Shown: positions 1 to 61,706 of the stretch, one piece after another
Layout of the letters: each line of letters begins with the position of its first letter
Position numbering within the stretch: the first letter of the stretch is position 1
Source of the DNA: Candidatus Omnitrophota bacterium
Lineage (GTDB): Bacteria > Omnitrophota > Gorgyraeia > Gorgyraeales > Gorgyraeaceae
Assembly (NCBI GenBank): GCA_042571405.1
Contig: JBHPHU010000005.1
Coordinates: 1-61,706 of the forward strand
DNA: 61,706 bases
Direction of reading: 5' to 3'
The notes under the pieces: generated by a model
The model's input: the letters and a program-made list of their open reading frames with translations, nothing else
Told to the model about the DNA's origin: nothing
Databases searched by the model: none
Made by a program: the position numbers and the translations under genes

Positions 1-13
1 AAGGAGAGAAATC

Positions 14-781
14 ATGAAGAATAAATTAGAAGGAGATATTTATTTTACACCAAAACAGGCCGCGGAGTATTTTAATCTGAGCTTGTCGACTATCAAAAAT
101 TACATCTATGCGGGTAAACTGCATACGCTTAGAACGCCGGGAGGCCATCATAGGATCAATAAGTCAACGCTTCTGGCCGCGCTGGGCAGTGAGTCTAAGC
201 CTAAAAATATGGACGAGAAACATTCTCTGCCTTTATTTATGTGCGATACAATACTTAATTTACTCAAGGTCCTTGGCCCCGCAGGAGAGACTATCAGCGC
301 CCACTGCAGGAATGTGGCAAAGCTTTCATCTAAGGTCGCGGAAAAAATAGGCATGAGTTCCCGTGATGTGTGGAGAATAAAATTAGCGGCCCTTGTGCAT
401 GATGTGGGCTCGATTAATGTAGGAAGGGATATACTGTTGAAGAAAGGACCGCTTACCACGCAGGAATACAATGAAGTAAAAAAACATCCTACCATCGGCC
501 ATCTGATACTTAATTCAATAGATGAACTTAGTGATATTTCTGATATTGTTGCTCAACATCATGAGAGGATAGATGGCTCTGGTTATCCGAGCGGCTTAAA
601 AGGAGAAGACATACACAAAGGCGCCCGTATAATCTCAGTCGCGGAGGCATATGATTCCATGATCTCAAAAAATTACTATAAAACTCCTGTTTCAAAAGAG
701 CAGGCCATAGCTGAACTTATAAAGCATAAGGGCACGCAGTTTGATAAGGATATCGTAGAGGCCTTTGCCGAGATCATATGA
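14..781 (+). CDS. Excisionase-type (HTH_17/MerR-like) DNA-binding domain fused to an HD-GYP domain
   Basis: N-terminal YFTPKQAAEYFNLSLSTIKNYIYAGKL..RTPGGHHRI; HDVG and HHERIDGSGYP motifs; AAGGAG RBS upstream. Confidence 0.85.
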   Translation: MKNKLEGDIYFTPKQAAEYFNLSLSTIKNYIYAGKLHTLRTPGGHHRINKSTLLAALGSESKPKNMDEKHSLPLFMCDTILNLLKVLGPAGETISAHCRNVAKLSSKVAEKIGMSSRDVWRIKLAALVHDVGSINVGRDILLKKGPLTTQEYNEVKKHPTIGHLILNSIDELSDISDIVAQHHERIDGSGYPSGLKGEDIHKGARIISVAEAYDSMISKNYYKTPVSKEQAIAELIKHKGTQFDKDIVEAFAEII

Positions 782-3288
782 TAAAACTTTTCCTGATCCT
801 AATCCTGATATTAGCGCCTATAGCCAGAGGAGGAACCCGTATATGGGCATTTGCGCCTATACAGATCTTTACACTGGCCGCGCTCCTGTATTCTGTATTC
901 AAGATGAGCGTAAATAGAGAGATCAGGATCAAGAGGACCCCTTTGGATATTCCCATAGTATTATTCTTACTTATTTTTATAGCGTCATGGTTTAATTCCA
1001 GCTATGCCCATGCTTCAATAATGGAATTCATAAAACTCTTTACCCTGGCTTCGATTTTTTACCTGACCGTTAATTTTGTAAATACAAAAGAGGACATAAA
1101 GAAAGTATTAAACTCGGTTTTGATCGCGGCGACAGCCATTGCCTTATTCGGTATATTACAATATATAGGGGCTATAGGTAGGTCCTGGTGGGCCAAGGAA
1201 ACTTTTTTATCAGCCACCTATGTTAATCATAACCATTTTGCAGGGCTATTGGAGCTGACCATACCCCTTTCAATAGGCATGTTTTTGTCAGAAAAGACAT
1301 TTGGAAAAAAGTCTTTATATCTATACTCGATCTTGATCCTTTGCTCTGCATTTTTACTTTCTATGTCAAGGGGAGGATGGCTGTCTTTATCTATCGCCAT
1401 GTTTTTTATGATCATGTGTATTTCAATGAGCGGAAGATTGCGGTTTACGAAAAAAACAGGCATCGCTATCCTATTTCTAATCATAGTTGTCGGTGTGTTT
1501 GCGATAAAGGCAGCTGATAAAAATCTTTTAGCTGACAGGGTATCCAGCTATGGGGACTTGGATTTTTCAGGAAGGCTTGGTATCTGGAAGGGTTCCTTAA
1601 GCATGATAAAAGATAACTGGCTTTTAGGAACAGGGCCCGGCACATTTATATATAGTTTTCCGAAATACAGGCTGGCAGGCATGAATATGCTTGTTAATTA
1701 CGCGCACAATGATTATCTTCATGTCTTATCTGATCTGGGCATATTCGCTTTAGCTATCATGGCCTTCATAATTTTTACAATATTAAAAAAGGCCGTCAAG
1801 ACATATAGAGTGGCAAAGTCATCTTTTAAGATGTGGATTTCTCTTGCCCTCGGGACAGGTATCTTGAGCATTGCCATACACGGTATAGGGGATTTTAATT
1901 TTTACATACCGGCAAATGCTATTTTATTTACCGTATTTTCCGCATTTGTCTTTAATCTGTCTTCCAGAAAAGAGAAAGAGGCAGAGCCTTTGGTTATAAA
2001 ATACGGCGTTGCTCTCAGGTTAGTGTTGACAGCGCTTGTTGCCTTGATAATTTTTATAAGCGGTTCTCTTGCGGCAGATATGTGCAGGATAGGTTCTCAA
2101 AAGGCCCTATCCAACAATAGATCGGAACAGGCAGAAAAGATGATGTTTCTCGCGACAAAGATATATCCTTTAAATCATAAATATTATTATGAACTCGCTA
2201 AGATTTATGATAGGAACGCTGATACAAAAAGGTCAGAGGGATCCTACAAGCGTTCAGTAGCGTTAAATCCACTGGACGCATGGTCGTGGATAGGCCTGGC
2301 TGATAATTATTACAGGCGCCACAGGGTTTCAGTATCAAGCGGGGATGCTATTGGCCTGGCGGATTTAGCATATAGAAAGGCGCTGGAATTAGACCCGTTA
2401 AATTCGTATTATATCAAGAAATTCGCTAAGTTTTTGATAGAGACAGGTGAGACTAAGCTTTCAAGCAATCTGTATAAAAAGGCATCTTATGCTGAGTCTA
2501 AGTCTGAGACGCTTTCGAAGAATCCGGCCATGTTCGCGGACGGAGAGTCTTATCAGGAAAAAGCAGACCTTTCATTTTTCGCGCAGGATATAAATAAGGC
2601 CCTTGTGTTTTACGAGATGGCAGAACATCTTCTTGAAGATAGCGACAAGGCAAAACTGGGCCAGGTGAGATGCTATCTAAAGATGTCTTTACCCAGAGAG
2701 GCATTTGATAAATTCAAAGAATTGACACGAGCGGCAGGTTATAAGTCTGTATTATTCGCTTCACTGGGCGATTACTATTTAAGAAAAGGATTCAAGCGTA
2801 CGGCAAGAAGATTTTCAGAGAGATCTATCGCGCTGGATCCAAAGAATCCAGAAGGTTATCAGCTCAGATACAAGGTGTTAGAGCAGTTTAATGATGTATC
2901 CACGATACTTGATTTTAATAATACGCCTGCTTTGTTGGAGCTGGAGTCAAATAGGCTCGAAATAGTCTTTGATCTTAAGAAGACCTTTGCTTCCAGTGGA
3001 TGTTTGCGATTGAATATGGTATTACCGGCAGGGATATATGAGTATACTGTAAGGGCAAGAGGAATGCAGGCTCTTGACATATGGCCTCATATGGCGGTGA
3101 GGGTAAATGGCAAAAGTTCAATAGATACTCATGTCGATGATATATATTGGCAGGATTATGCCGGGATCCTTGTAGTGGATTACCCGGTAAATAGATTCGA
3201 GATCGTGTTTGACAATGATTATTATGATGAAGCCACTGCGCAAGACCGTAATCTTTACGTGCAGAGCGTAATATTAAAAAAGTTATAA
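778..3288 (+). CDS. O-antigen ligase-like membrane protein with TPR repeats and a C-terminal carbohydrate-binding-like domain
   Basis: Multiple TM helices with TYVNHNHFAG, SRGG, GTGPGTF and AHNDYL Wzy_C-type motifs; TPR helices ending ALNP/ELDP/ALDP; C-terminal FDND...DRNLYV. Confidence 0.8.
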   Translation: MIKLFLILILILAPIARGGTRIWAFAPIQIFTLAALLYSVFKMSVNREIRIKRTPLDIPIVLFLLIFIASWFNSSYAHASIMEFIKLFTLASIFYLTVNFVNTKEDIKKVLNSVLIAATAIALFGILQYIGAIGRSWWAKETFLSATYVNHNHFAGLLELTIPLSIGMFLSEKTFGKKSLYLYSILILCSAFLLSMSRGGWLSLSIAMFFMIMCISMSGRLRFTKKTGIAILFLIIVVGVFAIKAADKNLLADRVSSYGDLDFSGRLGIWKGSLSMIKDNWLLGTGPGTFIYSFPKYRLAGMNMLVNYAHNDYLHVLSDLGIFALAIMAFIIFTILKKAVKTYRVAKSSFKMWISLALGTGILSIAIHGIGDFNFYIPANAILFTVFSAFVFNLSSRKEKEAEPLVIKYGVALRLVLTALVALIIFISGSLAADMCRIGSQKALSNNRSEQAEKMMFLATKIYPLNHKYYYELAKIYDRNADTKRSEGSYKRSVALNPLDAWSWIGLADNYYRRHRVSVSSGDAIGLADLAYRKALELDPLNSYYIKKFAKFLIETGETKLSSNLYKKASYAESKSETLSKNPAMFADGESYQEKADLSFFAQDINKALVFYEMAEHLLEDSDKAKLGQVRCYLKMSLPREAFDKFKELTRAAGYKSVLFASLGDYYLRKGFKRTARRFSERSIALDPKNPEGYQLRYKVLEQFNDVSTILDFNNTPALLELESNRLEIVFDLKKTFASSGCLRLNMVLPAGIYEYTVRARGMQALDIWPHMAVRVNGKSSIDTHVDDIYWQDYAGILVVDYPVNRFEIVFDNDYYDEATAQDRNLYVQSVILKKL

Positions 3289-3298
3289 AAGGGACCTT

Positions 3299-4678
3299 AT
3301 GAGTTTATCAGCCTTATTTACGCCGGAGACAATAATTTTATTGGGAATAGCGTTTATAGGCGTAGTATCTCTTTTTCTCGTAGTCAATAAGGATTTTGCC
3401 TTGGGTATATATCTATGGTTTTTGCTGGACCTGTTTTGTAAACATCAGAAACTGGATTTTTCAGGCTCTATACTGCCTGATATTTCGATAGAGAGGATGA
3501 TGTTTCTGTTTTTGCTGTGTATTTTCTTTATAGAGCTTTTTTCAGGAAAGCGTAAGCTGTTGCATTTTACCGGGGTCGAATATTCCATGATTTTATTTTG
3601 CGCGTTCGCCGTAATTTCCATGATATGGACAGGCTCTATTATCAAGGAAGGCGGCAGGCTGGGCATAGGAAGCTTTTTGAGCGGTTATATATTCCCGTTT
3701 TCCATGTTTTTTATAAGCAAGAGCGTATACGATAATGCAGAAAAAAGGGAAGGCTTTATAAAGTTTATTATGCTGATAGGGCTGTATATGGTGTGCACGG
3801 CATTTTTAGAACATTTTCATATCAACAGACTAATCTGGCCCAGGTATATATTGGACCCTTCTTTTGGGATACACTTTGAAAGGGCAAGAGGCCCATTTGT
3901 CCAGGCAGCGGTCAATGGCACGGTGCTGGGTTTTATACTTGTCAGCTCATTTTACTTCCTGATTTTTCGTGACAATAAAAGAGATTTATGGAGGATCTGT
4001 TCGCGGGTTCTGCTTATAGCGTCTCCTATCGCTGTATTTTTTACGTATACAAGGGCCGCGTGGTTAGGCGCGCTGGCAGGTTTTTCACTGATCCTTTTAT
4101 TTATTCTTAAGCAGGGGAAAAAGATATCCACTGCGATCGTAATTATCTTATGCATAGGTATTTTTATAGGACTGGGTTTTTTTCTTGACGATAGCGTAGT
4201 CTCTCTTTCGTCCGAGAGGGCTTTTGATGAGAGCCCTGTTCACGACAGATTAAACTTGTATATAGCTATGATAAATATGTTCAAAGAGCACCCTGTATTC
4301 GGAGTCGGTTTTGGTAAATTTACAGAATTTTCAAAGAATTATTTTAAGAACGTAGACGGCATACATTTTCAGGCAGTAGGGTTGAGCGGGCATGATAGTT
4401 TCGCGGGCGTGTTAGCGGAGATGGGAGTTTTGGGTTTTTCATTAATAGCCTCTATATATCTTCTGATCCTGCGCAACAGCATCAGATTGTATAAAAATTT
4501 AAAGAATGACGCGAAGGATGTGGGACTAGTGGTGGTTTTTTGGGCATTTATGCTTGTTTTTATAGTCAATTCGATCTTTATAGAGATGAAATTTTTTGAA
4601 TTCGTAAGCAGTATGTTTTTTGTATTTGCAGGGATTATATGTGCATGGGAGAAGAGTTATGCAGCCTCGCGAGCTTGA
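3299..4678 (+). CDS. O-antigen ligase/polymerase (Wzy-like)
   Basis: About 12 TM segments; RARGPF, TRAAW, HPVFGVGFG and GHD motifs. Confidence 0.8.
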   Translation: MSLSALFTPETIILLGIAFIGVVSLFLVVNKDFALGIYLWFLLDLFCKHQKLDFSGSILPDISIERMMFLFLLCIFFIELFSGKRKLLHFTGVEYSMILFCAFAVISMIWTGSIIKEGGRLGIGSFLSGYIFPFSMFFISKSVYDNAEKREGFIKFIMLIGLYMVCTAFLEHFHINRLIWPRYILDPSFGIHFERARGPFVQAAVNGTVLGFILVSSFYFLIFRDNKRDLWRICSRVLLIASPIAVFFTYTRAAWLGALAGFSLILLFILKQGKKISTAIVIILCIGIFIGLGFFLDDSVVSLSSERAFDESPVHDRLNLYIAMINMFKEHPVFGVGFGKFTEFSKNYFKNVDGIHFQAVGLSGHDSFAGVLAEMGVLGFSLIASIYLLILRNSIRLYKNLKNDAKDVGLVVVFWAFMLVFIVNSIFIEMKFFEFVSSMFFVFAGIICAWEKSYAASRA

Positions 4679-6152
4679 CAGAAAAAATGTTATAAGGGAT
4701 ACGTCTTTCTTTTCAGGGAGCGTCTATGTCTCTCAGGCGATGTTCTTTATACGCGGATTTTTGAACGCGAAGATATTAGGCCCTGAACTTTATGGAGTGT
4801 GGTCTTTCCTGAATATAGTCCTGCGATATAGCGTATTCGCGCATCTAGGCGCCTTTAATGCCATGGCCAGGGAGATACCGTATGAAAACGGCAAGCGCTC
4901 AAATAAAGGCATGGATAAGGTCAGGAATGTGGTTTTCACATTCTCGCTTTGTACTATCTCAATATTTGCGCTTGGAGTAATAATAGCGGCGGTCTTATTG
5001 TGGAAGAAACTTCTTATATATGAGGCAGTGGGTCTTATAGTGATAGCTGTTCTTGCCATTTCAATGGCATTATATGAATTTTTCCAGACCTCTTTGATAG
5101 GGATAAGAAGGTTTGTGTTGATAAGCAAGGCGAATGTGATGTTTTCGATTCTAAGCGTATTGCTTACATTGCTTTTTGTCCCGAGGCTTAAGATATACGG
5201 AGTGTATATCGTCGCGCTGGCAATACCTATATTGACCGTTGTATATCTTTATGTGAAGGAAGATTTTAAGGTGAAGTTATGCTTAGATTTCAAAGAGCTA
5301 TACAGGCTTCTTAAGATAGGATTCCCAATAATGTCCAGCTGTTTTTTACAAGGCACTATTACGAATGTCGCCGGTATAATGACGCTCAGCTTTTTAGGAA
5401 AGACTAATATGGGCTATTATTCTGTGGCAGCCCTTGCGGGTAATTTCCTTATGTATTTTCCCATGAGCATACACCGTTCTTTCGAACCGCATATTTACCA
5501 GCGCTACGGAGAGACCCATGATATAAACTCGCTAAAAAAGTATCTCTTTAAGCCGATGCTGGTCATGTCAATTTTATTTCCGGTGGTGCTCGCGTTTTAC
5601 TATACAGGCGTGTCATTTTTTATACGGCATTTTCTGTCGAAGTATAGCGCGGCTATTTACCCTTTTTCCGTAATATTGATAGCAAGGTTTTTTCTCGCGT
5701 TTTCGCCGACGTCTATCGCGCTTATAACGGTTTTGAACAAACAGAGGTTTCTTGTGCCGGTATATTTATCCGGGATAGCTGTTGTATTTGTTTCGACCCT
5801 TGTATTTATAAATCAGGGTTTTGGCATCTTAGCCATCGCGTTAGGACTTTTATTAGCCTTTTTCTTTATAGGCACCGTTACATTTATATATACCATAAAG
5901 CAATACGTAAAAAGCCCGCTTGTATGCCTGGGCTATCTAGTGAGCCTGTCTATCCCGCTTGTATACATGGCTGCGGTAATAGTTTTTAATAAGATAATGA
6001 TACCTGTTTCACCGGAGATCCTTCCGGACATATTTGTTCTTGCCAAGAGACTTTTGATAGTGACAGGTTTTTCTATACCTTTAATATATATCGCGCACAG
6101 GAAGACAGGGATATTGCGTGATATAGCCGGGATCATAAGGAGAAAAAGATGA
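4659..6152 (+). CDS. wzx: Oligosaccharide flippase (Wzx family)
   Basis: AKILGPELYG motif and 12-14 TM helices; ATG 4659 with GGAGA RBS preferred over TTG 4620. Confidence 0.8.
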   Translation: MQPRELDRKNVIRDTSFFSGSVYVSQAMFFIRGFLNAKILGPELYGVWSFLNIVLRYSVFAHLGAFNAMAREIPYENGKRSNKGMDKVRNVVFTFSLCTISIFALGVIIAAVLLWKKLLIYEAVGLIVIAVLAISMALYEFFQTSLIGIRRFVLISKANVMFSILSVLLTLLFVPRLKIYGVYIVALAIPILTVVYLYVKEDFKVKLCLDFKELYRLLKIGFPIMSSCFLQGTITNVAGIMTLSFLGKTNMGYYSVAALAGNFLMYFPMSIHRSFEPHIYQRYGETHDINSLKKYLFKPMLVMSILFPVVLAFYYTGVSFFIRHFLSKYSAAIYPFSVILIARFFLAFSPTSIALITVLNKQRFLVPVYLSGIAVVFVSTLVFINQGFGILAIALGLLLAFFFIGTVTFIYTIKQYVKSPLVCLGYLVSLSIPLVYMAAVIVFNKIMIPVSPEILPDIFVLAKRLLIVTGFSIPLIYIAHRKTGILRDIAGIIRRKR

Positions 6153-7300
6153 AATTAGCAATAATAGGCCCATACCCGCTGGATAATAATACCGATAACA
6201 TGCATGGCGGGGTCCAGGCAGTGGCAGTGAATTTACTAAAAGGACTTTTGAGATTCAATGACCTTGATATACATGTGCTTACTGTTAGCCATGCCATAGA
6301 TAAGGACAGGGATTTTAGATCCAATGGTTTTACCATGCATGCCGTAGCCGCGGACAATAGATTCGGGAATATCACGTTTTACTCAAAAGCAAGAAAGAGG
6401 ATTTGCAGAAAGATAGATGACATAAGGCCTGACCTGATACATTCGCATATGCTTGGATATCATACGCTGGCAGCATTAGAAAGCGGACATACAAAGGTGC
6501 TTGTGAGCACTCATGGCATAACTGAAGGCAATTGGGGAGTGTCCTGCACGCTTATGGATAAAATGAGGCGATATCTTCAAGACTGCATACACGAGAAATG
6601 TCTAAAGAGGGCTGAAAACATTATAGTAAATAGCAGGTTTTCAGAGGATTTCCTGAAGAGTTATAAGATCAGAAATATTTACAGGTTAAACAATCCGATC
6701 TCTGATGCATTCTTTAATATAGACACGGATAAGGAAGAAGAAAACAGGATTTTATTTGTAGGGAATATCTCTGAGGCAAAAGGTGTAGCCACGCTTATGG
6801 AGGCAGTAAGGATCTTAAAGGATTCATTTAAAAATATAAAGGTTATGGTAGCAGGGCCTATGAGTGATAGTAATTTTTATGAGAAATTAAGAGGTTTTAT
6901 AAAGGAGAATGATCTGGTCGAAGCAGTTCATTTTTTGGGCCATCTAAATGAGAATAAACTGATAGAGGAGTACATAAAGGCTTCTATATTTGTTTTTCCT
7001 TCACAGCAGGATATAGCCCCGCTCGCGCTTTTACAGGCAATGGCCTGTGGTAAGGCCGTAGTTACTACAAGGGTGGGAGGCATACCTTATATCGTGGATG
7101 ATGGTGTGGACGGATTTTTGGTAAACAACAAAGACCCTAAAGCCCTGGCAGGCAGGGTGGCGGTATTATTAAGAGATAAGTCTTTACGCAAGGATTTAGG
7201 AGATAACGCGAAAAAAAAGATCTCAGGGAATTACAAGATAGATTCTGTGACAGAGGAGCTTTACGGGATATATAGAAAGGTTACCTCTTCCACCTCGTAG
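6149..7300 (+). CDS. Glycosyltransferase family 4
   Basis: ILFVGNISEAKG and FVFPS..D.APLALLQAMACG GT-B motifs; the stop codon lies in a palindrome. Confidence 0.85.
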   Translation: MKLAIIGPYPLDNNTDNMHGGVQAVAVNLLKGLLRFNDLDIHVLTVSHAIDKDRDFRSNGFTMHAVAADNRFGNITFYSKARKRICRKIDDIRPDLIHSHMLGYHTLAALESGHTKVLVSTHGITEGNWGVSCTLMDKMRRYLQDCIHEKCLKRAENIIVNSRFSEDFLKSYKIRNIYRLNNPISDAFFNIDTDKEEENRILFVGNISEAKGVATLMEAVRILKDSFKNIKVMVAGPMSDSNFYEKLRGFIKENDLVEAVHFLGHLNENKLIEEYIKASIFVFPSQQDIAPLALLQAMACGKAVVTTRVGGIPYIVDDGVDGFLVNNKDPKALAGRVAVLLRDKSLRKDLGDNAKKKISGNYKIDSVTEELYGIYRKVTSSTS

Positions 7301-7311
7301 GTGGAAGAGGT
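7283..7311. repeat. Palindrome family A, one unit (13-bp stem, CGT loop)
   Basis: ACCTCTTCCACCT-CGT-AGGTGGAAGAGGT; contains the TAG stop of the upstream gene. Confidence 0.85.
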
Positions 7312-7320
7312 CCAAAGGTT

Positions 7321-8517
7321 ATGTTAAATATAAAACAAATTTCTAATTATAGAGAGTTCGAAGGCTGCAAAGGCATATGGAATGATTTGCTGGAGAAAAG
7401 CAATGTAGACAATGTCTTTATGACTTACGAGTGGGTCGATACATATATAAAGCATTTCTGCTCTTCTCAGAGATTATTGATACTGAATGTCTTTGAAGGC
7501 GACAGATTAATAGGGATAGCGCCTCTAATGATAAGAAAATCTAAATACCTTGGTTTACCTGTTAGGGTTGTTTCTTTTGTGGGCGCGGGAGTATCAGACA
7601 GGATGGATTTTATACTGACAGGCGATAAAGAAAAGGCCATATATCTGGTATTAGATTATCTGATGGGGATCAAGTCAGAATGGGATCTTATAGACCTTGA
7701 GGAGATCTCGGAAGATAGTCCTAGCGCAGGGATCATCGGAAAATGGCTGCGGGAAAAGAATGTCTTGAGTTTTTCAGGACCCCAAAAGAGATCATTTTTT
7801 ATACAGTTTGATGGTAATAGGCGATTGCTTATTGACAAATTTTCCGGAAAGCTCAACAAAAAACTGGTGAAGCTAAACAATAAGAACATCAAAATGGACA
7901 TGGACCCGCCAAAAAGCGCGGCGAGGCCTGCGCAAAATATGTCTTCTGGGCAGATTTTGCTTGGCTTTAAAAGATACAGGGTAAGACCCAGTGAGGCGGA
8001 AGGGCTTTTTTCAGATATATGCGATGTAGAGAGCCGCAGCTGGCAGGGAAAAGAGCAGAAGGGCATTTTTTCAAAAAAACCCAGCAGGGATTTTCACAAG
8101 GAGATATTTGATAGATTTTCAAAGAATGGACAGCTGGATATTTCGATTCTTATATCAGAAAAAAAGCCAATAGCTTATATCTATAACTACCTGTATGGTG
8201 GACGTTCCTATAATTACAATATTGCCTTTGACGATGTACACAAGGATCTTTCTGTTGGAACCATGCTTATGTTCTGGATGCTGAAAGATTCTGCCGCGGG
8301 TGATATTTTAGAGTTTGATTTTATAAGGGGCGAAGAGCCATGGAAGAAGAGATTGACGGATTCTTTTAAGCTCCATGATCGCGTTAGGATCTTTAAAGGC
8401 AGTTTTTATTCCAGGTACCTATATATATTACAGTCAAAGATTATGCCTTATTTTAGAAAGAAAAGCATGCTTCGCAAGATGTGGATAAATATTAAGGAGA
8501 GACTGGGATGGCGTTAA
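7321..8517 (+). CDS. GNAT family acetyltransferase (CelD/BcsL-like)
   Basis: FMTYEW, LIGIAPL, SVGTML and FDFIRGEEPWK motifs typical of EPS-linked Acetyltransf_6 proteins. Confidence 0.8.
   Translation: MLNIKQISNYREFEGCKGIWNDLLEKSNVDNVFMTYEWVDTYIKHFCSSQRLLILNVFEGDRLIGIAPLMIRKSKYLGLPVRVVSFVGAGVSDRMDFILTGDKEKAIYLVLDYLMGIKSEWDLIDLEEISEDSPSAGIIGKWLREKNVLSFSGPQKRSFFIQFDGNRRLLIDKFSGKLNKKLVKLNNKNIKMDMDPPKSAARPAQNMSSGQILLGFKRYRVRPSEAEGLFSDICDVESRSWQGKEQKGIFSKKPSRDFHKEIFDRFSKNGQLDISILISEKKPIAYIYNYLYGGRSYNYNIAFDDVHKDLSVGTMLMFWMLKDSAAGDILEFDFIRGEEPWKKRLTDSFKLHDRVRIFKGSFYSRYLYILQSKIMPYFRKKSMLRKMWINIKERLGWR
7901..7961 (+). repeat. Double-hairpin element family C, diverged in-frame copy
   Basis: 35 of the first 38 nt match 52281-52318, followed by GATTTTGCT at the same spacing; encodes DPPKSAARPAQNMSSGQILL. 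Confidence 0.85.
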
Positions 8518-9524
8518 GAGGATCTTTTAGGAATATGGCAAAGGATTTATATTGCCGGTTGGGCATACCAGGGTCTTTATTGCGCCTGGCAGGTTTTTCA
8601 AAGCAGCCAAGACTTTTTATATTTACATATCACAGGGTGAGTGGAGTTTCAGAAAATAGCCCGTATCTTGCCGTGCCAAGCGATGCATTTGAAAAGCACA
8701 TGAGCTTTATAAAGGATAATTTTAAATTAGTGTCTCTTTCGGAAGGTGTAGAAATTTTGTCTAAAGATACCTCAGGCGGCATGTATGCTGCCATAACTTT
8801 TGATGATGGCTATATGGATAATTATGTTCACGCATTCCCTATACTAAAGAAACATAGAGTGCCTGCCACTATCTTTCTTACCACTGATTTTATCGGCAAG
8901 GAGAATCTTTTCTGGTGGGACAGGGTTTTTAATGTAGTATCGTTGACTGAGCATGACACCATCAATGTTAGTCTGGATTCTAATGTTCTTGAATTTCGAT
9001 TAAATGGCCAGGATAGAGAAGAGGTAACAGATAACATAAATGAGATTCTATTAGAAAGAAAAGAGTCTGAGATAGAATTTCTTGTCCAGGGGTTAGAAGC
9101 AAGATACCTTAACGATAAAGATCTAAAGCCTTGTTCTATGCTTGGCTGGGATGAGGCCAGGAAGATGTGCGGTGGGCTTATAAATTTCGGGTCACATACA
9201 AAGACGCATCGAAATCTCTGTTTATTGAATGATGTCGAGGCGCTCGAAGAACTGACAGGCTCGAAAAAGAAGATAGAACAGGAATTGGGCGTAGAGGTTA
9301 ATGAATTCTGTTATCCTTACGGATTGTTAGATAAGAGGATTAAGGATCTTACCTGCCAGGCTGGTTTCGAATACGCGAGGACTGCATCGCAGGGATCCAA
9401 TAGCAGGGGTACAGACAGGTTTTTATTGAATTATATCGGAGTAGGGTCTCTTTTAAGGACAGATTTTCTCGCGGCTCGGGTTTCATCGAATTTGTTTAAG
9501 ACCGGAAAAGGAGTCATAGCATGA
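8508..9524 (+). CDS. Polysaccharide deacetylase (CE4)
   Basis: YHRV, ITFDDGY, FGSHTKTH and FCYPYG motifs. Confidence 0.9.
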   Translation: MALRGSFRNMAKDLYCRLGIPGSLLRLAGFSKQPRLFIFTYHRVSGVSENSPYLAVPSDAFEKHMSFIKDNFKLVSLSEGVEILSKDTSGGMYAAITFDDGYMDNYVHAFPILKKHRVPATIFLTTDFIGKENLFWWDRVFNVVSLTEHDTINVSLDSNVLEFRLNGQDREEVTDNINEILLERKESEIEFLVQGLEARYLNDKDLKPCSMLGWDEARKMCGGLINFGSHTKTHRNLCLLNDVEALEELTGSKKKIEQELGVEVNEFCYPYGLLDKRIKDLTCQAGFEYARTASQGSNSRGTDRFLLNYIGVGSLLRTDFLAARVSSNLFKTGKGVIA

Positions 9525-10909
9525 ATATCTTTACCACTGGATTTTACATAAATAGCCCAATATGGATGCAGGAGTGCATGCTTTCTCTGCGCGGTCTTAA
9601 GTTTAGATTGCTAAGGCAAGGCAAAATGTTTCGCAGGTTGGTATCTGAGCTGGAAAAGAGCCAGTACTATTCGGAGCAGGAGCTGAGGAGTCTGCAGAAT
9701 GAAAAGTTCAGGATCATCATAAAGCATTCATATGAAAACGTCCCGTATTACAGGAGACTTTTTAAGAAACTTAATCTGACGCCGGAGGATTTTAAGGATG
9801 CGTCTGATATCTCCAAGCTTCCCCTGATCAGTAAGTCTGATGTAAAGGGGGATCCAGAGGATTTTCTGGCGAAAAACACAAATAAACTTTTCATGAGGAC
9901 TGTTTTTACGAGCGGGTCAACAGGGTCACCTTTAAAGATCTTTAGAGACATGCATTTGATAAATTTTGAAAATGCCATACTCGCCAGGCAATACAGGTGG
10001 GCAGGATTTAATCCCGGGGATAAAAAAGTAATCATACGTTCCAGCCCAATAGTACCTGCGGGTGTAAAAAAACCGCCTTTCTGGAGGCGTGATGTTTTTC
10101 AGAATAGTTTATGCGCCTCATCATACCATCTTTCAAAAGAGAATATAGATTCTTACGCAAGAGAGATCTTAAGATACAGCTCGGATGCCCTGGAGACAGT
10201 GCCGTCGCAGGCTTATATACTGGCCAAGCTCGCTTTTCTTAAAGGCGCGGAGCTGAATTTTAAACACATATTTACCTCTTCAGAGGTGCTTATGCCTGAA
10301 AAGAAAGTATTTATAGAAAAGCAGTTCAAGGGCAGGGTGTTTGATCATTATGGGACAGCTGAACGTGTTTCTGCTATAGGCATGTGCGAAAAAGGGACTT
10401 ATCACGTGTATTCTGACTATTCCATAACAGAGTTTTTGCCTGTTCCTGGCAGAAAAGGCCAATTCGAGATAGTAGGAAGCACTCTAAACAGTTTTGCGAT
10501 GCCGCTTTTTAGATACAAGACAGGGGATATTGTGACGATGCCTTCCGCTAAAACATGTTCCTGCGGAAGAAATTTTCCGATCATTGGATCAATAGAAGGC
10601 AGAAATACAGACCAGTTTTTCATAACAAAGGACGGCCGCATGATATCACTTTTTTGCTCAATTTTTTCAACGGATCTGAAGGATGTTATTGAGGCGCAGT
10701 TTATCCAGGAAGACCTGGATAAACTTAAAGTAAAACTGGTAGCCGGCGATAGATACGACTCGTCAGACGAAGCTTTAATAAAAACTAATATCAAAAACTA
10801 TCTTGGAAAAAATGTAATAGTAGATATAGAAAAAGTCGATTCTGTGCCAAGGACAAACGGAGGAAAATTCAAACAGTTTATATCAAAGATAAAAGAAAAG
10901 GAGTTTTGA
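9521..10909 (+). CDS. Phenylacetate-CoA ligase-like (CapK family) adenylate-forming enzyme
   Basis: TSGSTGSP, YGTAE, PLFRYKTGD and GKFK motifs. Confidence 0.85.
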   Translation: MNIFTTGFYINSPIWMQECMLSLRGLKFRLLRQGKMFRRLVSELEKSQYYSEQELRSLQNEKFRIIIKHSYENVPYYRRLFKKLNLTPEDFKDASDISKLPLISKSDVKGDPEDFLAKNTNKLFMRTVFTSGSTGSPLKIFRDMHLINFENAILARQYRWAGFNPGDKKVIIRSSPIVPAGVKKPPFWRRDVFQNSLCASSYHLSKENIDSYAREILRYSSDALETVPSQAYILAKLAFLKGAELNFKHIFTSSEVLMPEKKVFIEKQFKGRVFDHYGTAERVSAIGMCEKGTYHVYSDYSITEFLPVPGRKGQFEIVGSTLNSFAMPLFRYKTGDIVTMPSAKTCSCGRNFPIIGSIEGRNTDQFFITKDGRMISLFCSIFSTDLKDVIEAQFIQEDLDKLKVKLVAGDRYDSSDEALIKTNIKNYLGKNVIVDIEKVDSVPRTNGGKFKQFISKIKEKEF

Positions 10910-10910
10910 G

Positions 10911-11990
10911 ATGAAAAAGTTAAATTCCGATCATGAGGCGCTGTTTTACGAGAAGCTGTCGAATAACAGGGTCCAGTGCGGCTTGTGCCCGAGAAGATGT
11001 TTGATAGACGAAGGCGGGAAAGGATTCTGCAAGGTCAGGATGAATAAAAAAGGTACGCTTTACGCCATTAGTTATGGGCGCGCAGTGCATATAGCAGAGG
11101 AGGTCATGGAGACCGAGGCGGTTTTTCATCTTGAGCCCGGAAGCCGCATACTTTCTCTCGGGAATGTAGGCTGTAATCTCTCGTGCCTGTATTGTCAAAA
11201 TTGGAGATTTTCCCAGATAGAACATCTGGATGAAAATGTAATTTTTAGCTATACGCCTGAGCAGGTAGTGAAAACCGCGCTGGAAAAGGGCATCAAGGTG
11301 CTTTCATGGACATATAACGACCCTGTTGTATGGTTTGAATTTGTCATGGATACAGCCAGGCTGGCCAGGAAACACGGCATTAGCAACCTTTTTAAGTCAG
11401 CCATGTTCATAAATCCGGAGCCCCTTGAGAAGTTGATGGATGTGATAGATATTTTTAGTGTTTCAGTAAAAAGTCTGGACCCAAAATTTTACAGAGAGTT
11501 TACCGGGGGCTGGATGGATCCGGTGCTTAGCGCCGTGAAACAGATTTTTAATGCAGGCAGGCATCACATAGAAATAAGCAATCTTGTAGTCACCGGCGCA
11601 AATGACAGTGAAAAGGATTATCTGGAATTTATTAATTGGGTCAAGAAAGACCTTTCCGTGGACATCCCGCTTCATTTTGTGCGTTTTCACCCAAATTATA
11701 AATATACGCACGTGACCCGCCCTTCTATAGAGACTCTTGAGAAGGCGGAAAAATTAGCAAAGGCTGCCGGCATAAAACACTGTTATCTCGGCAATGTATT
11801 TATGCACGAAGACGCTAATACATACTGCAGTAATTGCAAGAACTTACTCGTTGAAAGAAGGGGATTGAACTCAGACGCGGTTGGCTTAAAGGTTTCAAAT
11901 AGTGGTTATATATGCAGTAAATGTAAGTCTGGTACGCCGATAAAGAGGCTAAATGTAAAGGAGGGTACTCATGGGATCGCTAAGGCATAA
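10911..11990 (+). CDS. AmmeMemoRadiSAM-type (AmrS-like) radical SAM enzyme
   Basis: VQCGLCPRRC..G.CKVR N-terminal motif, GCNLSCLYCQNW, TYNDP, PLHFVRFHP and C-terminal CxxC...CxxC. Confidence 0.85.
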   Translation: MKKLNSDHEALFYEKLSNNRVQCGLCPRRCLIDEGGKGFCKVRMNKKGTLYAISYGRAVHIAEEVMETEAVFHLEPGSRILSLGNVGCNLSCLYCQNWRFSQIEHLDENVIFSYTPEQVVKTALEKGIKVLSWTYNDPVVWFEFVMDTARLARKHGISNLFKSAMFINPEPLEKLMDVIDIFSVSVKSLDPKFYREFTGGWMDPVLSAVKQIFNAGRHHIEISNLVVTGANDSEKDYLEFINWVKKDLSVDIPLHFVRFHPNYKYTHVTRPSIETLEKAEKLAKAAGIKHCYLGNVFMHEDANTYCSNCKNLLVERRGLNSDAVGLKVSNSGYICSKCKSGTPIKRLNVKEGTHGIAKA

Positions 11991-12294
11991 ATGGGGCAAG
12001 GATGTATGGTTGTTGCATCTTGAAGCGGACAACAATAACGGAGGCGTTAAATCCATTGTCTATTCTCATGTTACTTATAATGGCAATGGCGGTTTAAATG
12101 GGCCCAAAACCACTGTCTCTGTAAAATCAGGCGAGAGCCGCAGACTGATAGTATCCAAAAACAGCATTGATGAAGTGGGAGTGGATATCGGGTTTGAAAA
12201 AGGGCTTAAAGTAAAGGTCTTCAGGCTTCAGGACAGGGCTTATCTGCCCGGGAATTCTGATATAGTCTTTTCAAGCGAGGGCACATTAAATTGA
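11971..12294 (+). CDS. Hypothetical protein, translationally coupled to the radical SAM gene
   Basis: GGAGG RBS; overlaps both neighbours; beta-rich; ends DRAYLP. Confidence 0.6.
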   Translation: MGSLRHKWGKDVWLLHLEADNNNGGVKSIVYSHVTYNGNGGLNGPKTTVSVKSGESRRLIVSKNSIDEVGVDIGFEKGLKVKVFRLQDRAYLPGNSDIVFSSEGTLN

Positions 12295-14528
12295 AAAAAA
12301 TAACTTTTCTTAATTCAACTTTGAATATTGGCGGGGCTGAAAAGCTAGGCTATGAGATAGCGCAAGGTCTTGATAAGACCAGATTTAGCGTTAAATCAAT
12401 TTGTCTTTATGGGCCGGGTGTTATTGGAGAAAGGCTTGTCTCAGAAGGCATGGTTCTTACACATAGCCTCATGCGCAACAAATACGATTTTTTAGCTATT
12501 TTTAGATTAATAAAGATACTGAGGAAAGAAAAGATAGACGTGCTGCATCTTGAGAGTTCGCCATTGGTTTTATTTTTGGGATTCATATGCGGCAGGATAG
12601 CCAGGATTCCGCGTATTTCTACAACGATCCATACCATGAGAAAACCAGAAGCGTGGAAGAGATATAAATCAGGCATTATAAATAAATTGATATTGCGCAG
12701 GTTAGACAGAATAAGCGTGCCTTCAAAGATTAAATACGATTCCCTTATAAAAGAGTATGGACTTGACCAGAAAAAGCTCGAGCTGATCCAAAACGGCATA
12801 GATATAAAGAAGTTTGACAGGCTGAAAAAGGCCAATGGGTTAAAAAAGGAATTAGGCATCTCGCGCGATAAGAAGATCATAGGTATGGTAGGAAGATTAG
12901 TGAATGAAAAGGCGCATGATGTTTTTCTAAAAGCAGCGGGGTATATTATCGAATCCGAGCCGGATGTAAAATTTTTGATCATAGGAGACGGCAAAGAAAA
13001 GAAGGAACTGAAGGCGTTAGCGGATAACCTGGGCATTTCAAAAGACGTGATATTTTTTGGCAAAGGTACGCAGGATATCCCGGGACTTATTTCTATATTT
13101 GACGTAGCAGTGCTTTCCTCAAGAATGGAATTGTTTCCCCTGGTGTTATTGGAATACATGGCGGCATCCAAACCTATAGTAGCGACAAGGGTAGGCGGAA
13201 ATCCTGAGATCATCACGCATGGCGAGTCAGGGATCATTGTGCCGCCTGAGGATCCAAAGGCCCTTGCGGAGAATGTCATCGCGCTATTAAAGGACAAGGA
13301 CAGGGGCCGCAATATGGCAGCTCTCGCGAGAAAGAGGGTTAAGCAGGAATTTTCTCTGGAGAAGATGATAGAGAGAATGGAGAGATTTTTCCTGAATCCT
13401 TTGCCGGGACCTTTTAAAACTCACATAATCATGGCAGGCCCAGGCCTTTCAGTGAAAGGCGGGATATCATCTTTTGCGAAAAATTATCTGAGCTCACAAT
13501 CGCCGGAAGGCTTGAGAATAACATATCACGCGACAACAATAGACGGCAGTAAAGCGCTCAAGATCTTTTTCTTTGTAAAAAGCCTTTTGACGTTTGTCGC
13601 TAAATTAGTTTTTGACAGGACCATAAAGATAATCCATATCTGCAGCGCCTCAAGAGGCAGTTTTTACAGAAAAGCTATCATATTGATCTTATCCAAGCTT
13701 TTTAAGAAGGCTACTGTATTTCATATACATGGCGGAGGTTTTCATTTGTTCCACAACAGGGGGACTGCCCTAAGAAGATTTTTCGTAAGAAAGATATTGG
13801 CTGTAACTGATTCCATAATAGTCTTGTCAGAGTCATGTCGTTTAGATATTGAAGGGATCACAGAGAATAGAAATATAAAGGTGATACCTAATCCCATAGA
13901 CACATCTGATTTTGTGTCGATCAGAGGCAGTAGAGATCATTCCAATCTGAATGTTTTTACCGCAGGCAGGCTTTACTGGCTCAAAGGCACATATGACATA
14001 TTGGACATAATTCCGCGCGTCTTAAAAGAGGTGCCTGGCGTGAAGTTTTGCTTTGCGGGAGATGGGGACGTGGAAAAGGTCAGGCAGATCGTCAGGGATA
14101 AGGGAATAGAAAAGAACGTATTTTTGCCAGGCTGGCTTGATAAGGATGGATTAGTAAAGAGGCTTCAAGACTCCAGTATATTTTTACTGCCTTCATATAC
14201 CGAAGGGCTTCCCGTGGCTATGCTTGAGGCAATGGCCTCAGGGTTGCCTGTAGTTTCTACAAGAGTAGGCGGTATACCTGAGCTGGTAGAGGATGGCGTG
14301 AATGGATTTTTAGTAGAACCCGGGGAAAAGCAAAAACTGGGGGATAAGATCATAGAGTTACTAAAGGACGCGGATCTAAGGGATAAGATGAGTAAGAATA
14401 ATACGGATAAGATAGATTCACTGTTCAGATTGGACCGTATAGTAGGTAAATTCTACGAAGAATACGACCGCTTGATCAAGCACTTGGTGGGGGGGGGGCC
14501 CCCCGCCACCAAGTGCTTCACCAGGTAA
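12291..14528 (+). CDS. Tandem double GT4 glycosyltransferase
   Basis: Two complete GT-B units: GGAEK...ELFPLVLLEYMA and GGISS...EGLPVAMLEAMASG. Confidence 0.85.
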   Translation: MKKITFLNSTLNIGGAEKLGYEIAQGLDKTRFSVKSICLYGPGVIGERLVSEGMVLTHSLMRNKYDFLAIFRLIKILRKEKIDVLHLESSPLVLFLGFICGRIARIPRISTTIHTMRKPEAWKRYKSGIINKLILRRLDRISVPSKIKYDSLIKEYGLDQKKLELIQNGIDIKKFDRLKKANGLKKELGISRDKKIIGMVGRLVNEKAHDVFLKAAGYIIESEPDVKFLIIGDGKEKKELKALADNLGISKDVIFFGKGTQDIPGLISIFDVAVLSSRMELFPLVLLEYMAASKPIVATRVGGNPEIITHGESGIIVPPEDPKALAENVIALLKDKDRGRNMAALARKRVKQEFSLEKMIERMERFFLNPLPGPFKTHIIMAGPGLSVKGGISSFAKNYLSSQSPEGLRITYHATTIDGSKALKIFFFVKSLLTFVAKLVFDRTIKIIHICSASRGSFYRKAIILILSKLFKKATVFHIHGGGFHLFHNRGTALRRFFVRKILAVTDSIIVLSESCRLDIEGITENRNIKVIPNPIDTSDFVSIRGSRDHSNLNVFTAGRLYWLKGTYDILDIIPRVLKEVPGVKFCFAGDGDVEKVRQIVRDKGIEKNVFLPGWLDKDGLVKRLQDSSIFLLPSYTEGLPVAMLEAMASGLPVVSTRVGGIPELVEDGVNGFLVEPGEKQKLGDKIIELLKDADLRDKMSKNNTDKIDSLFRLDRIVGKFYEEYDRLIKHLVGGGPPATKCFTR
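14478..14518. repeat. 41-bp near-perfect palindrome with a G10/C6 centre
   Basis: AAGCACTTGGTGG ... CCACCAAGTGCTT arms; encodes KHLVGGGPPATKC at the GT C-terminus. Confidence 0.85.
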
Positions 14529-14529
14529 G

Positions 14530-16491
14530 TTGGGATGGTATGTTAAGAGGTTGTCGTGTATGTCTATTCCTGAGGTTATTCACAGGATAGGCAGGATGAT
14601 ACAGGTTGAGGTAAAGAGGTCTTCTGGAGTTAAGGTAAATTTAGACAGGCTTTTGAAGAAGGAGATTACGCCGCGCATATTTTATTTTGAATACGATAAG
14701 GCGGTAATGGAATTTTCAAGGCTTTTCCCTGACAGATTAAAGGATATTGTCAGAGAAGCTGATAAGATTTGCGCTCATAAGTTTAAGATATTTAATTTAG
14801 ATTGGGATGCCGGTAAGGACATAGATTGGCATAAAGATATTTTTACAGGCAAAACATGGCCTTTGGCCTACCATGCGGATATAGATTTTAGAAATGACCA
14901 TGATTCCAAGGAGATACGGTTTATATGGGAATTAAACAGGCACCAGCATCTTGTAACATTGGCCAAGGCATATTTTTTGACAAAGGATGAAAAATATAAA
15001 AAAGAGGCAAAGGACCAGATCTTTTCATGGATAAGGCAGAACCCTCCCTATAAAGGAGTTAACTGGACAAGCGCGCTTGAGTCGAGTTTGAGATTGATAT
15101 CATGGTCCTGGGTTTGTAAGTTTATAGAGCCGGGGGGAGGCAGGTATAAATTTTTTAAATCAGTATATCAACAGGCTGAATTTATAGAGCATAATCTTTC
15201 TAAATATTCATCTGCGAATAATCATCTGATAGGCGAGGCGTGCGGCTTAATAATTACAGCGTTAAGTTTTCCGGAATTTAAGGATTCTGACAGGTGGCTG
15301 GATAAAGGTAAATCTATATTGTTCAGGGAGATACTGGGGCAAGTGCATACTGATGGAGTCGCAAAGGAACAGGCGTTTCATTATCAGGGATTTATTATGG
15401 AATTTTTTACGCTCGCAGTACAGCTCCTGATAAGAAACAATATAGAAATCCCCAAGGAGGTCATGGACAGGTTTTTTTCTATGTCGGAATTTGTGATGAA
15501 TATCATTGATTCTAAAGGCAAGGTACCTCTTGTTGGAGATTCTGACGATGGAAGGGCTGTAAGATTGTCCAGTAGCGAGGACTTCAGCCTGTTTAAATCC
15601 ATTTTGACCAGCGCTTGTATTTTATCTCAGAGGGGTGATTTCAAAAACAAGGGCAGTGCTTTTGGCGAAGAGCATTTTTGGATTTTCGGGGTCAATGGGC
15701 ATAAGGTTTACAGGTCTGTCAGGGTGAAAAAGCCAAAACTGCGTTCAAGACTTTTTGAAAAAGGCGGCTATGCTGTTTTTAGAAATGGCAGAGACGAAGT
15801 TCTTTTGATGGATTGCGGAGAACTGGGTTACAGGTCAATAGCGGCTCATGGCCATGCGGATCTTTTGAGTGTGACGCTGGTTGCCAGCGGCGCAGAGCTC
15901 TTAGTGGATCCTGGAACTTATTTATATCATACGGGAGGCGCGTGGAGGGACTATTTTAGGGGCACAAGGGCCCATAATACAGTTACGCTGGACGATAATA
16001 ATCAGTCAGAGATAACAGGCCCTTTTATGTGGGGCAGAAGGCCTTTACCCAGAATAGAGAAGTGGAAAAGTTCCGAAAACGTGGATTATATATCCGCCGC
16101 GTATAAAAATTCCAAGATCGGACACAGAAGGACCATTTGTTTTGACAAAAAGAAAGGGCTCTGGCGCATAGAGGATTTTTTGAATACATCCGGGCAGAGC
16201 GCGGTAAAGCAGTATTTTCACTTGCATCCGGCAGCAAAGATCAGGCTATTGAATTCCCATGTGATCGAGGTAGAGAATCAAGGGGTATATTTGTACATAA
16301 CATTGGATAGCAGTTTGACAGTTGATATAAAAAAGGGCAGGTTGGATCCTATTCTGGGCTGGAGCTCGGATATATTCGGCACGAAAGTAGAGAGCCCGAC
16401 GCTTGTCAATACAGCTGTTATAAACAGCTCTGGAAAATTCACAACGCTTTTGCGCGTCTCAAATAGAAAGTTATCGAGGGCAGAAATATGA
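14530..16491 (+). CDS. Heparinase II/III-family (alginate-lyase-like) protein
   Basis: WELNRHQHL, NNHLIGE, HGHADLLS, DPGTY and RAHNTV motifs; start uncertain (TTG 14530 or ATG 14560). Confidence 0.85.
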   Translation: MGWYVKRLSCMSIPEVIHRIGRMIQVEVKRSSGVKVNLDRLLKKEITPRIFYFEYDKAVMEFSRLFPDRLKDIVREADKICAHKFKIFNLDWDAGKDIDWHKDIFTGKTWPLAYHADIDFRNDHDSKEIRFIWELNRHQHLVTLAKAYFLTKDEKYKKEAKDQIFSWIRQNPPYKGVNWTSALESSLRLISWSWVCKFIEPGGGRYKFFKSVYQQAEFIEHNLSKYSSANNHLIGEACGLIITALSFPEFKDSDRWLDKGKSILFREILGQVHTDGVAKEQAFHYQGFIMEFFTLAVQLLIRNNIEIPKEVMDRFFSMSEFVMNIIDSKGKVPLVGDSDDGRAVRLSSSEDFSLFKSILTSACILSQRGDFKNKGSAFGEEHFWIFGVNGHKVYRSVRVKKPKLRSRLFEKGGYAVFRNGRDEVLLMDCGELGYRSIAAHGHADLLSVTLVASGAELLVDPGTYLYHTGGAWRDYFRGTRAHNTVTLDDNNQSEITGPFMWGRRPLPRIEKWKSSENVDYISAAYKNSKIGHRRTICFDKKKGLWRIEDFLNTSGQSAVKQYFHLHPAAKIRLLNSHVIEVENQGVYLYITLDSSLTVDIKKGRLDPILGWSSDIFGTKVESPTLVNTAVINSSGKFTTLLRVSNRKLSRAEI

Positions 16492-17762
16492 AGAAAAAAA
16501 AGACTTTAAGCGTATTTGGGCTTGGATATGTAGGCGTGGTCACGGCAGCTTGTCTGGCCGAACAGGGTTATCGTATCATAGGAGTTGATGTCAGCAGGAA
16601 AAAGCTGGACCTTATAAACAAAGGCAAGAGCCCTATTGTTGAGAAAGGCATTGACGGCCTTGTATCTAAGACAGTTAAGGCAAAGAGGTTTTGCGTAACT
16701 GACTCCGCGATGTACGCGGTATCAAATAGCGAAGTTTCAATAGTGTGCGTTGGCACTCCTTCTATGGAAAACGGCGCAATAGAACTTTCGCATCTTAAAA
16801 ATGTCTCAAGAGAGATAGGATATGCCCTAAAGGGACTGCGAAGATATCATATAGTAGTCATAAGAAGCACTATGATGCCGGGCACAACAGAAGAGGTCGT
16901 TATTCCTATTATAGAAAAGGCCTCGTCTAAAAAGGCGTTTAAGGATTTTGGCGTGCTGGTCAATCCTGAATTCATGAGAGAGGGCAATTCCATAGAGGAT
17001 TTTTATGCTCCGGCAAAGGTGATAATAGGGAGCAGGAAAAAGCAGGATGAGAAAATCATGCGCTTGATCTATGATTTTGTTAAAGCGCCTGTTATCTCAA
17101 CAGATTTCAGGACAGCGGAATTTTCAAAATATCTGGACAATGTTTTTCACGGTCTAAAGATCGTATTTGCTAATGAGATCGGGGCTTTTTCCGAGAGATT
17201 CGGCCTGGATGGAAAAAAGGCCATGGAGATACTGTGCATGGATAAAAAGTCAAATATATCAGGCAGGTATCTTCAGCCCGGGTTTGCCTTTGGAGGATCG
17301 TGTCTTCCAAAGGATCTAAAGGCAGTCTTGCATAAGACAAAGACAGGGGAACTGGATCTACCGCTTCTGGAATCTATCATGAGGAGCAATGGCTTGACTA
17401 TCAAGAGGGCATTCGAGGGGATTAAAAAGACAGGCAAGAAAAAGGTCGCGATGCTGGGCCTGAGCTTTAAACCCGGGACAGATGATCTAAGAGAGAGTCA
17501 GATGGTCAGATTGGCGGAGCTTTTAATAGGCAAGGGCTATAAGTTGAAGATATACGATAAAAATGTATCTCTTGCGGCATTGATGGGCGCAAACAAGGCT
17601 TACATAGAAAATGAGATACCGCACATAGCATCACTTTTATGTGGATCCATTGACGAGGTAATAAGGACTTCAGAGGTGATCGTGGTAGGGCATTCCGCGA
17701 AGGAGTTCAGGAAAGCCATAAAGAAAATAAAAAAGAACCAGGTTTTAATAGACCTAACATAA
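16488..17762 (+). CDS. Nucleotide-sugar 6-dehydrogenase, GDP-mannose dehydrogenase (AlgD)-like
   Basis: GLGYVG, NPEFMREG, PGFAFGGSCLPKD and FKPGTDDLRES motifs. Confidence 0.85.
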   Translation: MKKKKTLSVFGLGYVGVVTAACLAEQGYRIIGVDVSRKKLDLINKGKSPIVEKGIDGLVSKTVKAKRFCVTDSAMYAVSNSEVSIVCVGTPSMENGAIELSHLKNVSREIGYALKGLRRYHIVVIRSTMMPGTTEEVVIPIIEKASSKKAFKDFGVLVNPEFMREGNSIEDFYAPAKVIIGSRKKQDEKIMRLIYDFVKAPVISTDFRTAEFSKYLDNVFHGLKIVFANEIGAFSERFGLDGKKAMEILCMDKKSNISGRYLQPGFAFGGSCLPKDLKAVLHKTKTGELDLPLLESIMRSNGLTIKRAFEGIKKTGKKKVAMLGLSFKPGTDDLRESQMVRLAELLIGKGYKLKIYDKNVSLAALMGANKAYIENEIPHIASLLCGSIDEVIRTSEVIVVGHSAKEFRKAIKKIKKNQVLIDLT

Positions 17763-17764
17763 TT

Positions 17765-17819
17765 ACCTCTCCGACCTCGTAGGTCGACCTACGAGGTCGA
17801 CCTACGAGGTCGGAGAGGT
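17765..17819. repeat. Palindrome family A, three 13-bp units (55 bp, 26-bp stem)
   Basis: ACCTCTCC-GACCTCGTAGGTC-GACCTACGAGGTC-GACCTACGAGGTC-GGAGAGGT. Confidence 0.9.
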
Positions 17820-17830
17820 GAAAGAGGGAT

Positions 17831-19255
17831 ATGAAGACAAAGGTCGCGATTTATAAACAGCATAGTTTGCGTTATTCAAACAGGCCGCCGTATTCTCCGC
17901 CGGCAATATTTCCGGAATACCCTTTTGAAGATAAGAGGGTTGACGCAGAGAATGAGGCATATTTTTCGTTAAGGGAGTTATTTAAGATGTTAGATCTTGA
18001 TTCTGAGAATTTTGGAAAAAAGCACTGGAATCCTCTTTCTTTTCTCGTGTCGCCGGGTCAAACAGTGCTTTTGAAGCCAAACCTCATGAGACACTTTGCT
18101 GACAAGGGAGCTACGAATAAGTTGATCACGCATGGCTCTATAATCAGGGCAATCGCGGATTATGTATATATTGCCTTAAAGGGCAAAGGAAGGATTATTA
18201 TTGCTGATGGCCCTATGGACGAGGGAGATTTCGGAAAGATTCGCAGGATCGCGGGCCTGGATAAGATAGAAAGATTCTATAGTGAAAGCGCTGATTTTGA
18301 TATCGAGGTATATGACTTGAGACAGGAACAGGTATTCAAGAAAGGCAATGAGATTATCCGCAGGATAAAACTACCCGGTGATCCTGCAGGCTATACGGCT
18401 GTTGACTTGTCCAAAGAGAGCAAGTTTAAAAACGATTCGCTGGACTATACGACGTTCAAGGGAAGCGAATGCATAAGTTCTATTATGAATGCCCACCACA
18501 ATGATAAGAAGAACGAATATCTTATATCCAATACATTGCTCAATGCAGATGTGGTAATCAACATTCCCAAGCTCAAGACACATAACAAGGCCGGAGTTAC
18601 ACTGGCTCTTAAAAATATGGTAGGCATTACAGGAGATAGAAATTGGCTACCGCATTTTAAATACGTTTCATCAAAATCTCCCTGTACGGACGCGTTGTCC
18701 GGACACCGCGTCCGTACAGGTTATGGACAGCTTACGAAGTTGACCAATAAAGGGGTTATGAAATATCTCAAGGATAAGATAAAAGAAGTGAGAGGCCTAA
18801 GGGATTCTGATATAAAAAAGGGCAACTGGTATGGAAATGATATTATCTGGAGGACGATCTTAGATCTATTACAAATAGTTATGTATGCGGATAAAAAAGG
18901 CAAGGTCCGTGAAAAAGCACAGCGCAAGAGTTTTTTTATTGTGGACGGCATAGTCGGAGGAGAAGGAGATGGCCCTATGAATCCTGATCCAAAGCCGTGC
19001 GGTGTTTTAATCGCTGGTTTTGACGGTCCATGCGTAGATATGGCAGCAGCCAGGCTTATGGGATTCGATCCTATGCGCATCCCGCAATTAAAAAACTCTT
19101 CAAGCAATGATAGCAATAACGTGTACAAGGACATAAAGGCTGTATCTAATTTACGCGATTGGAATGGATTTTTATCTCAGTTTAAAGGCAGGTGCCTGGG
19201 TTTTAAGCCATTTTATGGATGGAGGCATCATATAGAGGTAAGAGATGGCGAGTAA
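17831..19255 (+). CDS. DUF362 domain protein
   Basis: VLLKPN, INIPKLKTH..AGVTLALKNMVG and DGIVGGEGDGP motifs. Confidence 0.85.
   Translation: MKTKVAIYKQHSLRYSNRPPYSPPAIFPEYPFEDKRVDAENEAYFSLRELFKMLDLDSENFGKKHWNPLSFLVSPGQTVLLKPNLMRHFADKGATNKLITHGSIIRAIADYVYIALKGKGRIIIADGPMDEGDFGKIRRIAGLDKIERFYSESADFDIEVYDLRQEQVFKKGNEIIRRIKLPGDPAGYTAVDLSKESKFKNDSLDYTTFKGSECISSIMNAHHNDKKNEYLISNTLLNADVVINIPKLKTHNKAGVTLALKNMVGITGDRNWLPHFKYVSSKSPCTDALSGHRVRTGYGQLTKLTNKGVMKYLKDKIKEVRGLRDSDIKKGNWYGNDIIWRTILDLLQIVMYADKKGKVREKAQRKSFFIVDGIVGGEGDGPMNPDPKPCGVLIAGFDGPCVDMAAARLMGFDPMRIPQLKNSSSNDSNNVYKDIKAVSNLRDWNGFLSQFKGRCLGFKPFYGWRHHIEVRDGE
18681..18720. repeat. Palindrome family B, variant copy, in frame in the DUF362 gene
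   Basis: CCTGTACGGACGCGTTGTCCGGACACCGCGTCCGTACAGG with one mismatched pair. Confidence 0.9.
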
Positions 19256-20429
19256 AAGCGTTTTAATAATAGTAGAGAATCTATCCGTACCTTTTGACAG
19301 GCGCGTGTGGCTGGAAGCAAGGGCGTTAAAAGAGGACGGGCATGGCGTCAGTGTTATTTGCCCCAGGGCCAAAGAAGATAAAGGCTTTGAAATACTCGAA
19401 GGCATAAATATATACAGGTATAAGCCTGCCCCGGATACAAAGGGATTTTTAAGCTACGTGTTCGAATTTTCGTATTGTTTTGCCATGACATTTTTATTGA
19501 GCGCATGGATAGCCGTCAGGCATGGCTTTGACATAATCCACGCGTGCAATCCGCCGGATACATTTTTTGTAATAGGACTGTTTTATAAGTTATTTGGAAA
19601 GAAGTTCTATTTTGACCAGCATGATCTTTGCCCTGAGGTATATCTTGCGAAATACGGCATAAATAAAAAGGATTTTCTTTATAAGGCCCTTCTTATGCTG
19701 GAATTCCTGACGTATAAAACAGCGGATAAGGTCATTGTTACGAATAATTCTTACAGGCAGCTAGCTATAGCGAGGGGAAAGCTGAATCCTGAAAAGGTAG
19801 TCGTGGTCAGGACATCTCCTGAATTAGAAAGATTTAAAAAGACTCCTTCTGACGCGGCGCTTCGCCGCGGAAAAAAATTTCTTGTTTCTTATCTTGGCGT
19901 CATGGCCCCCCAGGATGGCGTGGATTATCTTTTGGTCGCTATACACATCATTGTAAATAAGTATAAACGCGACGATATAATGTTTACTTTAATAGGGAGC
20001 GGAGATTCTATCAAGGATTTAAAGAATCTGAAAGAGGAGTTAGAGCTTGATAACGCTGTTTTGTTTACCGGCAGGATCCCCGACGAAGAACTTTTTAAGT
20101 ATTTGTCTACTTCTGATGTATGTGTCGCGCCGGATCCAAAAAGCCCTTTAAATGATAAATCTACCATGAATAAGATCCTGGAATATATGGCAATGGAAAG
20201 GCCAATAGTTTCTTTTGATTTAAAGGAATCCAGGTATTCAGCCGGTGATGCCGCGTTATATGCCAGGCCGAATAATATTGAAGAGTTTGCCAAAAATATT
20301 ATCGAACTGGTAGATGATGCGCGGCGCAGAGAGAAGATGGGAAGGGCCGGTTATGAGCGTCTCAAGGGTGAACTTTCATGGGAATATAACAAGAAAAGGT
20401 TAATAGATGCGTATAGAGGATCTATCTAA
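19245..20429 (+). CDS. Glycosyltransferase family 4
   Basis: ENLSVPFDRRVW, HACNPPD, DQHDLCPE and STMNKILEYMA motifs. Confidence 0.9.
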   Translation: MASKSVLIIVENLSVPFDRRVWLEARALKEDGHGVSVICPRAKEDKGFEILEGINIYRYKPAPDTKGFLSYVFEFSYCFAMTFLLSAWIAVRHGFDIIHACNPPDTFFVIGLFYKLFGKKFYFDQHDLCPEVYLAKYGINKKDFLYKALLMLEFLTYKTADKVIVTNNSYRQLAIARGKLNPEKVVVVRTSPELERFKKTPSDAALRRGKKFLVSYLGVMAPQDGVDYLLVAIHIIVNKYKRDDIMFTLIGSGDSIKDLKNLKEELELDNAVLFTGRIPDEELFKYLSTSDVCVAPDPKSPLNDKSTMNKILEYMAMERPIVSFDLKESRYSAGDAALYARPNNIEEFAKNIIELVDDARRREKMGRAGYERLKGELSWEYNKKRLIDAYRGSI

Positions 20430-22491
20430 GAAAATAATAGCAGGCGCGCTTTTGGCATCGTTCGCGTTTTTTCCTGTGGACCTGTTCAAGGGAAAAGAAG
20501 AGGATTGGTTCCCTTTCCATATCCCATGGAATTACTGCGAAGACTCCAGGCTGGATTTTAGTTTCCTGCTGGACTCGCCCGCAGGGAAACATGGTTTTTT
20601 AACGGTAAAGGACGGACATTTTTATTTCGAAGACGGGAAAAGGGCGAGATTCTGGGGGGTAAATATACATTCTGACACGGCGTGTTTTCCTACGCGTAAA
20701 CAGGCGGAGGATGTCTCAAAGAGGCTTGCCCAGCTGGGCTGTAACATAGTGAGGATGCATTTTCTCGACAATGAAGAGCCGCATGGGGTAATAGAATCGC
20801 ATCGCAATGACTCGCAGCATCTTTCAGGGTCGCAGATGGATAGGCTGGATTATTTCATTTATCAATTGAAGCGGAACGGCATATATGTATGTTTTGACGT
20901 ATTGGGTCTAGGGGTCAGGGCATTCAAGAAAGATGACATGCTGCCTGAATTAAAAGGTATGCCTAGGGGCGCGAGAGGGATCTCGTTTTTCAATAAACGC
21001 ATTATAGAATTGAGCAAACAATTTGCGTTTGATTTTTTGAGCCATGTAAATCCGTACACAGGAGTTAATTATCTGGACGATCCGGCAATTGCCTTTGTAG
21101 AGATGACCAATGAGAATTCTCTCTTTTTTAAAAGCTGCAGGGATTTTCCGGCTTACTACGAGAATGAGATAGAGGGTTTATGGAAAAAATGGCTTGCTGG
21201 TAAGGACAGGGACGGAGACAGCAAAGTGGGCTATTGGGGCGATGACAGGGAATTTTTATATGAACTTACGGATCAATATCAGAGGGATATGCATGAGTAT
21301 CTTCGCTCCATAGGTGTGAAGGTCCCAATAGGGGCTTCGAATTTACCATACGACAATCTGATGCTACTGGCGGATACTCGCATGGATTTTTCCGATATTC
21401 ACGTGTACTGGGATCTATGTGATTCCATGGATAAGATACACAACAGGTCCCTTGTGAAACAGAGCCATACAAATCCCAGGACAATAGTCAATACAATAGG
21501 CATAGCAAAGGTCGCTAAAAAACCCCTGGTATCTACTGAATGGGGAAGTAATTGGCCCAATGAATGGAGATCGGTCGATATGCTGAGCACAGCGTCTTAT
21601 GCGGCTTTGAACGATTGGGACGCATTGTTTTTATATTCCTATAATGGCGGTTATGTCTCTAACTGGGATAATCTTGAAAACAGGCTTTATTTTGGCACGG
21701 TAGTGTTTAATGATCCGGCAAAGATGGGGCTTTTTTCATTGACCGCGCTTATGTTCTTAAGGAACGACATACAAAAATCGTCAAAGGTGTATACGGTGCG
21801 TTATCCCGTAGAGCTGCTATTTAAGATGGATGATGAGTGGGCCGATAGATCAAGATTGGCAGGCGCGGCGTATACAGCCAGAGTTGAAAAAATATTTTAC
21901 AAAAATAATGAAGGCGGCCCAGAGGCTGAAGTCGACTATCCCGATTTTAAGGAGTTGTCGAGCAAGGACGGGAAGGTAGTTTCCGACACGGGCCAGATTA
22001 TCAGGGATTTCAAAAAAGGCGTTTTTATGCTAAAAGCTCCGAGGGTATTTTCTTTTTCAGGATTTTTGTCAGGGGAGCGAGATGAGGGGTTTCAGGGCGT
22101 AAGATTTTCTACAGATGAGGATTTCGCAACTTTTACGGTTATTTCCATGGATGATAAAGATATATCTGTATCCAAGCGGCTTTTACTGGCTGTAGTCGGA
22201 CGCGCTCAAAACAAAGACCAGAAACTCGCTCCGCATATCACTAAACGTCCGGACGATCTTCGCAGGGACGTATATATATTAAATAAGGGGAAAAAGCCGA
22301 TAATAATAGAAGATATAGCAGGGAATATTTTTATGGAAAAGACCAGGAAAGATAAAGGATTAATGGTGTTTTCTCTGGATGAGAAGGGGCGCAGGAAAGA
22401 AGCTGTTCCTGTCAAGATTGAGCGCGGCGGCTATAGCTTTGATATCTCTGGCGCTTACCAGACTATTTATTATGAAATCATAAGGATGTAA
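20407..22491 (+). CDS. Putative glycoside hydrolase (GH-A clan-like TIM barrel), probably exported
   Basis: PAGKHGF, RFWGVN, G.NIVRMH, HVNPYTG...DPAIA..E.TNEN and PLVSTEW motifs. Confidence 0.65.
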   Translation: MRIEDLSKKIIAGALLASFAFFPVDLFKGKEEDWFPFHIPWNYCEDSRLDFSFLLDSPAGKHGFLTVKDGHFYFEDGKRARFWGVNIHSDTACFPTRKQAEDVSKRLAQLGCNIVRMHFLDNEEPHGVIESHRNDSQHLSGSQMDRLDYFIYQLKRNGIYVCFDVLGLGVRAFKKDDMLPELKGMPRGARGISFFNKRIIELSKQFAFDFLSHVNPYTGVNYLDDPAIAFVEMTNENSLFFKSCRDFPAYYENEIEGLWKKWLAGKDRDGDSKVGYWGDDREFLYELTDQYQRDMHEYLRSIGVKVPIGASNLPYDNLMLLADTRMDFSDIHVYWDLCDSMDKIHNRSLVKQSHTNPRTIVNTIGIAKVAKKPLVSTEWGSNWPNEWRSVDMLSTASYAALNDWDALFLYSYNGGYVSNWDNLENRLYFGTVVFNDPAKMGLFSLTALMFLRNDIQKSSKVYTVRYPVELLFKMDDEWADRSRLAGAAYTARVEKIFYKNNEGGPEAEVDYPDFKELSSKDGKVVSDTGQIIRDFKKGVFMLKAPRVFSFSGFLSGERDEGFQGVRFSTDEDFATFTVISMDDKDISVSKRLLLAVVGRAQNKDQKLAPHITKRPDDLRRDVYILNKGKKPIIIEDIAGNIFMEKTRKDKGLMVFSLDEKGRRKEAVPVKIERGGYSFDISGAYQTIYYEIIRM

Positions 22492-22493
22492 CT

Positions 22494-23906
22494 ATGTTAA
22501 GGGAGAAGGATCAACTTTTTAGAAGATTATTAATGCTGTCAGATGCGGCCATGATCTGTGTCTCATTTTTTGTCGCTTATGTATTTAGACAGAATATAGA
22601 GATACTGGGGCAACTCTATTCTCTGTCTAAATATTTTAACATATTGGCCCTGGTCTTGTTTTCATGGATAATCGCATTGCGTTACACAGGTCTTTATGAA
22701 TCGTTAAGGAGAGAGAATCTATTCGGGATAACGCGCCGTATAATAAAAAGCGCTTTTTTTGTCATGGTAGTATCTATAGGCGCGATATTTATATTTAAGA
22801 TGGAATTCATAAGCAGGACCTTTATATTGGCCCTGCTTTTTGTGACGAGTTTATTTTTGGTATTCGAGAGATGGTTCGTGGCATCCTGCTTGAGAACTTT
22901 CAGGAAGAAAGGTTATAACTTTAGAAATATTTTGGTAGTGGGCACAGGGCCCAGGGCGGAGAATTTTATAGGACTTGTTCACAAGCATGATGAATGGGGC
23001 CTTAGGATTATCGGCATAATAGACGCTGAAAAAAAGATGCTGGGAAAGACTATAGCCGGGGAAAAGGTGATAGGGCTTCTAAAGGATATACCAAAGATAC
23101 TTATTGAGAACGTAGTGGATGAGGCAATGTTTATAATACCCAGGAAGTGGATACCTTTTATAGAAGAGAGTCTTTTGGCCTGCGAGGTGCAGGGCGTTAA
23201 GACAAATCTTGCCGCTGATTTTTTTAATATGAAGATATCGAGCTGGAGCTCCGGAGAGGTCGGAGGCGTGCCTACTCTGGGGTTTAACACAACAGTTGGC
23301 GAAGAATGGCAATTGTTAGTTAAGAGGTTATCTGATATACTATTATCGTTAGCAGGCATAGTGATTACCCTGCCTATTTTGATAGGAACGGGCATCGCTA
23401 TAAAGATTCTTTCGCGGGGCCCCGCGATATTTAAACAAACAAGAAGCGGCCTCAATGGCAGGCGGTTTGTGATGTATAAATTCAGGACCATGGTGGAAGG
23501 CGCGGAGAATGGGTTAGACAAACTTCGCACCCATAATGAAATGGACGGGCCTGTATTTAAGATGAACAGGGATCCGAGGGTTACTGGATTCGGAAAGTTT
23601 TTACGCAGGAGCAGTATAGATGAATTGCCGCAGCTTTTTAATGTGCTGAAGGGCGAGATGTCTATAGTAGGGCCGAGACCGCCTATACCATCAGAAGTGG
23701 AGAATTACCAGATTTGGCAGAGGAGACGTCTTAGCATGAAGCCAGGGCTTACTTGCTTATGGCAGATAAATGGACGCAATAATGTAGACTTTGAGGAATG
23801 GATGAAGCTGGATTTAAAATATATAGATAATTGGTCATTGGCGTTGGATCTAAAGATTTTGTTAAAAACAGTACCCGCTGTCCTGTTTTCAATAGGCGCG
23901 AGGTAA
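22494..23906 (+). CDS. Polyprenyl-phosphate sugar phosphotransferase (priming GT, WcaJ/CpsE-like)
   Basis: Four N-terminal TMs, a CoA-binding-like domain, and KFRTM, DPRVT, DELPQL, GPRP and PGLT motifs. Confidence 0.92.
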   Translation: MLREKDQLFRRLLMLSDAAMICVSFFVAYVFRQNIEILGQLYSLSKYFNILALVLFSWIIALRYTGLYESLRRENLFGITRRIIKSAFFVMVVSIGAIFIFKMEFISRTFILALLFVTSLFLVFERWFVASCLRTFRKKGYNFRNILVVGTGPRAENFIGLVHKHDEWGLRIIGIIDAEKKMLGKTIAGEKVIGLLKDIPKILIENVVDEAMFIIPRKWIPFIEESLLACEVQGVKTNLAADFFNMKISSWSSGEVGGVPTLGFNTTVGEEWQLLVKRLSDILLSLAGIVITLPILIGTGIAIKILSRGPAIFKQTRSGLNGRRFVMYKFRTMVEGAENGLDKLRTHNEMDGPVFKMNRDPRVTGFGKFLRRSSIDELPQLFNVLKGEMSIVGPRPPIPSEVENYQIWQRRRLSMKPGLTCLWQINGRNNVDFEEWMKLDLKYIDNWSLALDLKILLKTVPAVLFSIGAR

Positions 23907-23917
23907 CGGAGGTCTGT

Positions 23918-24481
23918 ATGGGAAGGATATTTTCAATAGTTTTGGTTCTTTGTTTTATCTTATCAGGTTGTTCAAGCCTTCTTAGCGAAGGGGATAAGCG
24001 TGTAGTCGCGCAGGTAGATAAATACAAGATGAACGTAGAGGATCTGAAATATGAATTAGAAAACATCCCTCATGATGAAACGGAGTGGCTAAATACAAAA
24101 AAAGGCAGGATGGAATATATAGACAGATTGCTGGAAAAAGAGATGCTTCTCCAGGAGGCGCAGCGCCAGGGCCTGGACAGGAAAAAGGATTTTATGAAGA
24201 GCATTGAGAGTCATTGGGAGCAGGCGCTTTTAAGGCTTTTGCTTGAGAAAAAGAGCAAGGAGATCTCAAGCCTGATCCATGTCTATGATAATGAGATAGA
24301 GGAATATTACAGGGAAAGCGGCGAGGATTTGCCTCTTTCAAAGGTTCGAGGTGATATAAAAAGGGCTATTAGGCAAGGAAAAGAAACAGAGGCAATGATG
24401 ATATGGATAAAGAAATTGAGAGGAAAAACATATATAAAGATAAACGATAAACTTCTGGAAGAGGTGTTATCCAGCAGATAA
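23918..24481 (+). CDS. Lipoprotein with a SurA N-terminal-like chaperone domain and no PPIase domain
   Basis: GGAGG RBS, lipobox LSGC, VVAQVD, LLQEAQRQGLD and YDNEIEEYY. Confidence 0.7.
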   Translation: MGRIFSIVLVLCFILSGCSSLLSEGDKRVVAQVDKYKMNVEDLKYELENIPHDETEWLNTKKGRMEYIDRLLEKEMLLQEAQRQGLDRKKDFMKSIESHWEQALLRLLLEKKSKEISSLIHVYDNEIEEYYRESGEDLPLSKVRGDIKRAIRQGKETEAMMIWIKKLRGKTYIKINDKLLEEVLSSR

Positions 24482-24493
24482 AAGGAGGGTGTC

Positions 24494-25093
24494 ATGGCGA
24501 AATATAAGCGCAGGCATTATTTTATAAACAAGGGCTTTCAGTCAGAGTTTATATTGAAATTTTGTATATTGGTAGCAGTCGGGTGCGTGCTATTTGGGGT
24601 AATTTTATACGCATTTTCCAGTCATACGCTTACTACGTCTTTCGAAAATTCAAGGCTGGTAGTAAAGAGCACAGCTGATTATATACTGCCTGGTTTGCTA
24701 TTTGGAGGGCTTATAGTGGGCTTACTCTTGGCAATAGCGGCAAGTATCGTAGTACTTTTCATGACACATCGGCTGGCAGGACCCATGTACAGGTTTGAAA
24801 AATATGCTCAGAAGATCGGGAATGGCGAACTAGCGCCTGATTTGAGGATAAGGGAGAAAGACCAGTTTCAGAGCCTTGTCAGCGCTTTTAACAATATGAC
24901 CCAGGGCCTTAGTGTCGGGCTTTTAAAGGTGGTCGGTGTTTCAGAAAAACTGGACAATTTGATCGAAGAACTTACAGACAGCTCAAACAAGGAGCTATTG
25001 TTGAAAGAGGACATAAAGAAGATAGTTTCTGAATTAAAGAAGGATAAAAAGGATCTCAATAAAGCGCTTTCGTATTTCAAGATAAGTCATTAA
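24494..25093 (+). CDS. Two-TM HAMP-domain membrane protein
   Basis: RRHYFI...FQ N-terminus, two TMs, THRLAGP...IREKDQF...FNNM HAMP and a coiled coil. Confidence 0.75.
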   Translation: MAKYKRRHYFINKGFQSEFILKFCILVAVGCVLFGVILYAFSSHTLTTSFENSRLVVKSTADYILPGLLFGGLIVGLLLAIAASIVVLFMTHRLAGPMYRFEKYAQKIGNGELAPDLRIREKDQFQSLVSAFNNMTQGLSVGLLKVVGVSEKLDNLIEELTDSSNKELLLKEDIKKIVSELKKDKKDLNKALSYFKISH

Positions 25094-25110
25094 TTTACCC
25101 AAGGGCTGAT

Positions 25111-25671
25111 ATGAAAATTAAAATAGGTATTATTTTAATTATCGCATGTTTCGCGCTTAATGCCGCGGATTTTGCTTATTCGCAAGAGAAGGAATGGAAT
25201 ATATTTTCGACTAGATTTTGCGATGTATTCTATGAAAAGGATGTAAATTTAAAATTAGTGAACAGGCGTATTAATCTCAGGTTTTCTGATTTTTACAACC
25301 CCCGCAGTTACAGGGAAAAAGCAGATCTATCAATGGAGGAGGTCCTGTCTGACAAATTTGATGCCGTGTTTATGAAAGTAGAAGAAATACTAGATATGTT
25401 TCCTTCCAAGGTACACGTAGCTATCCATATTTACAAGACAAAACATGGCTTGAATGAGGCATACGAAGGCATATTTGGTCAATCAAATACAGCAGAGTCG
25501 TTTTATGTTTACAAGACCAACACCATTTACACCACAGAACGCGCAATAAGGGAAGGCCTTCTCGCCCACGAGATGGCCCATTGCATAGTAGACCACTACT
25601 TTGTAATTTTACCGCCTAGAAAAGTCCAGGAAATGCTCGCGGTTTACGCAGACATTCATCTAAAAGATTAG
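25111..25671 (+). CDS. Exported protein with HEXXH (zincin-like) motif
   Basis: Signal peptide ending AYS; LAHEMAH followed by QEMLA. Confidence 0.65.
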   Translation: MKIKIGIILIIACFALNAADFAYSQEKEWNIFSTRFCDVFYEKDVNLKLVNRRINLRFSDFYNPRSYREKADLSMEEVLSDKFDAVFMKVEEILDMFPSKVHVAIHIYKTKHGLNEAYEGIFGQSNTAESFYVYKTNTIYTTERAIREGLLAHEMAHCIVDHYFVILPPRKVQEMLAVYADIHLKD

Positions 25672-25682
25672 TAAGATTTTAC

Positions 25683-25711
25683 TTGCAAAAACACCGGATA
25701 TATGTTATACT
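25683..25711 (+). promoter_or_regulatory. Sigma70-type promoter
   Basis: TTGCAA-17 bp-TATACT with an extended -10 TGn. Confidence 0.6.
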
Positions 25712-25785
25712 TATATAAGCATTTAAAAAGTATTAAGGTTTCCTTTTGGCAGTGTCAGAAGTGTAATCTTAATCAGGGGGGATAT

Positions 25786-27222
25786 ATGAGAAAGATAGTA
25801 TCTATAATAATAGTATTTAGCATGCTAACGATTGCCTCTGCGATGGCTAAACAAGATGCAGATGTGTGCCGGGTTAGATGCAGGGTTGATGAGGGAGTTA
25901 TATGCCTTGAGAGAGACCCTTGCGCGCCTGATAATGAGTATTTATTGGAGGCTGCAAAGAATTGCAGGGAGGAAGCTATTGCTAAGTATATGCCTATTAC
26001 GAAGTTGTTATTCGTGGACATCCTGTCACAGGTCATACGGCTGGACAAGGAATTTGCCCAGAATGTAGACAGGCTGAGCGATGAAGAGAGGTATATCTTA
26101 AAGGCAGAGCTCTTGAAGAATAAAGGCATAGATATATTTGCCGGTACCAAACCTTTGTCTCCTCTTACAAGAGAAGAGATGGCCCTGGTATTAAAGAATA
26201 TAACCGTAGAAAAATATTTGGGGCTTTCAAGCGGCCTGCCAAACCAGATGTTTGATCTAAAGAACGATGAGTTTATCGTGTATGACGTTGAAGTATATGT
26301 GGACGAAGGAAAAGGTTTTGAGCTATGGGAAAGAAAAAAGACGTTTGAGAAAAGTGAATCCAATGCAAAACAATATGTCGCAAAGCTTGATTCCTGTGAT
26401 GACGCAATGGCGGCATTCGGCGATAATGAAAAAGGTAAGATCCCTGAAGCAGGTTCGAGAATAAAAGTAGTGTATAAGTTCTTTGGCAGGGATGACGAGA
26501 TGGTGACAGAGTGCGAGGTAGCAATGCTTATGTCTGATCCGGATGTGGCAAGGGCATTAAAAGATAAATACAATCCTTCAAGGATGCTTACAAAAGCAAA
26601 TTTTGTAGACCTTCTTATAAAGATAAGGCATATAGAGAACAATCTGCCAAGGAATTATGTCGTACTTACGGAAAACGAGATATATAGACTTCAGACTGAG
26701 ACACTCAAGAAGTATGGCATTGATATATTTGTGGGCACTGACCCGAGTGAGTTATTGACTCGCGAGGAGCTGGCCAGGGTCTTGTACGATTCTCCTGTGC
26801 AAGAGATTGTCGGTATAAGTAATGGCAGTCAGGGCCAGAGTTTTGAGCTCAAGAATGCCGGTTTTGTCATATATGATTTACATGCTTATGTAGATGAAGG
26901 ATCCGGGTATGAAGAGTGGTACAAGAAAGAGACTTTTTTAGAGAGCGCTTTGCTGGACAAGGATTATGTAGTCAAGCTCGACTCAGGAAATTACGCGAGC
27001 GTTTATTTCGGAGACAATAAAAAAGGCAAGATCCCGACAGCAAGTTCTCCTATAAAGGTGACTTATAGGCTCTATGCCCCTGTCGCAATGGTTACAGAAG
27101 ATGATATTATCTGCGTGTTGGGCAGGATAGTGCCTGTAGCCGAGACATATATTCCACCTATGCCTCCACCTGAATTTCCGCCGCCTACCGACGGATATGA
27201 TGATCCTGCTTCGCACTTATGA
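25786..27222 (+). CDS. Exported protein with two 197-aa repeats (SLH-like plus baseplate-like module) and a Pro-rich tail
   Basis: Signal peptide from ATG 25786 (GGGGG RBS); repeat period 591 bp (FGDN codons at 26416 and 27007). Confidence 0.75.
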   Translation: MRKIVSIIIVFSMLTIASAMAKQDADVCRVRCRVDEGVICLERDPCAPDNEYLLEAAKNCREEAIAKYMPITKLLFVDILSQVIRLDKEFAQNVDRLSDEERYILKAELLKNKGIDIFAGTKPLSPLTREEMALVLKNITVEKYLGLSSGLPNQMFDLKNDEFIVYDVEVYVDEGKGFELWERKKTFEKSESNAKQYVAKLDSCDDAMAAFGDNEKGKIPEAGSRIKVVYKFFGRDDEMVTECEVAMLMSDPDVARALKDKYNPSRMLTKANFVDLLIKIRHIENNLPRNYVVLTENEIYRLQTETLKKYGIDIFVGTDPSELLTREELARVLYDSPVQEIVGISNGSQGQSFELKNAGFVIYDLHAYVDEGSGYEEWYKKETFLESALLDKDYVVKLDSGNYASVYFGDNKKGKIPTASSPIKVTYRLYAPVAMVTEDDIICVLGRIVPVAETYIPPMPPPEFPPPTDGYDDPASHL

Positions 27223-28184
27223 AGAGAGCGTGGTTGATTCAGAATATTTGCATATCCTTTTTGAGCTTGGCGATCTTTTTTTCGCTGGGTGAGATTATCA
27301 CAAGGAAGGTCGTTGGTTCCCCGTTATTGACAAAGCCGGATAATATTTTGTTCTGGAGATACAAAAAGGGCCAGACCGGCTGCCAGAAACTGTATTCACC
27401 TATTTCAAAAGTCGACAGTAATGGTTTTCGTTGTTCAGGCATGGAATATGACCCTGCTTTACCGTCAATCTATGTAGGAGGGGATTCCTATGCCTGGGGA
27501 GAAGGCGTTCTGGATACGGAGACGTTTGCGGCCAGCCTGCAGGGTTTACTGGATGCGCGCGGCATGCACTATAATGTACTTAACGGAGGTGTACCCGGCT
27601 ATGGCATCGAACAGATTATTCGCAGGATGGAAATAGAGAGCGAACAATATAATTGTAAATATGCTATATTTCTATGGGTAGAAGAAGACATAAACAGGTT
27701 GAGGGATGTTTCTCCTGAAAGAAAGAAAAGATTTCTCAGGGATTACAGGCTACGTTCGATGTTTCGTTACTCCGCTTTTTTAAAGATGATAAAAGAGCGA
27801 GTGTTCGATAAGTTCCTGCAGAAAGATATAGGCTTTGGTTATTATGGTGATGAAAATCTGGAATACGCAAAGACTCATTCATTTGATGAAAAGATCAAAA
27901 GTTTGACCCCTGAAATAATTAATAATGTCCGTTTTCTTAATGATAGAGGGGTAGTTCCGATCTGGGCGTTTATGACCGTGCCTTCCGGAGAATTTAAAAA
28001 CTATCTTAGCTCACTGGCTGATAGTCTTTCTGTGGAGCTGATCGATCCTGAGATGGTCTACAGAAGTCATTTTCAAGGATTAAAGAACATGGCTACCGAA
28101 CACAGCGGACATTTTAAACCTGAAGTCTATAGATTGCTGGCCGGAGAGATTTTTGACAGGGTATTTCAGGGGAGCGACCAATGA
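27219..28184 (+). CDS. SGNH/GDSL hydrolase-fold protein, membrane anchored
   Basis: N-terminal TM; GDSYAWG, NGGVPGYG and C-terminal GH. Confidence 0.75.
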   Translation: MKRAWLIQNICISFLSLAIFFSLGEIITRKVVGSPLLTKPDNILFWRYKKGQTGCQKLYSPISKVDSNGFRCSGMEYDPALPSIYVGGDSYAWGEGVLDTETFAASLQGLLDARGMHYNVLNGGVPGYGIEQIIRRMEIESEQYNCKYAIFLWVEEDINRLRDVSPERKKRFLRDYRLRSMFRYSAFLKMIKERVFDKFLQKDIGFGYYGDENLEYAKTHSFDEKIKSLTPEIINNVRFLNDRGVVPIWAFMTVPSGEFKNYLSSLADSLSVELIDPEMVYRSHFQGLKNMATEHSGHFKPEVYRLLAGEIFDRVFQGSDQ

Positions 28185-29032
28185 CTTTTTGTGAAAGATA
28201 TTTTCTAGGCTTTGCGAAAAGATTTATTCTGAAACACGCGCTGTTGAAAAGGGCATGCCTTTTTTTCATAGTTCAAAAACCCATAACAAGGCTTCTAAAA
28301 CCCCCATTTACAAGAACCTCAAAGATAATTGCCATAGACATCACTTATGTTTGCAATTTAAAATGCAATAATTGCGTACGTTCCTGCAAGCAGGCCCCAA
28401 CCAGTCAGCGCATGAGCGTCGAACAAATAAAAAAGTTTATCAAAGAGAGCATTGAAAATAATAGCAGATGGGAACAAATACGGCTTATGGGAGGCGAGCC
28501 CACATTGCATCCTGATCTACTTAAGATCGCGCAGTTATTGTTGGAATATAAGAAAAAGCATTCTCCTGAGGCCGTGATAGAAGTTGTTACTAACGGCCAT
28601 GGCAAGACAGTAAATAATATCTTATCTAAACTCCCAAATGACATCCAGATCTCTAATTCAGCAAAAGATTCTCCTGTACAGGATAAATTCCTAGCTTTTA
28701 ATGTAGCCCCGCGGGACCTTAAGCATTATAGATTTGCTGATTATTCAGTGGGCTGCAGGGGCATGACCGTGAGTGGCATGGGCCTGACTCCATACGGTTA
28801 TTATTCCTGCGCAGTATCCGGCGGTATTGATAGGATTTTTGGTTTTAATATTGGAAGAAAAACATTGCCAGCGCCTGACGATTCTATGAAGGACCAGAGA
28901 GAGACGCTCTGCCAATATTGCGGGAGATTCAGAGGTATGGGCGGATGGGTGAAAGAAGAGGTCATGTCTCCTACCTGGAAAAATGCCTACGCCAAATATA
29001 AGTTGCAAAAACCAGCCTTATCTTTATACTAA
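28181..29032 (+). CDS. Radical SAM protein
   Basis: CNLKCNNC, GGEPTLHP, VTNG and C-terminal CQYC. Confidence 0.85.
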   Translation: MTFCERYFLGFAKRFILKHALLKRACLFFIVQKPITRLLKPPFTRTSKIIAIDITYVCNLKCNNCVRSCKQAPTSQRMSVEQIKKFIKESIENNSRWEQIRLMGGEPTLHPDLLKIAQLLLEYKKKHSPEAVIEVVTNGHGKTVNNILSKLPNDIQISNSAKDSPVQDKFLAFNVAPRDLKHYRFADYSVGCRGMTVSGMGLTPYGYYSCAVSGGIDRIFGFNIGRKTLPAPDDSMKDQRETLCQYCGRFRGMGGWVKEEVMSPTWKNAYAKYKLQKPALSLY

Positions 29033-29050
29033 TATAATAGAGGTTAAGTC

Positions 29051-30268
29051 ATGAAAAATTCGATAAAGTTTTTGCCATTATTGATCCTTTATATCTTCAT
29101 TGTATTGATGGCTTCAAGTGACAGCTTTCAATATGACGAGGGGCGTTATGTATTGTTCACGCAAAACCTTTCCCAGGGTTTTTATTCTGATTCAAGCGAT
29201 ATGAATCTTTGGAATGGCCCAGGCTACCCGATTGTTTTACTGCCTTTCGCGCTTTTAAAATTACCCTGGTTAGCGGCTAAACTGTTAAATGCCATATTTT
29301 TATTTGGCGCAGTGGTCTATTTTTATCGTGCATTATGTTTTTATATCGCAAAACGCCCTGCTTTATGTTTTTCGTATCTTCTGGGTTTGTACCTGCCTTT
29401 TCTTAGGTATGTTCATGTACTGTTGACGGAAGTGTTTGCGATTTTTCTGATATCCGGTTTTTTATTTCACTTTTGCAGGATCTATAATGATGACGGTAAA
29501 AATAAGTGGATCTCGATTATAGCAGCGGCTTTTTATTTAGGCTACCTGGCCCTGACCAAGGTATTTTTTGGATATGTGATATTGGCCATGATAGCAGCGG
29601 CTTTGTTTTTGTATGTCTTGAAAAGGTCCGCTAAATTAAAAAAGACTTTGTTGGTTTGTTTATTTGCGCTTATTTTTTGCTCACCATATTTATATTATAC
29701 GCAGTCTTTGACAGGCAGAGTGTTTTACTGGGCCAATTCCGGCGGGAGTTCGCTGTATTGGATGAGCACTCCATATGATAATGAATTAGGCGATTGGCAT
29801 GACTATACTCGCGTGGCTAATGATCCCAGGCTGGCAAAAAATCATCTGGATTTTCTTAATAATATAGCGCATCTTAATTATGTTGAGATGGATGATGCGT
29901 TCAAAAAGAAGGCAATCTATAATATAAAACATTATCCCGTTAAGTTTTTTAAGAATTGGATAGCCAATATCGGCCGCATGTTATTTTCTTACCCGTTTTC
30001 CTATACGCCTCAGAAGCTGTCGACCTTTTTTTATCTTATACCGAATATGTTTATAGTGGTCCTTTCCTTTTTGTGCGCCTATCAAGGCTGGCGTAAGCGG
30101 AGCCAAATACCATATGAGATAGGTGCCTTACTTTTATTCGCACTTATTACATTTGGCGGCAGCAGCCTATTAAGCGCTTACGCCAGGCAGTTTGCTGTTA
30201 TTGTTCCCATCCTCGCGCTCTGGATGTCTTTTATCATGACGCGGCACTATTCCATTCTTGAACTATAA
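29051..30268 (+). CDS. Integral membrane glycosyltransferase (GT-C/ArnT-PMT-like)
   Basis: DE after TM1, PGYP, LTE and many TM helices. Confidence 0.65.
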   Translation: MKNSIKFLPLLILYIFIVLMASSDSFQYDEGRYVLFTQNLSQGFYSDSSDMNLWNGPGYPIVLLPFALLKLPWLAAKLLNAIFLFGAVVYFYRALCFYIAKRPALCFSYLLGLYLPFLRYVHVLLTEVFAIFLISGFLFHFCRIYNDDGKNKWISIIAAAFYLGYLALTKVFFGYVILAMIAAALFLYVLKRSAKLKKTLLVCLFALIFCSPYLYYTQSLTGRVFYWANSGGSSLYWMSTPYDNELGDWHDYTRVANDPRLAKNHLDFLNNIAHLNYVEMDDAFKKKAIYNIKHYPVKFFKNWIANIGRMLFSYPFSYTPQKLSTFFYLIPNMFIVVLSFLCAYQGWRKRSQIPYEIGALLLFALITFGGSSLLSAYARQFAVIVPILALWMSFIMTRHYSILEL

Positions 30269-30286
30269 TAGACAGTGTGATACAAT
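30258..30286 (+). promoter_or_regulatory. Sigma70-type promoter, probably giving a leaderless mRNA
   Basis: TTGAAC-17 bp-TACAAT with TGn; ATG 30293 lies 6 nt after the -10 and has no SD. Confidence 0.5.
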
Positions 30287-30292
30287 CTCTCT

Positions 30293-32938
30293 ATGCGGAT
30301 AAGCAGAAAGATTGGGTTGAGTTTTTTTATAACATTTCTTCTTGTCATAGTTCTCGGTGTACTTTCTATATATAGTTTAAAGCATACATATAGAGGCTTG
30401 AGTCAGGTCTTTGCAAGGGATCTGCCTGCGTCCAGGACTACTTACCAGATAGCCATTTCAATGGAGAGACTCTTCTCCGAACTCAATAATTTTCTCATAA
30501 CAGGTAACGAGAACTTCAAGATAAGTTATGAAAAGGCTCATGAAGAAATAGCCCGGGATATATCAGCTCTTGCAAGATTTATATCTGAAGAGGAAGAGAC
30601 AGGGCTTTTTGAGGAGACAGAGAGTTTAATAGCTGAGATAGACGGAACTGCGCGGGATATATTTAAAAACAGAAAAGATATGGAGGCTTTATACAAGGAC
30701 CTCAGGGCAATAGAGACGGAATTTACAAAGAAACTGGACAGCCTTTTTGATTTTGAAGAAAATAAGATGCGGGATGAGAAGGATTTTTTATTGGTCCGGA
30801 CGCAGTATCTACCTGCCTCAGATCTTATAGCGGAAGCTCGCTTGAGGTTTTCAAAAGCATTCTCAGATCTTAATGAAGTAGATTTTTTAATCCTGGAAAA
30901 ATCTTTAAGGGATTACAAAAATTATTACGGGTATTCTCTTTCCGATAAAGAACGCAGCCTTGCAACTGAACTTATAGAGTTCTCCGGCAAAATAAAATTG
31001 ATTGGCGGCTCAATAGTTGATCTTAAGGCCAAAACAGGGAGTTATGTAGATTTATTTCTGGCTAAAGGCAAGGATTTTACAGAGACGCTGGATAAAATAA
31101 TATCGCTTAAGAAAAGCGGAATTTCTTCAAAACTGGGAGCAGGCGCCGCGCTTACAGAGGATATACCAGCCATACATAATATCTCCAAGATTGAAAAGGA
31201 CATGGCAGAGTCATGGAGGACAAGCAGCAGATATATATTGACTGGCGATGAGACATATATGGCCCGCTATCGTCAGTTAAGACTGAATATAGAGAAAGCC
31301 CTTAAGGATTATGGCCGTCATGCGCGGCTTAGGGGTACGGAAAAATTTTTCGATGATATCCTGGAATCAGACAGCGCTATTTTAAAGCGCATAGATTCTG
31401 GCGTGACATTGTTTAACAAGAAACAGAGCAGCCTTTCAGAGCTTTTGTCTATAGGTTCAGAGATCGAAAACAAGATCAATGGGCTCCTGGCGCAAAAGGA
31501 TTCTTTGATAAAAGAGGCAAAGGATCCGCAGGATATCCTGGAGGAACTTATGCCCGCGAGGTGGATGTTAATGCGTCTCAAGGATGAGTTTGCGAGCGCG
31601 TCCAGGCTCATTATGGATTACTTGAGTGAACAGGAGCTAAAGTACAAGGATCAGTATTCAGAATCGTATTTTGATATGAAAAAATACATGAATAGATACA
31701 GGAACCTTGCCGGGGGGCTTGTTGATTCTGTGTTCGTAAAAGAGATAGGACTCCAGCTGGATAGTTTTAATAGCGCTGTCTTAGGTGTTATTGATAGTCA
31801 CGACAGCCTTATGAAGGAACGCGGATGGACCCTCATAGAATTACAAAGTGATTTAAAGAGTCGCTTAGGCAAGGCAGTGGAGGCGGAGATCAGTCAGATC
31901 GAAAAGAATAAAAAAGACCTTGCGAATAGAATGAGGACTATCAATATCGTGATTTTTATCATAATAGGCGTGGTAGCTTTTATAGCAGTATTCGTTATTT
32001 TTTATACCATGAGTTCCATAACAAATCCTATTCAGGCGCTTTACAACGGCGCCGGCATAATAGGTAAGGGCAATCTGGATCACAGATTGGACATAAAAAC
32101 AGGGGATGAGATACAGGATCTTGCGGAAGGGTTTAATAATATGGCAGGGGAGTTAAAAGAGCTTTACACAAATCTCGAGAACAAGGTAAAGGAAAGGACT
32201 GCGCAGCTGGCAGAGGCAAATGACGCATTGGCATTAAAAAATAAAGAGCTGGATGATTTTACATATATTGTCTCGCATGATCTAAAGGAGCCATTGCGCG
32301 GGGTAAAGGCATTCACGAAACTATTAAAGGAAGAATACTCAGAGAAAATCAATAAAGAAGGAAAAGAATATTTAGAGACTATATCTGAATCCAGCAGCAG
32401 GATGACAGGGCTCATAGAGGATCTTTTGAATCTTTCGCGCATAGGGAGGATTAAGAACATAGAACCTGATATTGATTTCAATGAGCTGCTTTCGGATGTA
32501 AAAAAGAATCTGCAGTATTCCCTTGAGGAGAAAAAAGTGGAGCTGAAGATTCCGGAGAATTTGCCAAAGGTCGCATGCGATAAGATAAGGATCTCAGAGG
32601 TATTTTCAAATCTTATCTCAAACGCGGTTAAGTATTGTAAAAAGGGCGTTAAGCCTGTTGTTGAGGTTGGATTTTCAAGCAAAGTCGGTCATTACGAATT
32701 TTATGTAAAGGATAATGGTATTGGCATAGACAAGGCGTATCATGATAGGGTATTTCAGATATTCCAGCGGCTTCACGCAAAAGGCGAATACGAAGGAACA
32801 GGCGCAGGCCTTACTATCGTTAAAAAGATAGTAGAGAATCACGGCGGCAAGATCTGGGTCGAGTCAGAGTCAGGTAAAGGAAGTACATTTTATTTTACAA
32901 TAGCCAAGAAAACAAAAAAACAATCTTTGATCTTGTAA
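30293..32938 (+). CDS. Sensor histidine kinase with a long helical periplasmic region, HAMP, HisKA and HATPase
   Basis: Two TMs, HAMP (DEIQDLAEGFN), SHDLKEPLR, NLISNAVKY, DNGIG and GTGAGL. Confidence 0.92.
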   Translation: MRISRKIGLSFFITFLLVIVLGVLSIYSLKHTYRGLSQVFARDLPASRTTYQIAISMERLFSELNNFLITGNENFKISYEKAHEEIARDISALARFISEEEETGLFEETESLIAEIDGTARDIFKNRKDMEALYKDLRAIETEFTKKLDSLFDFEENKMRDEKDFLLVRTQYLPASDLIAEARLRFSKAFSDLNEVDFLILEKSLRDYKNYYGYSLSDKERSLATELIEFSGKIKLIGGSIVDLKAKTGSYVDLFLAKGKDFTETLDKIISLKKSGISSKLGAGAALTEDIPAIHNISKIEKDMAESWRTSSRYILTGDETYMARYRQLRLNIEKALKDYGRHARLRGTEKFFDDILESDSAILKRIDSGVTLFNKKQSSLSELLSIGSEIENKINGLLAQKDSLIKEAKDPQDILEELMPARWMLMRLKDEFASASRLIMDYLSEQELKYKDQYSESYFDMKKYMNRYRNLAGGLVDSVFVKEIGLQLDSFNSAVLGVIDSHDSLMKERGWTLIELQSDLKSRLGKAVEAEISQIEKNKKDLANRMRTINIVIFIIIGVVAFIAVFVIFYTMSSITNPIQALYNGAGIIGKGNLDHRLDIKTGDEIQDLAEGFNNMAGELKELYTNLENKVKERTAQLAEANDALALKNKELDDFTYIVSHDLKEPLRGVKAFTKLLKEEYSEKINKEGKEYLETISESSSRMTGLIEDLLNLSRIGRIKNIEPDIDFNELLSDVKKNLQYSLEEKKVELKIPENLPKVACDKIRISEVFSNLISNAVKYCKKGVKPVVEVGFSSKVGHYEFYVKDNGIGIDKAYHDRVFQIFQRLHAKGEYEGTGAGLTIVKKIVENHGGKIWVESESGKGSTFYFTIAKKTKKQSLIL

Positions 32939-32962
32939 TTGGTAACACATGGAGATAGTTAT

Positions 32963-34111
32963 ATGACTAAAGAAAAACTCAGAGTCTTAATGGTAGAGGA
33001 TAATCCCACAGACGCGCTTATTGTAAAGAAGAAACTTCAGAAGGACAGCGCATTTGATTACGAGGCCACGCATGTTGCCTCAGGAGAGGACGCGCTTTTG
33101 AATCTGGAAAAGTCATCTTACGACATAATGCTATTGGATTACAACCTTCCCAAGAAAAGCGGTCTTGAGACTCTAAAAGAGGTTAAATCAAGAGGCGTGA
33201 AAATACCTATTGTCATGATAACCGGGCAGGGTGACGAGGCAGTCGCGGTAATGCTTATTAAAGAGGGCGCGTTTGATTATCTGCCAAAGAGAGAGGGGTA
33301 TGAAGATTCAATACCCCTTATGATCCGCAAGACTATTGCTGAATTCAGGGCAAGAGAAGATAGCGAGCGGTTTCAAAAAGAGATCGCTTTAAAAAAAGAT
33401 GAACTTGAGAAGACAAATTCTCAACTTAAAGACCTGGACAGGATGAAGTCGGACTTTGTGTCAAATGTGGTGCATGAATTAAGGACGCCGCTTACTCTGA
33501 TAAAAGGCAATCTGGATAATATAGAGAAAGGTTTTGCCGGAGAGGTTCAGCCAAAGCAGAAGGAGATCATAGGAGATGTGTTCAGGATAGTAAACAGGCT
33601 CGCGAGGCTTGTGACTGATCTGCTGGATCTATCTAAGATAGAATCAGGAAAGATGGATCTAAACAAAGAAGACTTAGATGTCGTGAAGCTCGCAGAAGAT
33701 GTGCTTAAGGGGTTTGACAGCATTGCCGACAAAAAGAAAGTGGGTATAAAGAGGGAATTTTCAAAAGAATCTATTTGTGTCAGCGCAGACCAGGATAAAT
33801 TGACTCAGGTTTTTGTGAATCTTGTTGGAAATGCCTTGAAATTTACGGATAAGGGCCAGGTCATCGTAAGGATTACCGAGCTGCAGGATGAGGTCCAGGT
33901 GGAGGTCCAGGATACCGGGCCAGGTATGGCCAAGGAACAATGCGAAAAGATTTTTGATAAATTCGTAAGGGTTATCGCGGAAAGAAAAGAAGGCACAGGT
34001 CTTGGCCTTCCAATAGCAAAAGACATAGTAGGGCTTCACAAAGGCCGCATGAGAGTAGAGAGCGCTCCAGGTAAAGGTTCAACCTTTATCTTCAACCTGC
34101 CAAAAAAATGA
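32963..34111 (+). CDS. Hybrid receiver-histidine kinase
   Basis: VED...LLDYNLP...ITG..YLPK receiver; HELRTPL, NALKF, DTGPG and GTGLGL; ATG 32963 with GGAG RBS. Confidence 0.9.
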   Translation: MTKEKLRVLMVEDNPTDALIVKKKLQKDSAFDYEATHVASGEDALLNLEKSSYDIMLLDYNLPKKSGLETLKEVKSRGVKIPIVMITGQGDEAVAVMLIKEGAFDYLPKREGYEDSIPLMIRKTIAEFRAREDSERFQKEIALKKDELEKTNSQLKDLDRMKSDFVSNVVHELRTPLTLIKGNLDNIEKGFAGEVQPKQKEIIGDVFRIVNRLARLVTDLLDLSKIESGKMDLNKEDLDVVKLAEDVLKGFDSIADKKKVGIKREFSKESICVSADQDKLTQVFVNLVGNALKFTDKGQVIVRITELQDEVQVEVQDTGPGMAKEQCEKIFDKFVRVIAERKEGTGLGLPIAKDIVGLHKGRMRVESAPGKGSTFIFNLPKK

Positions 34112-35229
34112 AACAGAGTCTTTTAATACTAAACGCATCTTTATCAGGATCAAATAGATTTCTGTTCGAATCCCTGAAGAAGTACGGGTGGCATCTGATC
34201 GTCAAAGATGTCCCTGTTCCAGCAAGATATAAATTAATGAGTCTCTTGAAGACCTTTAATTTTAATAAGTCTAAATGGGGCAATGCGTATCGCGACTACT
34301 TAGGGCGGTATATAATATCGCCTGGTGTTTTTCGCGAAAGGAGCAAGATTTGCGAAAAATATTTATCTGATCATAATCGTGAGTATGATTTAGTTCTACA
34401 GATCGGGTCTTTATTTGCGCCTAGCCTCAAGCCAATAAATAAAAAGTACGTCATCTTCTCTGACTATACAACAAGGCTTGCTGAAAGACATTTTCCAGAA
34501 TGGGTGCCTTTATCTTCAAAGAGTCAGAGTGATGAATTGCTTGAATTACAAAAAGCTCTTTATCAGGGAGCCGCTACGGTTTTTACGACCAGTGACAATA
34601 CTCGTAAATCCATGATCAGCGATTATGGCGTAAAAGAAGAGAGACTGATGACTGTAGGTTATGGACTGCCTTTTGGCGCGTTTCCCGGCATGGAGAAAAA
34701 GACATATGACGGAAAGACCATACTTTTTATAGGCAATAATTTTAAAAGAAAAGGCGGCTTTACATTATTAGAGGCCTTTAAGAATATAAAGAAAAAAGTA
34801 AAAGACGCGCGTCTTATTATAATAGGCCCAAACCAGGTTTTGGCAGAGGTAGCAGGCGTTGAATGGAAAGGTCATATAAAAGACAGGGGCGTGATCAGGG
34901 ATTTTCTTGTTAAGTCTTCGATATTCGTTATGCCGTCTTTTTGTGAACCATTTGGCCTGGTTTTTTTAGAGGCTATGTCCTGCAGACTTCCTTGTATAGG
35001 CCCTAAAGTAGACGCTATACCAGAGGTAATAGAAGATGGAAAGACAGGGTTTTTGGTTAGTCCAGGGGATATCAATGATTTAGCGCGCAAGATATTGATT
35101 CTTTTAGAGGATAAAAAATTGATGGAGAGTATAGGTGAGAATGGAGCTAAAAGGGTAAAAGAGCGTTTTACATGGGATATAGTAGCAAAAAAGATACATA
35201 ATTCTATAATGGAGGCAAAATATGTCTAA
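34108..35229 (+). CDS. Glycosyltransferase family 4
   Basis: ILFIG..F.RKGG and PSFCEPFGLVFLEAM motifs. Confidence 0.88.
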   Translation: MKQSLLILNASLSGSNRFLFESLKKYGWHLIVKDVPVPARYKLMSLLKTFNFNKSKWGNAYRDYLGRYIISPGVFRERSKICEKYLSDHNREYDLVLQIGSLFAPSLKPINKKYVIFSDYTTRLAERHFPEWVPLSSKSQSDELLELQKALYQGAATVFTTSDNTRKSMISDYGVKEERLMTVGYGLPFGAFPGMEKKTYDGKTILFIGNNFKRKGGFTLLEAFKNIKKKVKDARLIIIGPNQVLAEVAGVEWKGHIKDRGVIRDFLVKSSIFVMPSFCEPFGLVFLEAMSCRLPCIGPKVDAIPEVIEDGKTGFLVSPGDINDLARKILILLEDKKLMESIGENGAKRVKERFTWDIVAKKIHNSIMEAKYV

Positions 35230-35386
35230 CACGACCAAGATCGAACTGAAATTCCGCAAACTTCCCAATGACCCAAATATGTTCGAGTTCACAGTAAGCT
35301 CGCCATTATTGCGTTCGCAATTCTGCGTACCCAGAGCCATAATCAACCAGCTCCGCGTAGACCTGGAAAAGGCCCTTACGCATTAG
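35222..35386 (+). CDS. Small hypothetical protein (54 aa, not in the ORF track)
   Basis: GGAGG RBS at 35211; MSNTTKIELKFRKLPNDPNMFEFTVSSPLLRSQFCVPRAIINQLRVDLEKALTH*; overlaps the upstream stop. Confidence 0.55.
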   Translation: MSNTTKIELKFRKLPNDPNMFEFTVSSPLLRSQFCVPRAIINQLRVDLEKALTH

Positions 35387-35421
35387 TAGGGGACCCTTAA
35401 GGGTCCCCTACATTGTGGATA
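35384..35421 (+). repeat. 38-bp direct repeat copy 1, containing a perfect 26-bp GTAG-ended palindrome
   Basis: TAGTAGGGGACCCTTAAGGGTCCCCTACATTGTGGATA, identical to 43541-43578. Confidence 0.92.
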
Positions 35422-35473
35422 GCTTAATAGTGGCCCAGGTTTAAACCAAGACTACTGCTTTTTTAGTCATTTT

Positions 35474-37039
35474 TTATAACCCGTATTTTAGTCTTGGCAT
35501 TAATTTTAGGGCTGCGTCTTTTACTAATTTTATATCTAATAGTTGTATCCAATGCCTATTGTCAGGAGGGAGGGAGGCTATATAGTTATTAATGTCTCCG
35601 GAGGCCAGCCTAAAAAGTATGTCTTTTTCAGAATCATATACATTAATGTAATCACCTATCGCTATTTTTAGATCGTATTTTGTATCTATCAAAAACCCGT
35701 TCATATATCTGTGTCTTTTGTTTAAAGTCCCCGCGAAAATATCTTTATTCAGAGCCAGCTTAAATACAGGGTCTACTACCCAGTCTTCAGAAAAAAATTC
35801 TATATGCCCGATCGGGCCGTATTTACTGTATTGATTGCCGGACACATAAATAACCTTGTTGTCTTGGTATTCATTGAGATCCTGGTTGTTTTTTATGTTT
35901 GTTATAATTCTCTGCTGATGCGCGTTCCAGGTTTTCCAGTGGCCTGAAATGCCCAGGATCGTAAAGATTATCAGCGCGAAGACCAGGGTCTTTATTTTTT
36001 TTGACGCAGGCATTAACACAATAAGGTACGTAAATAGTAATGACCCATAGATAGTAGTTCTATTGCCAAGATTAAAGGCCAACTGTGGATAACGGCCGGT
36101 AACAGCAAACATCAAGAAAGAAGAAAATACCAGGACCATAAGACTTATAATGAGTTTTTTACCCATTCGACCTCGTAGGTCGACCTCGTAGGTCGACCTA
36201 CGAGGTCGAATGGGGTCTAATTTATAAAAAATTACTACAAGGGTAAGGCCTATTGTTAATGATATCAATGATATCTGAGAGAAAGAATAATATATTTTTA
36301 GCCACATCGAAGGTCCGCACATGGAGTCTATAAAGGTTAGGACTTGTAATATAAATTGCTTGATCACGATAGAGACGCTTATTTCTTCGATTATTCTGGG
36401 ACTGCCCATGCGAAACAGTATATTTATAGGGATGAAATACAGCGCATAAATAATGTTAGGAATAATTATAACAGCGCCTTTTTTAAATTCCTTATTTAAC
36501 GCGAATAAAACGAATAGCCCTAGTGCGATCGGGGGAGTGCCGTAAGATAGAAACGAGGCGATCAAGGCTGATAAAAAGGCCGGGATCAGTTTATTGCGAT
36601 GCGCCAAATAAAAAGCGAATAGATACAGGCAAAATGATATGCTGATGTATTGTATCATGAATGAATATACCGTAGAGTCATGTGAAGGAAAGAAGATAAA
36701 CAAAAAAGATGCCCAGAGGGCAGTGTATCTATTTAGAAAGATGTTAAAAAATCCGATCACTAAACAAAAAGATAAAATAGTGTAAAAGATTTTCAGGATA
36801 TTAACAAGGAGTGGATTGTCTATTCGAAACCAATAATACCATATGTAATGGCTAAAATGTTCTATTGGCGTCTCAATAAAATAGCCGTCGGGAATAAGCA
36901 CATCCTTGATATCTTTATTCTCGAGTTTAACCATTACGGCAAAATCATCCGCGCTAAGCCCCGTATTTATCAAAAGATAAGCTATCAGAATAAGACATGA
37001 AAGAAGCAGTAGATTTTCGACCTTAAAGACTTTTTTCAT
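35474..37039 (-). CDS. Polytopic membrane protein, GT-C-like sugar transferase
   Basis: ADD after TM1, about 11 TMs and a soluble C-terminal domain; last gene of an amino-sugar cassette. Confidence 0.55.
   Translation of the reverse strand: MKKVFKVENLLLLSCLILIAYLLINTGLSADDFAVMVKLENKDIKDVLIPDGYFIETPIEHFSHYIWYYWFRIDNPLLVNILKIFYTILSFCLVIGFFNIFLNRYTALWASFLFIFFPSHDSTVYSFMIQYISISFCLYLFAFYLAHRNKLIPAFLSALIASFLSYGTPPIALGLFVLFALNKEFKKGAVIIIPNIIYALYFIPINILFRMGSPRIIEEISVSIVIKQFILQVLTFIDSMCGPSMWLKIYYSFSQISLISLTIGLTLVVIFYKLDPIRPRRSTYEVDLRGRMGKKLIISLMVLVFSSFLMFAVTGRYPQLAFNLGNRTTIYGSLLFTYLIVLMPASKKIKTLVFALIIFTILGISGHWKTWNAHQQRIITNIKNNQDLNEYQDNKVIYVSGNQYSKYGPIGHIEFFSEDWVVDPVFKLALNKDIFAGTLNKRHRYMNGFLIDTKYDLKIAIGDYINVYDSEKDILFRLASGDINNYIASLPPDNRHWIQLLDIKLVKDAALKLMPRLKYGL
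36162..36214. repeat. Palindrome family A, three units, in frame in the membrane-protein gene
   Basis: The 39-bp core is the exact reverse complement of 17773-17811; encodes RPRRSTYEVDLRGR. Confidence 0.9.
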
Positions 37040-38565
37040 AAATTTTTTTGATGAACGCGATCAAACCATTTTAGTTTGGAGGCATGCATCTTTAAACTGA
37101 CGTGTAAAAAACGACAGCTTAAATATGCGATAACAGCCATAAAATGCCATATTGTCCTGGGCGAAAGATACCATCTTTTGGATAGCTTTATAACATTGCC
37201 TCCGGCAAAAGAGTTTTTGATCGCCCTTCTGATCCCCTTGAAGGACAGATAAAATGAGAGGTTGGCAAGCATCGTGTCAAATATCAATTCGTAAGTATCG
37301 TTGTTTTTTGGCACATAGGGCAGATCGTTACTTTCCCACATGTATTGGACCGCGAAATTTTCCCAATCTTTTTTTATAAAGAGTTCATTTTTTTTGCAAA
37401 GCATTTTAAAAACAGGAGTCCCGGGGTACGGCGTAAGGATATTGTAACGCACGCTTGATAATGGCAGGGAATGAACAGTCTTTATGGTATCCCGGCGGTT
37501 TTTTCTGGTCTCATCAGGTAGTCCGAAGATTATAGTAGTGGCAACCGCAATTCCTTTTCTATCAGTCTTTTTGATCGCTTCTATCACCTGATTTACGGTT
37601 TCTCCTTTATTGATAGAACTCATCAATGACTCGCAGCCTGTTTCCAGGCCAAAGGCGATCATTTTAAAGTTTGCAGCTTTTGCCTTGTCCAGGATTTCAT
37701 CATTTATATTATCAGCGCGCATTGAACCGTGAAAGTTCACGTCTTCGGGCAATTTTGCTTCTATGATAGCGTCTAATAATTTCAGGAAACGGGAGGGATT
37801 ACCCGCGATATTATCGTCCAGCATCCAGATCGTTTTCTGATTGTATTTATGGACCAGAAGTTTTATCTCAGAGATAATCCTTTCAACGCTAAAGTATCTA
37901 TACTGCTTTCCTGAGACACTGCGGGATGAGCAGAATATGCAGTTATAAGGACATCCTCTTGAAGTCAGGAGACTTCCGAAAGAGGGGTATCTTTCATAAT
38001 TTTCTTCAAACAGGTGATACGGAAAAGGCGGTATAGCATCTAGATCTATGATCATAGGCCTATCAGGATTATGCGCTATAGAGCCATTTTTCCTTAAAGA
38101 AATCCCCGCTATTTTACTATAATCCTTCTGGTCAGATATTGCGCTTACTAACTCAGCGAATGTTTCTTCGCCTTCTTTTCTTACAACGATATCAACGCCT
38201 TCGCAGCGCAATGCCTCTTCAGGCATTACAGTCGGATGTATGCCGCCCAGCACAACAACTGCTTTTGGATCGATTTTTTTGATCTTCTTTGCGAGCAGAT
38301 ATGCCCGTTTTGAACTTATGGTCAGTACGCTTAGCCCGATGATCCTTGGCGGTTGCAAAGATAAAATAAGTTGTTCCAGTTCTTTATCGTGAATAAAATT
38401 TAACTGTTCGTCGATGATGCGTATAGGCGTTACGCCTTTAGAGGTCAAATAGCCGGCAAGAGATCCCAGGCTTGTCGGGAAGGTGGTATTTATAATGGAA
38501 TTGATTATCTTGCGTTGCGAGGAAGGATTGATAGCTGGATTTATGAGCAGGACCTTTTCATGCAT
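37036..38565 (-). CDS. B12-binding radical SAM protein (class B methyltransferase-like)
   Basis: GGIHPT, EGEET, SRGCPYNCIFC, GLETG and PYPGT motifs. Confidence 0.9.
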   Translation of the reverse strand: MHEKVLLINPAINPSSQRKIINSIINTTFPTSLGSLAGYLTSKGVTPIRIIDEQLNFIHDKELEQLILSLQPPRIIGLSVLTISSKRAYLLAKKIKKIDPKAVVVLGGIHPTVMPEEALRCEGVDIVVRKEGEETFAELVSAISDQKDYSKIAGISLRKNGSIAHNPDRPMIIDLDAIPPFPYHLFEENYERYPSFGSLLTSRGCPYNCIFCSSRSVSGKQYRYFSVERIISEIKLLVHKYNQKTIWMLDDNIAGNPSRFLKLLDAIIEAKLPEDVNFHGSMRADNINDEILDKAKAANFKMIAFGLETGCESLMSSINKGETVNQVIEAIKKTDRKGIAVATTIIFGLPDETRKNRRDTIKTVHSLPLSSVRYNILTPYPGTPVFKMLCKKNELFIKKDWENFAVQYMWESNDLPYVPKNNDTYELIFDTMLANLSFYLSFKGIRRAIKNSFAGGNVIKLSKRWYLSPRTIWHFMAVIAYLSCRFLHVSLKMHASKLKWFDRVHQKNL

Positions 38566-38566
38566 A

Positions 38567-39514
38567 TTACGATCTTTTTTCTATATAAAATAACGGGCGT
38601 TTGCGTGATTCGTCTAAATTACGCCAGAGATATTCCCCTATTATGCCAAGCATTATCATTTGGATGCCCCCTAGAACTAATACCACCAGCATTACGAGCG
38701 ACCAGCTTTCTATAGGACTATTTGTAATTACTTTCAGCGCTATATATAAAATACCTGAAGCCAAGATAAATAATCCTGTGATACACATTAAGATCAATGG
38801 TGATCCTGAAAAACCTATTAACCAGTCTTTTGCAAGGCCTATGTGAGTTTTGAAACTCCATTTTGATTTGCCGGACATTCGAGTACGGCGTTCATATTCT
38901 ACAGAGTCCTGGCTGAAACCAAGCCATGTTATAAGACCTAACAGTGAAGTGTTGCGCTCCGTACACTCATTGAGCGCGTTTACAGCAGTTTTATCCAATA
39001 AACAGAAATCAGCTTTGGATATATCGATATTGGTTTTACCCGTACCTCCTAACCATGCCAGGATTTTATAGAAGAGTTCAGCTTTTTTTCTGGTATTGAA
39101 TGGTTCGTTATGCCTGTCTTTTCGAACCGCCCAGACTACTTTAGCGCCATTGCGCCATTTTTTTAACATATCCTCGAGGCAGGCTGGGTTATCCTGGCCA
39201 TCAGCAGAGATATATAGCACTATGTTGCCGGCAGCTTCTTTTATACCGGCGCGTAATGCAATATGACTGCCGGATCGCTTGCTTAATCTCAGACATTTTA
39301 CCCTCGAGTCGTGCATTCCTTGAACAACGTCAAATAAATCGTCAGAGGAGTGGTCATCCACCACAATGATTTCAAAGCTGTCCTGTACAGATGCGGTGTC
39401 TAGACACCGCATCTGTACAGGGTCCAAGTTTTCTAATGTTGTAAAGAGTTCATTGATAGTAGTTTTGATATTTTTGGCTTCATTGTAAGCGGGGATTACT
39501 ATAGATATATTCAT
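38567..39514 (-). CDS. GT2 polyprenyl-phosphate glycosyltransferase (GtrB/ArnC-like)
   Basis: IVIPAYNE, VDDHSSD, ADGQD, two C-terminal TMs and GIIGEY...RPLF. Confidence 0.88.
   Translation of the reverse strand: MNISIVIPAYNEAKNIKTTINELFTTLENLDPVQMRCLDTASVQDSFEIIVVDDHSSDDLFDVVQGMHDSRVKCLRLSKRSGSHIALRAGIKEAAGNIVLYISADGQDNPACLEDMLKKWRNGAKVVWAVRKDRHNEPFNTRKKAELFYKILAWLGGTGKTNIDISKADFCLLDKTAVNALNECTERNTSLLGLITWLGFSQDSVEYERRTRMSGKSKWSFKTHIGLAKDWLIGFSGSPLILMCITGLFILASGILYIALKVITNSPIESWSLVMLVVLVLGGIQMIMLGIIGEYLWRNLDESRKRPLFYIEKRS
39382..39421. repeat. Palindrome family B, perfect 40 bp, in frame in the GT2 gene
   Basis: CCTGTACAGATGCGGTGTCTAGACACCGCATCTGTACAGG; encodes DPVQMRCLDTASVQ. Confidence 0.95.
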
Positions 39515-39515
39515 A

Positions 39516-40169
39516 TTATATTGCCTTTCGCATTACTTTCGCTGGATTACCTGCCGCGATCACGCCTTCTTCGATATTAGAGATAACATTTGAGCCTAGC
39601 CCTACCAGGCTCTTTTTTCCAATGGTGATATTTTCGCGTATTTTTACGCCTGAGCCGATATAAGATTCAGGAGCGATAGTGACATTTCCTGAAACTGTTA
39701 CATTGGAACCAATACAGCAGTAATCGCCTATCACGCTATCATGTGAGATAACAGTATTCGGTAATATTATGCAGTGTTTACCTATCTTTACGCCGCAGCT
39801 TATCACGACATTGGGCATCAAGATTGTATTGTGCCCAATCGTTGAGTCGTTAGATACCGTAACAGTAGGGTGGATGATTGTTGCGAAGCTGGAATCCGCT
39901 ATATCTAAACTTTCAATGATATCCTTGCGTTTTAAATAACTATCAGGATTGCCTGGGGCCGCAAGAATCTGAGCGTCCGGGAATTTTTTAAGGATTTCTC
40001 TGCCGCCCAAGACTTTTATTCCAGAGCAGTCTTTTCCCCATGTTAAAGGGTTGTCATCAATAAAACCCATGATCTTCCATTGTTCTTCAATTCTGTTGAT
40101 AGCCAGAATGGAGAGGAGGGATTCTCTTGTGTTGCCGCCAAAAGGAAATAGGATAATTTTCTTTAACAT
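39516..40169 (-). CDS. Sugar acetyltransferase (NeuD/PglD family, hexapeptide repeats)
   Basis: GFIDD, IIHP, SHD, left-handed beta-helix repeats and GNPAK. Confidence 0.88.
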   Translation of the reverse strand: MLKKIILFPFGGNTRESLLSILAINRIEEQWKIMGFIDDNPLTWGKDCSGIKVLGGREILKKFPDAQILAAPGNPDSYLKRKDIIESLDIADSSFATIIHPTVTVSNDSTIGHNTILMPNVVISCGVKIGKHCIILPNTVISHDSVIGDYCCIGSNVTVSGNVTIAPESYIGSGVKIRENITIGKKSLVGLGSNVISNIEEGVIAAGNPAKVMRKAI

Positions 40170-40182
40170 AGGAAATTATATT

Positions 40183-40247
40183 GATCCGCCAAAAAGCATG
40201 GCGAGATCTGCGCAAAATCTAGCCTTCGGCTGGATTTTGCTCGACAT
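40183..40247 (+). repeat. Double-hairpin element family C
   Basis: 62/65 nt identical to 52283-52347; supplies the last codons and TAG of the aminotransferase gene on the - strand. Confidence 0.92.
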
Positions 40248-41388
40248 TTTTTATTACATCTATAATTTTTTCAACCTGCTCGTATTTAATTTCATAAAAG
40301 AGAGGCAGAAGGATAACTGTATCTCTGGCTAATTCAGAATTATGCAGTGTTATATTAGAGGCATAAGCTGGTTCCTGATGGATATTCATAATACCTCTGC
40401 GCGTTGAAATACCAGCATCCAGTAAATACTGCATGAGCTTATCACGTTTCATGGGAGAATTGTCCAGCAGTCTTGCAGGATAACTTTGCCAATTGGTCCT
40501 GCAGTAGAGCGGCTCATGAGGTAATTTCAACCAGCTGACATCTTTTAATCCCTCAGCGTAAAGATTAGCCAACTCTTTTCGTTTAGACAGGATCTCAGGT
40601 AACCTCTTTAACTGCACAATACCTATCGCCGCCTGTATGTCAGACATGCGGTAATTATAACCTGGCGTAATATACTCTTCAAATATGACCTTTTTCGCGC
40701 TATGTCTTAATAAGTCTGATATATTCATGCCGTGATGTCTGAGCAGGCGAATTTTTTTATCATAGTCGGGATTATTAGTAGTGATCATTCCGCCTTCACC
40801 TGTAGTAATTACTTTGCGTGGATGAAAACTGAAGCATGCAATGTCACCATGCGGTCTGCCGATTTTTTCCAATGTTTTTTTGTTGTCTATCGAGATCTCG
40901 CTGCCAGCCGCGCATGCGGCGTCTTCAATAACAGGGAGGTTGAATTTACACGCAAGGGCTAAAATGGGTTTTAGATCGCAAGGCATTCCCATTTGATGGA
41001 CAGGCATTATTGCGGCTACATTGCGAGTTCCGCAGTTCTCACGCAGGCATTTTTCAAGAGAAGCAGGGGACATGTTAAAGGTATCGATATCTATGTCAAC
41101 AAAAACTGGTTCTGCATTGCAATGCCTTATGCTGTTGGCTGTTGCGATGAAAGAATGGCTTACTGTTATTACGGCATCTCCTGGCTTTACTCCAGCGGCA
41201 ATAAGCGCTAAATGTAACGCAGATGTACAGCTGGAAACAGCGCAGGCATACTTTGAACCAACATAGGACGCAAAGGTCTCTTCAAATTCTTTAACCTTTG
41301 GCCCCTGAGTCACCCAGGCGGAAAGTATTGTTTCTCTTGCGGCAGCAGCTTCTTCTTCTCCAAGAAATGGTTTAGCGAAATCTATCAT
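40219..41388 (-). CDS. DegT/DnrJ/EryC1/StrS sugar aminotransferase
   Basis: SSCTSALH, IEDAACA, FSFHPRKVITTGEGG and GYNYRMSD motifs. Confidence 0.93.
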   Translation of the reverse strand: MIDFAKPFLGEEEAAAARETILSAWVTQGPKVKEFEETFASYVGSKYACAVSSCTSALHLALIAAGVKPGDAVITVSHSFIATANSIRHCNAEPVFVDIDIDTFNMSPASLEKCLRENCGTRNVAAIMPVHQMGMPCDLKPILALACKFNLPVIEDAACAAGSEISIDNKKTLEKIGRPHGDIACFSFHPRKVITTGEGGMITTNNPDYDKKIRLLRHHGMNISDLLRHSAKKVIFEEYITPGYNYRMSDIQAAIGIVQLKRLPEILSKRKELANLYAEGLKDVSWLKLPHEPLYCRTNWQSYPARLLDNSPMKRDKLMQYLLDAGISTRRGIMNIHQEPAYASNITLHNSELARDTVILLPLFYEIKYEQVEKIIDVIKNVEQNPAEG

Positions 41389-41407
41389 AGGGTGTTTCCA
41401 ATGTTTG

Positions 41408-42448
41408 TTATTCCCAATTAATGCCTTTTTCTTGCCCGAGTAATACTAGAGGTGGCTCCGGCCTTGATTTAAACCACTCGATTGTTTTAATAAGCCCTTG
41501 TTCAAATGAAACCTCAGGCTGCCACTCTGTTATCTTTCTGAACGCGCTTGTATCCGCAAATAAACGCAGCACATCCCCGGGTCTATTTTTAACATGGTTT
41601 ATGCCCTGTACAGATGCGGTGTCTAGACACCGCATCTGTACAGGGTCTTGGGCATTGATTATATTTAAAATCATTTCTGCTACTTGTTTGATCGAGATTT
41701 CAAAGTCGCTTCCCATATTAAGCGTAAGTCCGATCGCTTCATCGTGTTTTGCCGCTTTGATAAAGCCATTTGCAGTATCTTCTACGAAAGTATAGTCACG
41801 CGTTTGAGAGCCATCTCCAAAAATAATAATAGGTTCTTTGTTGAGGGACCTGACAATAGACTTAGGTATTATTTCTCCCGCATCTCCTTCATGATGCGAT
41901 CGCGGCCCATAAACGTTAAAAGGCCGCATAACTACGGTTTTCAGTCCATAGGTTTTGTGATATGCGCGCGTGTATGCTTCACCTGCCAGTTTGCTTGCCC
42001 CGTATACAGTAGAGGGGTGGGTCGGGTGTGATTCTGACATGGGGACATAATGCGCAGTTCCGTAGACCTCAGAAGAAGAGGAGTGGATGAATTTTTTAAC
42101 TCCAGCCTTGAGAGCCTCTTGTAAGACCATAAGGGTTCCTTCGGCATTAACGCAATGGCTCTCAAAGGGATGTTTGATCGAATGGCGGACCCCCAGGCAC
42201 GCAAGGTGAAAAACAATATCTATATCTTTCATGGCCTTGATTATCTCAGGCGACTCAGTAATACTCCCTAAAATAAATTCAAAGCAGTTGTTGTTTCTAT
42301 GATGGTCTAAATTTCCAAGTTTACCATTACGCAGGTTGTCAATAACACGGACATAACAACCTTCTTTGACCAGAGTGTCTACTAAATGTGAACCAATAAA
42401 GCCAGCGCCGCCAGTAACTAAAACTTTTTTACCTGATAGCTCCATCAT
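41408..42448 (-). CDS. NAD-dependent sugar epimerase/dehydratase (extended SDR)
   Basis: TGGAGFIG, SSSEVYG, YGASK, RPFNVYGP and GDGSQTRD motifs. Confidence 0.92.
   Translation of the reverse strand: MMELSGKKVLVTGGAGFIGSHLVDTLVKEGCYVRVIDNLRNGKLGNLDHHRNNNCFEFILGSITESPEIIKAMKDIDIVFHLACLGVRHSIKHPFESHCVNAEGTLMVLQEALKAGVKKFIHSSSSEVYGTAHYVPMSESHPTHPSTVYGASKLAGEAYTRAYHKTYGLKTVVMRPFNVYGPRSHHEGDAGEIIPKSIVRSLNKEPIIIFGDGSQTRDYTFVEDTANGFIKAAKHDEAIGLTLNMGSDFEISIKQVAEMILNIINAQDPVQMRCLDTASVQGINHVKNRPGDVLRLFADTSAFRKITEWQPEVSFEQGLIKTIEWFKSRPEPPLVLLGQEKGINWE
41604..41645. repeat. Palindrome family B, perfect 42 bp, in frame in the epimerase gene
   Basis: 41605-41647 is identical to 39382-39424; encodes DPVQMRCLDTASVQ. 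Confidence 0.95.
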
Positions 42449-43449
42449 AGTTTAACCAAAGCGCCTTTATTCTTTAATGATTTATCCACTGCTTCTAGTA
42501 TTCTTACTATTCTTAGGCCGGCATGGCCGTCATTGATCGGGATTTTGTTATTCAAGATGCAGTCCATGAAATATTCTGATTCGGATTTCAGAGCCTCTGC
42601 AGTGTCTATGCGCGGTGACCACATATCCCCGGAACGATATTCGACAAGTAGGTCGTATATTCCTTCCGTACTTTCAATCTTTACGCCCTTGTCATATACC
42701 TTGATTTTTTCATCTGTCTCCAGATCATTCCAGACCAGCATTTGCTTATCTCCGCCAATCATGGTAGTCCTGATCTTGACCGGCGATAGCCAATTTATGT
42801 TAAAATGAGCTATCATGTTGCTGTTAAAATGGGCTGTAATGTATGCGATATTTTCCAAGCCTCGGCTAAAATGTCCTGCGCCGATAGCTGATATAGCAGC
42901 AGGCTTTTCTTTTAAGACGTAATCCATTATGGATAGGTCGTGAGGGGCAAGATCCCAGATCACATTTATATCATGCTGAAAAAGCCCCATATTTATCCTG
43001 GTAGAATCATAGTAATATAGGTCGCCCAATATATTCTTATCTACCAGTTCCTTGATTTTTCTGACAGCGCCGGTAAAGAGGAAGGTGTGGTCGACCATGA
43101 TCTTTAGGTTGTTTTTATCAGCCAATTCTATTAGTTGTTCCGCCTCATTTGTAGTTGATGTGAATGGCTTTTCTACAAAAATATGTTTTCCGTTTTCAAG
43201 CGCTTCTTTAGCTAATGCAAAATGGGTGGAGACCGGCGTAACAATAGCTACGACATCAATATCTTTAGATTTTGTTACATCACTATGATTGGTAGAAGTT
43301 TTTAGATAAGGATAAGCCTCTTTGGATCGTTCTAAGGCCTTAGGGCTAACATCGCAGACCGAAACAACCTTTACGTCTTTGATAGAGCTAAAGTTACGAA
43401 CAATATTCGGTCCCCAGTAGCCATAGCCTAATATACCAACATTGAGCAT
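42445..43449 (-). CDS. Gfo/Idh/MocA oxidoreductase (sugar dehydrogenase)
   Basis: GYGYWGPN, HIFVEKP and WDLAPHD; ATG 43449 with GGAAAGG RBS. Confidence 0.9.
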   Translation of the reverse strand: MLNVGILGYGYWGPNIVRNFSSIKDVKVVSVCDVSPKALERSKEAYPYLKTSTNHSDVTKSKDIDVVAIVTPVSTHFALAKEALENGKHIFVEKPFTSTTNEAEQLIELADKNNLKIMVDHTFLFTGAVRKIKELVDKNILGDLYYYDSTRINMGLFQHDINVIWDLAPHDLSIMDYVLKEKPAAISAIGAGHFSRGLENIAYITAHFNSNMIAHFNINWLSPVKIRTTMIGGDKQMLVWNDLETDEKIKVYDKGVKIESTEGIYDLLVEYRSGDMWSPRIDTAEALKSESEYFMDCILNNKIPINDGHAGLRIVRILEAVDKSLKNKGALVKL

Positions 43450-43479
43450 AATATTACCTTTCCAAATTGTTCTCAACCC

Positions 43480-43508
43480 ATTTTATCGGAAACCCTTAGA
43501 ATAATCAA
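43480..43508 (-). promoter_or_regulatory. Sigma70-type promoter of the - strand cassette
   Basis: TTGATT-17 bp-TAAAAT on the - strand, about 30 nt upstream of ATG 43449. Confidence 0.55.
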
Positions 43509-43540
43509 CTAAATTAGTAATCTATGCTATTACGGCTTAG

Positions 43541-43578
43541 TAGTAGGGGACCCTTAAGGGTCCCCTACATTGTGGATA
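43541..43578 (+). repeat. 38-bp direct repeat copy 2
   Basis: Identical to 35384-35421; 12 bp from the comM stop; runs into TGTGGATAA (43571-43579). Confidence 0.92.
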
Positions 43579-43590
43579 ACTGTTTTATGT

Positions 43591-45111
43591 CTATGTTTTA
43601 TCTAGGCTTCTTAGTTGTATAGCCTCAGAGACGTGATTTGCTTCAATATGGGGTTTGTCTTCCAGGTCAGCTATGGTTCTTGAGATTTTCAGGATCTTGT
43701 CGTAGCATCTTGCGCTGAAGCCTAGTTCTGTTATTGCTTGTTTGAGGAGATTTTGTGAAGTTTCGTCTAGTTTGCAGTATGTTCTTATAAGCTTATGAGA
43801 CATTTGGGAATTTGCGAAGATGCCATGAGCTTTAAATCTACAGAGTTGTATTTTTCTTGCGGCTTCAACTCTTTCTTTTATTGCTTCTGACTTTTCGCTA
43901 CAGGTCTCGTCTGAGAGTTCTTTATATCTGAGAGGAGGGACCTCTATATGAATATCGATCCTGTCCAAGAGCGGTCCTGAGATCCTTGACATATATTTCT
44001 GTATTCTTGGAGACGCGCAAATACATTCTTTTTTAGGGTCAGTCAGAAAACCGCACGGGCATGGGTTCATCGAAGCTACAAGAGTAAACTTGGATGGGAA
44101 TTTCATTGTAGCGCTTACCCTGGAGATAGTTACATAGCCGTCTTCAAGAGGCTGTCGCAGTGCTTCCAGGACATTCCTGTGAAATTCAGGCAGTTCGTCC
44201 ATGAAAAGCACGCCGTTATGCGCCAGGCTCACTTCGCCTGGCTTTGGCGCGCTCCCACCGCCTACAAGTGACGAATCAGAGGAGGTGTGATGCGGCGTTC
44301 TGAAGGGCCTTGTGTTTATCATAGCCTTTTTTGTTGGGACAAGGCCGCATATGCTGTATATTTTTGTAGTCTCGATAGCTTCTTCAAGCGTCATATCAGG
44401 CATGATCGTGGGCAGTCTTTTAGCGAGCATTGTCTTACCGCTGCCAGGAGGCCCTATCATGATTATATTGTGACCTCCTGCTGCGGCGATCTCCATGGCC
44501 CTCTTTGCGTAGACCTGGCCTTTTACGTCTGAGAAATCAACTTCATAGTCATGTTTTTTATTTAGATGAGTCTGCGCGGTATAAGGTAAGGGAGAAAGAG
44601 AATTTCTGTCTTTTATGAAATTGCATACGTTATTGAGCTTGTCTACGGGATAGACTTCCAGGCCTTCCACTACACTGGCTTCATATGCGTTTTCTTCAGG
44701 CAGGATCAGTTTTTTATGTGAGTTTTTCAAAGAAATCGCAATAGGCAGGACCCCCTTTACGGGTCTTATCCTGCCGTTCAGGGCAAGCTCTCCTAGAAAT
44801 ACAAAATCCTTTATGTCCTTATAAGCTATCTGTTCGGATGCAACAAGTACGCCTATTGCTATAGGAAGGTCAAAGCACGGACCTTCTTTTTTTATGTTGC
44901 ATGGCGCGAGATTTACCGTTATCTTTTTAGAAGGGTAAATGAAATGGCTGTTTTTTATGGCTGAGCGCACCCTGTCCCTGGATTCACGTATAGCAGTATC
45001 AGGAAGACCTACAATAGTCACTTGTGGCAGCCCGCTAGCTATATCTACTTCAACCTCGATTTCCTTTGCTTCAATTCCAATAGTGGTTGCTGAAAACACC
45101 TTTGATAACAT
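43591..45111 (-). CDS. comM: ComM/YifB Mg-chelatase-like AAA+ ATPase
   Basis: [37 protein letters not shown] and NPCPCG motifs. Confidence 0.95.
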
Positions 45112-45201
45112 AATAAATACCCCCCTTTACATAATAAGACACATTATCTTGCCCCTTTTCTTTCAATTTTTTCAAGAATATCAGATTTTATGCTGGTCCC
45201 C

Positions 45202-45230
45202 TTGACAATCCCTATATCGTAATGTATACT
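45202..45230 (+). promoter_or_regulatory. Near-consensus sigma70 promoter
   Basis: TTGACA-17 bp-TATACT; AGGAGG at 45247. Confidence 0.75.
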
Positions 45231-45265
45231 TCATTATAAATTAGACAGGAGGATTATACTTTATT

Positions 45266-46129
45266 ATGAAGAAACTTTGTATTTTATATTCTTTATTGAT
45301 TACAGCAATATTTGCTGGTAACAGTGGGGTTATCTTTGCTGCAACTGTGGGTAACTCTATGGATCTTGATCTTCCTAAGACTTCTGCTGTATTGCGACAG
45401 CAGGTTATAGACCAGACCCTTAATGAATGTGAACAAAAGGTGAAGATAAAGTCAGCATTGGACCTGGAGTTTCTCTTTGATAAAGATCTGGAGTCAAGCG
45501 CTGAGATAGGAAAAGCTGAATTAAAAGGCCAGTGGTATATGGCAAAATTGGCTGTGACTGTTTTTGATAAAGTAGAGCCATATGTCAAGATAGGTACTTC
45601 AAATCTAGAGGTAAAATGGAAATTGAATGAAGGGGAAAATATAGAAGTGGATGCTGATCAGGGTCTTGCCTGGGGTTTTGGTTTAAAAGGAGTCATATGG
45701 GACTTTGATGAATGGGGTGTTCGCTTGACAGGTGATACTCAATATAGGGTCACAGAACCTTCTGACATAGAATCTATTATGTTTAGGGGTGACAGCATAA
45801 GTGATCCCGGAGCAGATTTTAAAGTGGAAGAATGGCAGCTTTCACTCGCGTTGAGTAAGAAGTTCGAGCTGCCGCTTAAAATGCAGAGTTTCTACATAGT
45901 GCCTTATACGGGTCTGACTATTTGTGATTCTCTTGTCGACGTGAAATTTAGAGACCCTGGTTACCTTGCTGAACAGTATTCGATTTATGATGCCAACAAT
46001 AAGTCTAATGTTGGTTTTTTTCTTGGATGTGACATTATGCCGACTTTGACGAGCTCATTTATCTATAGCATGGAGCTTAGGCTTATTGATGAGACATCAT
46101 TGACGCTTGGCGGCGCTATGAAATTTTAA
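45266..46129 (+). CDS. Outer-membrane beta-barrel, chlamydial MOMP-like
   Basis: Signal peptide, amphipathic strands, EWQLSLALS..PYTG..ELRLIDE and terminal Phe. Confidence 0.7.
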   Translation: MKKLCILYSLLITAIFAGNSGVIFAATVGNSMDLDLPKTSAVLRQQVIDQTLNECEQKVKIKSALDLEFLFDKDLESSAEIGKAELKGQWYMAKLAVTVFDKVEPYVKIGTSNLEVKWKLNEGENIEVDADQGLAWGFGLKGVIWDFDEWGVRLTGDTQYRVTEPSDIESIMFRGDSISDPGADFKVEEWQLSLALSKKFELPLKMQSFYIVPYTGLTICDSLVDVKFRDPGYLAEQYSIYDANNKSNVGFFLGCDIMPTLTSSFIYSMELRLIDETSLTLGGAMKF

Positions 46130-46147
46130 AATGAAAGAGGTTAAAAG

Positions 46148-46996
46148 ATGAAAAAAATAATACTAATTTCATTTTTCATAATCTATAGCGCTTCATTTGC
46201 GTTGGCAGCAACAGTAGGCGGCCCTGAGATAAATGTTCCGGAGCAGTCTCTGTTTTTAAAGGACCAGGCAATAAAAAATGCCCTTGATAGATTTGATAAG
46301 GAGATGAATATAAAGACGGGTTTGGATATGGAGTTTGTTACCAACAGAGATATCTCATCGTGCCCTACGGATGTTTCCAGCGCTGAGATGGATGGTTTTA
46401 ATTTTATGTTTAAGCTAGCCAATAATTACAAAAATATCCTCGAGCCTTATATAAAGATAGGCACATCCGTTATTGATGTTGAATGGACTCAGTATGGCGG
46501 CGCGGATATCAAGGTGGAGTCAGATATTGGTTTTGTCTGGAACCTGGGTATGAAGGCAAAGTTATGGAAGCTTGAGAATTGCGGCATTGATTTTACAGCG
46601 GACTTACAATACAGGCACACTGGACTGGATTTCTCTAAGGCAAAGTTAGGCGGGTCAACAGCAGCAGCAGCTCGTAAAAACGAGCATTTTACAATAGATG
46701 AGTGGCAGACAGCCTTATTAGCCAGTAAAAAACTTATTTTACCTCTAGGCGCAAATGACCATTATGTTATTCCATATGGCGGCCTGACATATTTAAGATC
46801 GGATATAGATGTTAGTTTCACACAATCTAACACAGGAGTAACTTATTCTTTATATAACGCAGAGAATGAAAATGACTTTGGTGTTGTGCTTGGCTGTGAT
46901 ATAATGCCGTTCTATTTGAGCTACTATCTTTTGAACTTTGAGCTCAGACTTTTGAATGAAACTGCTTTTACTTTTGGCGGCACAATGAAGTTCTAA
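46148..46996 (+). CDS. Outer-membrane beta-barrel, tandem paralog of the upstream gene
   Basis: ATVG start, EPYIKIGTS, EWQTALLAS..PYGG..ELRLLNE and terminal MKF. Confidence 0.7.
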   Translation: MKKIILISFFIIYSASFALAATVGGPEINVPEQSLFLKDQAIKNALDRFDKEMNIKTGLDMEFVTNRDISSCPTDVSSAEMDGFNFMFKLANNYKNILEPYIKIGTSVIDVEWTQYGGADIKVESDIGFVWNLGMKAKLWKLENCGIDFTADLQYRHTGLDFSKAKLGGSTAAAARKNEHFTIDEWQTALLASKKLILPLGANDHYVIPYGGLTYLRSDIDVSFTQSNTGVTYSLYNAENENDFGVVLGCDIMPFYLSYYLLNFELRLLNETAFTFGGTMKF

Positions 46997-47017
46997 GCGG
47001 CATCCCAATCTTTTTCC

Positions 47018-47047
47018 TTGCCATAGTTCCTATCTATTATATATAAT
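47018..47047 (+). promoter_or_regulatory. Sigma70-type promoter
   Basis: TTGCCA-18 bp-TATAAT; AGGAGG RBS before GTG 47071. Confidence 0.55.
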
Positions 47048-47070
47048 GTTATACAACTCAGGAGGGTAGC

Positions 47071-47517
47071 GTGGATTTCTTTGTGGACTTAGGAAAGAAT
47101 CAGATGTTTTTGACTGCTTCGCTGGCATGGCTTTTAGCGCAGACTATAAAGGTGGCTATCGGTGTGATACGCGAGAAGAAGTTTAACTTCAGGTGGTTCG
47201 TGGGGGCAGGGGGTATGCCGAGTTCTCATGCCGCTACTGTGGCAGCGCTTGCCTCTTCTGTTGGATTTACTTTTGGTTTTTCGTCGGCATTTTTTGCGTT
47301 CGCGTTTTTCATAGCGCTTATCATAATGTTTGATGCTCAGGGCGTGCGGCGGCAAAGCGGACAGCAGGCAGAGATACTCAATAAGATCATAGAGGATATT
47401 TACTTACAGAAAGGCGTTAAGCAAGATCGCCTTATAGCATTCTTAGGTCATACACCTATACAGGTATTCATAGGCGCTACTCTGGGCATTCTTGTGGCGG
47501 TTTTTTGTTATCGTTAG
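47071..47517 (+). CDS. Divergent PAP2 family protein (DUF212/YuiD)
   Basis: AQ.IK, GGMPSSH, DAQGVRR..G.QA and LGHTP motifs. Confidence 0.92.
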   Translation: MDFFVDLGKNQMFLTASLAWLLAQTIKVAIGVIREKKFNFRWFVGAGGMPSSHAATVAALASSVGFTFGFSSAFFAFAFFIALIIMFDAQGVRRQSGQQAEILNKIIEDIYLQKGVKQDRLIAFLGHTPIQVFIGATLGILVAVFCYR

Positions 47518-47530
47518 AAAGGAGTTAATA

Positions 47531-48436
47531 GTGAATAATAAGCTTGTTGGCGCAGGTGTTGGTTTGGCCTTGATATTGATATTGATAGTTATTGTATTCA
47601 GTCCGAAGAATCAGGCTAAGATAGAGAAGTTGTCAGATCCTAGACCTGCAAAGGAGTTGATTACAAAGGATAACCCGGATGAGGTAGAGAAAAAGATAGC
47701 TGAGCTAGCGGGTAAAGATTCCAATTCAGCTGAGACAGGTAAGATTTATTTTGATCTCGCAAAAGCTTACGAAAAAAAAGGAGAGGTTGTTAAAGCAAGG
47801 GACGCATACCAGCTGATATTGAGCAAGCACCAGAATGTCGACAATATTCTTCAGGTTCAGGAAAGACTGGGCGCGCTTAATATGGAGATACTTTTCTCGC
47901 CTATTATTACGGATACTGATGTGCTCTATCAGGTCGAGCCGGGCGATAACCTTACAAAGATAGCAAAGAAATTCAAGACAACAATTGAACTTATAAAGGC
48001 TTCAAATTCACTAAAAAATAATACTATATTGGCCCATTCAAGGCTAAAGGTGTCGACTGCGAGATATAAGATCTTGATAGACAAATCTCAGAATCTTTTA
48101 ACTATTTTTTCCGGAGACGAAGATATAGTAAAGGTCTACCCTGTTTCAACAGGAAAAGATGGATGCACGCCAGTAGGAACTTTTACCATAGTAAACAGGA
48201 TGGAAGACCCTGTCTGGTACAAAGAGGGCGCTATGGTGCCTGCCGAGAGCCCTGAAAACATTCTTGGTTCGCGCTGGCTCGGGCTTTCTGAAAAAGGTTA
48301 TGGTATTCACGGGACGGTAGATCCAGGCAGTTTGGGGCAACAGGCTACGCAGGGATGCGTAAGGATGCTTAATGCCGACGTGGAGGAGCTATACAAGATT
48401 ATTCCGGTCGGGACACAGGTTACGATAGTAGAGTGA
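47531..48436 (+). CDS. L,D-transpeptidase with TM anchor, TPR and LysM domains
   Basis: YQVEPGDNLTKIAKKF LysM; YGIHGT...QGCVRM catalytic motif; GTG 47531 with AGGAG RBS. Confidence 0.9.
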   Translation: MNNKLVGAGVGLALILILIVIVFSPKNQAKIEKLSDPRPAKELITKDNPDEVEKKIAELAGKDSNSAETGKIYFDLAKAYEKKGEVVKARDAYQLILSKHQNVDNILQVQERLGALNMEILFSPIITDTDVLYQVEPGDNLTKIAKKFKTTIELIKASNSLKNNTILAHSRLKVSTARYKILIDKSQNLLTIFSGDEDIVKVYPVSTGKDGCTPVGTFTIVNRMEDPVWYKEGAMVPAESPENILGSRWLGLSEKGYGIHGTVDPGSLGQQATQGCVRMLNADVEELYKIIPVGTQVTIVE

Positions 48437-48444
48437 GATAGATT

Positions 48445-49398
48445 ATGGCAGGTGGATTGGATTTTGAAAAACCCATATTGGAACTGGAGCTAAAGATAGC
48501 GGAGCTAAAGTCTCTTGCGTCAGATGGCAGCATAAATCTTTCCGCGGAAATAAAGACGCTTGAAGCAAGGCTCGAGAAGGTCAAGAAAGATATCTTCAGC
48601 TCTCTTACGTCCTGGCAGAAAATACAGATTGCCAGGCATCCGAAAAGGCCGTATACCACTGACTATATCAGCATGATAATGGTGGATTTTGTTGAGCTGC
48701 ATGGCGATCGCATGTTTCAGGATGACAAGGCCATGATCGGAGGTTTCGCCAAGATAGATGGAGAAAAAGTCATGGTGATCGGACATCAAAAGGGCAGGGA
48801 CACAAAAGAGAATCTCATGAGGAATTTTGGCAGCGCTCATCCTGAGGGTTATCGCAAAGCAATGAGACTGATGAGGCTTGCTGAAAAGTTTAACACGCCT
48901 ATCGTGACCTTTATTGACACGCCCGGCGCATATCCTGGTATAGGCGCTGAAGAGCGGGGTCAGGCAAATTCCATTGCGCACAATCTGATGGATATGATAT
49001 CTCTAAAGGTACCTGTGATAGTGACAGTTATAGGAGAGGGTGGTTCAGGTGGCGCGCTTGGCATAGGTATAGGCGATAGGGTTTATGTTATGGAGAATGC
49101 GTATTATTCTGTGATATCTCCTGAGGGGTGCGCCGCAATTTTATGGAAAGACAGATTAAAGGCGCCTGAGGCAGCAGAGGTCTTAAAGCTTACCGCAAAG
49201 GATCTGATAGGACTTGAGATCATTGACGGAGAAATAGAAGAGCCCTTAGGGGGCGCGCATAGGGATCCTGAGAAGACTGCTCAGGCATTAAAAAAATGCA
49301 TAAAAAAGGCATTAAAGGAACTCAAGTCAGTCCCTGTAGATAAATTATTAGAGAAACGTTACGAGAAATTCAGAAACATGGGTAGTGTAAAAACTTAA
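48445..49398 (+). CDS. accA: Acetyl-CoA carboxylase carboxyltransferase alpha subunit
   Basis: [30 protein letters not shown] and GEGGSGGA motifs. Confidence 0.97.
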
Positions 49399-49403
49399 CT
49401 TGG

Positions 49404-49491
49404 GCCGGAGTGGCGGAATTGGCTGACGCGCACGACTCAAAATCGTGTGAGGCGACCCCTCGTGTGGGTTCGACTCCCACCTCCGGCACCA
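49404..49491 (+). tRNA. tRNA-Leu(CAA)
   Basis: GCCGGAG/CTCCGGC acceptor stem, CACGA-CTCAAAA-TCGTG anticodon arm, long variable arm, TTCGACT loop and encoded CCA. Confidence 0.96.
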
Positions 49492-49567
49492 TGAACCACT
49501 CGCTAAGAATACAAGTTAAGTGATATCTTCGCTCGGGTTCATGGCAGGCCATTAGACACCGGGGCGT

Positions 49568-49618
49568 GCCCCGTTCCAAATTGCCCGATTTTAAGAATGG
49601 GGCAATTTGGAATGGGGC
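49568..49618. repeat. 19-bp inverted repeat overlapping the tRNA-Ala 5' end
   Basis: GCCCCGTTCCAAATTGCCC / GGGCAATTTGGAATGGGGC with one G-U pair. Confidence 0.8.
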
Positions 49619-49687
49619 TGTAGTGAAGCGGGATCACACGACAATGGCATTGTCGCATCACGGGTTCGATTCCCGTCAGCTCCACCA
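49614..49687 (+). tRNA. tRNA-Ala(GGC)
   Basis: GGGGCTG/CAGCTCC acceptor with G3:U70, CGACA-ATGGCAT-TGTCG arm (A32/U38), TTCGATT loop and encoded CCA. Confidence 0.95.
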
Positions 49688-49778
49688 CCCTACGTTCACA
49701 TGGGGCTATTCTTCGTAGCATACTTCGGGTGGCGAGCCACCTTTAGTCTTCGAAGCATGTTACAGGTGTAATAAGCTT

Positions 49779-52274
49779 ATGAGCGAATTTTATCCTTTTA
49801 AGAAAATCGAGAAGAAGTGGCAGAAGGCATGGGAGAGGCAGGGGCTTTTTAAGATGGACCCCGAGTCTTCCAAGGATAAGTATTATTGCCTGATGATGTT
49901 TCCGTATCCGTCTGCCTCATTGCATGTAGGACATGGCAGGAACTATATTATAGGAGATGTTGTAGCGCGTTACAAGATCATGCATAAGCTTAATGTCCTG
50001 GCGCCAATGGGCTGGGACGCGTTTGGTCTTCCCGCAGAAAATGCTGCTATAAAAAGCGGCATCCACCCCAAGATTTCTACATTAAATAATATAAAGACAA
50101 TGAAGAAACAGCTCAATGCCTGGGGCGTGGGGTATGACTGGGATAGAGAGATCGCTTCATGTATGCCTGATTATTACAAATGGACACAGTGGATATTTTT
50201 AGAGCTCTATAAAAAGGGCCTTGCCTATAAGAAAAAAGCTCAGGTCAATTGGTGCCCCTCTTGTCAGACAGTGCTTGCAAATGAGCAGGTAGTGGATGGC
50301 GCGTGCGAAAGGTGTTCCGCTGAAGTTGAGCTGCGTAGTCTCGAACAATGGTTTTTCAAGATAACTGATTACGCGCAGAGGCTTCTGGATGATTTGAGTC
50401 TGTTAAAGGATTGGCCGGAGCGGGTAAGGATCATGCAGAAGAACTGGATCGGCAGGAGCGAGGGCGTTGAGATAGATTTTAAGCTCGCAGATGATGGTCA
50501 AGGCGAAACCTCCGCCAGCTTAGCTGGCGGAGGTTTCGCCTTGACGTGTTTTACCACCAGGGTGGATACAATCTATGGCGCTACATATATGGTGCTTGCC
50601 GCGGAACATCCAATGGTTGAGGAGCTTATAAAAGGTTCTGATAAAGAAAATGATATAAAAAAATTCATCGCAGACGTTAAAAAGGAAAGTTTTACGGACA
50701 GGGTTTCAGCTACTGCTGAGAAAAAAGGCGTATTTACAGGCAGATTTGTCATAAACCCCGTGAATGGTAAAAAGATCCCGCTGTGGATTTCGAATTATGT
50801 GCTGATGGAATATGGTACAGGCGCGGTAATGGCAGTGCCTGCGCATGATGAGAGAGACTTTGAGTTTGCGAAAAAGTATGACTTAGAGATAGTGGTTGTG
50901 ATCGATAATCCAAAAGAGCGCCTTGATGCAAAGAGCATGAAACAGGCTTTTGTAGAAGAAGGGGTTATGGTGAATTCCAGCCAATTCAATGGCCTGCCAA
51001 GTCTTGAGGCAATTGAAAAAATCTCAGATTATATGGAAAAAGAAAAGATAGGAAGAAGAAAGATCCATTATAAACTGCGAGACTGGCTTATCTCCAGGCA
51101 AAGGTATTGGGGCGCGCCCATACCTATGGTGTATTGTGAAAAATGCGGCATACAGCCGGTAGATGAAAAAGATCTTCCGGTTCTTTTGCCTGAAAAGGTT
51201 AAGTTTAAACCTCGTGGTGAATCGCCATTAAAAGATGCGGAGAGTTTTGTCAATACAAAATGCCCTAAATGTAAATCCAAAGCTCGACGAGAAATCGACA
51301 CAATGGATACATTCGTGGATTCTAGCTGGTATTTTCTGAGATTCTTATCTCCAAAAAACAACAAAAATCCTTTTGATAAAGAATTAGTCAATAAGTGGCT
51401 TCCTGTAGATCAATATATCGGAGGCGTGGAACATGCGATTCTGCATTTAATGTATTCAAGATTTATCGTAAAGGTGCTTCATGACTTGGGTCACGTGGGT
51501 TTTAAAGAACCATTCGCCAAACTCTTTACACAGGGGATGATCGTAAAAGACGGCGCAAAGATGTCCAAGTCAAAAGGCAATGTCGTGAGTCCTGACGCGC
51601 TTATAGAGAAATACGGCGCGGACACAGTGAGGTTTTACACATTGTTTATCGGCCCGCCTGAAAAAGACGCGGAGTGGAATGATCGCGGCGTCGAAGGCGC
51701 GTGGAGGTTTCTTAACCGAGTGTGGCGACTTGTGGAACGGGATACGGGGAACGGGATACGGGGAACGGGGGATGGAAATAAAATTTCATCTCTTAAGCGA
51801 AAGACACATTTTACTATTAAAAAAGTTACAGAAGATATAGAAGGCGCTTTTCATTTCAATACAGCATTAAGCGCGATAATGGAATTAGTAAATGAGATTT
51901 ATTCTATCCCGAATCCCGAATCCCGAATCCCGAATCCCGAATTAAAAAAAGCCATAGAAACAGTCGTGATCCTCCTTGCGCCTTTTGTGCCGCATATTGC
52001 TGAGGAGATGTGGGAGATATTAGGGAATAAAAAGAGCGTATTTGAAGCAGACTGGCCGGGATATGACGAGGCTGCGCTTGTTCAGGATAGGATCACCATG
52101 CCGGTTCAGGTAAATGGCAGGGTGCGCTCAAGGATAGAAGTTGGATCAAGCGCGGATGAAGAAGAGATAAAAAAGATTGTCATGGAAGATCCCCTGGTTA
52201 GTAAATGGACCCAAGGCAAACCACCCAAGAAAATTATTGTTGTAAAAGGAAGATTAGTAAATCTCGTGGTATAA
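49779..52274 (+). CDS. leuS: Leucine-tRNA ligase
   Basis: MFPYPS..LHVGH, GTGAVMAVPAHDERD, DWLISRQRYWG and KMSKSKGN motifs. Confidence 0.98.
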   Translation: MSEFYPFKKIEKKWQKAWERQGLFKMDPESSKDKYYCLMMFPYPSASLHVGHGRNYIIGDVVARYKIMHKLNVLAPMGWDAFGLPAENAAIKSGIHPKISTLNNIKTMKKQLNAWGVGYDWDREIASCMPDYYKWTQWIFLELYKKGLAYKKKAQVNWCPSCQTVLANEQVVDGACERCSAEVELRSLEQWFFKITDYAQRLLDDLSLLKDWPERVRIMQKNWIGRSEGVEIDFKLADDGQGETSASLAGGGFALTCFTTRVDTIYGATYMVLAAEHPMVEELIKGSDKENDIKKFIADVKKESFTDRVSATAEKKGVFTGRFVINPVNGKKIPLWISNYVLMEYGTGAVMAVPAHDERDFEFAKKYDLEIVVVIDNPKERLDAKSMKQAFVEEGVMVNSSQFNGLPSLEAIEKISDYMEKEKIGRRKIHYKLRDWLISRQRYWGAPIPMVYCEKCGIQPVDEKDLPVLLPEKVKFKPRGESPLKDAESFVNTKCPKCKSKARREIDTMDTFVDSSWYFLRFLSPKNNKNPFDKELVNKWLPVDQYIGGVEHAILHLMYSRFIVKVLHDLGHVGFKEPFAKLFTQGMIVKDGAKMSKSKGNVVSPDALIEKYGADTVRFYTLFIGPPEKDAEWNDRGVEGAWRFLNRVWRLVERDTGNGIRGTGDGNKISSLKRKTHFTIKKVTEDIEGAFHFNTALSAIMELVNEIYSIPNPESRIPNPELKKAIETVVILLAPFVPHIAEEMWEILGNKKSVFEADWPGYDEAALVQDRITMPVQVNGRVRSRIEVGSSADEEEIKKIVMEDPLVSKWTQGKPPKKIIVVKGRLVNLVV
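50497..50545. repeat. Perfect 24-bp-arm palindrome in frame in leuS
   Basis: GTCAAGGCGAAACCTCCGCCAGCT-T-AGCTGGCGGAGGTTTCGCCTTGAC. Confidence 0.95.
51734..51942. repeat. Pair of mutually complementary 7-bp tandem arrays in leuS
   Basis: (GGAACGG/GATACGG)x5 at 51734-51768 and (ATCCCGA)x5 at 51906-51940. Confidence 0.88.
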
Positions 52275-52280
52275 TGAAAC

Positions 52281-52347
52281 TGGACCCGCCAAAAAGCTTG
52301 GCGAGGTCTGCGCAAAATCTAGCCTTCGGCTGGATTTTGCTCGACAT
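52281..52347 (+). repeat. Double-hairpin element family C, intergenic
   Basis: GACCCGCCA..TGGCGAGGTC plus GCAAAATCTAGCC-TTC-GGCTGGATTTTGC; fills the gap between leuS and the next ATG. Confidence 0.92.
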
Positions 52348-53520
52348 ATGATAAAAAAGATTATTTTTGTTATCATTGTTCTATCGCATTTCGCAGTTAC
52401 TTTCCTGTACGCAGATACTATCCATTTAAAAAACGGTAACAAGGTTTCCGGCATCATTGCTAAAGAGGATGATGACAATGTCCAGATAAAGATAAACATC
52501 GGAGCCATAGTTACATTTTCACAAGAAGACATAAAAAACATAGAAAGAGATTCCGGCGACGCGCACGTTGAAATGAAAAAATCCTGGGAGAATGAAAAGT
52601 CAGAAAGGGAAGTAGCAGACGTTGATACGGAAGCAAAAAAAGAGAAAGGTCTTGTTGAATATGAAGGCAAGTGGATCACGCCCGAGGAAAGAGAAAGACT
52701 CCAGGCAGCAAGTATAGCCGGAGGCGTAAAGAAAGAAGAGAAAAAAAGAAGATTTTCATTTGACGACGATAAAGAAAAAAGGTCTGATTTTGCGACCAAG
52801 CTCTTACGGAAAGGGAAATGGTTTCTTAAAGAGACAGAGCATTTTTCCATATTCTACACAGACCTGGCTCAGGCAAAGATAGTAAGCGACAAGGCAGAAT
52901 ACTATTTTGAGAAGATAGTGTATGACCTGGGTTACGAAGACCGGATAAAGTGGAGGACAAAATGCCAGGTATATATCGTCGAAAGTATTGATCAATGGAA
53001 GAGTTTTTTAAAAAAGATAGGGTTTAATCCGGAGCTGGTAGGGGGCTTTGTCCCAAATTATAAAGAAAGGGAAATGTTTCTATGCGTGCTTTCTGACGGA
53101 TATCTGGCAGTGACGTTCCCGCATGAATTAACGCATCTTATATTCAGGGATATAGCTGATAAGAGCACTATCCCATTATGGCTAAACGAGGGCCTTGCTA
53201 ATTATGAGGCCAGCGTAACCAGTATCTCCAACGACCTTCTCGTAAAATACATAAAAGAAGGGACTCACGTACTGCTAGGCGACTTATTGCGCATTGGCAC
53301 TTATCCTGAAGGAAAAAAGATGCGGGAGCTTTTTTACGCACAGTCAGAGAAACTGGTGGAGTTTCTCATTACTCAGCAGGGCAGAAAAAAATTCAGGAGA
53401 TTTTGCGATCTAATACTAAAGGACCGTTCTTTTAAGGATTCACTTTTTATGGCGTATAAAGGGGATTTTGAGGATCTGGAAGATTTTAATATTAAATTAG
53501 TGGAATATATTGTAAAATGA
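52348..53520 (+). CDS. Exported gluzincin (peptidase MA-like) protein
   Basis: Signal peptide, DTIHLKNG..GII N-domain, GLVEYEGKW and HELTH..PLWLNEGLA. Confidence 0.75.
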   Translation: MIKKIIFVIIVLSHFAVTFLYADTIHLKNGNKVSGIIAKEDDDNVQIKINIGAIVTFSQEDIKNIERDSGDAHVEMKKSWENEKSEREVADVDTEAKKEKGLVEYEGKWITPEERERLQAASIAGGVKKEEKKRRFSFDDDKEKRSDFATKLLRKGKWFLKETEHFSIFYTDLAQAKIVSDKAEYYFEKIVYDLGYEDRIKWRTKCQVYIVESIDQWKSFLKKIGFNPELVGGFVPNYKEREMFLCVLSDGYLAVTFPHELTHLIFRDIADKSTIPLWLNEGLANYEASVTSISNDLLVKYIKEGTHVLLGDLLRIGTYPEGKKMRELFYAQSEKLVEFLITQQGRKKFRRFCDLILKDRSFKDSLFMAYKGDFEDLEDFNIKLVEYIVK

Positions 53521-53539
53521 AGAGAGAGAGGGGGCTAAA

Positions 53540-53896
53540 ATGAGAAGTGTATTATTTGTTATTTTATTTGCAGTAGTCTTATCTGGTTGTGCGGATGTGA
53601 AGACGCCTACCGCGCAGTATGCATTGACCCATCCTCTTAGCACAAAGACGATGGTTCTTTCAGGCACCAGCAAAGAAGAGGTGATCGAGAAGTGGGGTGA
53701 GCCCAGTGACACAATAGACATGGGCTTTGATGACACAGGACTCAAGAGAGAGGCATGGGTATATGAGGCGTGGTTTCCTAATGTACCGATTGATCACAGG
53801 CATTTTTCAAGAAGGAAAAAGATTTATTTCGTAGGAAATCATGTCACGAGCTATGAAGACATAGAAGAGATGGGGGATGCAAATGAAGAAAATTAG
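53540..53896 (+). CDS. Small lipoprotein, SmpA/BamE-like fold
   Basis: Lipobox LSGC; G.SKEEVIEKWGEP...E.WVY. Confidence 0.65.
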   Translation: MRSVLFVILFAVVLSGCADVKTPTAQYALTHPLSTKTMVLSGTSKEEVIEKWGEPSDTIDMGFDDTGLKREAWVYEAWFPNVPIDHRHFSRRKKIYFVGNHVTSYEDIEEMGDANEEN

Positions 53897-54356
53897 AAAG
53901 GTTGCAGCGGTTATAGTTTTTGTCATTTTCTCTTTTTGCAATATTTCCTATTCCGCTGATGATGAAGCCATTAAAGCGGAGACAAAGAAATACATAGAAA
54001 GGGTTAACCCTGTGTTGGCAGATGTGGACACTACTTATAGAAATGTGAGCATGAAAGTATTTCCTCTGAAAAAGGGAGCCAAGAACATGCAGGGTTATAT
54101 AAATGCCCTGAATTCTATTACTCCTCCGGAAGCCATGAAGAAGCAGCATAGAATGATTTTATTGGCTTTTAAGAAATTAAGGATGGCGTATTATCTATTA
54201 TCTGACGGAGACAGGGAAACTTCTCTTCCTCTGGTTAAAAAGGTTAGTGAGCTATTAAGGTTGGCAGTAAAGGATATAAAGGATTTTGTCCAAAGAGAAG
54301 GTCTTGTTAATACCGATAGAGAGACAGAAGATGATAAAGAAAGGAGCGCCAGATGA
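53883..54356 (+). CDS. Exported helical hypothetical protein
   Basis: Signal peptide ending SYS; overlaps both neighbours. Confidence 0.65.
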   Translation: MKKIRKVAAVIVFVIFSFCNISYSADDEAIKAETKKYIERVNPVLADVDTTYRNVSMKVFPLKKGAKNMQGYINALNSITPPEAMKKQHRMILLAFKKLRMAYYLLSDGDRETSLPLVKKVSELLRLAVKDIKDFVQREGLVNTDRETEDDKERSAR

Positions 54357-55015
54357 AATATCTAATTGTAATTATGATTTTATGTTTTATGTCCATGGTC
54401 ATTGACGCCGGGATTTCCTGTAGTGCCGACGATAGGATGTACCAACCTTCTGCTCAGGCCGCTCAACCTCAGCAGCTGTCAACCCAAAAGCCCATAATGC
54501 CGTCAGTCAGTCCTGCCGGCTCATACGGGGCGGCACCTACGCCTTCTCCTAATGTATCAACACCGTCTGTTTCAACTGGTAGGATTGACATGCAATCCCA
54601 ATCTCAAACATCTATGAGTATTCAGCAAACTGCGCAGGGCACATCGCAGCATTCTTACGATTTACAGGCAGCAGGTCCTATATACTTTCCCGGAACTGTT
54701 ATGGGGAATTCTTTTGGAAAGGTAGTAGATATGGGCGTAGGAAAGGATAAGATACCGTGGATAGAACTGGAGGATGGATTGTTTAATGCTGGAAAATTGA
54801 AGATAAAAGTCAAGGATGTTGCGAATACTACAGTAGTAAAAGATGAAATCCTGGCGAGTTTAGACGATATAAAAATAGGCGATACAGCCAATATTATTTT
54901 TAGCCAGGACGGAGAGGACTTGACGGCAAGTTTTATAGGCATTATGACCGAAGACGCCGTGAAGAACCTAAGAGATATGTCCGAAGAAAAAAAAGATAAT
55001 AAGGCTAGTGAGTAG
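54353..55015 (+). CDS. Exported protein with an S/T/P/Q-rich linker and OB-like C-terminal domain
   Basis: Signal peptide, low-complexity region and LDDIKIGD motif. Confidence 0.65.
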   Translation: MKYLIVIMILCFMSMVIDAGISCSADDRMYQPSAQAAQPQQLSTQKPIMPSVSPAGSYGAAPTPSPNVSTPSVSTGRIDMQSQSQTSMSIQQTAQGTSQHSYDLQAAGPIYFPGTVMGNSFGKVVDMGVGKDKIPWIELEDGLFNAGKLKIKVKDVANTTVVKDEILASLDDIKIGDTANIIFSQDGEDLTASFIGIMTEDAVKNLRDMSEEKKDNKASE

Positions 55016-55031
55016 AATTTTTTAATATATC

Positions 55032-55370
55032 GTGCTAGAGATATCAAGATCCGAAAGAAGTCTTATCTTAATATTGCTTCTTGCTGGTCTGCTTTGCGCA
55101 GGCCTTTCTTATTATTTAAAAGTAACTAATAGCTCTTGCCAGTCGGAGATAATCAATATCGAAGAACCTCTATTTTTAATAAATATCAATACAGCCAGCG
55201 CGCTAGAACTTGAGCGTTTACCAGGTATAGGTCCTATCCTGGCAGGGGATATAGTAGCCTATAGGCAAAATACAGGCGGATTCAAAAAAATCACAGAACT
55301 TAAAAACATAAAAGGCATAGGCGATAAGAAGCTTGAGAAGATAAAGGATCATGTAACTATAACTAAATAA
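55032..55370 (+). CDS. comEA: ComEA-like helix-hairpin-helix DNA receptor
   Basis: N-terminal TM; ININTAS..EL..LPGIG...IKGIG.K. Confidence 0.88.
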   Translation: MLEISRSERSLILILLLAGLLCAGLSYYLKVTNSSCQSEIINIEEPLFLININTASALELERLPGIGPILAGDIVAYRQNTGGFKKITELKNIKGIGDKKLEKIKDHVTITK

Positions 55371-55404
55371 AATAACTTTACAACAGGTTGAGGGGGGGCA
55401 AACA

Positions 55405-57249
55405 TTGAAAGCATATGATAAGCAAATGAGCAAGCAGAGAGTAAAAAACATCTTAGAAACTTTAAAGAATGAAGATTTCAGTGGCCAGCTAAAAAGGCTT
55501 TACGGTAAGTCTTATGAAGAAGCGAAGCAGTTAAATTCTTCAAAAATGGCTAAGGTTGGTTTTGAGACTAAAAAAGATGGTTCTAAGGTGAATCGTCTGG
55601 GCTGGAGCATTGAAAATATTAAGTGGCTGCTTGATAATCCCGATAAGATAGCTCAGGTTAAAAAAGATGCTGATATTATAAGGGAGAGAAGCAAATATGT
55701 GATCTTCTGCGGCATGGGAGGTTCTGGCTTGGGCGTGGAGGTGACTAAGACTACATTTGGGGAGAAAGAGGTAAAGATTTATAGTCTCAGGACAACCTCG
55801 CCTGAAGCAATAAAGTATATCCTGGAGGACATAGCAAAAGATGCTGGCAGTCTTGAAGCTGCGCTTGCCCTACTTGACGTCGTAGTTATCAGTAAATCAG
55901 GCACTACAAAAGAAACGGTTTCTCATAAAGAGTTTTTTGAAGGAGTCTTTAATAAATTTCCACAGATTGATATAAAAGAACATATGTGGGTCATAACGGA
56001 TAAAGGTTCGCCCATGGATACAGGTGACTATCCGCAGAGACCGATACAGCTTAATGATAAAGGGGATATAGGAGGCAGATATACTTCGCCTTCTACGTAC
56101 ATATTTCTTCTTCCGCTTGCGCTTGTCGCTCCGGAAAAAGTGGAGAAAATCCTCAGGTTGGCAGTGACCATGAATGAAATCGAAGACATAGAAAAAGATA
56201 TTTATATAACCCTGGGCGCTTATGGTTATCACATGGCTGCTGAATTAGGCAAGGATAAACTGACTGCTATGTTTCCGGAAGAATTGCGGGATGTACCTAT
56301 GTGGGGTGAGCAGCTTCTTGAGGAATCTGATGGGAAAGACGGTAAAGGAATTACTTTATTTTACGGAGAAGATATCTCAATGGCGTCTCTTAAACCTGTT
56401 GAAGAAAATGACAGGGTGTTCTTAAGGTTCAATATAGGCGGCAAGAAGACCAATGATAAATTATGGAAATACCTGGAAGAGAAAGGGTATCCTGTATTTG
56501 AAATAGACGTGGATGGCATAGATTCAATAGGCGGCGTAATGCTTGGTCTTCAGAGAGCCGTGGCCACAGTGGGCTATCTCTGGGATATTTGCTTTGTTGA
56601 CCAGCCGGCAGTGGAAGGATATAAGATTTCTACGAGAGAAGTAATGGACGGGTTAAAACCAAACGAAAAAGTAACAATTCCTAAAGAATGGCATTACATT
56701 TCTTTTAATAAGATCAGGCTATATTATGATCGGCTGATAGAAGCCGGGGTTTTTACGTTAAAAGAGCTAAAGGATGAGGTTAGATTGATTGATTCTGACA
56801 TGGAGGATGCGCCTGCTGTATATGCGTCGATACTTAAAATATTGGTTTCAAAACCTGGATTTGAGGCAAAAGAGCTGGGGTTTTACGGTAGTATGACAAA
56901 AAACATGAAGGCTATCTTGCAAGAGGCAAGGACAAATATTTTTACAAACGGCCTTAATATACCTTCCAAGCTTGGAGAAGGTCCTGACAAGAATCATTCT
57001 TATCACCAGAATATAAAAGACGGGAAAAATATGTGGCTTTCGACATATTTTATGCCCCTTATTATGCAGCAGCCGGATGTGCTGGAGTACGATGATAATC
57101 TGATAAAAGCGCAGACCATAGGTACGACAAATGATCTTGTAAAAGTAAGACGCAAGGCCTTACTTATCGCATTTGATTCAACTACAGAAGAAGCTGCGCC
57201 GGATGTGAATTCATTTTTCAAAGAAGTAGAAAAATATCTGTCAGAATGA
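55405..57249 (+). CDS. pgi: Glucose-6-phosphate isomerase-family protein (double SIS)
   Basis: RLGW, GMGGSGL, SKSGTTKET, ITD.GS, IGGRY, EQLLEESDGK and DQPAVEGYK motifs. Confidence 0.75.
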   Translation: MKAYDKQMSKQRVKNILETLKNEDFSGQLKRLYGKSYEEAKQLNSSKMAKVGFETKKDGSKVNRLGWSIENIKWLLDNPDKIAQVKKDADIIRERSKYVIFCGMGGSGLGVEVTKTTFGEKEVKIYSLRTTSPEAIKYILEDIAKDAGSLEAALALLDVVVISKSGTTKETVSHKEFFEGVFNKFPQIDIKEHMWVITDKGSPMDTGDYPQRPIQLNDKGDIGGRYTSPSTYIFLLPLALVAPEKVEKILRLAVTMNEIEDIEKDIYITLGAYGYHMAAELGKDKLTAMFPEELRDVPMWGEQLLEESDGKDGKGITLFYGEDISMASLKPVEENDRVFLRFNIGGKKTNDKLWKYLEEKGYPVFEIDVDGIDSIGGVMLGLQRAVATVGYLWDICFVDQPAVEGYKISTREVMDGLKPNEKVTIPKEWHYISFNKIRLYYDRLIEAGVFTLKELKDEVRLIDSDMEDAPAVYASILKILVSKPGFEAKELGFYGSMTKNMKAILQEARTNIFTNGLNIPSKLGEGPDKNHSYHQNIKDGKNMWLSTYFMPLIMQQPDVLEYDDNLIKAQTIGTTNDLVKVRRKALLIAFDSTTEEAAPDVNSFFKEVEKYLSE

Positions 57250-57288
57250 GAATAAGAGACGTCTTCACTGTCCTGTAAGAATATATCA

Positions 57289-58797
57289 ATGCATAAAAGA
57301 CCCCTTGCAGTCATTTGTATTTTCTTCATAATAGGGATTGTTTTAGCGAAGTTCCTGCCCGATTTTGTTAAATTTTCTCATATATTTGCAATAACTTTAA
57401 TCTTCATTTCATCGTCTTTACTTCTCAATCTGCCCTACAGTGGGTTGGAGGCAGGAAGAGAGAAAGCAGCGAATGCTCTTTTACTCTTATCAGTTATTTC
57501 CTTTGCCACACTTCTGTATGTAAATTCCAATATTTTTCCGACTAATCATATTAGCCATTTTTTGGGAGAAGAAAAACTCAAAGCCAACATCGCCGGTATC
57601 ATAAAAAGCCCGGCACTGACGCGGAAGCCGTATTATGGCAAGATTAATTCTACGTATATGTTTGAAGTAGAGGCGATAAAGGCTGAAGGCTCTAGGCTCA
57701 AGGCTGGAGGGGAGTGGTTGGGCGTAACTGGTTTATCGCAGATCAGAATACAAACTGAAAAAGATTATCAATATGGCGATAGACTGTTAGTAAGAGGTAC
57801 GATAAGGAGGCCTGCCAGTGATGCTTCTCGACTTCGCTCGAAGAATATTGAAGGGAATAATGTTCGAGCGAAGTCGAGAACATTTAATTATAGGGAATTT
57901 TTAGAAAGACAAAATATATTCGCCCTTATAAATACGAAAGAAAATAATATTACTGTCCTATCTCATGATTACAAATCAAATCCTATCCTGAAATACACAT
58001 ATCTTCTCCGCGAAAAACTTAAAAATCAGATCCTCGAAAAGATGCCTCTTGAAAGCGGCGCATTCCTGAGGGCGATTCTCCTCGGCGATCGCTCTGAACT
58101 CCCAAAACATATTCAAACCTCCTTTAAAAACTCCGGCACAGTACATGTTTTGGCAATAAGTGGACTGCATATTGGGATCATTGCGCTTGTGTTCCTTTAT
58201 CTCTTCAGGCTCTTGAGGTTCAGAAGAGAATTCTCTTATATATTGACTATAATATTTTTGATATTTTTTGCTATACTTACGCTCTCAAGGCCGTCGGTTG
58301 TAAGGGCAGTAGCGATGGCTGCTATTTTTCTTACAGGTATGCTCTTAGGGAAGAAGGTGGATGTGTATAATTCTTTAGGAGCAGCAGCGCTTTTTATATT
58401 GATCAGGAATCCCAAGGATATTTCTAATATCGGATTCCAGCTATCTTTTGCGGCAGTACTTTTTATATTATTCTTTACGCCCAAATTCATGAGGTTTGTG
58501 AAAGAGGGGACTAATTTCTATATAAAAAGATATTTGTATACGCCTTTGGCAGTCTCAATGTCAGCATGGCTAGGCACATTTAGTTTGGTATGGTATTACT
58601 TTAAGATCGTGACGCCTATTGCTATTATTGCCAATCTTTTTATAATCCCTGCCATTTTTGCATTATTGATAGGCGGCTTGGGGTTTCTCTTGTTGGGCTG
58701 GGCGCCATTTATAGGAGATTTTCTGGCAGGCCTTAATGATTTTCTATGCCAGGCGATCTTTTTCCTCGCAAGTTTCTTTGCTAAGCTTGCATTTTAG
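57289..58797 (+). CDS. comEC: ComEC/Rec2 competence channel without a C-terminal metallo-beta-lactamase domain
   Basis: FNYREFL, AILLGDR, HVLAISGLH, PSVVRA and GFQLSF motifs. Confidence 0.9.
   Translation: MHKRPLAVICIFFIIGIVLAKFLPDFVKFSHIFAITLIFISSSLLLNLPYSGLEAGREKAANALLLLSVISFATLLYVNSNIFPTNHISHFLGEEKLKANIAGIIKSPALTRKPYYGKINSTYMFEVEAIKAEGSRLKAGGEWLGVTGLSQIRIQTEKDYQYGDRLLVRGTIRRPASDASRLRSKNIEGNNVRAKSRTFNYREFLERQNIFALINTKENNITVLSHDYKSNPILKYTYLLREKLKNQILEKMPLESGAFLRAILLGDRSELPKHIQTSFKNSGTVHVLAISGLHIGIIALVFLYLFRLLRFRREFSYILTIIFLIFFAILTLSRPSVVRAVAMAAIFLTGMLLGKKVDVYNSLGAAALFILIRNPKDISNIGFQLSFAAVLFILFFTPKFMRFVKEGTNFYIKRYLYTPLAVSMSAWLGTFSLVWYYFKIVTPIAIIANLFIIPAIFALLIGGLGFLLLGWAPFIGDFLAGLNDFLCQAIFFLASFFAKLAF
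57680..57710 (+). repeat. 7-bp tandem array (AGGCTNN)x4 in frame in comEC
   Basis: AGGCTGA AGGCTCT AGGCTCA AGGCTGG AGG; encodes KAEGSRLKAGG. Confidence 0.75.
57825..57880. repeat. Perfect 18-bp inverted repeat with a 20-nt spacer, in frame in comEC
   Basis: TTCTCGACTTCGCTCGAA / TTCGAGCGAAGTCGAGAA. Confidence 0.92.
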
Positions 58798-58800
58798 GCC

Positions 58801-58829
58801 TTGCTTCAAAAATAAAATTATGCTATGAT
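58801..58829 (+). promoter_or_regulatory. Sigma70-type promoter, probably giving a leaderless bamD mRNA
   Basis: TTGCTT-17 bp-TATGAT with TGn; ATG 58837 lies 7 nt downstream and has no SD. Confidence 0.5.
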
Positions 58830-58836
58830 ATGGCAC

Positions 58837-59784
58837 ATGAAGAAACAAGGTATTATAGCTTTAATATTGCTTATATATTATATATCAGCGGCTCCGGCGT
58901 ATGCTTTCTGGGTGTGGACTCCTGAAAGCGGTAAATGGGAGAACCCTAAGTACGCGGCAAAGGATACGCCTGAAGAGCAGATGGAGTATGCCAAGGGTTT
59001 TTATGAGGCCAAGAATTACAAGCTGGCCCTGAGGGAGTTCAAGAAATTGATCAAGTATTATCCGCTAGCCAAAGAAGCGCCATCCGCTCAATATTATATA
59101 GGCCGTATCATGGAAGACCTGGCTAAGCCGTACGCAGCATTCAAGGCGTATCAAAAGGTAATAGACCTTTATCCTTATACAGATTTTGTGGATGAGGTAA
59201 TTGAGAGGGAATTCAAGATAGGCAATATGTTTCTATCAGGTGAGAAGGTGAGTGTCCTGGGACCTTTAAAGATGCCAGCTAAAGATAAGGCAATAGAGAT
59301 ATTCAAGGCAGTGGCTGAGACTTCTCCTTATGGAAAGTATGCAGACCAGGCAGTGTTTAAAACAGGCTTAGCCTATAAAGACATAGCTGATTATGACAGC
59401 GCTATAATGAGCTTCAAAGAAGTCATAGATAAATATCCTGATTCAGAGCTTGTTGATACAGCGAGGTATAAGCTGGCAGAGTGTTCAAAATTATTGTCGT
59501 TGAAACCTGATTATGATCAGACACCTACTATAGCTGCCAGGGAGGAATTCGAGGAGTTCATAGAAAAGCACCCTGATAGTGAGATATCAGAAGATGCCAA
59601 GGAGATAGTTATTAAACTTAAGGATAGAGAGGCAGAGAATGCGTATAAGGTAGCAGAATTTTATGAGTCAAGGCGCATGAATGAGAGCGCAGTTATATAT
59701 TATGAGGACATAATCAGGAATTATCCAGGCACACAATGGGCCAAAAAAGCTCAGGAGCGACTAGGTGAAATCAAAAAGAAGTAG
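58837..59784 (+). CDS. bamD: BamD-like TPR outer-membrane assembly factor
   Basis: Signal peptide, TPRs ending YP.S/YP.T and YDQT.T..A..EF..F...HPDS; adjacent to lptE. Confidence 0.75.
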   Translation: MKKQGIIALILLIYYISAAPAYAFWVWTPESGKWENPKYAAKDTPEEQMEYAKGFYEAKNYKLALREFKKLIKYYPLAKEAPSAQYYIGRIMEDLAKPYAAFKAYQKVIDLYPYTDFVDEVIEREFKIGNMFLSGEKVSVLGPLKMPAKDKAIEIFKAVAETSPYGKYADQAVFKTGLAYKDIADYDSAIMSFKEVIDKYPDSELVDTARYKLAECSKLLSLKPDYDQTPTIAAREEFEEFIEKHPDSEISEDAKEIVIKLKDREAENAYKVAEFYESRRMNESAVIYYEDIIRNYPGTQWAKKAQERLGEIKKK

Positions 59785-60331
59785 TTTGCGACTATCCGCT
59801 ATCCGCTATCCACTATCCGCTATAATGTGCGTTATAATATTATCCGGTTGTGGTTATACTACAGGTGTTGTTCTTCCCAATAACATAAAAACAATCCAGG
59901 TCGCTATATTCAAAAACAAGATTGACATAACAAAAGAAGTGAGCGCAAAAGATAAATATGAGGTTTACAGGCCAAATCTCGAGGTGGATCTAAGGGACGC
60001 GATAATAGAGAGGGTTTTTCTGGATGGTAATTTAAAGGTAGCCTCAGGGAGCATTGCCAATGCTATTCTCTCAGGCGAGATCACGCAATACAGAAAGGAT
60101 CCTTTAAGATATCAAAATGAAGAGGTGCGTGAATACAGGATAAGCCTGGTATGTGATTTTAAATTATTAGATTCCGGAAACGGAGAGGTGTTAATAGAAG
60201 AAGACGGCATTACAGGAGATACGACCTATTTCACCACTGGTACGCTTCAGAAGAGCGAGACATCTGCCTTAACCAATGCAATGCAGGATCTTGCCAGAAG
60301 AATAGTTAATAGAATAGTTGAGAGCTGGTAA
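59765..60331 (+). CDS. lptE: LPS assembly lipoprotein LptE
   Basis: Lipobox LSGCGY, LP..IKTI and DLARRIV; upstream of holA. Confidence 0.8.
   Translation: MKSKRSSLRLSAIRYPLSAIMCVIILSGCGYTTGVVLPNNIKTIQVAIFKNKIDITKEVSAKDKYEVYRPNLEVDLRDAIIERVFLDGNLKVASGSIANAILSGEITQYRKDPLRYQNEEVREYRISLVCDFKLLDSGNGEVLIEEDGITGDTTYFTTGTLQKSETSALTNAMQDLARRIVNRIVESW
59792..59822 (+). repeat. 7-bp tandem array (CTATCCG)x4 in the lptE signal peptide
   Basis: CTATCCG CTATCCG CTATCCA CTATCCG CTA; encodes LSAIRYPLSA. Confidence 0.85.
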
Positions 60332-60342
60332 TAACAATATAA

Positions 60343-60450
60343 TTCCAAATGTCAAATGACAAAATCCAAATGAATAATTTAAATCCAAATAATTAAATTA
60401 TTTGTCATTGGGTGATTCATTTGTCATTTGGGATTTGTCATTTGGGATTT
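60343..60450. repeat. Inverted pair of 7-bp arrays (NNCAAAT / ATTTGNN) between lptE and holA
   Basis: TCCAAAT GTCAAAT GACAAAA TCCAAAT ... ATTTGTC ATTTGGG ATTTGTC ATTTGGG. Confidence 0.85.
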
Positions 60451-60456
60451 TTTACG

Positions 60457-61416
60457 ATGCCTACCAAAATATTCCCCGTATATCTTTTTCTTGGCGAAGA
60501 GGGTTTTTTAAAGCAAGAGGCGGTTGAGAACCTGAAGTCAACTCTTTTGGACAAAAATACCCAGGACCTTAATTACAATATATTTCATGCCAAGGACAAG
60601 GATTTTAATGTCAGCAGTATGCTTGATAGCCTTGATACCATGCCCTTTTTATCAAAGAGAAGACTAGTGGTATTAAAGGAGGCTGATTCTGTAACCGCAT
60701 CTGTAAAGACATCGATCCTTTCTTATCTGGAGAGCCCAAGAGAAAGTTCTGTTTTTGTTATTGAAAGCGATTTGCCTGTTATAAAGGGCGAGTTTCTTTT
60801 AAAGGCCTCAAAGGCCGCGCACCTGGTCTATCACAGGAAGCTGACAGATCCAGGTATTAATGCCTGGCTTGTTAAAAAGGCAGGCCTTGCTGAAAAAAAG
60901 ATTTCCATAGAGGCTATTAATGCGATAAAAGAAAACCTGCCGAATGATCTCAGGGTGATCTCTTCCAATATGGATAGCATAATTCTCTATGTTGGCAAGA
61001 GACCATTGATAAAAAAACAGGATATTGATAATATTATAGGAGCGAGTCCTTCGCATACAGCCTTTGATCTTATAGATACTATAGGAGAGAAGGATGCTAA
61101 AAAAGCCCTTTGCATATTTTCTACTCTTAAGAGAGACAAAAAAAGGGAGACAGAGCTTTTGGGACTTTTGGCATGGAACGCGAGGATGCTTTTAAGGATA
61201 AAGGAGCTTTTCAAGATCAAGAATAATATGGAGATGCGGCAGGATCTTGGCCTGAGCCCAAGGGCATTTGAGAGGATCCTGCGTCACGCGTCTATGCTGA
61301 AGAAAAAAGAGATCCTTGTGCTGCTGGACGAGATACTCCGTTCAGACCTTGCTATAAAGACAGGCGCTTCTCCTGCGGCAGTAATAGAGAGACTTATAGT
61401 TAAGATGTGCGCCTAG
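60457..61416 (+). CDS. holA: DNA polymerase III delta subunit
   Basis: PVYLFLGEE, TMPFLSKRRLVV, F.LID.I and DLAIKTG motifs; next to lptE and rpsT. Confidence 0.9.
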   Translation: MPTKIFPVYLFLGEEGFLKQEAVENLKSTLLDKNTQDLNYNIFHAKDKDFNVSSMLDSLDTMPFLSKRRLVVLKEADSVTASVKTSILSYLESPRESSVFVIESDLPVIKGEFLLKASKAAHLVYHRKLTDPGINAWLVKKAGLAEKKISIEAINAIKENLPNDLRVISSNMDSIILYVGKRPLIKKQDIDNIIGASPSHTAFDLIDTIGEKDAKKALCIFSTLKRDKKRETELLGLLAWNARMLLRIKELFKIKNNMEMRQDLGLSPRAFERILRHASMLKKKEILVLLDEILRSDLAIKTGASPAAVIERLIVKMCA

Positions 61417-61424
61417 TTTGAAAG

Positions 61425-61685
61425 TTAAGCGGTTTTTAACTTTTTCGAGAGGCGTGATTTTTTGCGCGAGGCAGTGTTCTTATGGATAATGCCTTTTGAA
61501 CTTGCCTTGTCGAGAGTTGAGATAAGGACCTTAAGCTGTTTCTTAGCCTCATCCAGTTTTTTTGCAGACACGAGATCTATGAATTTCTTTGTCTCGGTCT
61601 TTAAAAGAGACTTTATAGACAGATTCCGCGCGGTTCTTCTTTTGGTTACCTTGATACTTTTGTAAGCAGCATGTAGTATTGGCAT
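61425..61685 (-). CDS. rpsT: 30S ribosomal protein S20
   Basis: RN..IKS.LKT and LDKASSKGIIHKNTASRKKSRL; AGGAG RBS. Confidence 0.97.
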   Translation of the reverse strand: MPILHAAYKSIKVTKRRTARNLSIKSLLKTETKKFIDLVSAKKLDEAKKQLKVLISTLDKASSKGIIHKNTASRKKSRLSKKLKTA

Positions 61686-61706
61686 TATTTCTCCTTTTTA
61701 GTGTAA

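Follow-up and report, generated by a model that had tools for sequence, protein, structure and literature searches.

The window (the whole stretch of 61,706 nucleotides analysed here, from a Candidatus Omnitrophota genome referred to as G000) carries leuS at positions 49779..52274 of the forward strand, and the ORF translates, with its reading frame intact, into a leucyl-tRNA synthetase (LeuRS) of 831 amino acids. The protein matches the LeuRS of PDB entry 1h3n with an E-value of 1e-257, is 88-90% identical to the LeuRS of the sister species, and is the sole LeuRS-grade match in G000. Along with catalytic and anticodon-binding domains, Pfam places the editing domain (PF13603) at residues 221-419. 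The class I signatures HVGH (49-52) and KMSKS (594-598) were found, of which H49, G51, H52, K594, M595, S596, K597, and S598 are invariant across 37 aligned LeuRS sequences, as are T259, T260, R261, D263, and T264. The catalytic core, the CP1 editing domain, the anticodon-binding domain, and the intact frame that define a bacterial LeuRS are all present. Two motifs, placed by translation and by alignment with relatives, bound the region discussed below: GRSEG (G225-G229, 50451..50465, forward strand), the upstream anchor of the loop, and TTRVDT (T259-T264, 50553..50570, forward strand), the Thr-rich editing-domain motif. Its V is unrelated to the insert, since the same V is found in 28 of 30 relatives.

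Between these motifs lies a perfect 49-bp palindrome (50497..50545, assigned to neither strand) made of two inverted REP units. The left arm (50497..50520, forward strand) reads GTCAAGG-CGAAA-CCTCCGCC-AGCT, with the invariant family core at 50502-50516, and the right arm (50522..50545, reverse strand) is its reverse complement, with the core at 50526-50540; the arms, of 24 nt each, are 100% complementary around a 1-nt centre. Seventeen codons, G240-T256 (50496..50546, forward strand; placed by translation and the AF2 model), hold the palindrome and encode GQGETSASLAGGGFALT. A preliminary description of this DNA, made from the sequence alone, had reported the perfect palindrome, a distance of 29 residues between GRSEG and TTRVDT, and an insert ending two codons before TTRVDT at the entry to the editing domain. 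Our recomputation and translation agree with it on the arms and the centre, on the 29 residues (225-229 to 259-264), and on the end of the insert, as only C257-F258 stand between the palindrome codons and TTRVDT (259-264); given the limits of PF13603, the insert lies 19-35 residues inside the editing domain.

Within the window, the arm sequence occurs only twice, both times at the leuS palindrome, and none of 100 dinucleotide shuffles gave a match. The RNA of 50470-50575 folds at -57.3 kcal/mol (z = -8.67; 0 of 200 shuffles equally stable), forming a 24-bp perfect duplex followed by ACGTGTTTTA within an essential mRNA. A terminator-type scan flagged the hairpin, whose G+C-rich stem and T-rich tail (with only four consecutive T) resemble an intrinsic, Rho-independent terminator; the leuS hairpin, however, lies mid-ORF in an intact essential gene and is translated, and no terminator function is implied. 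Two further readings of the palindrome were dropped: a CRISPR repeat, as there is no array, and a tRNA-like element or known sRNA, as Rfam returned only generic hairpin matches below threshold (the best scored 27.3 bits, where the gathering score is 100).

The leuS palindrome is a REPIN and a member of a small dispersed family (family 1), the core of which is GGCGAAACCTCC[G/A]CC. Using the pattern GGCGAAACCTCCRCC with at most one mismatch, we obtained 22 matches in G000, 17 in its sister genome G001, and 1 in the second sister genome, G002, against 1 match of the reversed control in G000, and the other genomes among the 121 scanned were at control level. Searching with a 10-mer core and 1 mismatch allowed proved too loose (67 sites versus 55 for the reversed control), and longer cores were used instead. 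Full family-1 doublets number 8 in G000 and 7 in G001, and about 15 family-1 loci were counted in G000, which is a 60%-complete MAG of 1.16 Mb in 60 contigs; perfect hairpins number 67 in this genome and 0 in its shuffled counterpart. The genome-wide search for the arm, which the preliminary description had proposed, returned at least 12 further places in G000, including 7 more full hairpins, and the arm recurs on contigs C6, C10, C11, C15, C27, C30, C36, C37, C40, and C58. That description had not recognised the dispersed family or its cognate RAYT. The features of REPs and REPINs found here are repetition above chance, inverted pairing into a hairpin, and a flanking RAYT; the GTAG/CGTC tag is absent from family-1 ends (TGGT[C/G][A/G]AGG...), with an adjoining GTAG only at the C10 copy, and other palindrome families in the window do bear GTAG. 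Across 15 REPINs, the variable stem positions carried the same variant in both arms in 24 cells and in one arm only in 7, which is indicative that perfect symmetry is normal for the family and no sign of special recency.

The cognate gene was found on contig C6, where the ORF at G000:C6:22548-23249 matches Pfam Y1_Tnp (PF01797; E = 6e-9, 36.5 bits, cutoff 23). In NCBIfam, it matches only the model of the REP-associated tyrosine transposase (NF047646), at 39.3 bits, below the curated cutoff of 80, and the enzyme is therefore termed divergent and RAYT-like rather than a certified equivalog. The ORF contains YHIYNRG and PNHFHLV (HUH), with YHIYNRG, NHFHL, and SYIHLNP retained across 8 homologs. 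Family-1 REPs lie at three places around and within the gene: at C6:22516-22540, 16 nt ahead of the start codon; at C6:22705-22757, where a full REPIN is in frame within the gene; and at C6:23222-23246, where an inverted REP encodes the final RAYT residues and overlaps the gene end. The leuS arms match the last of these, being identical over 22 nt. The G001 ortholog (84% identity) is REP-flanked likewise, and in 6 of 8 loci the RAYT gene carries its own REP in frame at about amino acids 54-70, the REP sequences being unrelated. A conserved REP within RAYT genes offers a testable lead on the control of the transposase.

We then compared the LeuRS loop among relatives. The loop from GRSEG to TTRVDT has 17 residues in 23 of 30 relatives' loci and 29 in none; a wider survey (110 loci examined and 108 parsed, with a few genomes shared with the set of 30) gave 17 residues in 96 of 108, the 29 of the window being the longest seen. 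The typical length of about 17, which the preliminary description had given, is confirmed in both sets. The same description held that an equally long loop without DNA symmetry in relatives would count against its view, and no equally long loop was found; in the DNA of the 17-residue loops, the best perfect stem is only 3-8 bp. In a quick IQ-TREE tree, several deep forks of which are weak, the clade (G000,(G001,G002)) has a support of 99, and G001 and G002, both sister species, are without the G000 insert. This distribution supports an arrival of the leuS REPIN that would postdate the divergence of G000 from both sisters. The perfect symmetry had initially been taken as a sign of recent arrival or active maintenance; an arrival after the sister split is borne out, and the symmetry itself is no special mark of recency. 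Reciprocally, G001 alone has a family-1 REPIN in proS, where G000 retains the native linker, and this reciprocal presence and absence is indicative that family 1 has been mobile after the split and lends indirect support to a movement that would be catalysed by the RAYT.

The leuS event is not a clean insertion. Relative to the canonical loop, the length change is a net +12 residues and not +17, and the last palindrome codons, F-A-L-T, take over from the residues of the native return strand. Similar overwriting, with small net gains in length, was seen in proS (+4), in rsmD, and in a TonB_C-OEP linker, and a simple peel-and-paste model leaves it unexplained. At the same site, the allele of an uninserted relative already reads ...GTC ACC TTG ACG TGT; this allele belongs to a relative with about 81% identity, which is no ancestor, and the insertion junctions deduced from it are therefore putative. 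The outer ends of the palindrome, GTCA and CCTTGAC, are thus already adjacent in the uninserted allele, as might be expected if the palindrome had formed at the site itself, through a local inverted duplication or through hairpin-templated repair, with no mobile import. Such an origin is extremely improbable, as the inner 38 nt (the invariant core plus a GCCAG extension) are identical elsewhere, notably in the 3'-terminal REP of the RAYT gene.

In G001 and G002, the same loop holds a different REP family (family 2), which flanks the RAYT of G002 itself; it has the form AAAAAAGCCGAGG-N5-CCTCGGCTTTTTT and resembles a bidirectional terminator. A related hairpin of family 2 lies in the same leuS loop of G009, and other short palindromic inserts lie there in G010 and G011. 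Upstream of the insert, G000 has the native-like K-L-A-D-D (compare KIADSD and KLADTD in uninserted relatives), and G001 and G002 have K-L-E-K-S, which is encoded by an A-run of the family-2 REP. All the outgroups closest to the genus (G007, G005/G020, G012/G023, and G017) have the 17-residue loop. The genomes bearing inserts form no clade, a statement based chiefly on the good support for the genus clade in the quick tree and on the outgroups with 17 residues, and this is indicative that the loop was struck repeatedly. A single old colonisation, in which an ancestral loop REP, of the genus or older, was replaced by the REPIN of G000 through REP turnover, is an unlikely alternative. REP-like hairpins or short palindromic inserts at one loop in all five of these genomes would suit it, as would GGTCCAAGGCGAGGCCTTGGCC of G011, which resembles collapsed ends of the G000 element, and a precedent is given in the available text of Di Nocera 2013 (PMC3733652), where different REPs lie near the same recB site in two Xanthomonas species. 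Turnover from one ancestor, however, fits poorly with carriers that form no clade, with nearest genus outgroups that all have 17 residues (in a quick tree with some weak forks), and with a G000 allele that keeps K-L-A-D-D where G001 and G002 have the K-L-E-K-S of the family-2 A-run. With repeated strikes as the preferred reading, the independent occupation of one LeuRS loop by differing REP families is a natural experiment on the target choice of RAYTs and on the tolerance of the CP1 hairpin.

The hairpins in the leuS loop are real in nature, as an independent metagenome contig (X1) carries, in the corresponding position, the analogous allele with a family-2 REP. This allele bears on the concern that the palindrome was made by mis-assembly of a metagenome bin, which could be raised because G000 is an incomplete MAG in 60 contigs and the public-run contigs at the site are from relatives only. 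In no public sequencing run were half or more of the words of the stretch found (the best share was 0.09), no RNA run was listed for it, and four public runs gave only contigs of relatives, at 80-95% identity, none of which spans the palindrome. Nevertheless, besides the X1 allele, the frame is open through the insert, the protein otherwise shares 88-90% identity with the LeuRS of the sisters, and the palindrome is a bona fide family member found on 10 other contigs, so that an assembly artefact is hardly credible. One X2/X3 contig tracks the left arm to 50511 and then diverges for 110 letters.

The preliminary description had also proposed modelling the loop, and the AF2 model of the window's LeuRS (mean pLDDT 86.7) puts residues 240-251, with a pLDDT below 50, at a low-confidence tip where the first beta-hairpin of the editing domain turns. 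Strands 226-236 and 254-259 bracket this disordered tip, and residues 253-256 join the return beta-strand. As judged from the model, the enzyme most likely tolerates the insert, which would be a neutral or slightly deleterious passenger and no functional module. A 24-bp RNA duplex in an essential mRNA could be costly, and neutrality is an assumption.

REPs were found within several other genes of the lineage. In G000, 5 of 15 family-1 loci are in recognised genes, including copies within RsmD and a TonB_C-OEP protein, and some family-1 copies appear intergenic; in G001, 9 of 24 fetched REP loci are in frame within or between Pfam domains (ProRS, ValRS, DXS, QueA, RibD, GH94, DUF362/Fer4, a beta-propeller protein, and a GT4-heparinase ORF). 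The window also has in-frame palindromes of other families, the hosts being a DUF362 protein, an epimerase, and a GT2 glycosyltransferase. Conceivably, the leuS hairpin could be retained for a role in RNA or DNA, for instance by pausing translation at the edge of the editing domain, by adjusting the amount of LeuRS through RNase III cleavage or attenuation, or by binding the RAYT. Its very stable RNA stem (z = -8.67) and terminator-like flag are consistent with such a role, as is RNase III in 5 of 5 relatives checked, although the search for RNase III (PF14622) gave no match in G000, a 60%-complete MAG. Genus REPs are often at domain junctions (ahead of the ProRS editing domain, between the catalytic and anticodon-binding domains of ValRS, and between DXS domains), but loops and domain junctions are simply where insertions are tolerated. 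Likewise, the same leuS loop bears hairpins in G000, G001, G002, and G009, with shorter inserts in G010 and G011, but the hairpins at this site are from different, unrelated REP families, 23 of 30 relatives are without an insert, and the leuS sequence matches copies apparently between genes. Retention for function is therefore quite improbable.

The leuS palindrome is very probably a RAYT-linked REPIN that was inserted in frame into a tolerated surface loop of the editing domain after the split from the sister species. In this mechanism, the RAYT would bind REP hairpins in single-stranded DNA, cut them, and rejoin them, thereby spreading REPINs, and one copy would have entered leuS after the lineage separated from the two sister species. 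The copy may have survived because it was stop-free in the frame used, kept the frame (net +12 residues), and sat at the tip of the first CP1 beta-hairpin, where it would form a floppy surface loop with the F-A-L-T codons taking the place of native return-strand residues. A striking feature of an essential gene would then be ordinary mobile DNA, which annotators need not call an error or a new enzyme module. A broader and rather doubtful reading is that the REPs of this lineage are adapted to coding life, that the leuS site mimics joined REPIN ends, and that the REP within the RAYT gene exerts control in cis, all three jointly. The first part draws on stop-free REPs, on landings at loops and domain junctions, and on the repeated strikes on the leuS loop. 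For the second, GTCA next to CCTTGAC in the empty allele might have made a preferred RAYT target. For the third, the in-gene REP hairpin would govern the transposase, a previously undescribed REPtron layout.

Rickettsia palindromic elements (RPEs) are about 100-150 bp long and encode a conserved peptide, and we know of no transposase dedicated to them. The leuS element is likewise an in-frame passenger, but it is 49 bp long, is found in an Omnitrophota MAG, and has a cognate RAYT, and it is not classed with the RPEs. In the accessible part of a MITE review (PMC10969869), RPEs are described as in-frame residents of many unrelated housekeeping genes in a small genome and as probably compatible with the protein fold. 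In-frame REPs in genes, tRNA synthetases included, are an already published kind of event: as far as the available text of Di Nocera, De Gregorio and Rocco (2013, PMC3733652) goes, in-frame intragenic REPs and REP dimers add about 20-30 residues, tRNA synthetases are named as hosts, and the insertions are argued to occupy loops and linkers. The lineage studied here resembles that description in its in-frame hosts, including tRNA synthetases, and in the differing REPs at one site in relatives, and differs from it in host phylum and in family-1 ends without the GTAG/CGTC tag. Classical REPINs are described as extragenic in the accessible portions of Bertels and Rainey (2011, PMC3116915) and Bertels et al. 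(2017, PMC5581495), a location that the leuS copy does not share. Compared with those portions, the inverted REP hairpin, the over-representation in the genome, the REP-flanked Y1/HUH gene, and the covariation of arms are alike. Unlike the classical REPINs described there, many copies here are in frame within genes, the short arms of 24 nt enclose a spacer of 1-12 nt, the copy number is low at about 15 loci in the 1.16 Mb of the partial genome, the host belongs to Omnitrophota and is not a proteobacterium, and the RAYT scores below the NCBIfam cutoff with a REP inside its own coding sequence. Our literature search, as far as the texts retrieved reach, found no publication pairing REPIN/RAYT with Omnitrophota, and co-mentions of RAYT and Omnitroph look incidental; the present system would extend REPIN/RAYT to this phylum. 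What stands out is the frequency of in-gene REPs in the lineage, where in-frame copies make up about one third to one half of the REPINs and three tRNA synthetases are among the hosts, together with the recurrent strikes on one loop. The small genomes here leave little intergenic room.

We found the palindrome at 50497-50545 of the window to be perfect, with 24-nt arms around one central base; a window-wide search found its arm nowhere else, and 100 shuffles never yielded it. The ORF that contains it (49779..52274, + strand, 831 aa) is a leucyl-tRNA synthetase gene, leuS, because it matches the PDB LeuRS 1h3n (E = 1e-257) and carries the Pfam LeuRS domains, i.e., the editing domain at residues 221-419 and the catalytic and anticodon-binding domains. 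The palindrome codons correspond to G240-T256 (GQGETSASLAGGGFALT). The preliminary description was accurate on the arms, on the 29 residues between GRSEG and TTRVDT in the translation, and on the end of the insert two codons ahead of TTRVDT. The palindrome is stop-free in the frame used and in +2, with a TAG at its centre in +1, and as RNA the region has a folding energy of -57.3 kcal/mol (z = -8.67; 0/200 shuffles as stable).

Among LeuRS from 30 genomes (the window's own, two congeners, a further 21 from the family, and six from the rest of the order and class), the GRSEG-TTRVDT loop is 17 residues long in 23; single genomes have 16 and 18, four have 21, and only the window's LeuRS reaches 29. 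A further 80 named LeuRS loci were drawn from public genomes, the closest being mostly Candidatus Omnitrophota MAGs/SAGs, which places the host in this phylum; 17 residues were counted in 96 of the 108 loci parsed (110 examined; some genomes are in both sets), and the longest loop was again that of the window. The figure of about 17 residues given earlier is thus typical, and an equally long loop in relatives, which would speak against an insertion, was found neither among the 30 genomes nor among the 108 loci. In the 17-residue loops the best perfect DNA stem is 3-8 bp. By sequence comparison, the leuS palindrome is an insert relative to the relatives' loops.

The genome of the window (G000; 1.156 Mb, 60 contigs, 60% complete, 40.8% G+C) carries the core of the palindrome, GGCGAAACCTCC[G/A]CC, on ten other contigs, with seven further full hairpins and seven single arms; the genome-wide search suggested earlier therefore gives a dispersed arm (REP family 1), not one unique to leuS. 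Allowing at most one mismatch, the core has 22 matches in G000 (1 in the reversed control), 17 in G001 and one in G002, the sister species of the same genus, and is at background level in the remaining genomes of the 121 sampled from the class. Contig C6 of G000 encodes a RAYT-like ORF, i.e., a REP-associated tyrosine transposase (22548-23249; Pfam Y1_Tnp/IS200-like, E = 6e-9), of which the sole NCBIfam match is the REP-associated tyrosine transposase model at 39.3 bits, under the cutoff of 80. Family-1 elements occur at both ends of and inside this gene (C6 22516-23246; 2517-3247 of locus L037): one REP lies 16 nt 5' of the ATG, an inverted REP encodes the C-terminal residues (…GGGFALTT and stop), and a complete in-frame REPIN lies between the YHIYNRG and NHFHL (HUH) motifs. 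This is a REPtron layout, a RAYT gene with its own REPs on both sides; over 22 nt, the REP at the 3' end of this RAYT is the same as the leuS arms. The dispersed core and the REPtron layout indicate that the leuS element is a REPIN, a hairpin of two inverted REP units, as the term is used in the accessible text of Bertels and Rainey (2011; PMC3116915). Very probably, the palindrome, real on the assembly, is a REPIN carried in frame by leuS as a passenger. A related RAYT locus in G015 has a simple hairpin REP, TGGTCGAGG-CGAAA-CCTCGACCA, that each arm of the element resembles. Five further Y1_Tnp-like paralogs in G000 (C8, C9, C13, C27, and C38; 31-40% identity to the C6 RAYT) may be partners of other palindrome families.

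Modelling of the loop, also proposed earlier, was done with AlphaFold2 on a 37-sequence alignment (mean pLDDT 86.7, pTM 0.81). Residues 240-251 have pLDDT < 50 between strands 226-236 and 254-259, so that the REPIN is predicted to encode a flexible tip of the editing domain's first beta-hairpin, its last codons joining the return strand.

The perfect symmetry had been read as a sign of recent arrival or active maintenance. Stem positions 5-7, 21, and 23 vary among the 15 family-1 REPINs that we compared (8 from G000, 7 from G001); in 24 cells the two arms of a copy shared a variant, and in 7 only one arm differed. Perfect arms are therefore the family norm, and arm symmetry alone gives no date for the leuS copy. 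The symmetry is no mark of special recency; the arms are kept either by hairpin selection or by the manner of doublet formation.

A quick ML tree of loop-masked LeuRS sequences grouped G000 with (G001, G002) at support 99, and their nearest outgroups have 17-residue loops throughout. In the alignment with these sisters the insert has no counterpart; G001 and G002 instead carry a 21-residue loop from a different palindrome, AAAAAAGCCGAGG-TCCAG-CCTCGGCTTTTTT, which is a second REP family (family 2). Its exact pattern occurs 20 times in G001, 12 in G002, four in G009, and never in G000, and it flanks and sits within the RAYT of G002 itself, an enzyme with 56% identity to that of G000. Upstream of the insert, G000 has a native-like K-L-A-D-D, whereas G001 and G002 have K-L-E-K-S from the REP A-run; the two families thus most likely reached leuS separately within the genus. 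The family-2 leuS allele is independently present on a groundwater metagenome contig (X1). At the same position, leuS of G009, placed away from the genus in the LeuRS tree, has a degenerate family-2-like hairpin, and in G010 and G011 the loop contains short inserts of other kinds that are partly palindromic. An empty leuS site is found on the X2/X3 contig of a relative (~81% identity), with 15 letters in place of window 50488-50538 (K-L-V-D-S-D-V-T-L-T-C-F, …GAT GTC ACC TTG ACG TGT). There GTCA and CCTTGAC, which form the outer ends of the palindrome, already lie side by side, hence the loop gains 12 residues instead of 17; L255-T256 are probably native, and the adjacency hints at target similarity or microhomology. 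This reading stays a hint since the contig is from a relative, not an ancestor.

From G001 (97% complete) we took 24 REP loci (8 of family 1, 16 of family 2), of which 15 lie within an open frame of at least 200 aa. Pfam was run on ten loci with the element distant from the frame ends, and domains were found beside or around it in nine. ProRS carries a family-1 REPIN at aa 259-278, directly ahead of the editing domain (287-398), and in ValRS a family-2 doublet separates the catalytic domain from the anticodon-binding one; the other hosts are DXP synthase, QueA, RibD, GH94, a DUF362/ferredoxin, a beta-propeller protein, and a GT4-heparinase ORF. The proS of G000 has a native linker without a REPIN, the reciprocal of leuS, and family 1 was therefore mobile in both lineages after the split. 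Two other G000 proteins contain a family-1 arm, namely RsmD and, in its linker, a TonB_C-OEP protein (a single ORF in 10/10 family genomes searched); neither shows a net length change. In the sister species, the synthetases with in-frame REPs at domain borders are LeuRS, ProRS, and ValRS (G001 loci L009, L163, and L181; G002 locus L008). In G002, the proS linker (L190) contains GQGTRDK GQGTRDK in tandem at the place of the G001 REPIN, and RsmD of G011 (L156) has its own insert at the same loop, with ~12 residues gained (…ITRPLTHPSPLRGEGEG…). Family 2 resembles a bidirectional intrinsic terminator (A6-stem-loop-stem-T6) yet resides within essential ORFs.

Genome-wide, G000 has 67 perfect hairpins (stem of at least 14, loop of at most 12) against none in the shuffled genome. 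By a genic-depth proxy, not a gene call (at least 25 aa deep in open frames of at least 150 aa), 18 of the 39 copies of the four largest multi-copy families (18, 11, 5, and 5) pass, against 1150/1500 random 45-nt segments; on this proxy, REP elements are rarer in genes than chance, yet far more genic than 'extragenic' implies. The window itself has three more perfect-palindrome families, with in-frame copies in genes for a DUF362 protein, an epimerase, and a GT2 glycosyltransferase. Palindromes containing CCTCGTAGGTCGACCT with GTAG (11 copies in G000) lie at 17765-17819 and 36162-36214 with perfect 25-26-nt arms; the 528-aa open frame around the latter gave no Pfam match. A third family, CCTGTACAGATGCGGTGTCT/AGACACCGCATCTGTACAGG (18 copies in G000, 11 deep within long open frames), is in frame in the DUF362 protein, the GT2 glycosyltransferase, and the GDP-mannose-dehydratase-like epimerase (18681-18720, 39382-39421, and 41604-41645). 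Two identical 26-bp palindromes, GTAGGGGACCCTTAAGGGTCCCCTAC (35386-35411 and 43543-43568, each followed by attgtggata), have a GTAG-tagged classic REP look and appear intergenic.

REPs also recur inside the RAYT genes. Across eight loci (C6 of G000 and the relatives' L055-L061), the REP sequence differs per RAYT lineage, with a core CGAGG-N5-CCTCG in most, and the layout is common: one REP 25-62 nt upstream and one over the C-terminus or stop. Six of the eight (G000, G001, G002, G015, G024, and G007; not G031 or G040) have an in-frame REP at ~aa 54-70, between the YHIYNRG and HUH motifs. The accessible portions of PMC3733652, PMC3116915, and PMC5581495 hold no mention of such position-conserved REPs, which are new as far as our literature searches reach.

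If the C6 RAYT acts as IS200/IS605 and the E. coli RAYT do, it would recognise REP hairpins in single-stranded DNA and cut and rejoin them, thereby spreading REPINs, and selection would retain only in-frame, stop-free copies in loops or linkers. We infer RAYT-driven spread from this analogy; the cut-and-rejoin model leaves 'overwriting' unexplained, i.e., the little net length change in proS, rsmD, tonB-oep, and partly leuS. The in vitro E. coli work is cited in the available text of Di Nocera et al. (2013; PMC3733652) and Bertels (2017; PMC5581495).

Intragenic REPs are documented in the sections seen of Di Nocera et al. (2013; PMC3733652), with REP dimers encoding 20-30 residues, tRNA synthetases among the hosts, two Xanthomonas species whose recB genes carry different REPs at one site, and an argument for loop placement; the leuS REPIN is alike in frame, host, and loop position. 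Rickettsia RPEs are the classic in-frame palindromic passengers (PMC10969869, in part). The leuS REPIN therefore belongs to a documented sort of event, of moderate interest singly and of greater interest as a view onto coding REPINs in Omnitrophota. Within the reach of our literature searches, what is new is the host phylum, the density of genic copies, with three synthetases in one genus, and the fact that distinct REP families, each with its own RAYT, have colonised one LeuRS loop repeatedly.

In the window, the upstream ORF 48445-49398 contains, at 48736-48750, 12 nt that match the REP core (GGAGGTTTCGCC) exactly and are translated as I-G-G-F-A-K, apparently within a conserved motif; the similarity is probably fortuitous rather than the remnant of a REP. 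Hairpins of the same core (TTCGGAGGCGAAACCTCCGA…TCGGAGGTTTCGCCTCCGAA) were also seen in unrelated phyla, in MAGs of Candidatus Ryanbacteria (five of the six loci L048-L053), Jorgensenbacteria (L050), and Nitrospiraceae (L047). The five copies in one Patescibacteria MAG point to a possible related REP/RAYT system, which may be shared or convergent.

What the first reader, a model, noticed from the sequence alone, without database searches (positions are those of the whole stretch)
51734..51942. Complementary heptamer arrays bracket 137 bp of leuS and are both translated
Seen: an upstream CGGGAT/CGGGGA-type array and a downstream ATCCCGA array, five units each, able to pair as a long-range stem. 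They encode ERDTGNGIRGTG and IPNPESRIPNPE in two loops of the anticodon-binding helical domain. Two independent slippage events would not be expected to be complementary. Inference: the paired arrays are a functional unit (RNA stem or recombination substrate) imposed on coding sequence.
Basis: partly seen in the sequence, partly recalled or inferred. Interest (0 to 1): 0.7.

Follow-up and report, generated by a model that had tools for sequence, protein, structure and literature searches.

The report
Paired seven-base repeats inside leuS
Two mutually complementary runs of a 7-base repeat really are translated inside the leucyl-tRNA synthetase gene of an uncultured Omnitrophota bacterium. They are one local case of a genome-wide hairpin-forming repeat class that settles in tolerant protein loops, not a device specific to this gene.

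Summary
A G-rich array (51734-51770, two alternating heptads) and a perfect C-rich array (51906-51942) lie in frame in leuS. They are 75% complementary over 32 nt and are predicted to pair (RNA z -4.35).

They are not special to leuS. The genome holds 125 heptamer arrays, and 61 of 80 outside ORFs have an inverted partner within 400 nt (controls 6%). EPSP synthase, a radical-SAM gene and a FabD-like gene carry the same kind of in-frame complementary pair.

Across 136 distinct leuS relatives, 15 have arrays in both loops, each lineage with its own unit: 4 inverted, 3 direct, 8 unrelated. The closest relative has neither array. Array-bearing loops are no longer than array-free ones. The upstream array shares 24 identical bases with an intergenic hairpin arm elsewhere in the genome.

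My reading is dispersed hairpin-forming heptamer repeats written into tolerant loops by short templated copying. The stem would be a by-product, not a conserved leuS element.

The closest published kind is the convergent GGGAATC pairs of Xanthomonas. This scan has reported the same repeat class before on other Omnitrophota DNA. I rate it a new variant of a known kind, of moderate interest.

The parts
49779..52274 (+). leuS (leucyl-tRNA synthetase), intact 831-aa ORF that holds both arrays
   Evidence: Searches give the ORF and its translation. One search gives Pfam tRNA-synt_1_2, tRNA-synt_1 and Anticodon_1. One search matches T. thermophilus LeuRS 1h3n at E 1e-257.
51734..51770 (+). Upstream G-rich array of two alternating heptads (a 14-mer, 2.6 copies). 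It encodes residues 652-664 (VERDTGNGIRGTG): the end of one helix and the loop after it.
   Evidence: TRF. (peptide); in the model, helix 35-57 is followed by residues with pLDDT below 50 at 57-60 and 62-65 (fragment residue 1 = residue 601); 24 nt are identical to G000:C17:4817.
51771..51905 (+). 135 nt of conserved LeuRS coding sequence between the arrays (KRKTHFTIKKVTEDIEGAFHFNTALSAIMELVNEIY region). It is present in all relatives, so it is not cargo of an element.
   Evidence: alignments with invariant columns H77, T79-K81, F91-A96, M101, E102, N105, Y108.
51906..51942 (+). Downstream C-rich array, a perfect heptad with 5.3 copies. It encodes residues 710-722 (IPNPESRIPNPEL): the loop between two helices. 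Its last unit overlaps the conserved P-E-L codons.
   Evidence: TRF, 100% matches; loop 109-119, pLDDT below 50 at 113-117; boundary codons compared across relatives.
51738..51939 (.). Long-range inverted repeat formed by the two arrays (32-nt arms, 75% complementary)
   Evidence: pair I1. (predicted pairing, z -4.35 for RNA and -3.76 for DNA).
51739..51763 (+). Canonical G-quadruplex motif (four or more G3+ tracts) on the sense strand, inside the upstream array
   Evidence: regex scan: 21 motifs in the genome, 14 of them in heptamer arrays.
51915..51938 (-). Canonical G-quadruplex motif on the template strand, inside the downstream array

Best explanation
The two arrays belong to a dispersed, hairpin-forming heptamer-repeat class that pervades this Omnitrophota genome and its family.

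SHOWN
- Arrays of about 30 nt occur all over the genome. Between genes they nearly always come as array plus inverted array, and these hairpins fill the gaps between neighbouring genes.
- Many arrays at different loci share the same order of variant units.
- The same two LeuRS loops carry arrays in many genera, each with its own unit.
- Arrays close together in one gene are related more often than distant arrays of the same genome, in either orientation.
- Array-bearing loops are not longer than array-free ones.

INFERRED
- The arrays are written over pre-existing variable loops by short-patch templated copying. This could be ectopic gene conversion or replication template switching, using other arrays as template, including the neighbouring one on either strand.
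- Purifying selection then keeps only copies that are in frame, free of stop codons in all three phases, and placed in disordered surface loops of the helical anticodon-binding domain.
- On this view the complementarity of the leuS pair is a footprint of how such arrays are copied and homogenised. The predicted mRNA or ssDNA stem and the opposite-strand G-quadruplex motifs are by-products with at most minor effects on leuS expression.
For: Genome-wide class:
- Period 7 accounts for 199 of 728 TRF rows.
- There are 125 merged arrays, 80 of them outside crude ORFs.

Hairpin habit:
- 61 of 80 arrays outside ORFs and 10 of 45 inside ORFs have an inverted partner within 400 nt. Controls are 48 of 800 and 18 of 450 windows.
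- The intergenic hairpins sit within a few nt of the flanking stop and start codons.

Dispersal:
- 66 of 125 arrays share 20 nt or more exactly with an array at another locus, and 54 of these matches hold variant units.
- The upstream leuS array shares 24 nt with the hairpin arm at C17:4817.

Other genes with in-frame complementary pairs:
- EPSP synthase, arrays 199 nt apart.
- A radical-SAM gene, 42 nt apart.
- An Acyl_transf_1 (FabD-like) gene, 17 nt apart.

Relatives:
- The same two loops carry arrays with different units.
- Of 15 loci with arrays in both loops, 4 are inverted and 3 direct, against a cross-locus null of 3.3% each. One locus (L021) is a 24-score, near-perfect inverted copy.
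- Near pairs are related in 6 of 11 cases, against 6 of 34 for far pairs of the same genome.

No net insertion:
- Loop medians are 66 vs 64.5 nt and 42 vs 42 nt.
- In the array-free relatives the aroA stretches are the same 21 aa long, except L107's stretch A (14 aa) and the 1-aa-longer stretch B in four relatives.

Loops: low-confidence inter-helix loops in the model.
Against: - No copying event was observed. No near-identical strain was found (best metagenome hit 75% identical) and no sequencing run was listed, so templated copying is an inference.
- The downstream unit has no match of 16 nt or more elsewhere in the genome, and the two arms are only 75% complementary. A recent arm-to-arm copy is therefore excluded for this pair.
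- Most arrays inside genes are unpaired: 35 of 45.
- Arrays are anchored on conserved boundary codons. That also fits in-place birth from native seeds followed by concerted evolution.
- Gene calls are crude longest-ORF calls.
- Related lineages are not independent, so the counts across relatives overstate the significance.
Confidence: 0.5

Rival explanations
1. Selected structure. The paired arrays are kept complementary because the long-range hairpin does something useful. It could act in the mRNA (stability, ribosome pacing, protection of a single-stranded repeat from a nuclease or binding protein) or in single-stranded DNA.
For: - Stable predicted stem.
- In this genome all 3 close in-gene pairs that score >=10 are inverted, and 76% of arrays between genes are hairpins.
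- Four leuS lineages keep complementarity with four different units, which resembles covariation.
- In the leuS stem the mismatches are 3 G.T and 7 A.A, with no A.C.
Against: - The closest relative lacks both arrays.
- 8 of 15 array-bearing lineages have unrelated arrays and 3 of 15 have direct copies.
- Near pairs in relatives split 3 inverted to 3 direct.
- Hairpins between co-directional genes show no clear G.U bias (43 G.T vs 34 A.C mismatches).
- Translating ribosomes would unwind a stem whose arms lie 135 nt apart inside an ORF (general knowledge).
Confidence: 0.17
2. Coincidence. Two independent arrays of an abundant repeat family happened to land, or arise by slippage, in the two most tolerant loops in opposite orientation.
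For: - GGG-type units are common among in-gene arrays of this genome.
- The leuS pair only just reaches the score threshold (10), and the two units differ.
- Both loops are hot spots for arrays in general: 32 and 26 of 136 loci.
Against: - The within-genome null for such a match is 3.3%.
- 3 of 5 close in-gene pairs reach it.
- Near pairs are related more often than far pairs: 6 of 11 against 6 of 34.
- 7 of 15 leuS lineages have related arrays, against about 7% for cross-locus pairs.
Confidence: 0.1
3. G-quadruplex elements. The arrays are G4 or i-motif forming heptamer repeats, as in Xanthomonas and Nostoc. They would act through four-stranded structures on opposite strands, not through a stem.
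For: - Both arrays are canonical G4 motifs, one on each strand, and 14 of the genome's 21 such motifs lie in heptamer arrays.
- Rehm et al. 2015 (passages read) showed G4 formation by GGGAATC-type repeats in vitro and a preference for four units.
Against: - Most array families here (GGCTCAA, AAGCCAC, TAGCGGA and AAATGAC types) have no G3 tracts, yet they behave the same way in pairing, placement in loops and turnover.
- Relatives carry non-G4 units in the same leuS loops.
Confidence: 0.06
4. Contingency (phase-variation) locus. Slippage of a 7-nt unit switches leuS in and out of frame.
For: The unit length is not a multiple of three, and the downstream array is perfect.
Against: - leuS is a single-copy essential gene. 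Only one full-length match was found in the genome, and the weaker matches are paralogous synthetases.
- The arrays lie in the 3' third of the gene.
- Relatives differ only by multiples of 3 nt.
Confidence: 0.02

Closest known systems
G-rich heptameric repeats of Xanthomonas (GGGAATC) and Nostoc (GGGGA(C/T)T), Rehm et al. 2015, PMC4692102 (abstract and passages read)
   Same: - 7-nt unit with a G3+ tract.
- Mode of about four units.
- Dispersed over the genome.
- 70 and 75 cases per Xanthomonas genome of two repeat sites in convergent orientation on opposite strands, able to form stem-loops.
- Under-represented in coding DNA.
   Different: - There the repeats are mostly intergenic (intragenic 11% and 7%) and a single unit dominates each genome.
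- Here many unit families coexist.
- The leuS pair is translated in frame in an essential gene and brackets 135 nt of conserved coding sequence.
- The same loops carry other units in related genera.
Other prokaryotic heptamer repeats: TAACTGA direct repeats of Beggiatoaceae, Cyanobacteria and Bacteroidetes (MacGregor 2015, PMC4679880, abstract and outline read); heptanucleotide long SSRs of Mrazek et al. 2007 and the three tandemly repeated heptanucleotides of Calothrix PCC7601, both known to me only as cited in Rehm et al.
   Same: Tandem 7-nt units over-represented in some genomes, with no known mechanism.
   Different: - TAACTGA repeats are almost all direct, sit just upstream of start codons, and are proposed as protein-binding sites.
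- In the parts I read there was no inverted pairing and no in-frame occupation of protein loops.
REP/REPIN-RAYT systems (Bertels and Rainey 2011, PMC3116915, seen only in the search listing; the rest recalled)
   Same: Short dispersed repeats that occur as inverted doublets forming hairpins between genes. The genome encodes Y1 transposase-like genes (6 PF01797 matches).
   Different: Each REP is itself an imperfect palindrome. A heptamer array is a direct repeat with no internal palindrome. No link between the Y1 genes and these arrays was shown. REPs are extragenic.
Rickettsia palindromic elements inserted in frame in protein genes (Ogata et al. 2000; recalled, not read here)
   Same: Selfish hairpin-forming repeats translated as extra surface-loop residues in housekeeping proteins.
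   Different: An RPE is one 100-150-bp element inserted as a block that lengthens the protein. Here there are two separate arrays, no net lengthening, and conserved coding sequence between the arms.

Membership tests
Heptameric G-rich repeats with convergent pairs (Rehm et al. 2015 type) | Tandem array of a 7-nt unit | tested here: met
   period 7 with 5.3 copies, twice. The upstream array is two alternating heptads.
Heptameric G-rich repeats with convergent pairs (Rehm et al. 2015 type) | A G3+ tract in each unit and at least four units, giving a G4 motif | tested here: met
   G4 motif at 51739-51763 (+) and 51915-51938 (-).
Heptameric G-rich repeats with convergent pairs (Rehm et al. 2015 type) | Two sites close together on opposite strands (inverted pair) | tested here: met
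   32-nt arms, 75% complementary. The spacing of 135-138 nt lies inside an ORF. I did not read what spacing the paper allows.
Heptameric G-rich repeats with convergent pairs (Rehm et al. 2015 type) | Mainly intergenic, under-represented in coding DNA | tested here: met
   Genome-wide, 45 of 125 arrays lie in crude ORFs that cover 92% of the genome. This copy is one of the intragenic minority.
Heptameric G-rich repeats with convergent pairs (Rehm et al. 2015 type) | G4 actually forms | not testable with these tools
   Needs CD or NMR on oligonucleotides.
REP/REPIN-RAYT | Each repeat unit is a short imperfect palindrome | tested here: not met
   The arrays are direct heptad repeats. Only array plus partner is palindromic.
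REP/REPIN-RAYT | A cognate Y1 (RAYT) transposase flanked by the same repeats | tested here: inconclusive
   There are 6 PF01797 matches in the genome. One lies next to a different 14-mer array. None was examined next to GGG-type heptads.
In-frame palindromic insertions (RPE-like) | One block insertion that lengthens the host protein | tested here: not met
   Array-bearing loops are not longer, and the sequence between the arms is conserved LeuRS.
In-frame palindromic insertions (RPE-like) | Translated as a surface loop of a housekeeping protein | tested here: met
Phase-variable contingency SSR | Copy-number changes that shift the frame of a dispensable, usually surface-related gene | tested here: not met
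   The gene is the essential leuS. Loop lengths in all 136 distinct relatives are multiples of 3. Population variation could not be tested.
Conserved cis-regulatory mRNA stem of leuS | Present and base-paired across orthologues, with compensatory change | tested here: not met
   Absent in the closest relative. Only 4 of 15 array-bearing lineages are complementary, and 93 of 136 loci have no array in either loop.

The most novel reading that the evidence does not exclude
Omnitrophota (and perhaps other phyla) have an undescribed short-patch, templated sequence-writing process. It could be driven by replication template switching at hairpin-prone heptad arrays or by a dedicated enzyme. It overwrites about 30 nt of DNA with heptad-periodic sequence at constant length, at fixed tolerant sites that include loops of essential genes. 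It couples neighbouring sites, so that the two arms of a future hairpin arise and co-evolve even across 135-200 nt of conserved coding sequence.
Probability: 0.2. Interest if true: 0.8.

Novelty: new variant of a known kind. Interest (0 to 1): 0.45.

Why it matters
Heptamer repeats are a long-noted class of bacterial simple repeats that remains unexplained. Here they show three things together:
- They are shared between loci, so they are not born independently at each site.
- They sit in essential enzymes at fixed loops without lengthening them.
- Neighbouring arrays are coupled.

If the coupling reflects templated copying, these genomes offer a natural record of short-range template switching and of how non-coding selfish sequence becomes protein sequence. 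For annotation, it warns that low-complexity loops such as GSRLKAQ, QPRASSLEP or RDTGYGI in Omnitrophota proteins are repeat-derived and not functional motifs.

Tried and rejected
- Read-level copy-number variation: the look-up of sequencing runs listed no run for 51400-52270 (none was listed, which is not the same as none exists).
- Cluster look-up for near-identical LeuRS variants: the query could not be made because the shared database was switched off.
- Near-identical strains: the metagenome scan gave at best 75% identity and the species-representative scan 79%. Gain, loss and copy-number steps could therefore not be timed within a species.
- G.U bias test for selection at the RNA level: inconclusive (43 G.T vs 34 A.C in hairpins between co-directional genes). 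Ungapped arm alignments add noise.
- Extension of the inverted repeat inward beyond the arrays: the fold pairs GGAUGGAAAU-type sequence with the conserved NEIY codons. I rejected this as evidence of an inverted duplication, because the NKI codons on the loop-1 side are shared with a relative (L005) that has different arrays.
- Frameshift compensation between the two arrays: rejected, because the 135 nt between them encode conserved LeuRS residues in the normal frame.
- Single hairpin element inserted as a block: rejected for the same reason.
- Mrazek et al. 2007: not held under the id I tried, so it is cited only as quoted by Rehm et al.
- One paper reading failed on a term that was too long and was not repeated.
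- Literature searches for a description of these repeats in Omnitrophota, or of in-frame complementary heptamer pairs, found none. That covers only the held open-access library.
Full report
OBSERVATION

The window is contig C5 of a 1.156-Mb draft genome with 60 contigs and 40.8% G+C, about 60% complete. The ORF 49779-52274 (+) encodes an intact 831-aa leucyl-tRNA synthetase. The HIGH-type and KMSKS motifs are visible in the translation. It has the Pfam editing, catalytic and Anticodon_1 domains and matches T. thermophilus LeuRS at E 1e-257.

- 51734-51770 is 2.6 perfect copies of a 14-mer made of two alternating heptads. Read as a 7-mer it is 5.3 copies at 73% matches.
- 51906-51942 is 5.3 perfect copies of one heptad.

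They form 32-nt arms that are 75% complementary. The 246-nt stretch around them folds with the arrays paired: RNA -72.2 kcal/mol, z -4.35; DNA z -3.76.

An AlphaFold model of residues 601-831 was built on 20 relatives and has mean pLDDT 76.9. It puts array 1 at the end of one helix and in the following low-confidence loop. It puts array 2 in the loop between the third and fourth helices of the same bundle.

THE GENOME-WIDE PICTURE

Period 7 dominates the tandem repeats of this genome: 199 of 728 TRF rows. A fixed-stringency detector finds 109 arrays at period 7, against 13 at period 8 and 5 at period 9.

Merging period-7 and period-14 rows gives 125 arrays. Of these, 45 lie in crude longest-ORF gene calls and 80 outside them, although those ORFs cover 92% of the genome.

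Outside ORFs, the array plus an inverted copy is the rule.
- 61 of 80 have an inverted match (score >=10) within 400 nt, and 14 of 80 have a direct one.
- Random 800-nt windows reach that score in 48 of 800 trials.
- These hairpins sit within a few bases of the stop codon of one gene and the start codon of the next.

Inside ORFs, 10 of 45 arrays have an inverted partner (controls 18 of 450). Among G+C-rich arrays it is 5 of 34. So most in-gene arrays are single.

The arrays are dispersed copies, not local inventions. 66 of 125 share at least 20 identical bases with an array at another locus, and 54 of those matches contain variant units in the same order. The upstream leuS array shares 24 such bases with one arm of an intergenic hairpin at C17:4817. 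The downstream unit has no match of 16 nt or more elsewhere.

OTHER GENES WITH THE SAME ARCHITECTURE

In ORFs of at least 150 aa there are 12 same-ORF array pairs. I set aside four of them (three at C15:20752-20894 and one at C8:38637-38723), because they are A+T-rich intergenic-type elements overlapped by crude ORFs.

Of the remaining five pairs that lie 200 nt or less apart:
- Three are inverted at score >=10: an Acyl_transf_1/FabD-like gene (17 nt apart), leuS, and EPSP synthase (199 nt apart).
- One is weakly inverted: a radical-SAM gene (42 nt apart, score 7).
- One is unrelated.

Three pairs more than 400 nt apart are all unrelated. The null from 1941 different-ORF pairs is 3.3% inverted and 4.3% direct. 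Gene identities come from Pfam.

In EPSP synthase the 199 nt between the arms encode conserved sequence. In the array-free relatives these two stretches are the same 21 aa long, except that one (L107) has a 14-aa stretch A and four have a stretch B one residue longer.

RELATIVES

All 31 related genomes searched have leuS. Record titles of the nearest species genomes read Candidatus Omnitrophota; some are labelled Planctomycetia.

Within the genus:
- G002 (90% identical LeuRS) has neither array, and its loops are 27 and 21 nt shorter.
- G001 has, in both loops and in direct orientation, the same composite of a heptad array interrupted by a small hairpin.

Other genera carry other units in the same two loops. 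Arrays start right after the conserved R-L-V codons and end in the conserved P/L-E/Q-L codons.

I pooled the relatives with one metagenome scan and one species-genome scan. Of 180 loci hit, 158 were parsed, 22 were not, and 136 were distinct.
- 15 have period-7 signal in both loops, 28 in one loop, and 93 in neither.
- Of the 15, 4 are inverted at score >=10 (this window, L005, L007, L021), 3 are direct (L003, L014, L195) and 8 are unrelated.
- Loops from different loci reach that score in 3.3% of 210 pairs in each orientation.

L021 is a near-perfect inverted copy that keeps the order of its variant units.

A within-genome control used the leuS and aroA loci of the same genomes. Arrays 300 nt or less apart are related in 6 of 11 pairs (3 inverted, 3 direct). 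Far pairs of the same genome are related in 6 of 34.

Array-bearing loops are not longer than array-free ones: loop 1 median 66 vs 64.5 nt, loop 2 42 vs 42 nt.

INTERPRETATION

But the evidence points away from a leuS-specific functional unit.
- The closest relative lacks the arrays.
- Most lineages have unrelated arrays or none.
- Direct copies are about as common as inverted ones at this gene.
- The same thing happens in unrelated genes.

Three findings argue that the arrays are written over existing variable loops by short templated copying from other arrays, including the neighbour:
- Variant-bearing identity with a distant hairpin arm.
- Constant loop length.
- A perfect 14-nt periodicity that in-frame (+21 or +42) slippage cannot produce.

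Selection then keeps only in-frame, stop-free copies in disordered loops. This step is inferred; no copying event was seen.

A test for RNA-level selection, G.U tolerance on the transcribed strand, was inconclusive (43 vs 34).

Both arrays are also canonical G4 motifs on opposite strands, and 14 of the genome's 21 such motifs lie in heptamer arrays. However, most array families here lack G tracts, so G4 formation cannot be the unifying property.

COMPARISON WITH WHAT IS KNOWN

The closest published kind is the G-rich heptamer repeat of Xanthomonas and Nostoc. Rehm et al. 2015 report, in the passages I read:
- 70 and 75 convergent pairs on opposite strands per Xanthomonas genome.
- A mode of four units.
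- Few intragenic copies.

The TAACTGA repeats of Beggiatoaceae are direct and lie upstream of start codons (abstract). REP/REPIN and Rickettsia RPE elements behave similarly but fail defining features here: there is no palindrome within the unit and no block insertion.

Four searches of the held library found no description of in-frame complementary heptamer pairs or of these repeats in Omnitrophota.

Earlier notes of this scan had already reported heptamer-repeat hairpins between and inside genes of other Omnitrophota genomes, and a heptamer array in ileS of this genome. My results agree with them and add four points: the constant-length result, the sharing between loci, the mix of direct and inverted copies at one gene, and the EPSP synthase parallel.

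VERDICT

The feature is real and non-random. It is best read as a local case of a lineage-wide repeat class, a new variant of a known kind, with an unexplained origin that deserves population-level data.

Noticed in passing
window 17772-17812 and 36167-36209: Tandem arrays of a 13-nt unit that is itself a palindrome. The two sites are reverse complements of each other, 18 kb apart. The 13-mer occurs 12 times on each strand genome-wide. One fills a 68-nt gap between genes. The other falls inside a crude minus-strand ORF call (35474-37039).
   Followed up: partly
window 57679-57705, 59792-59823, 60417-60450: Three more heptamer arrays in the same window: an AAGGCTC-type array inside ORF 57289-58797, a CTATCCG array at the start of ORF 59765-60331, and a TCATTTG/ATTTGGG array at the start of ORF 60412-61416.
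   Followed up: partly
G000:C6:25648-26886 (L101), G000:C6:32189-33838 (L102), G000:C10:8173-9135 (L103): EPSP synthase, a radical-SAM protein and an Acyl_transf_1 (FabD-like) protein each carry an in-frame pair of complementary heptamer arrays. In EPSP synthase the arrays replace 21-aa stretches of unchanged length, and the second array ends in the conserved Glu-Pro codons.
   Followed up: yes
L003, L004, L014, L016, L075 (leuS loops) and L121 (aroA): In relatives, small hairpins of the form C-run ... G-run followed by CAGGC sit inside heptamer arrays just before an AAG-starting unit. Their lengths are mostly multiples of 3 (L016's 19-nt hairpin stays in frame only with two heptads, 33 nt). 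The same composite can occupy both loops of one gene in direct orientation.
   Followed up: partly
G000:C9:35389-35417 and C9:35594-35926 (L130): A 14-mer array (GAGAGAGTAGGGAC type) lies about 100-170 nt upstream of one of six Y1 transposase (PF01797) matches in the genome. This is a possible REP-RAYT pair distinct from the heptamer arrays.
   Followed up: no
G000:C17:4817-4903 (L104): An intergenic hairpin between two minus-strand genes. Its left arm is identical over 24 nt to the upstream leuS array, including the alternation of the two heptads.
   Followed up: yes
L195 (record titled Nitrospinota) and L067, L041, L042, L075 (48-53% identical LeuRS): Heptamer arrays in the same LeuRS loops also occur in much more distant lineages, some labelled as other phyla. 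The habit is therefore not confined to one Omnitrophota family.
   Followed up: partly
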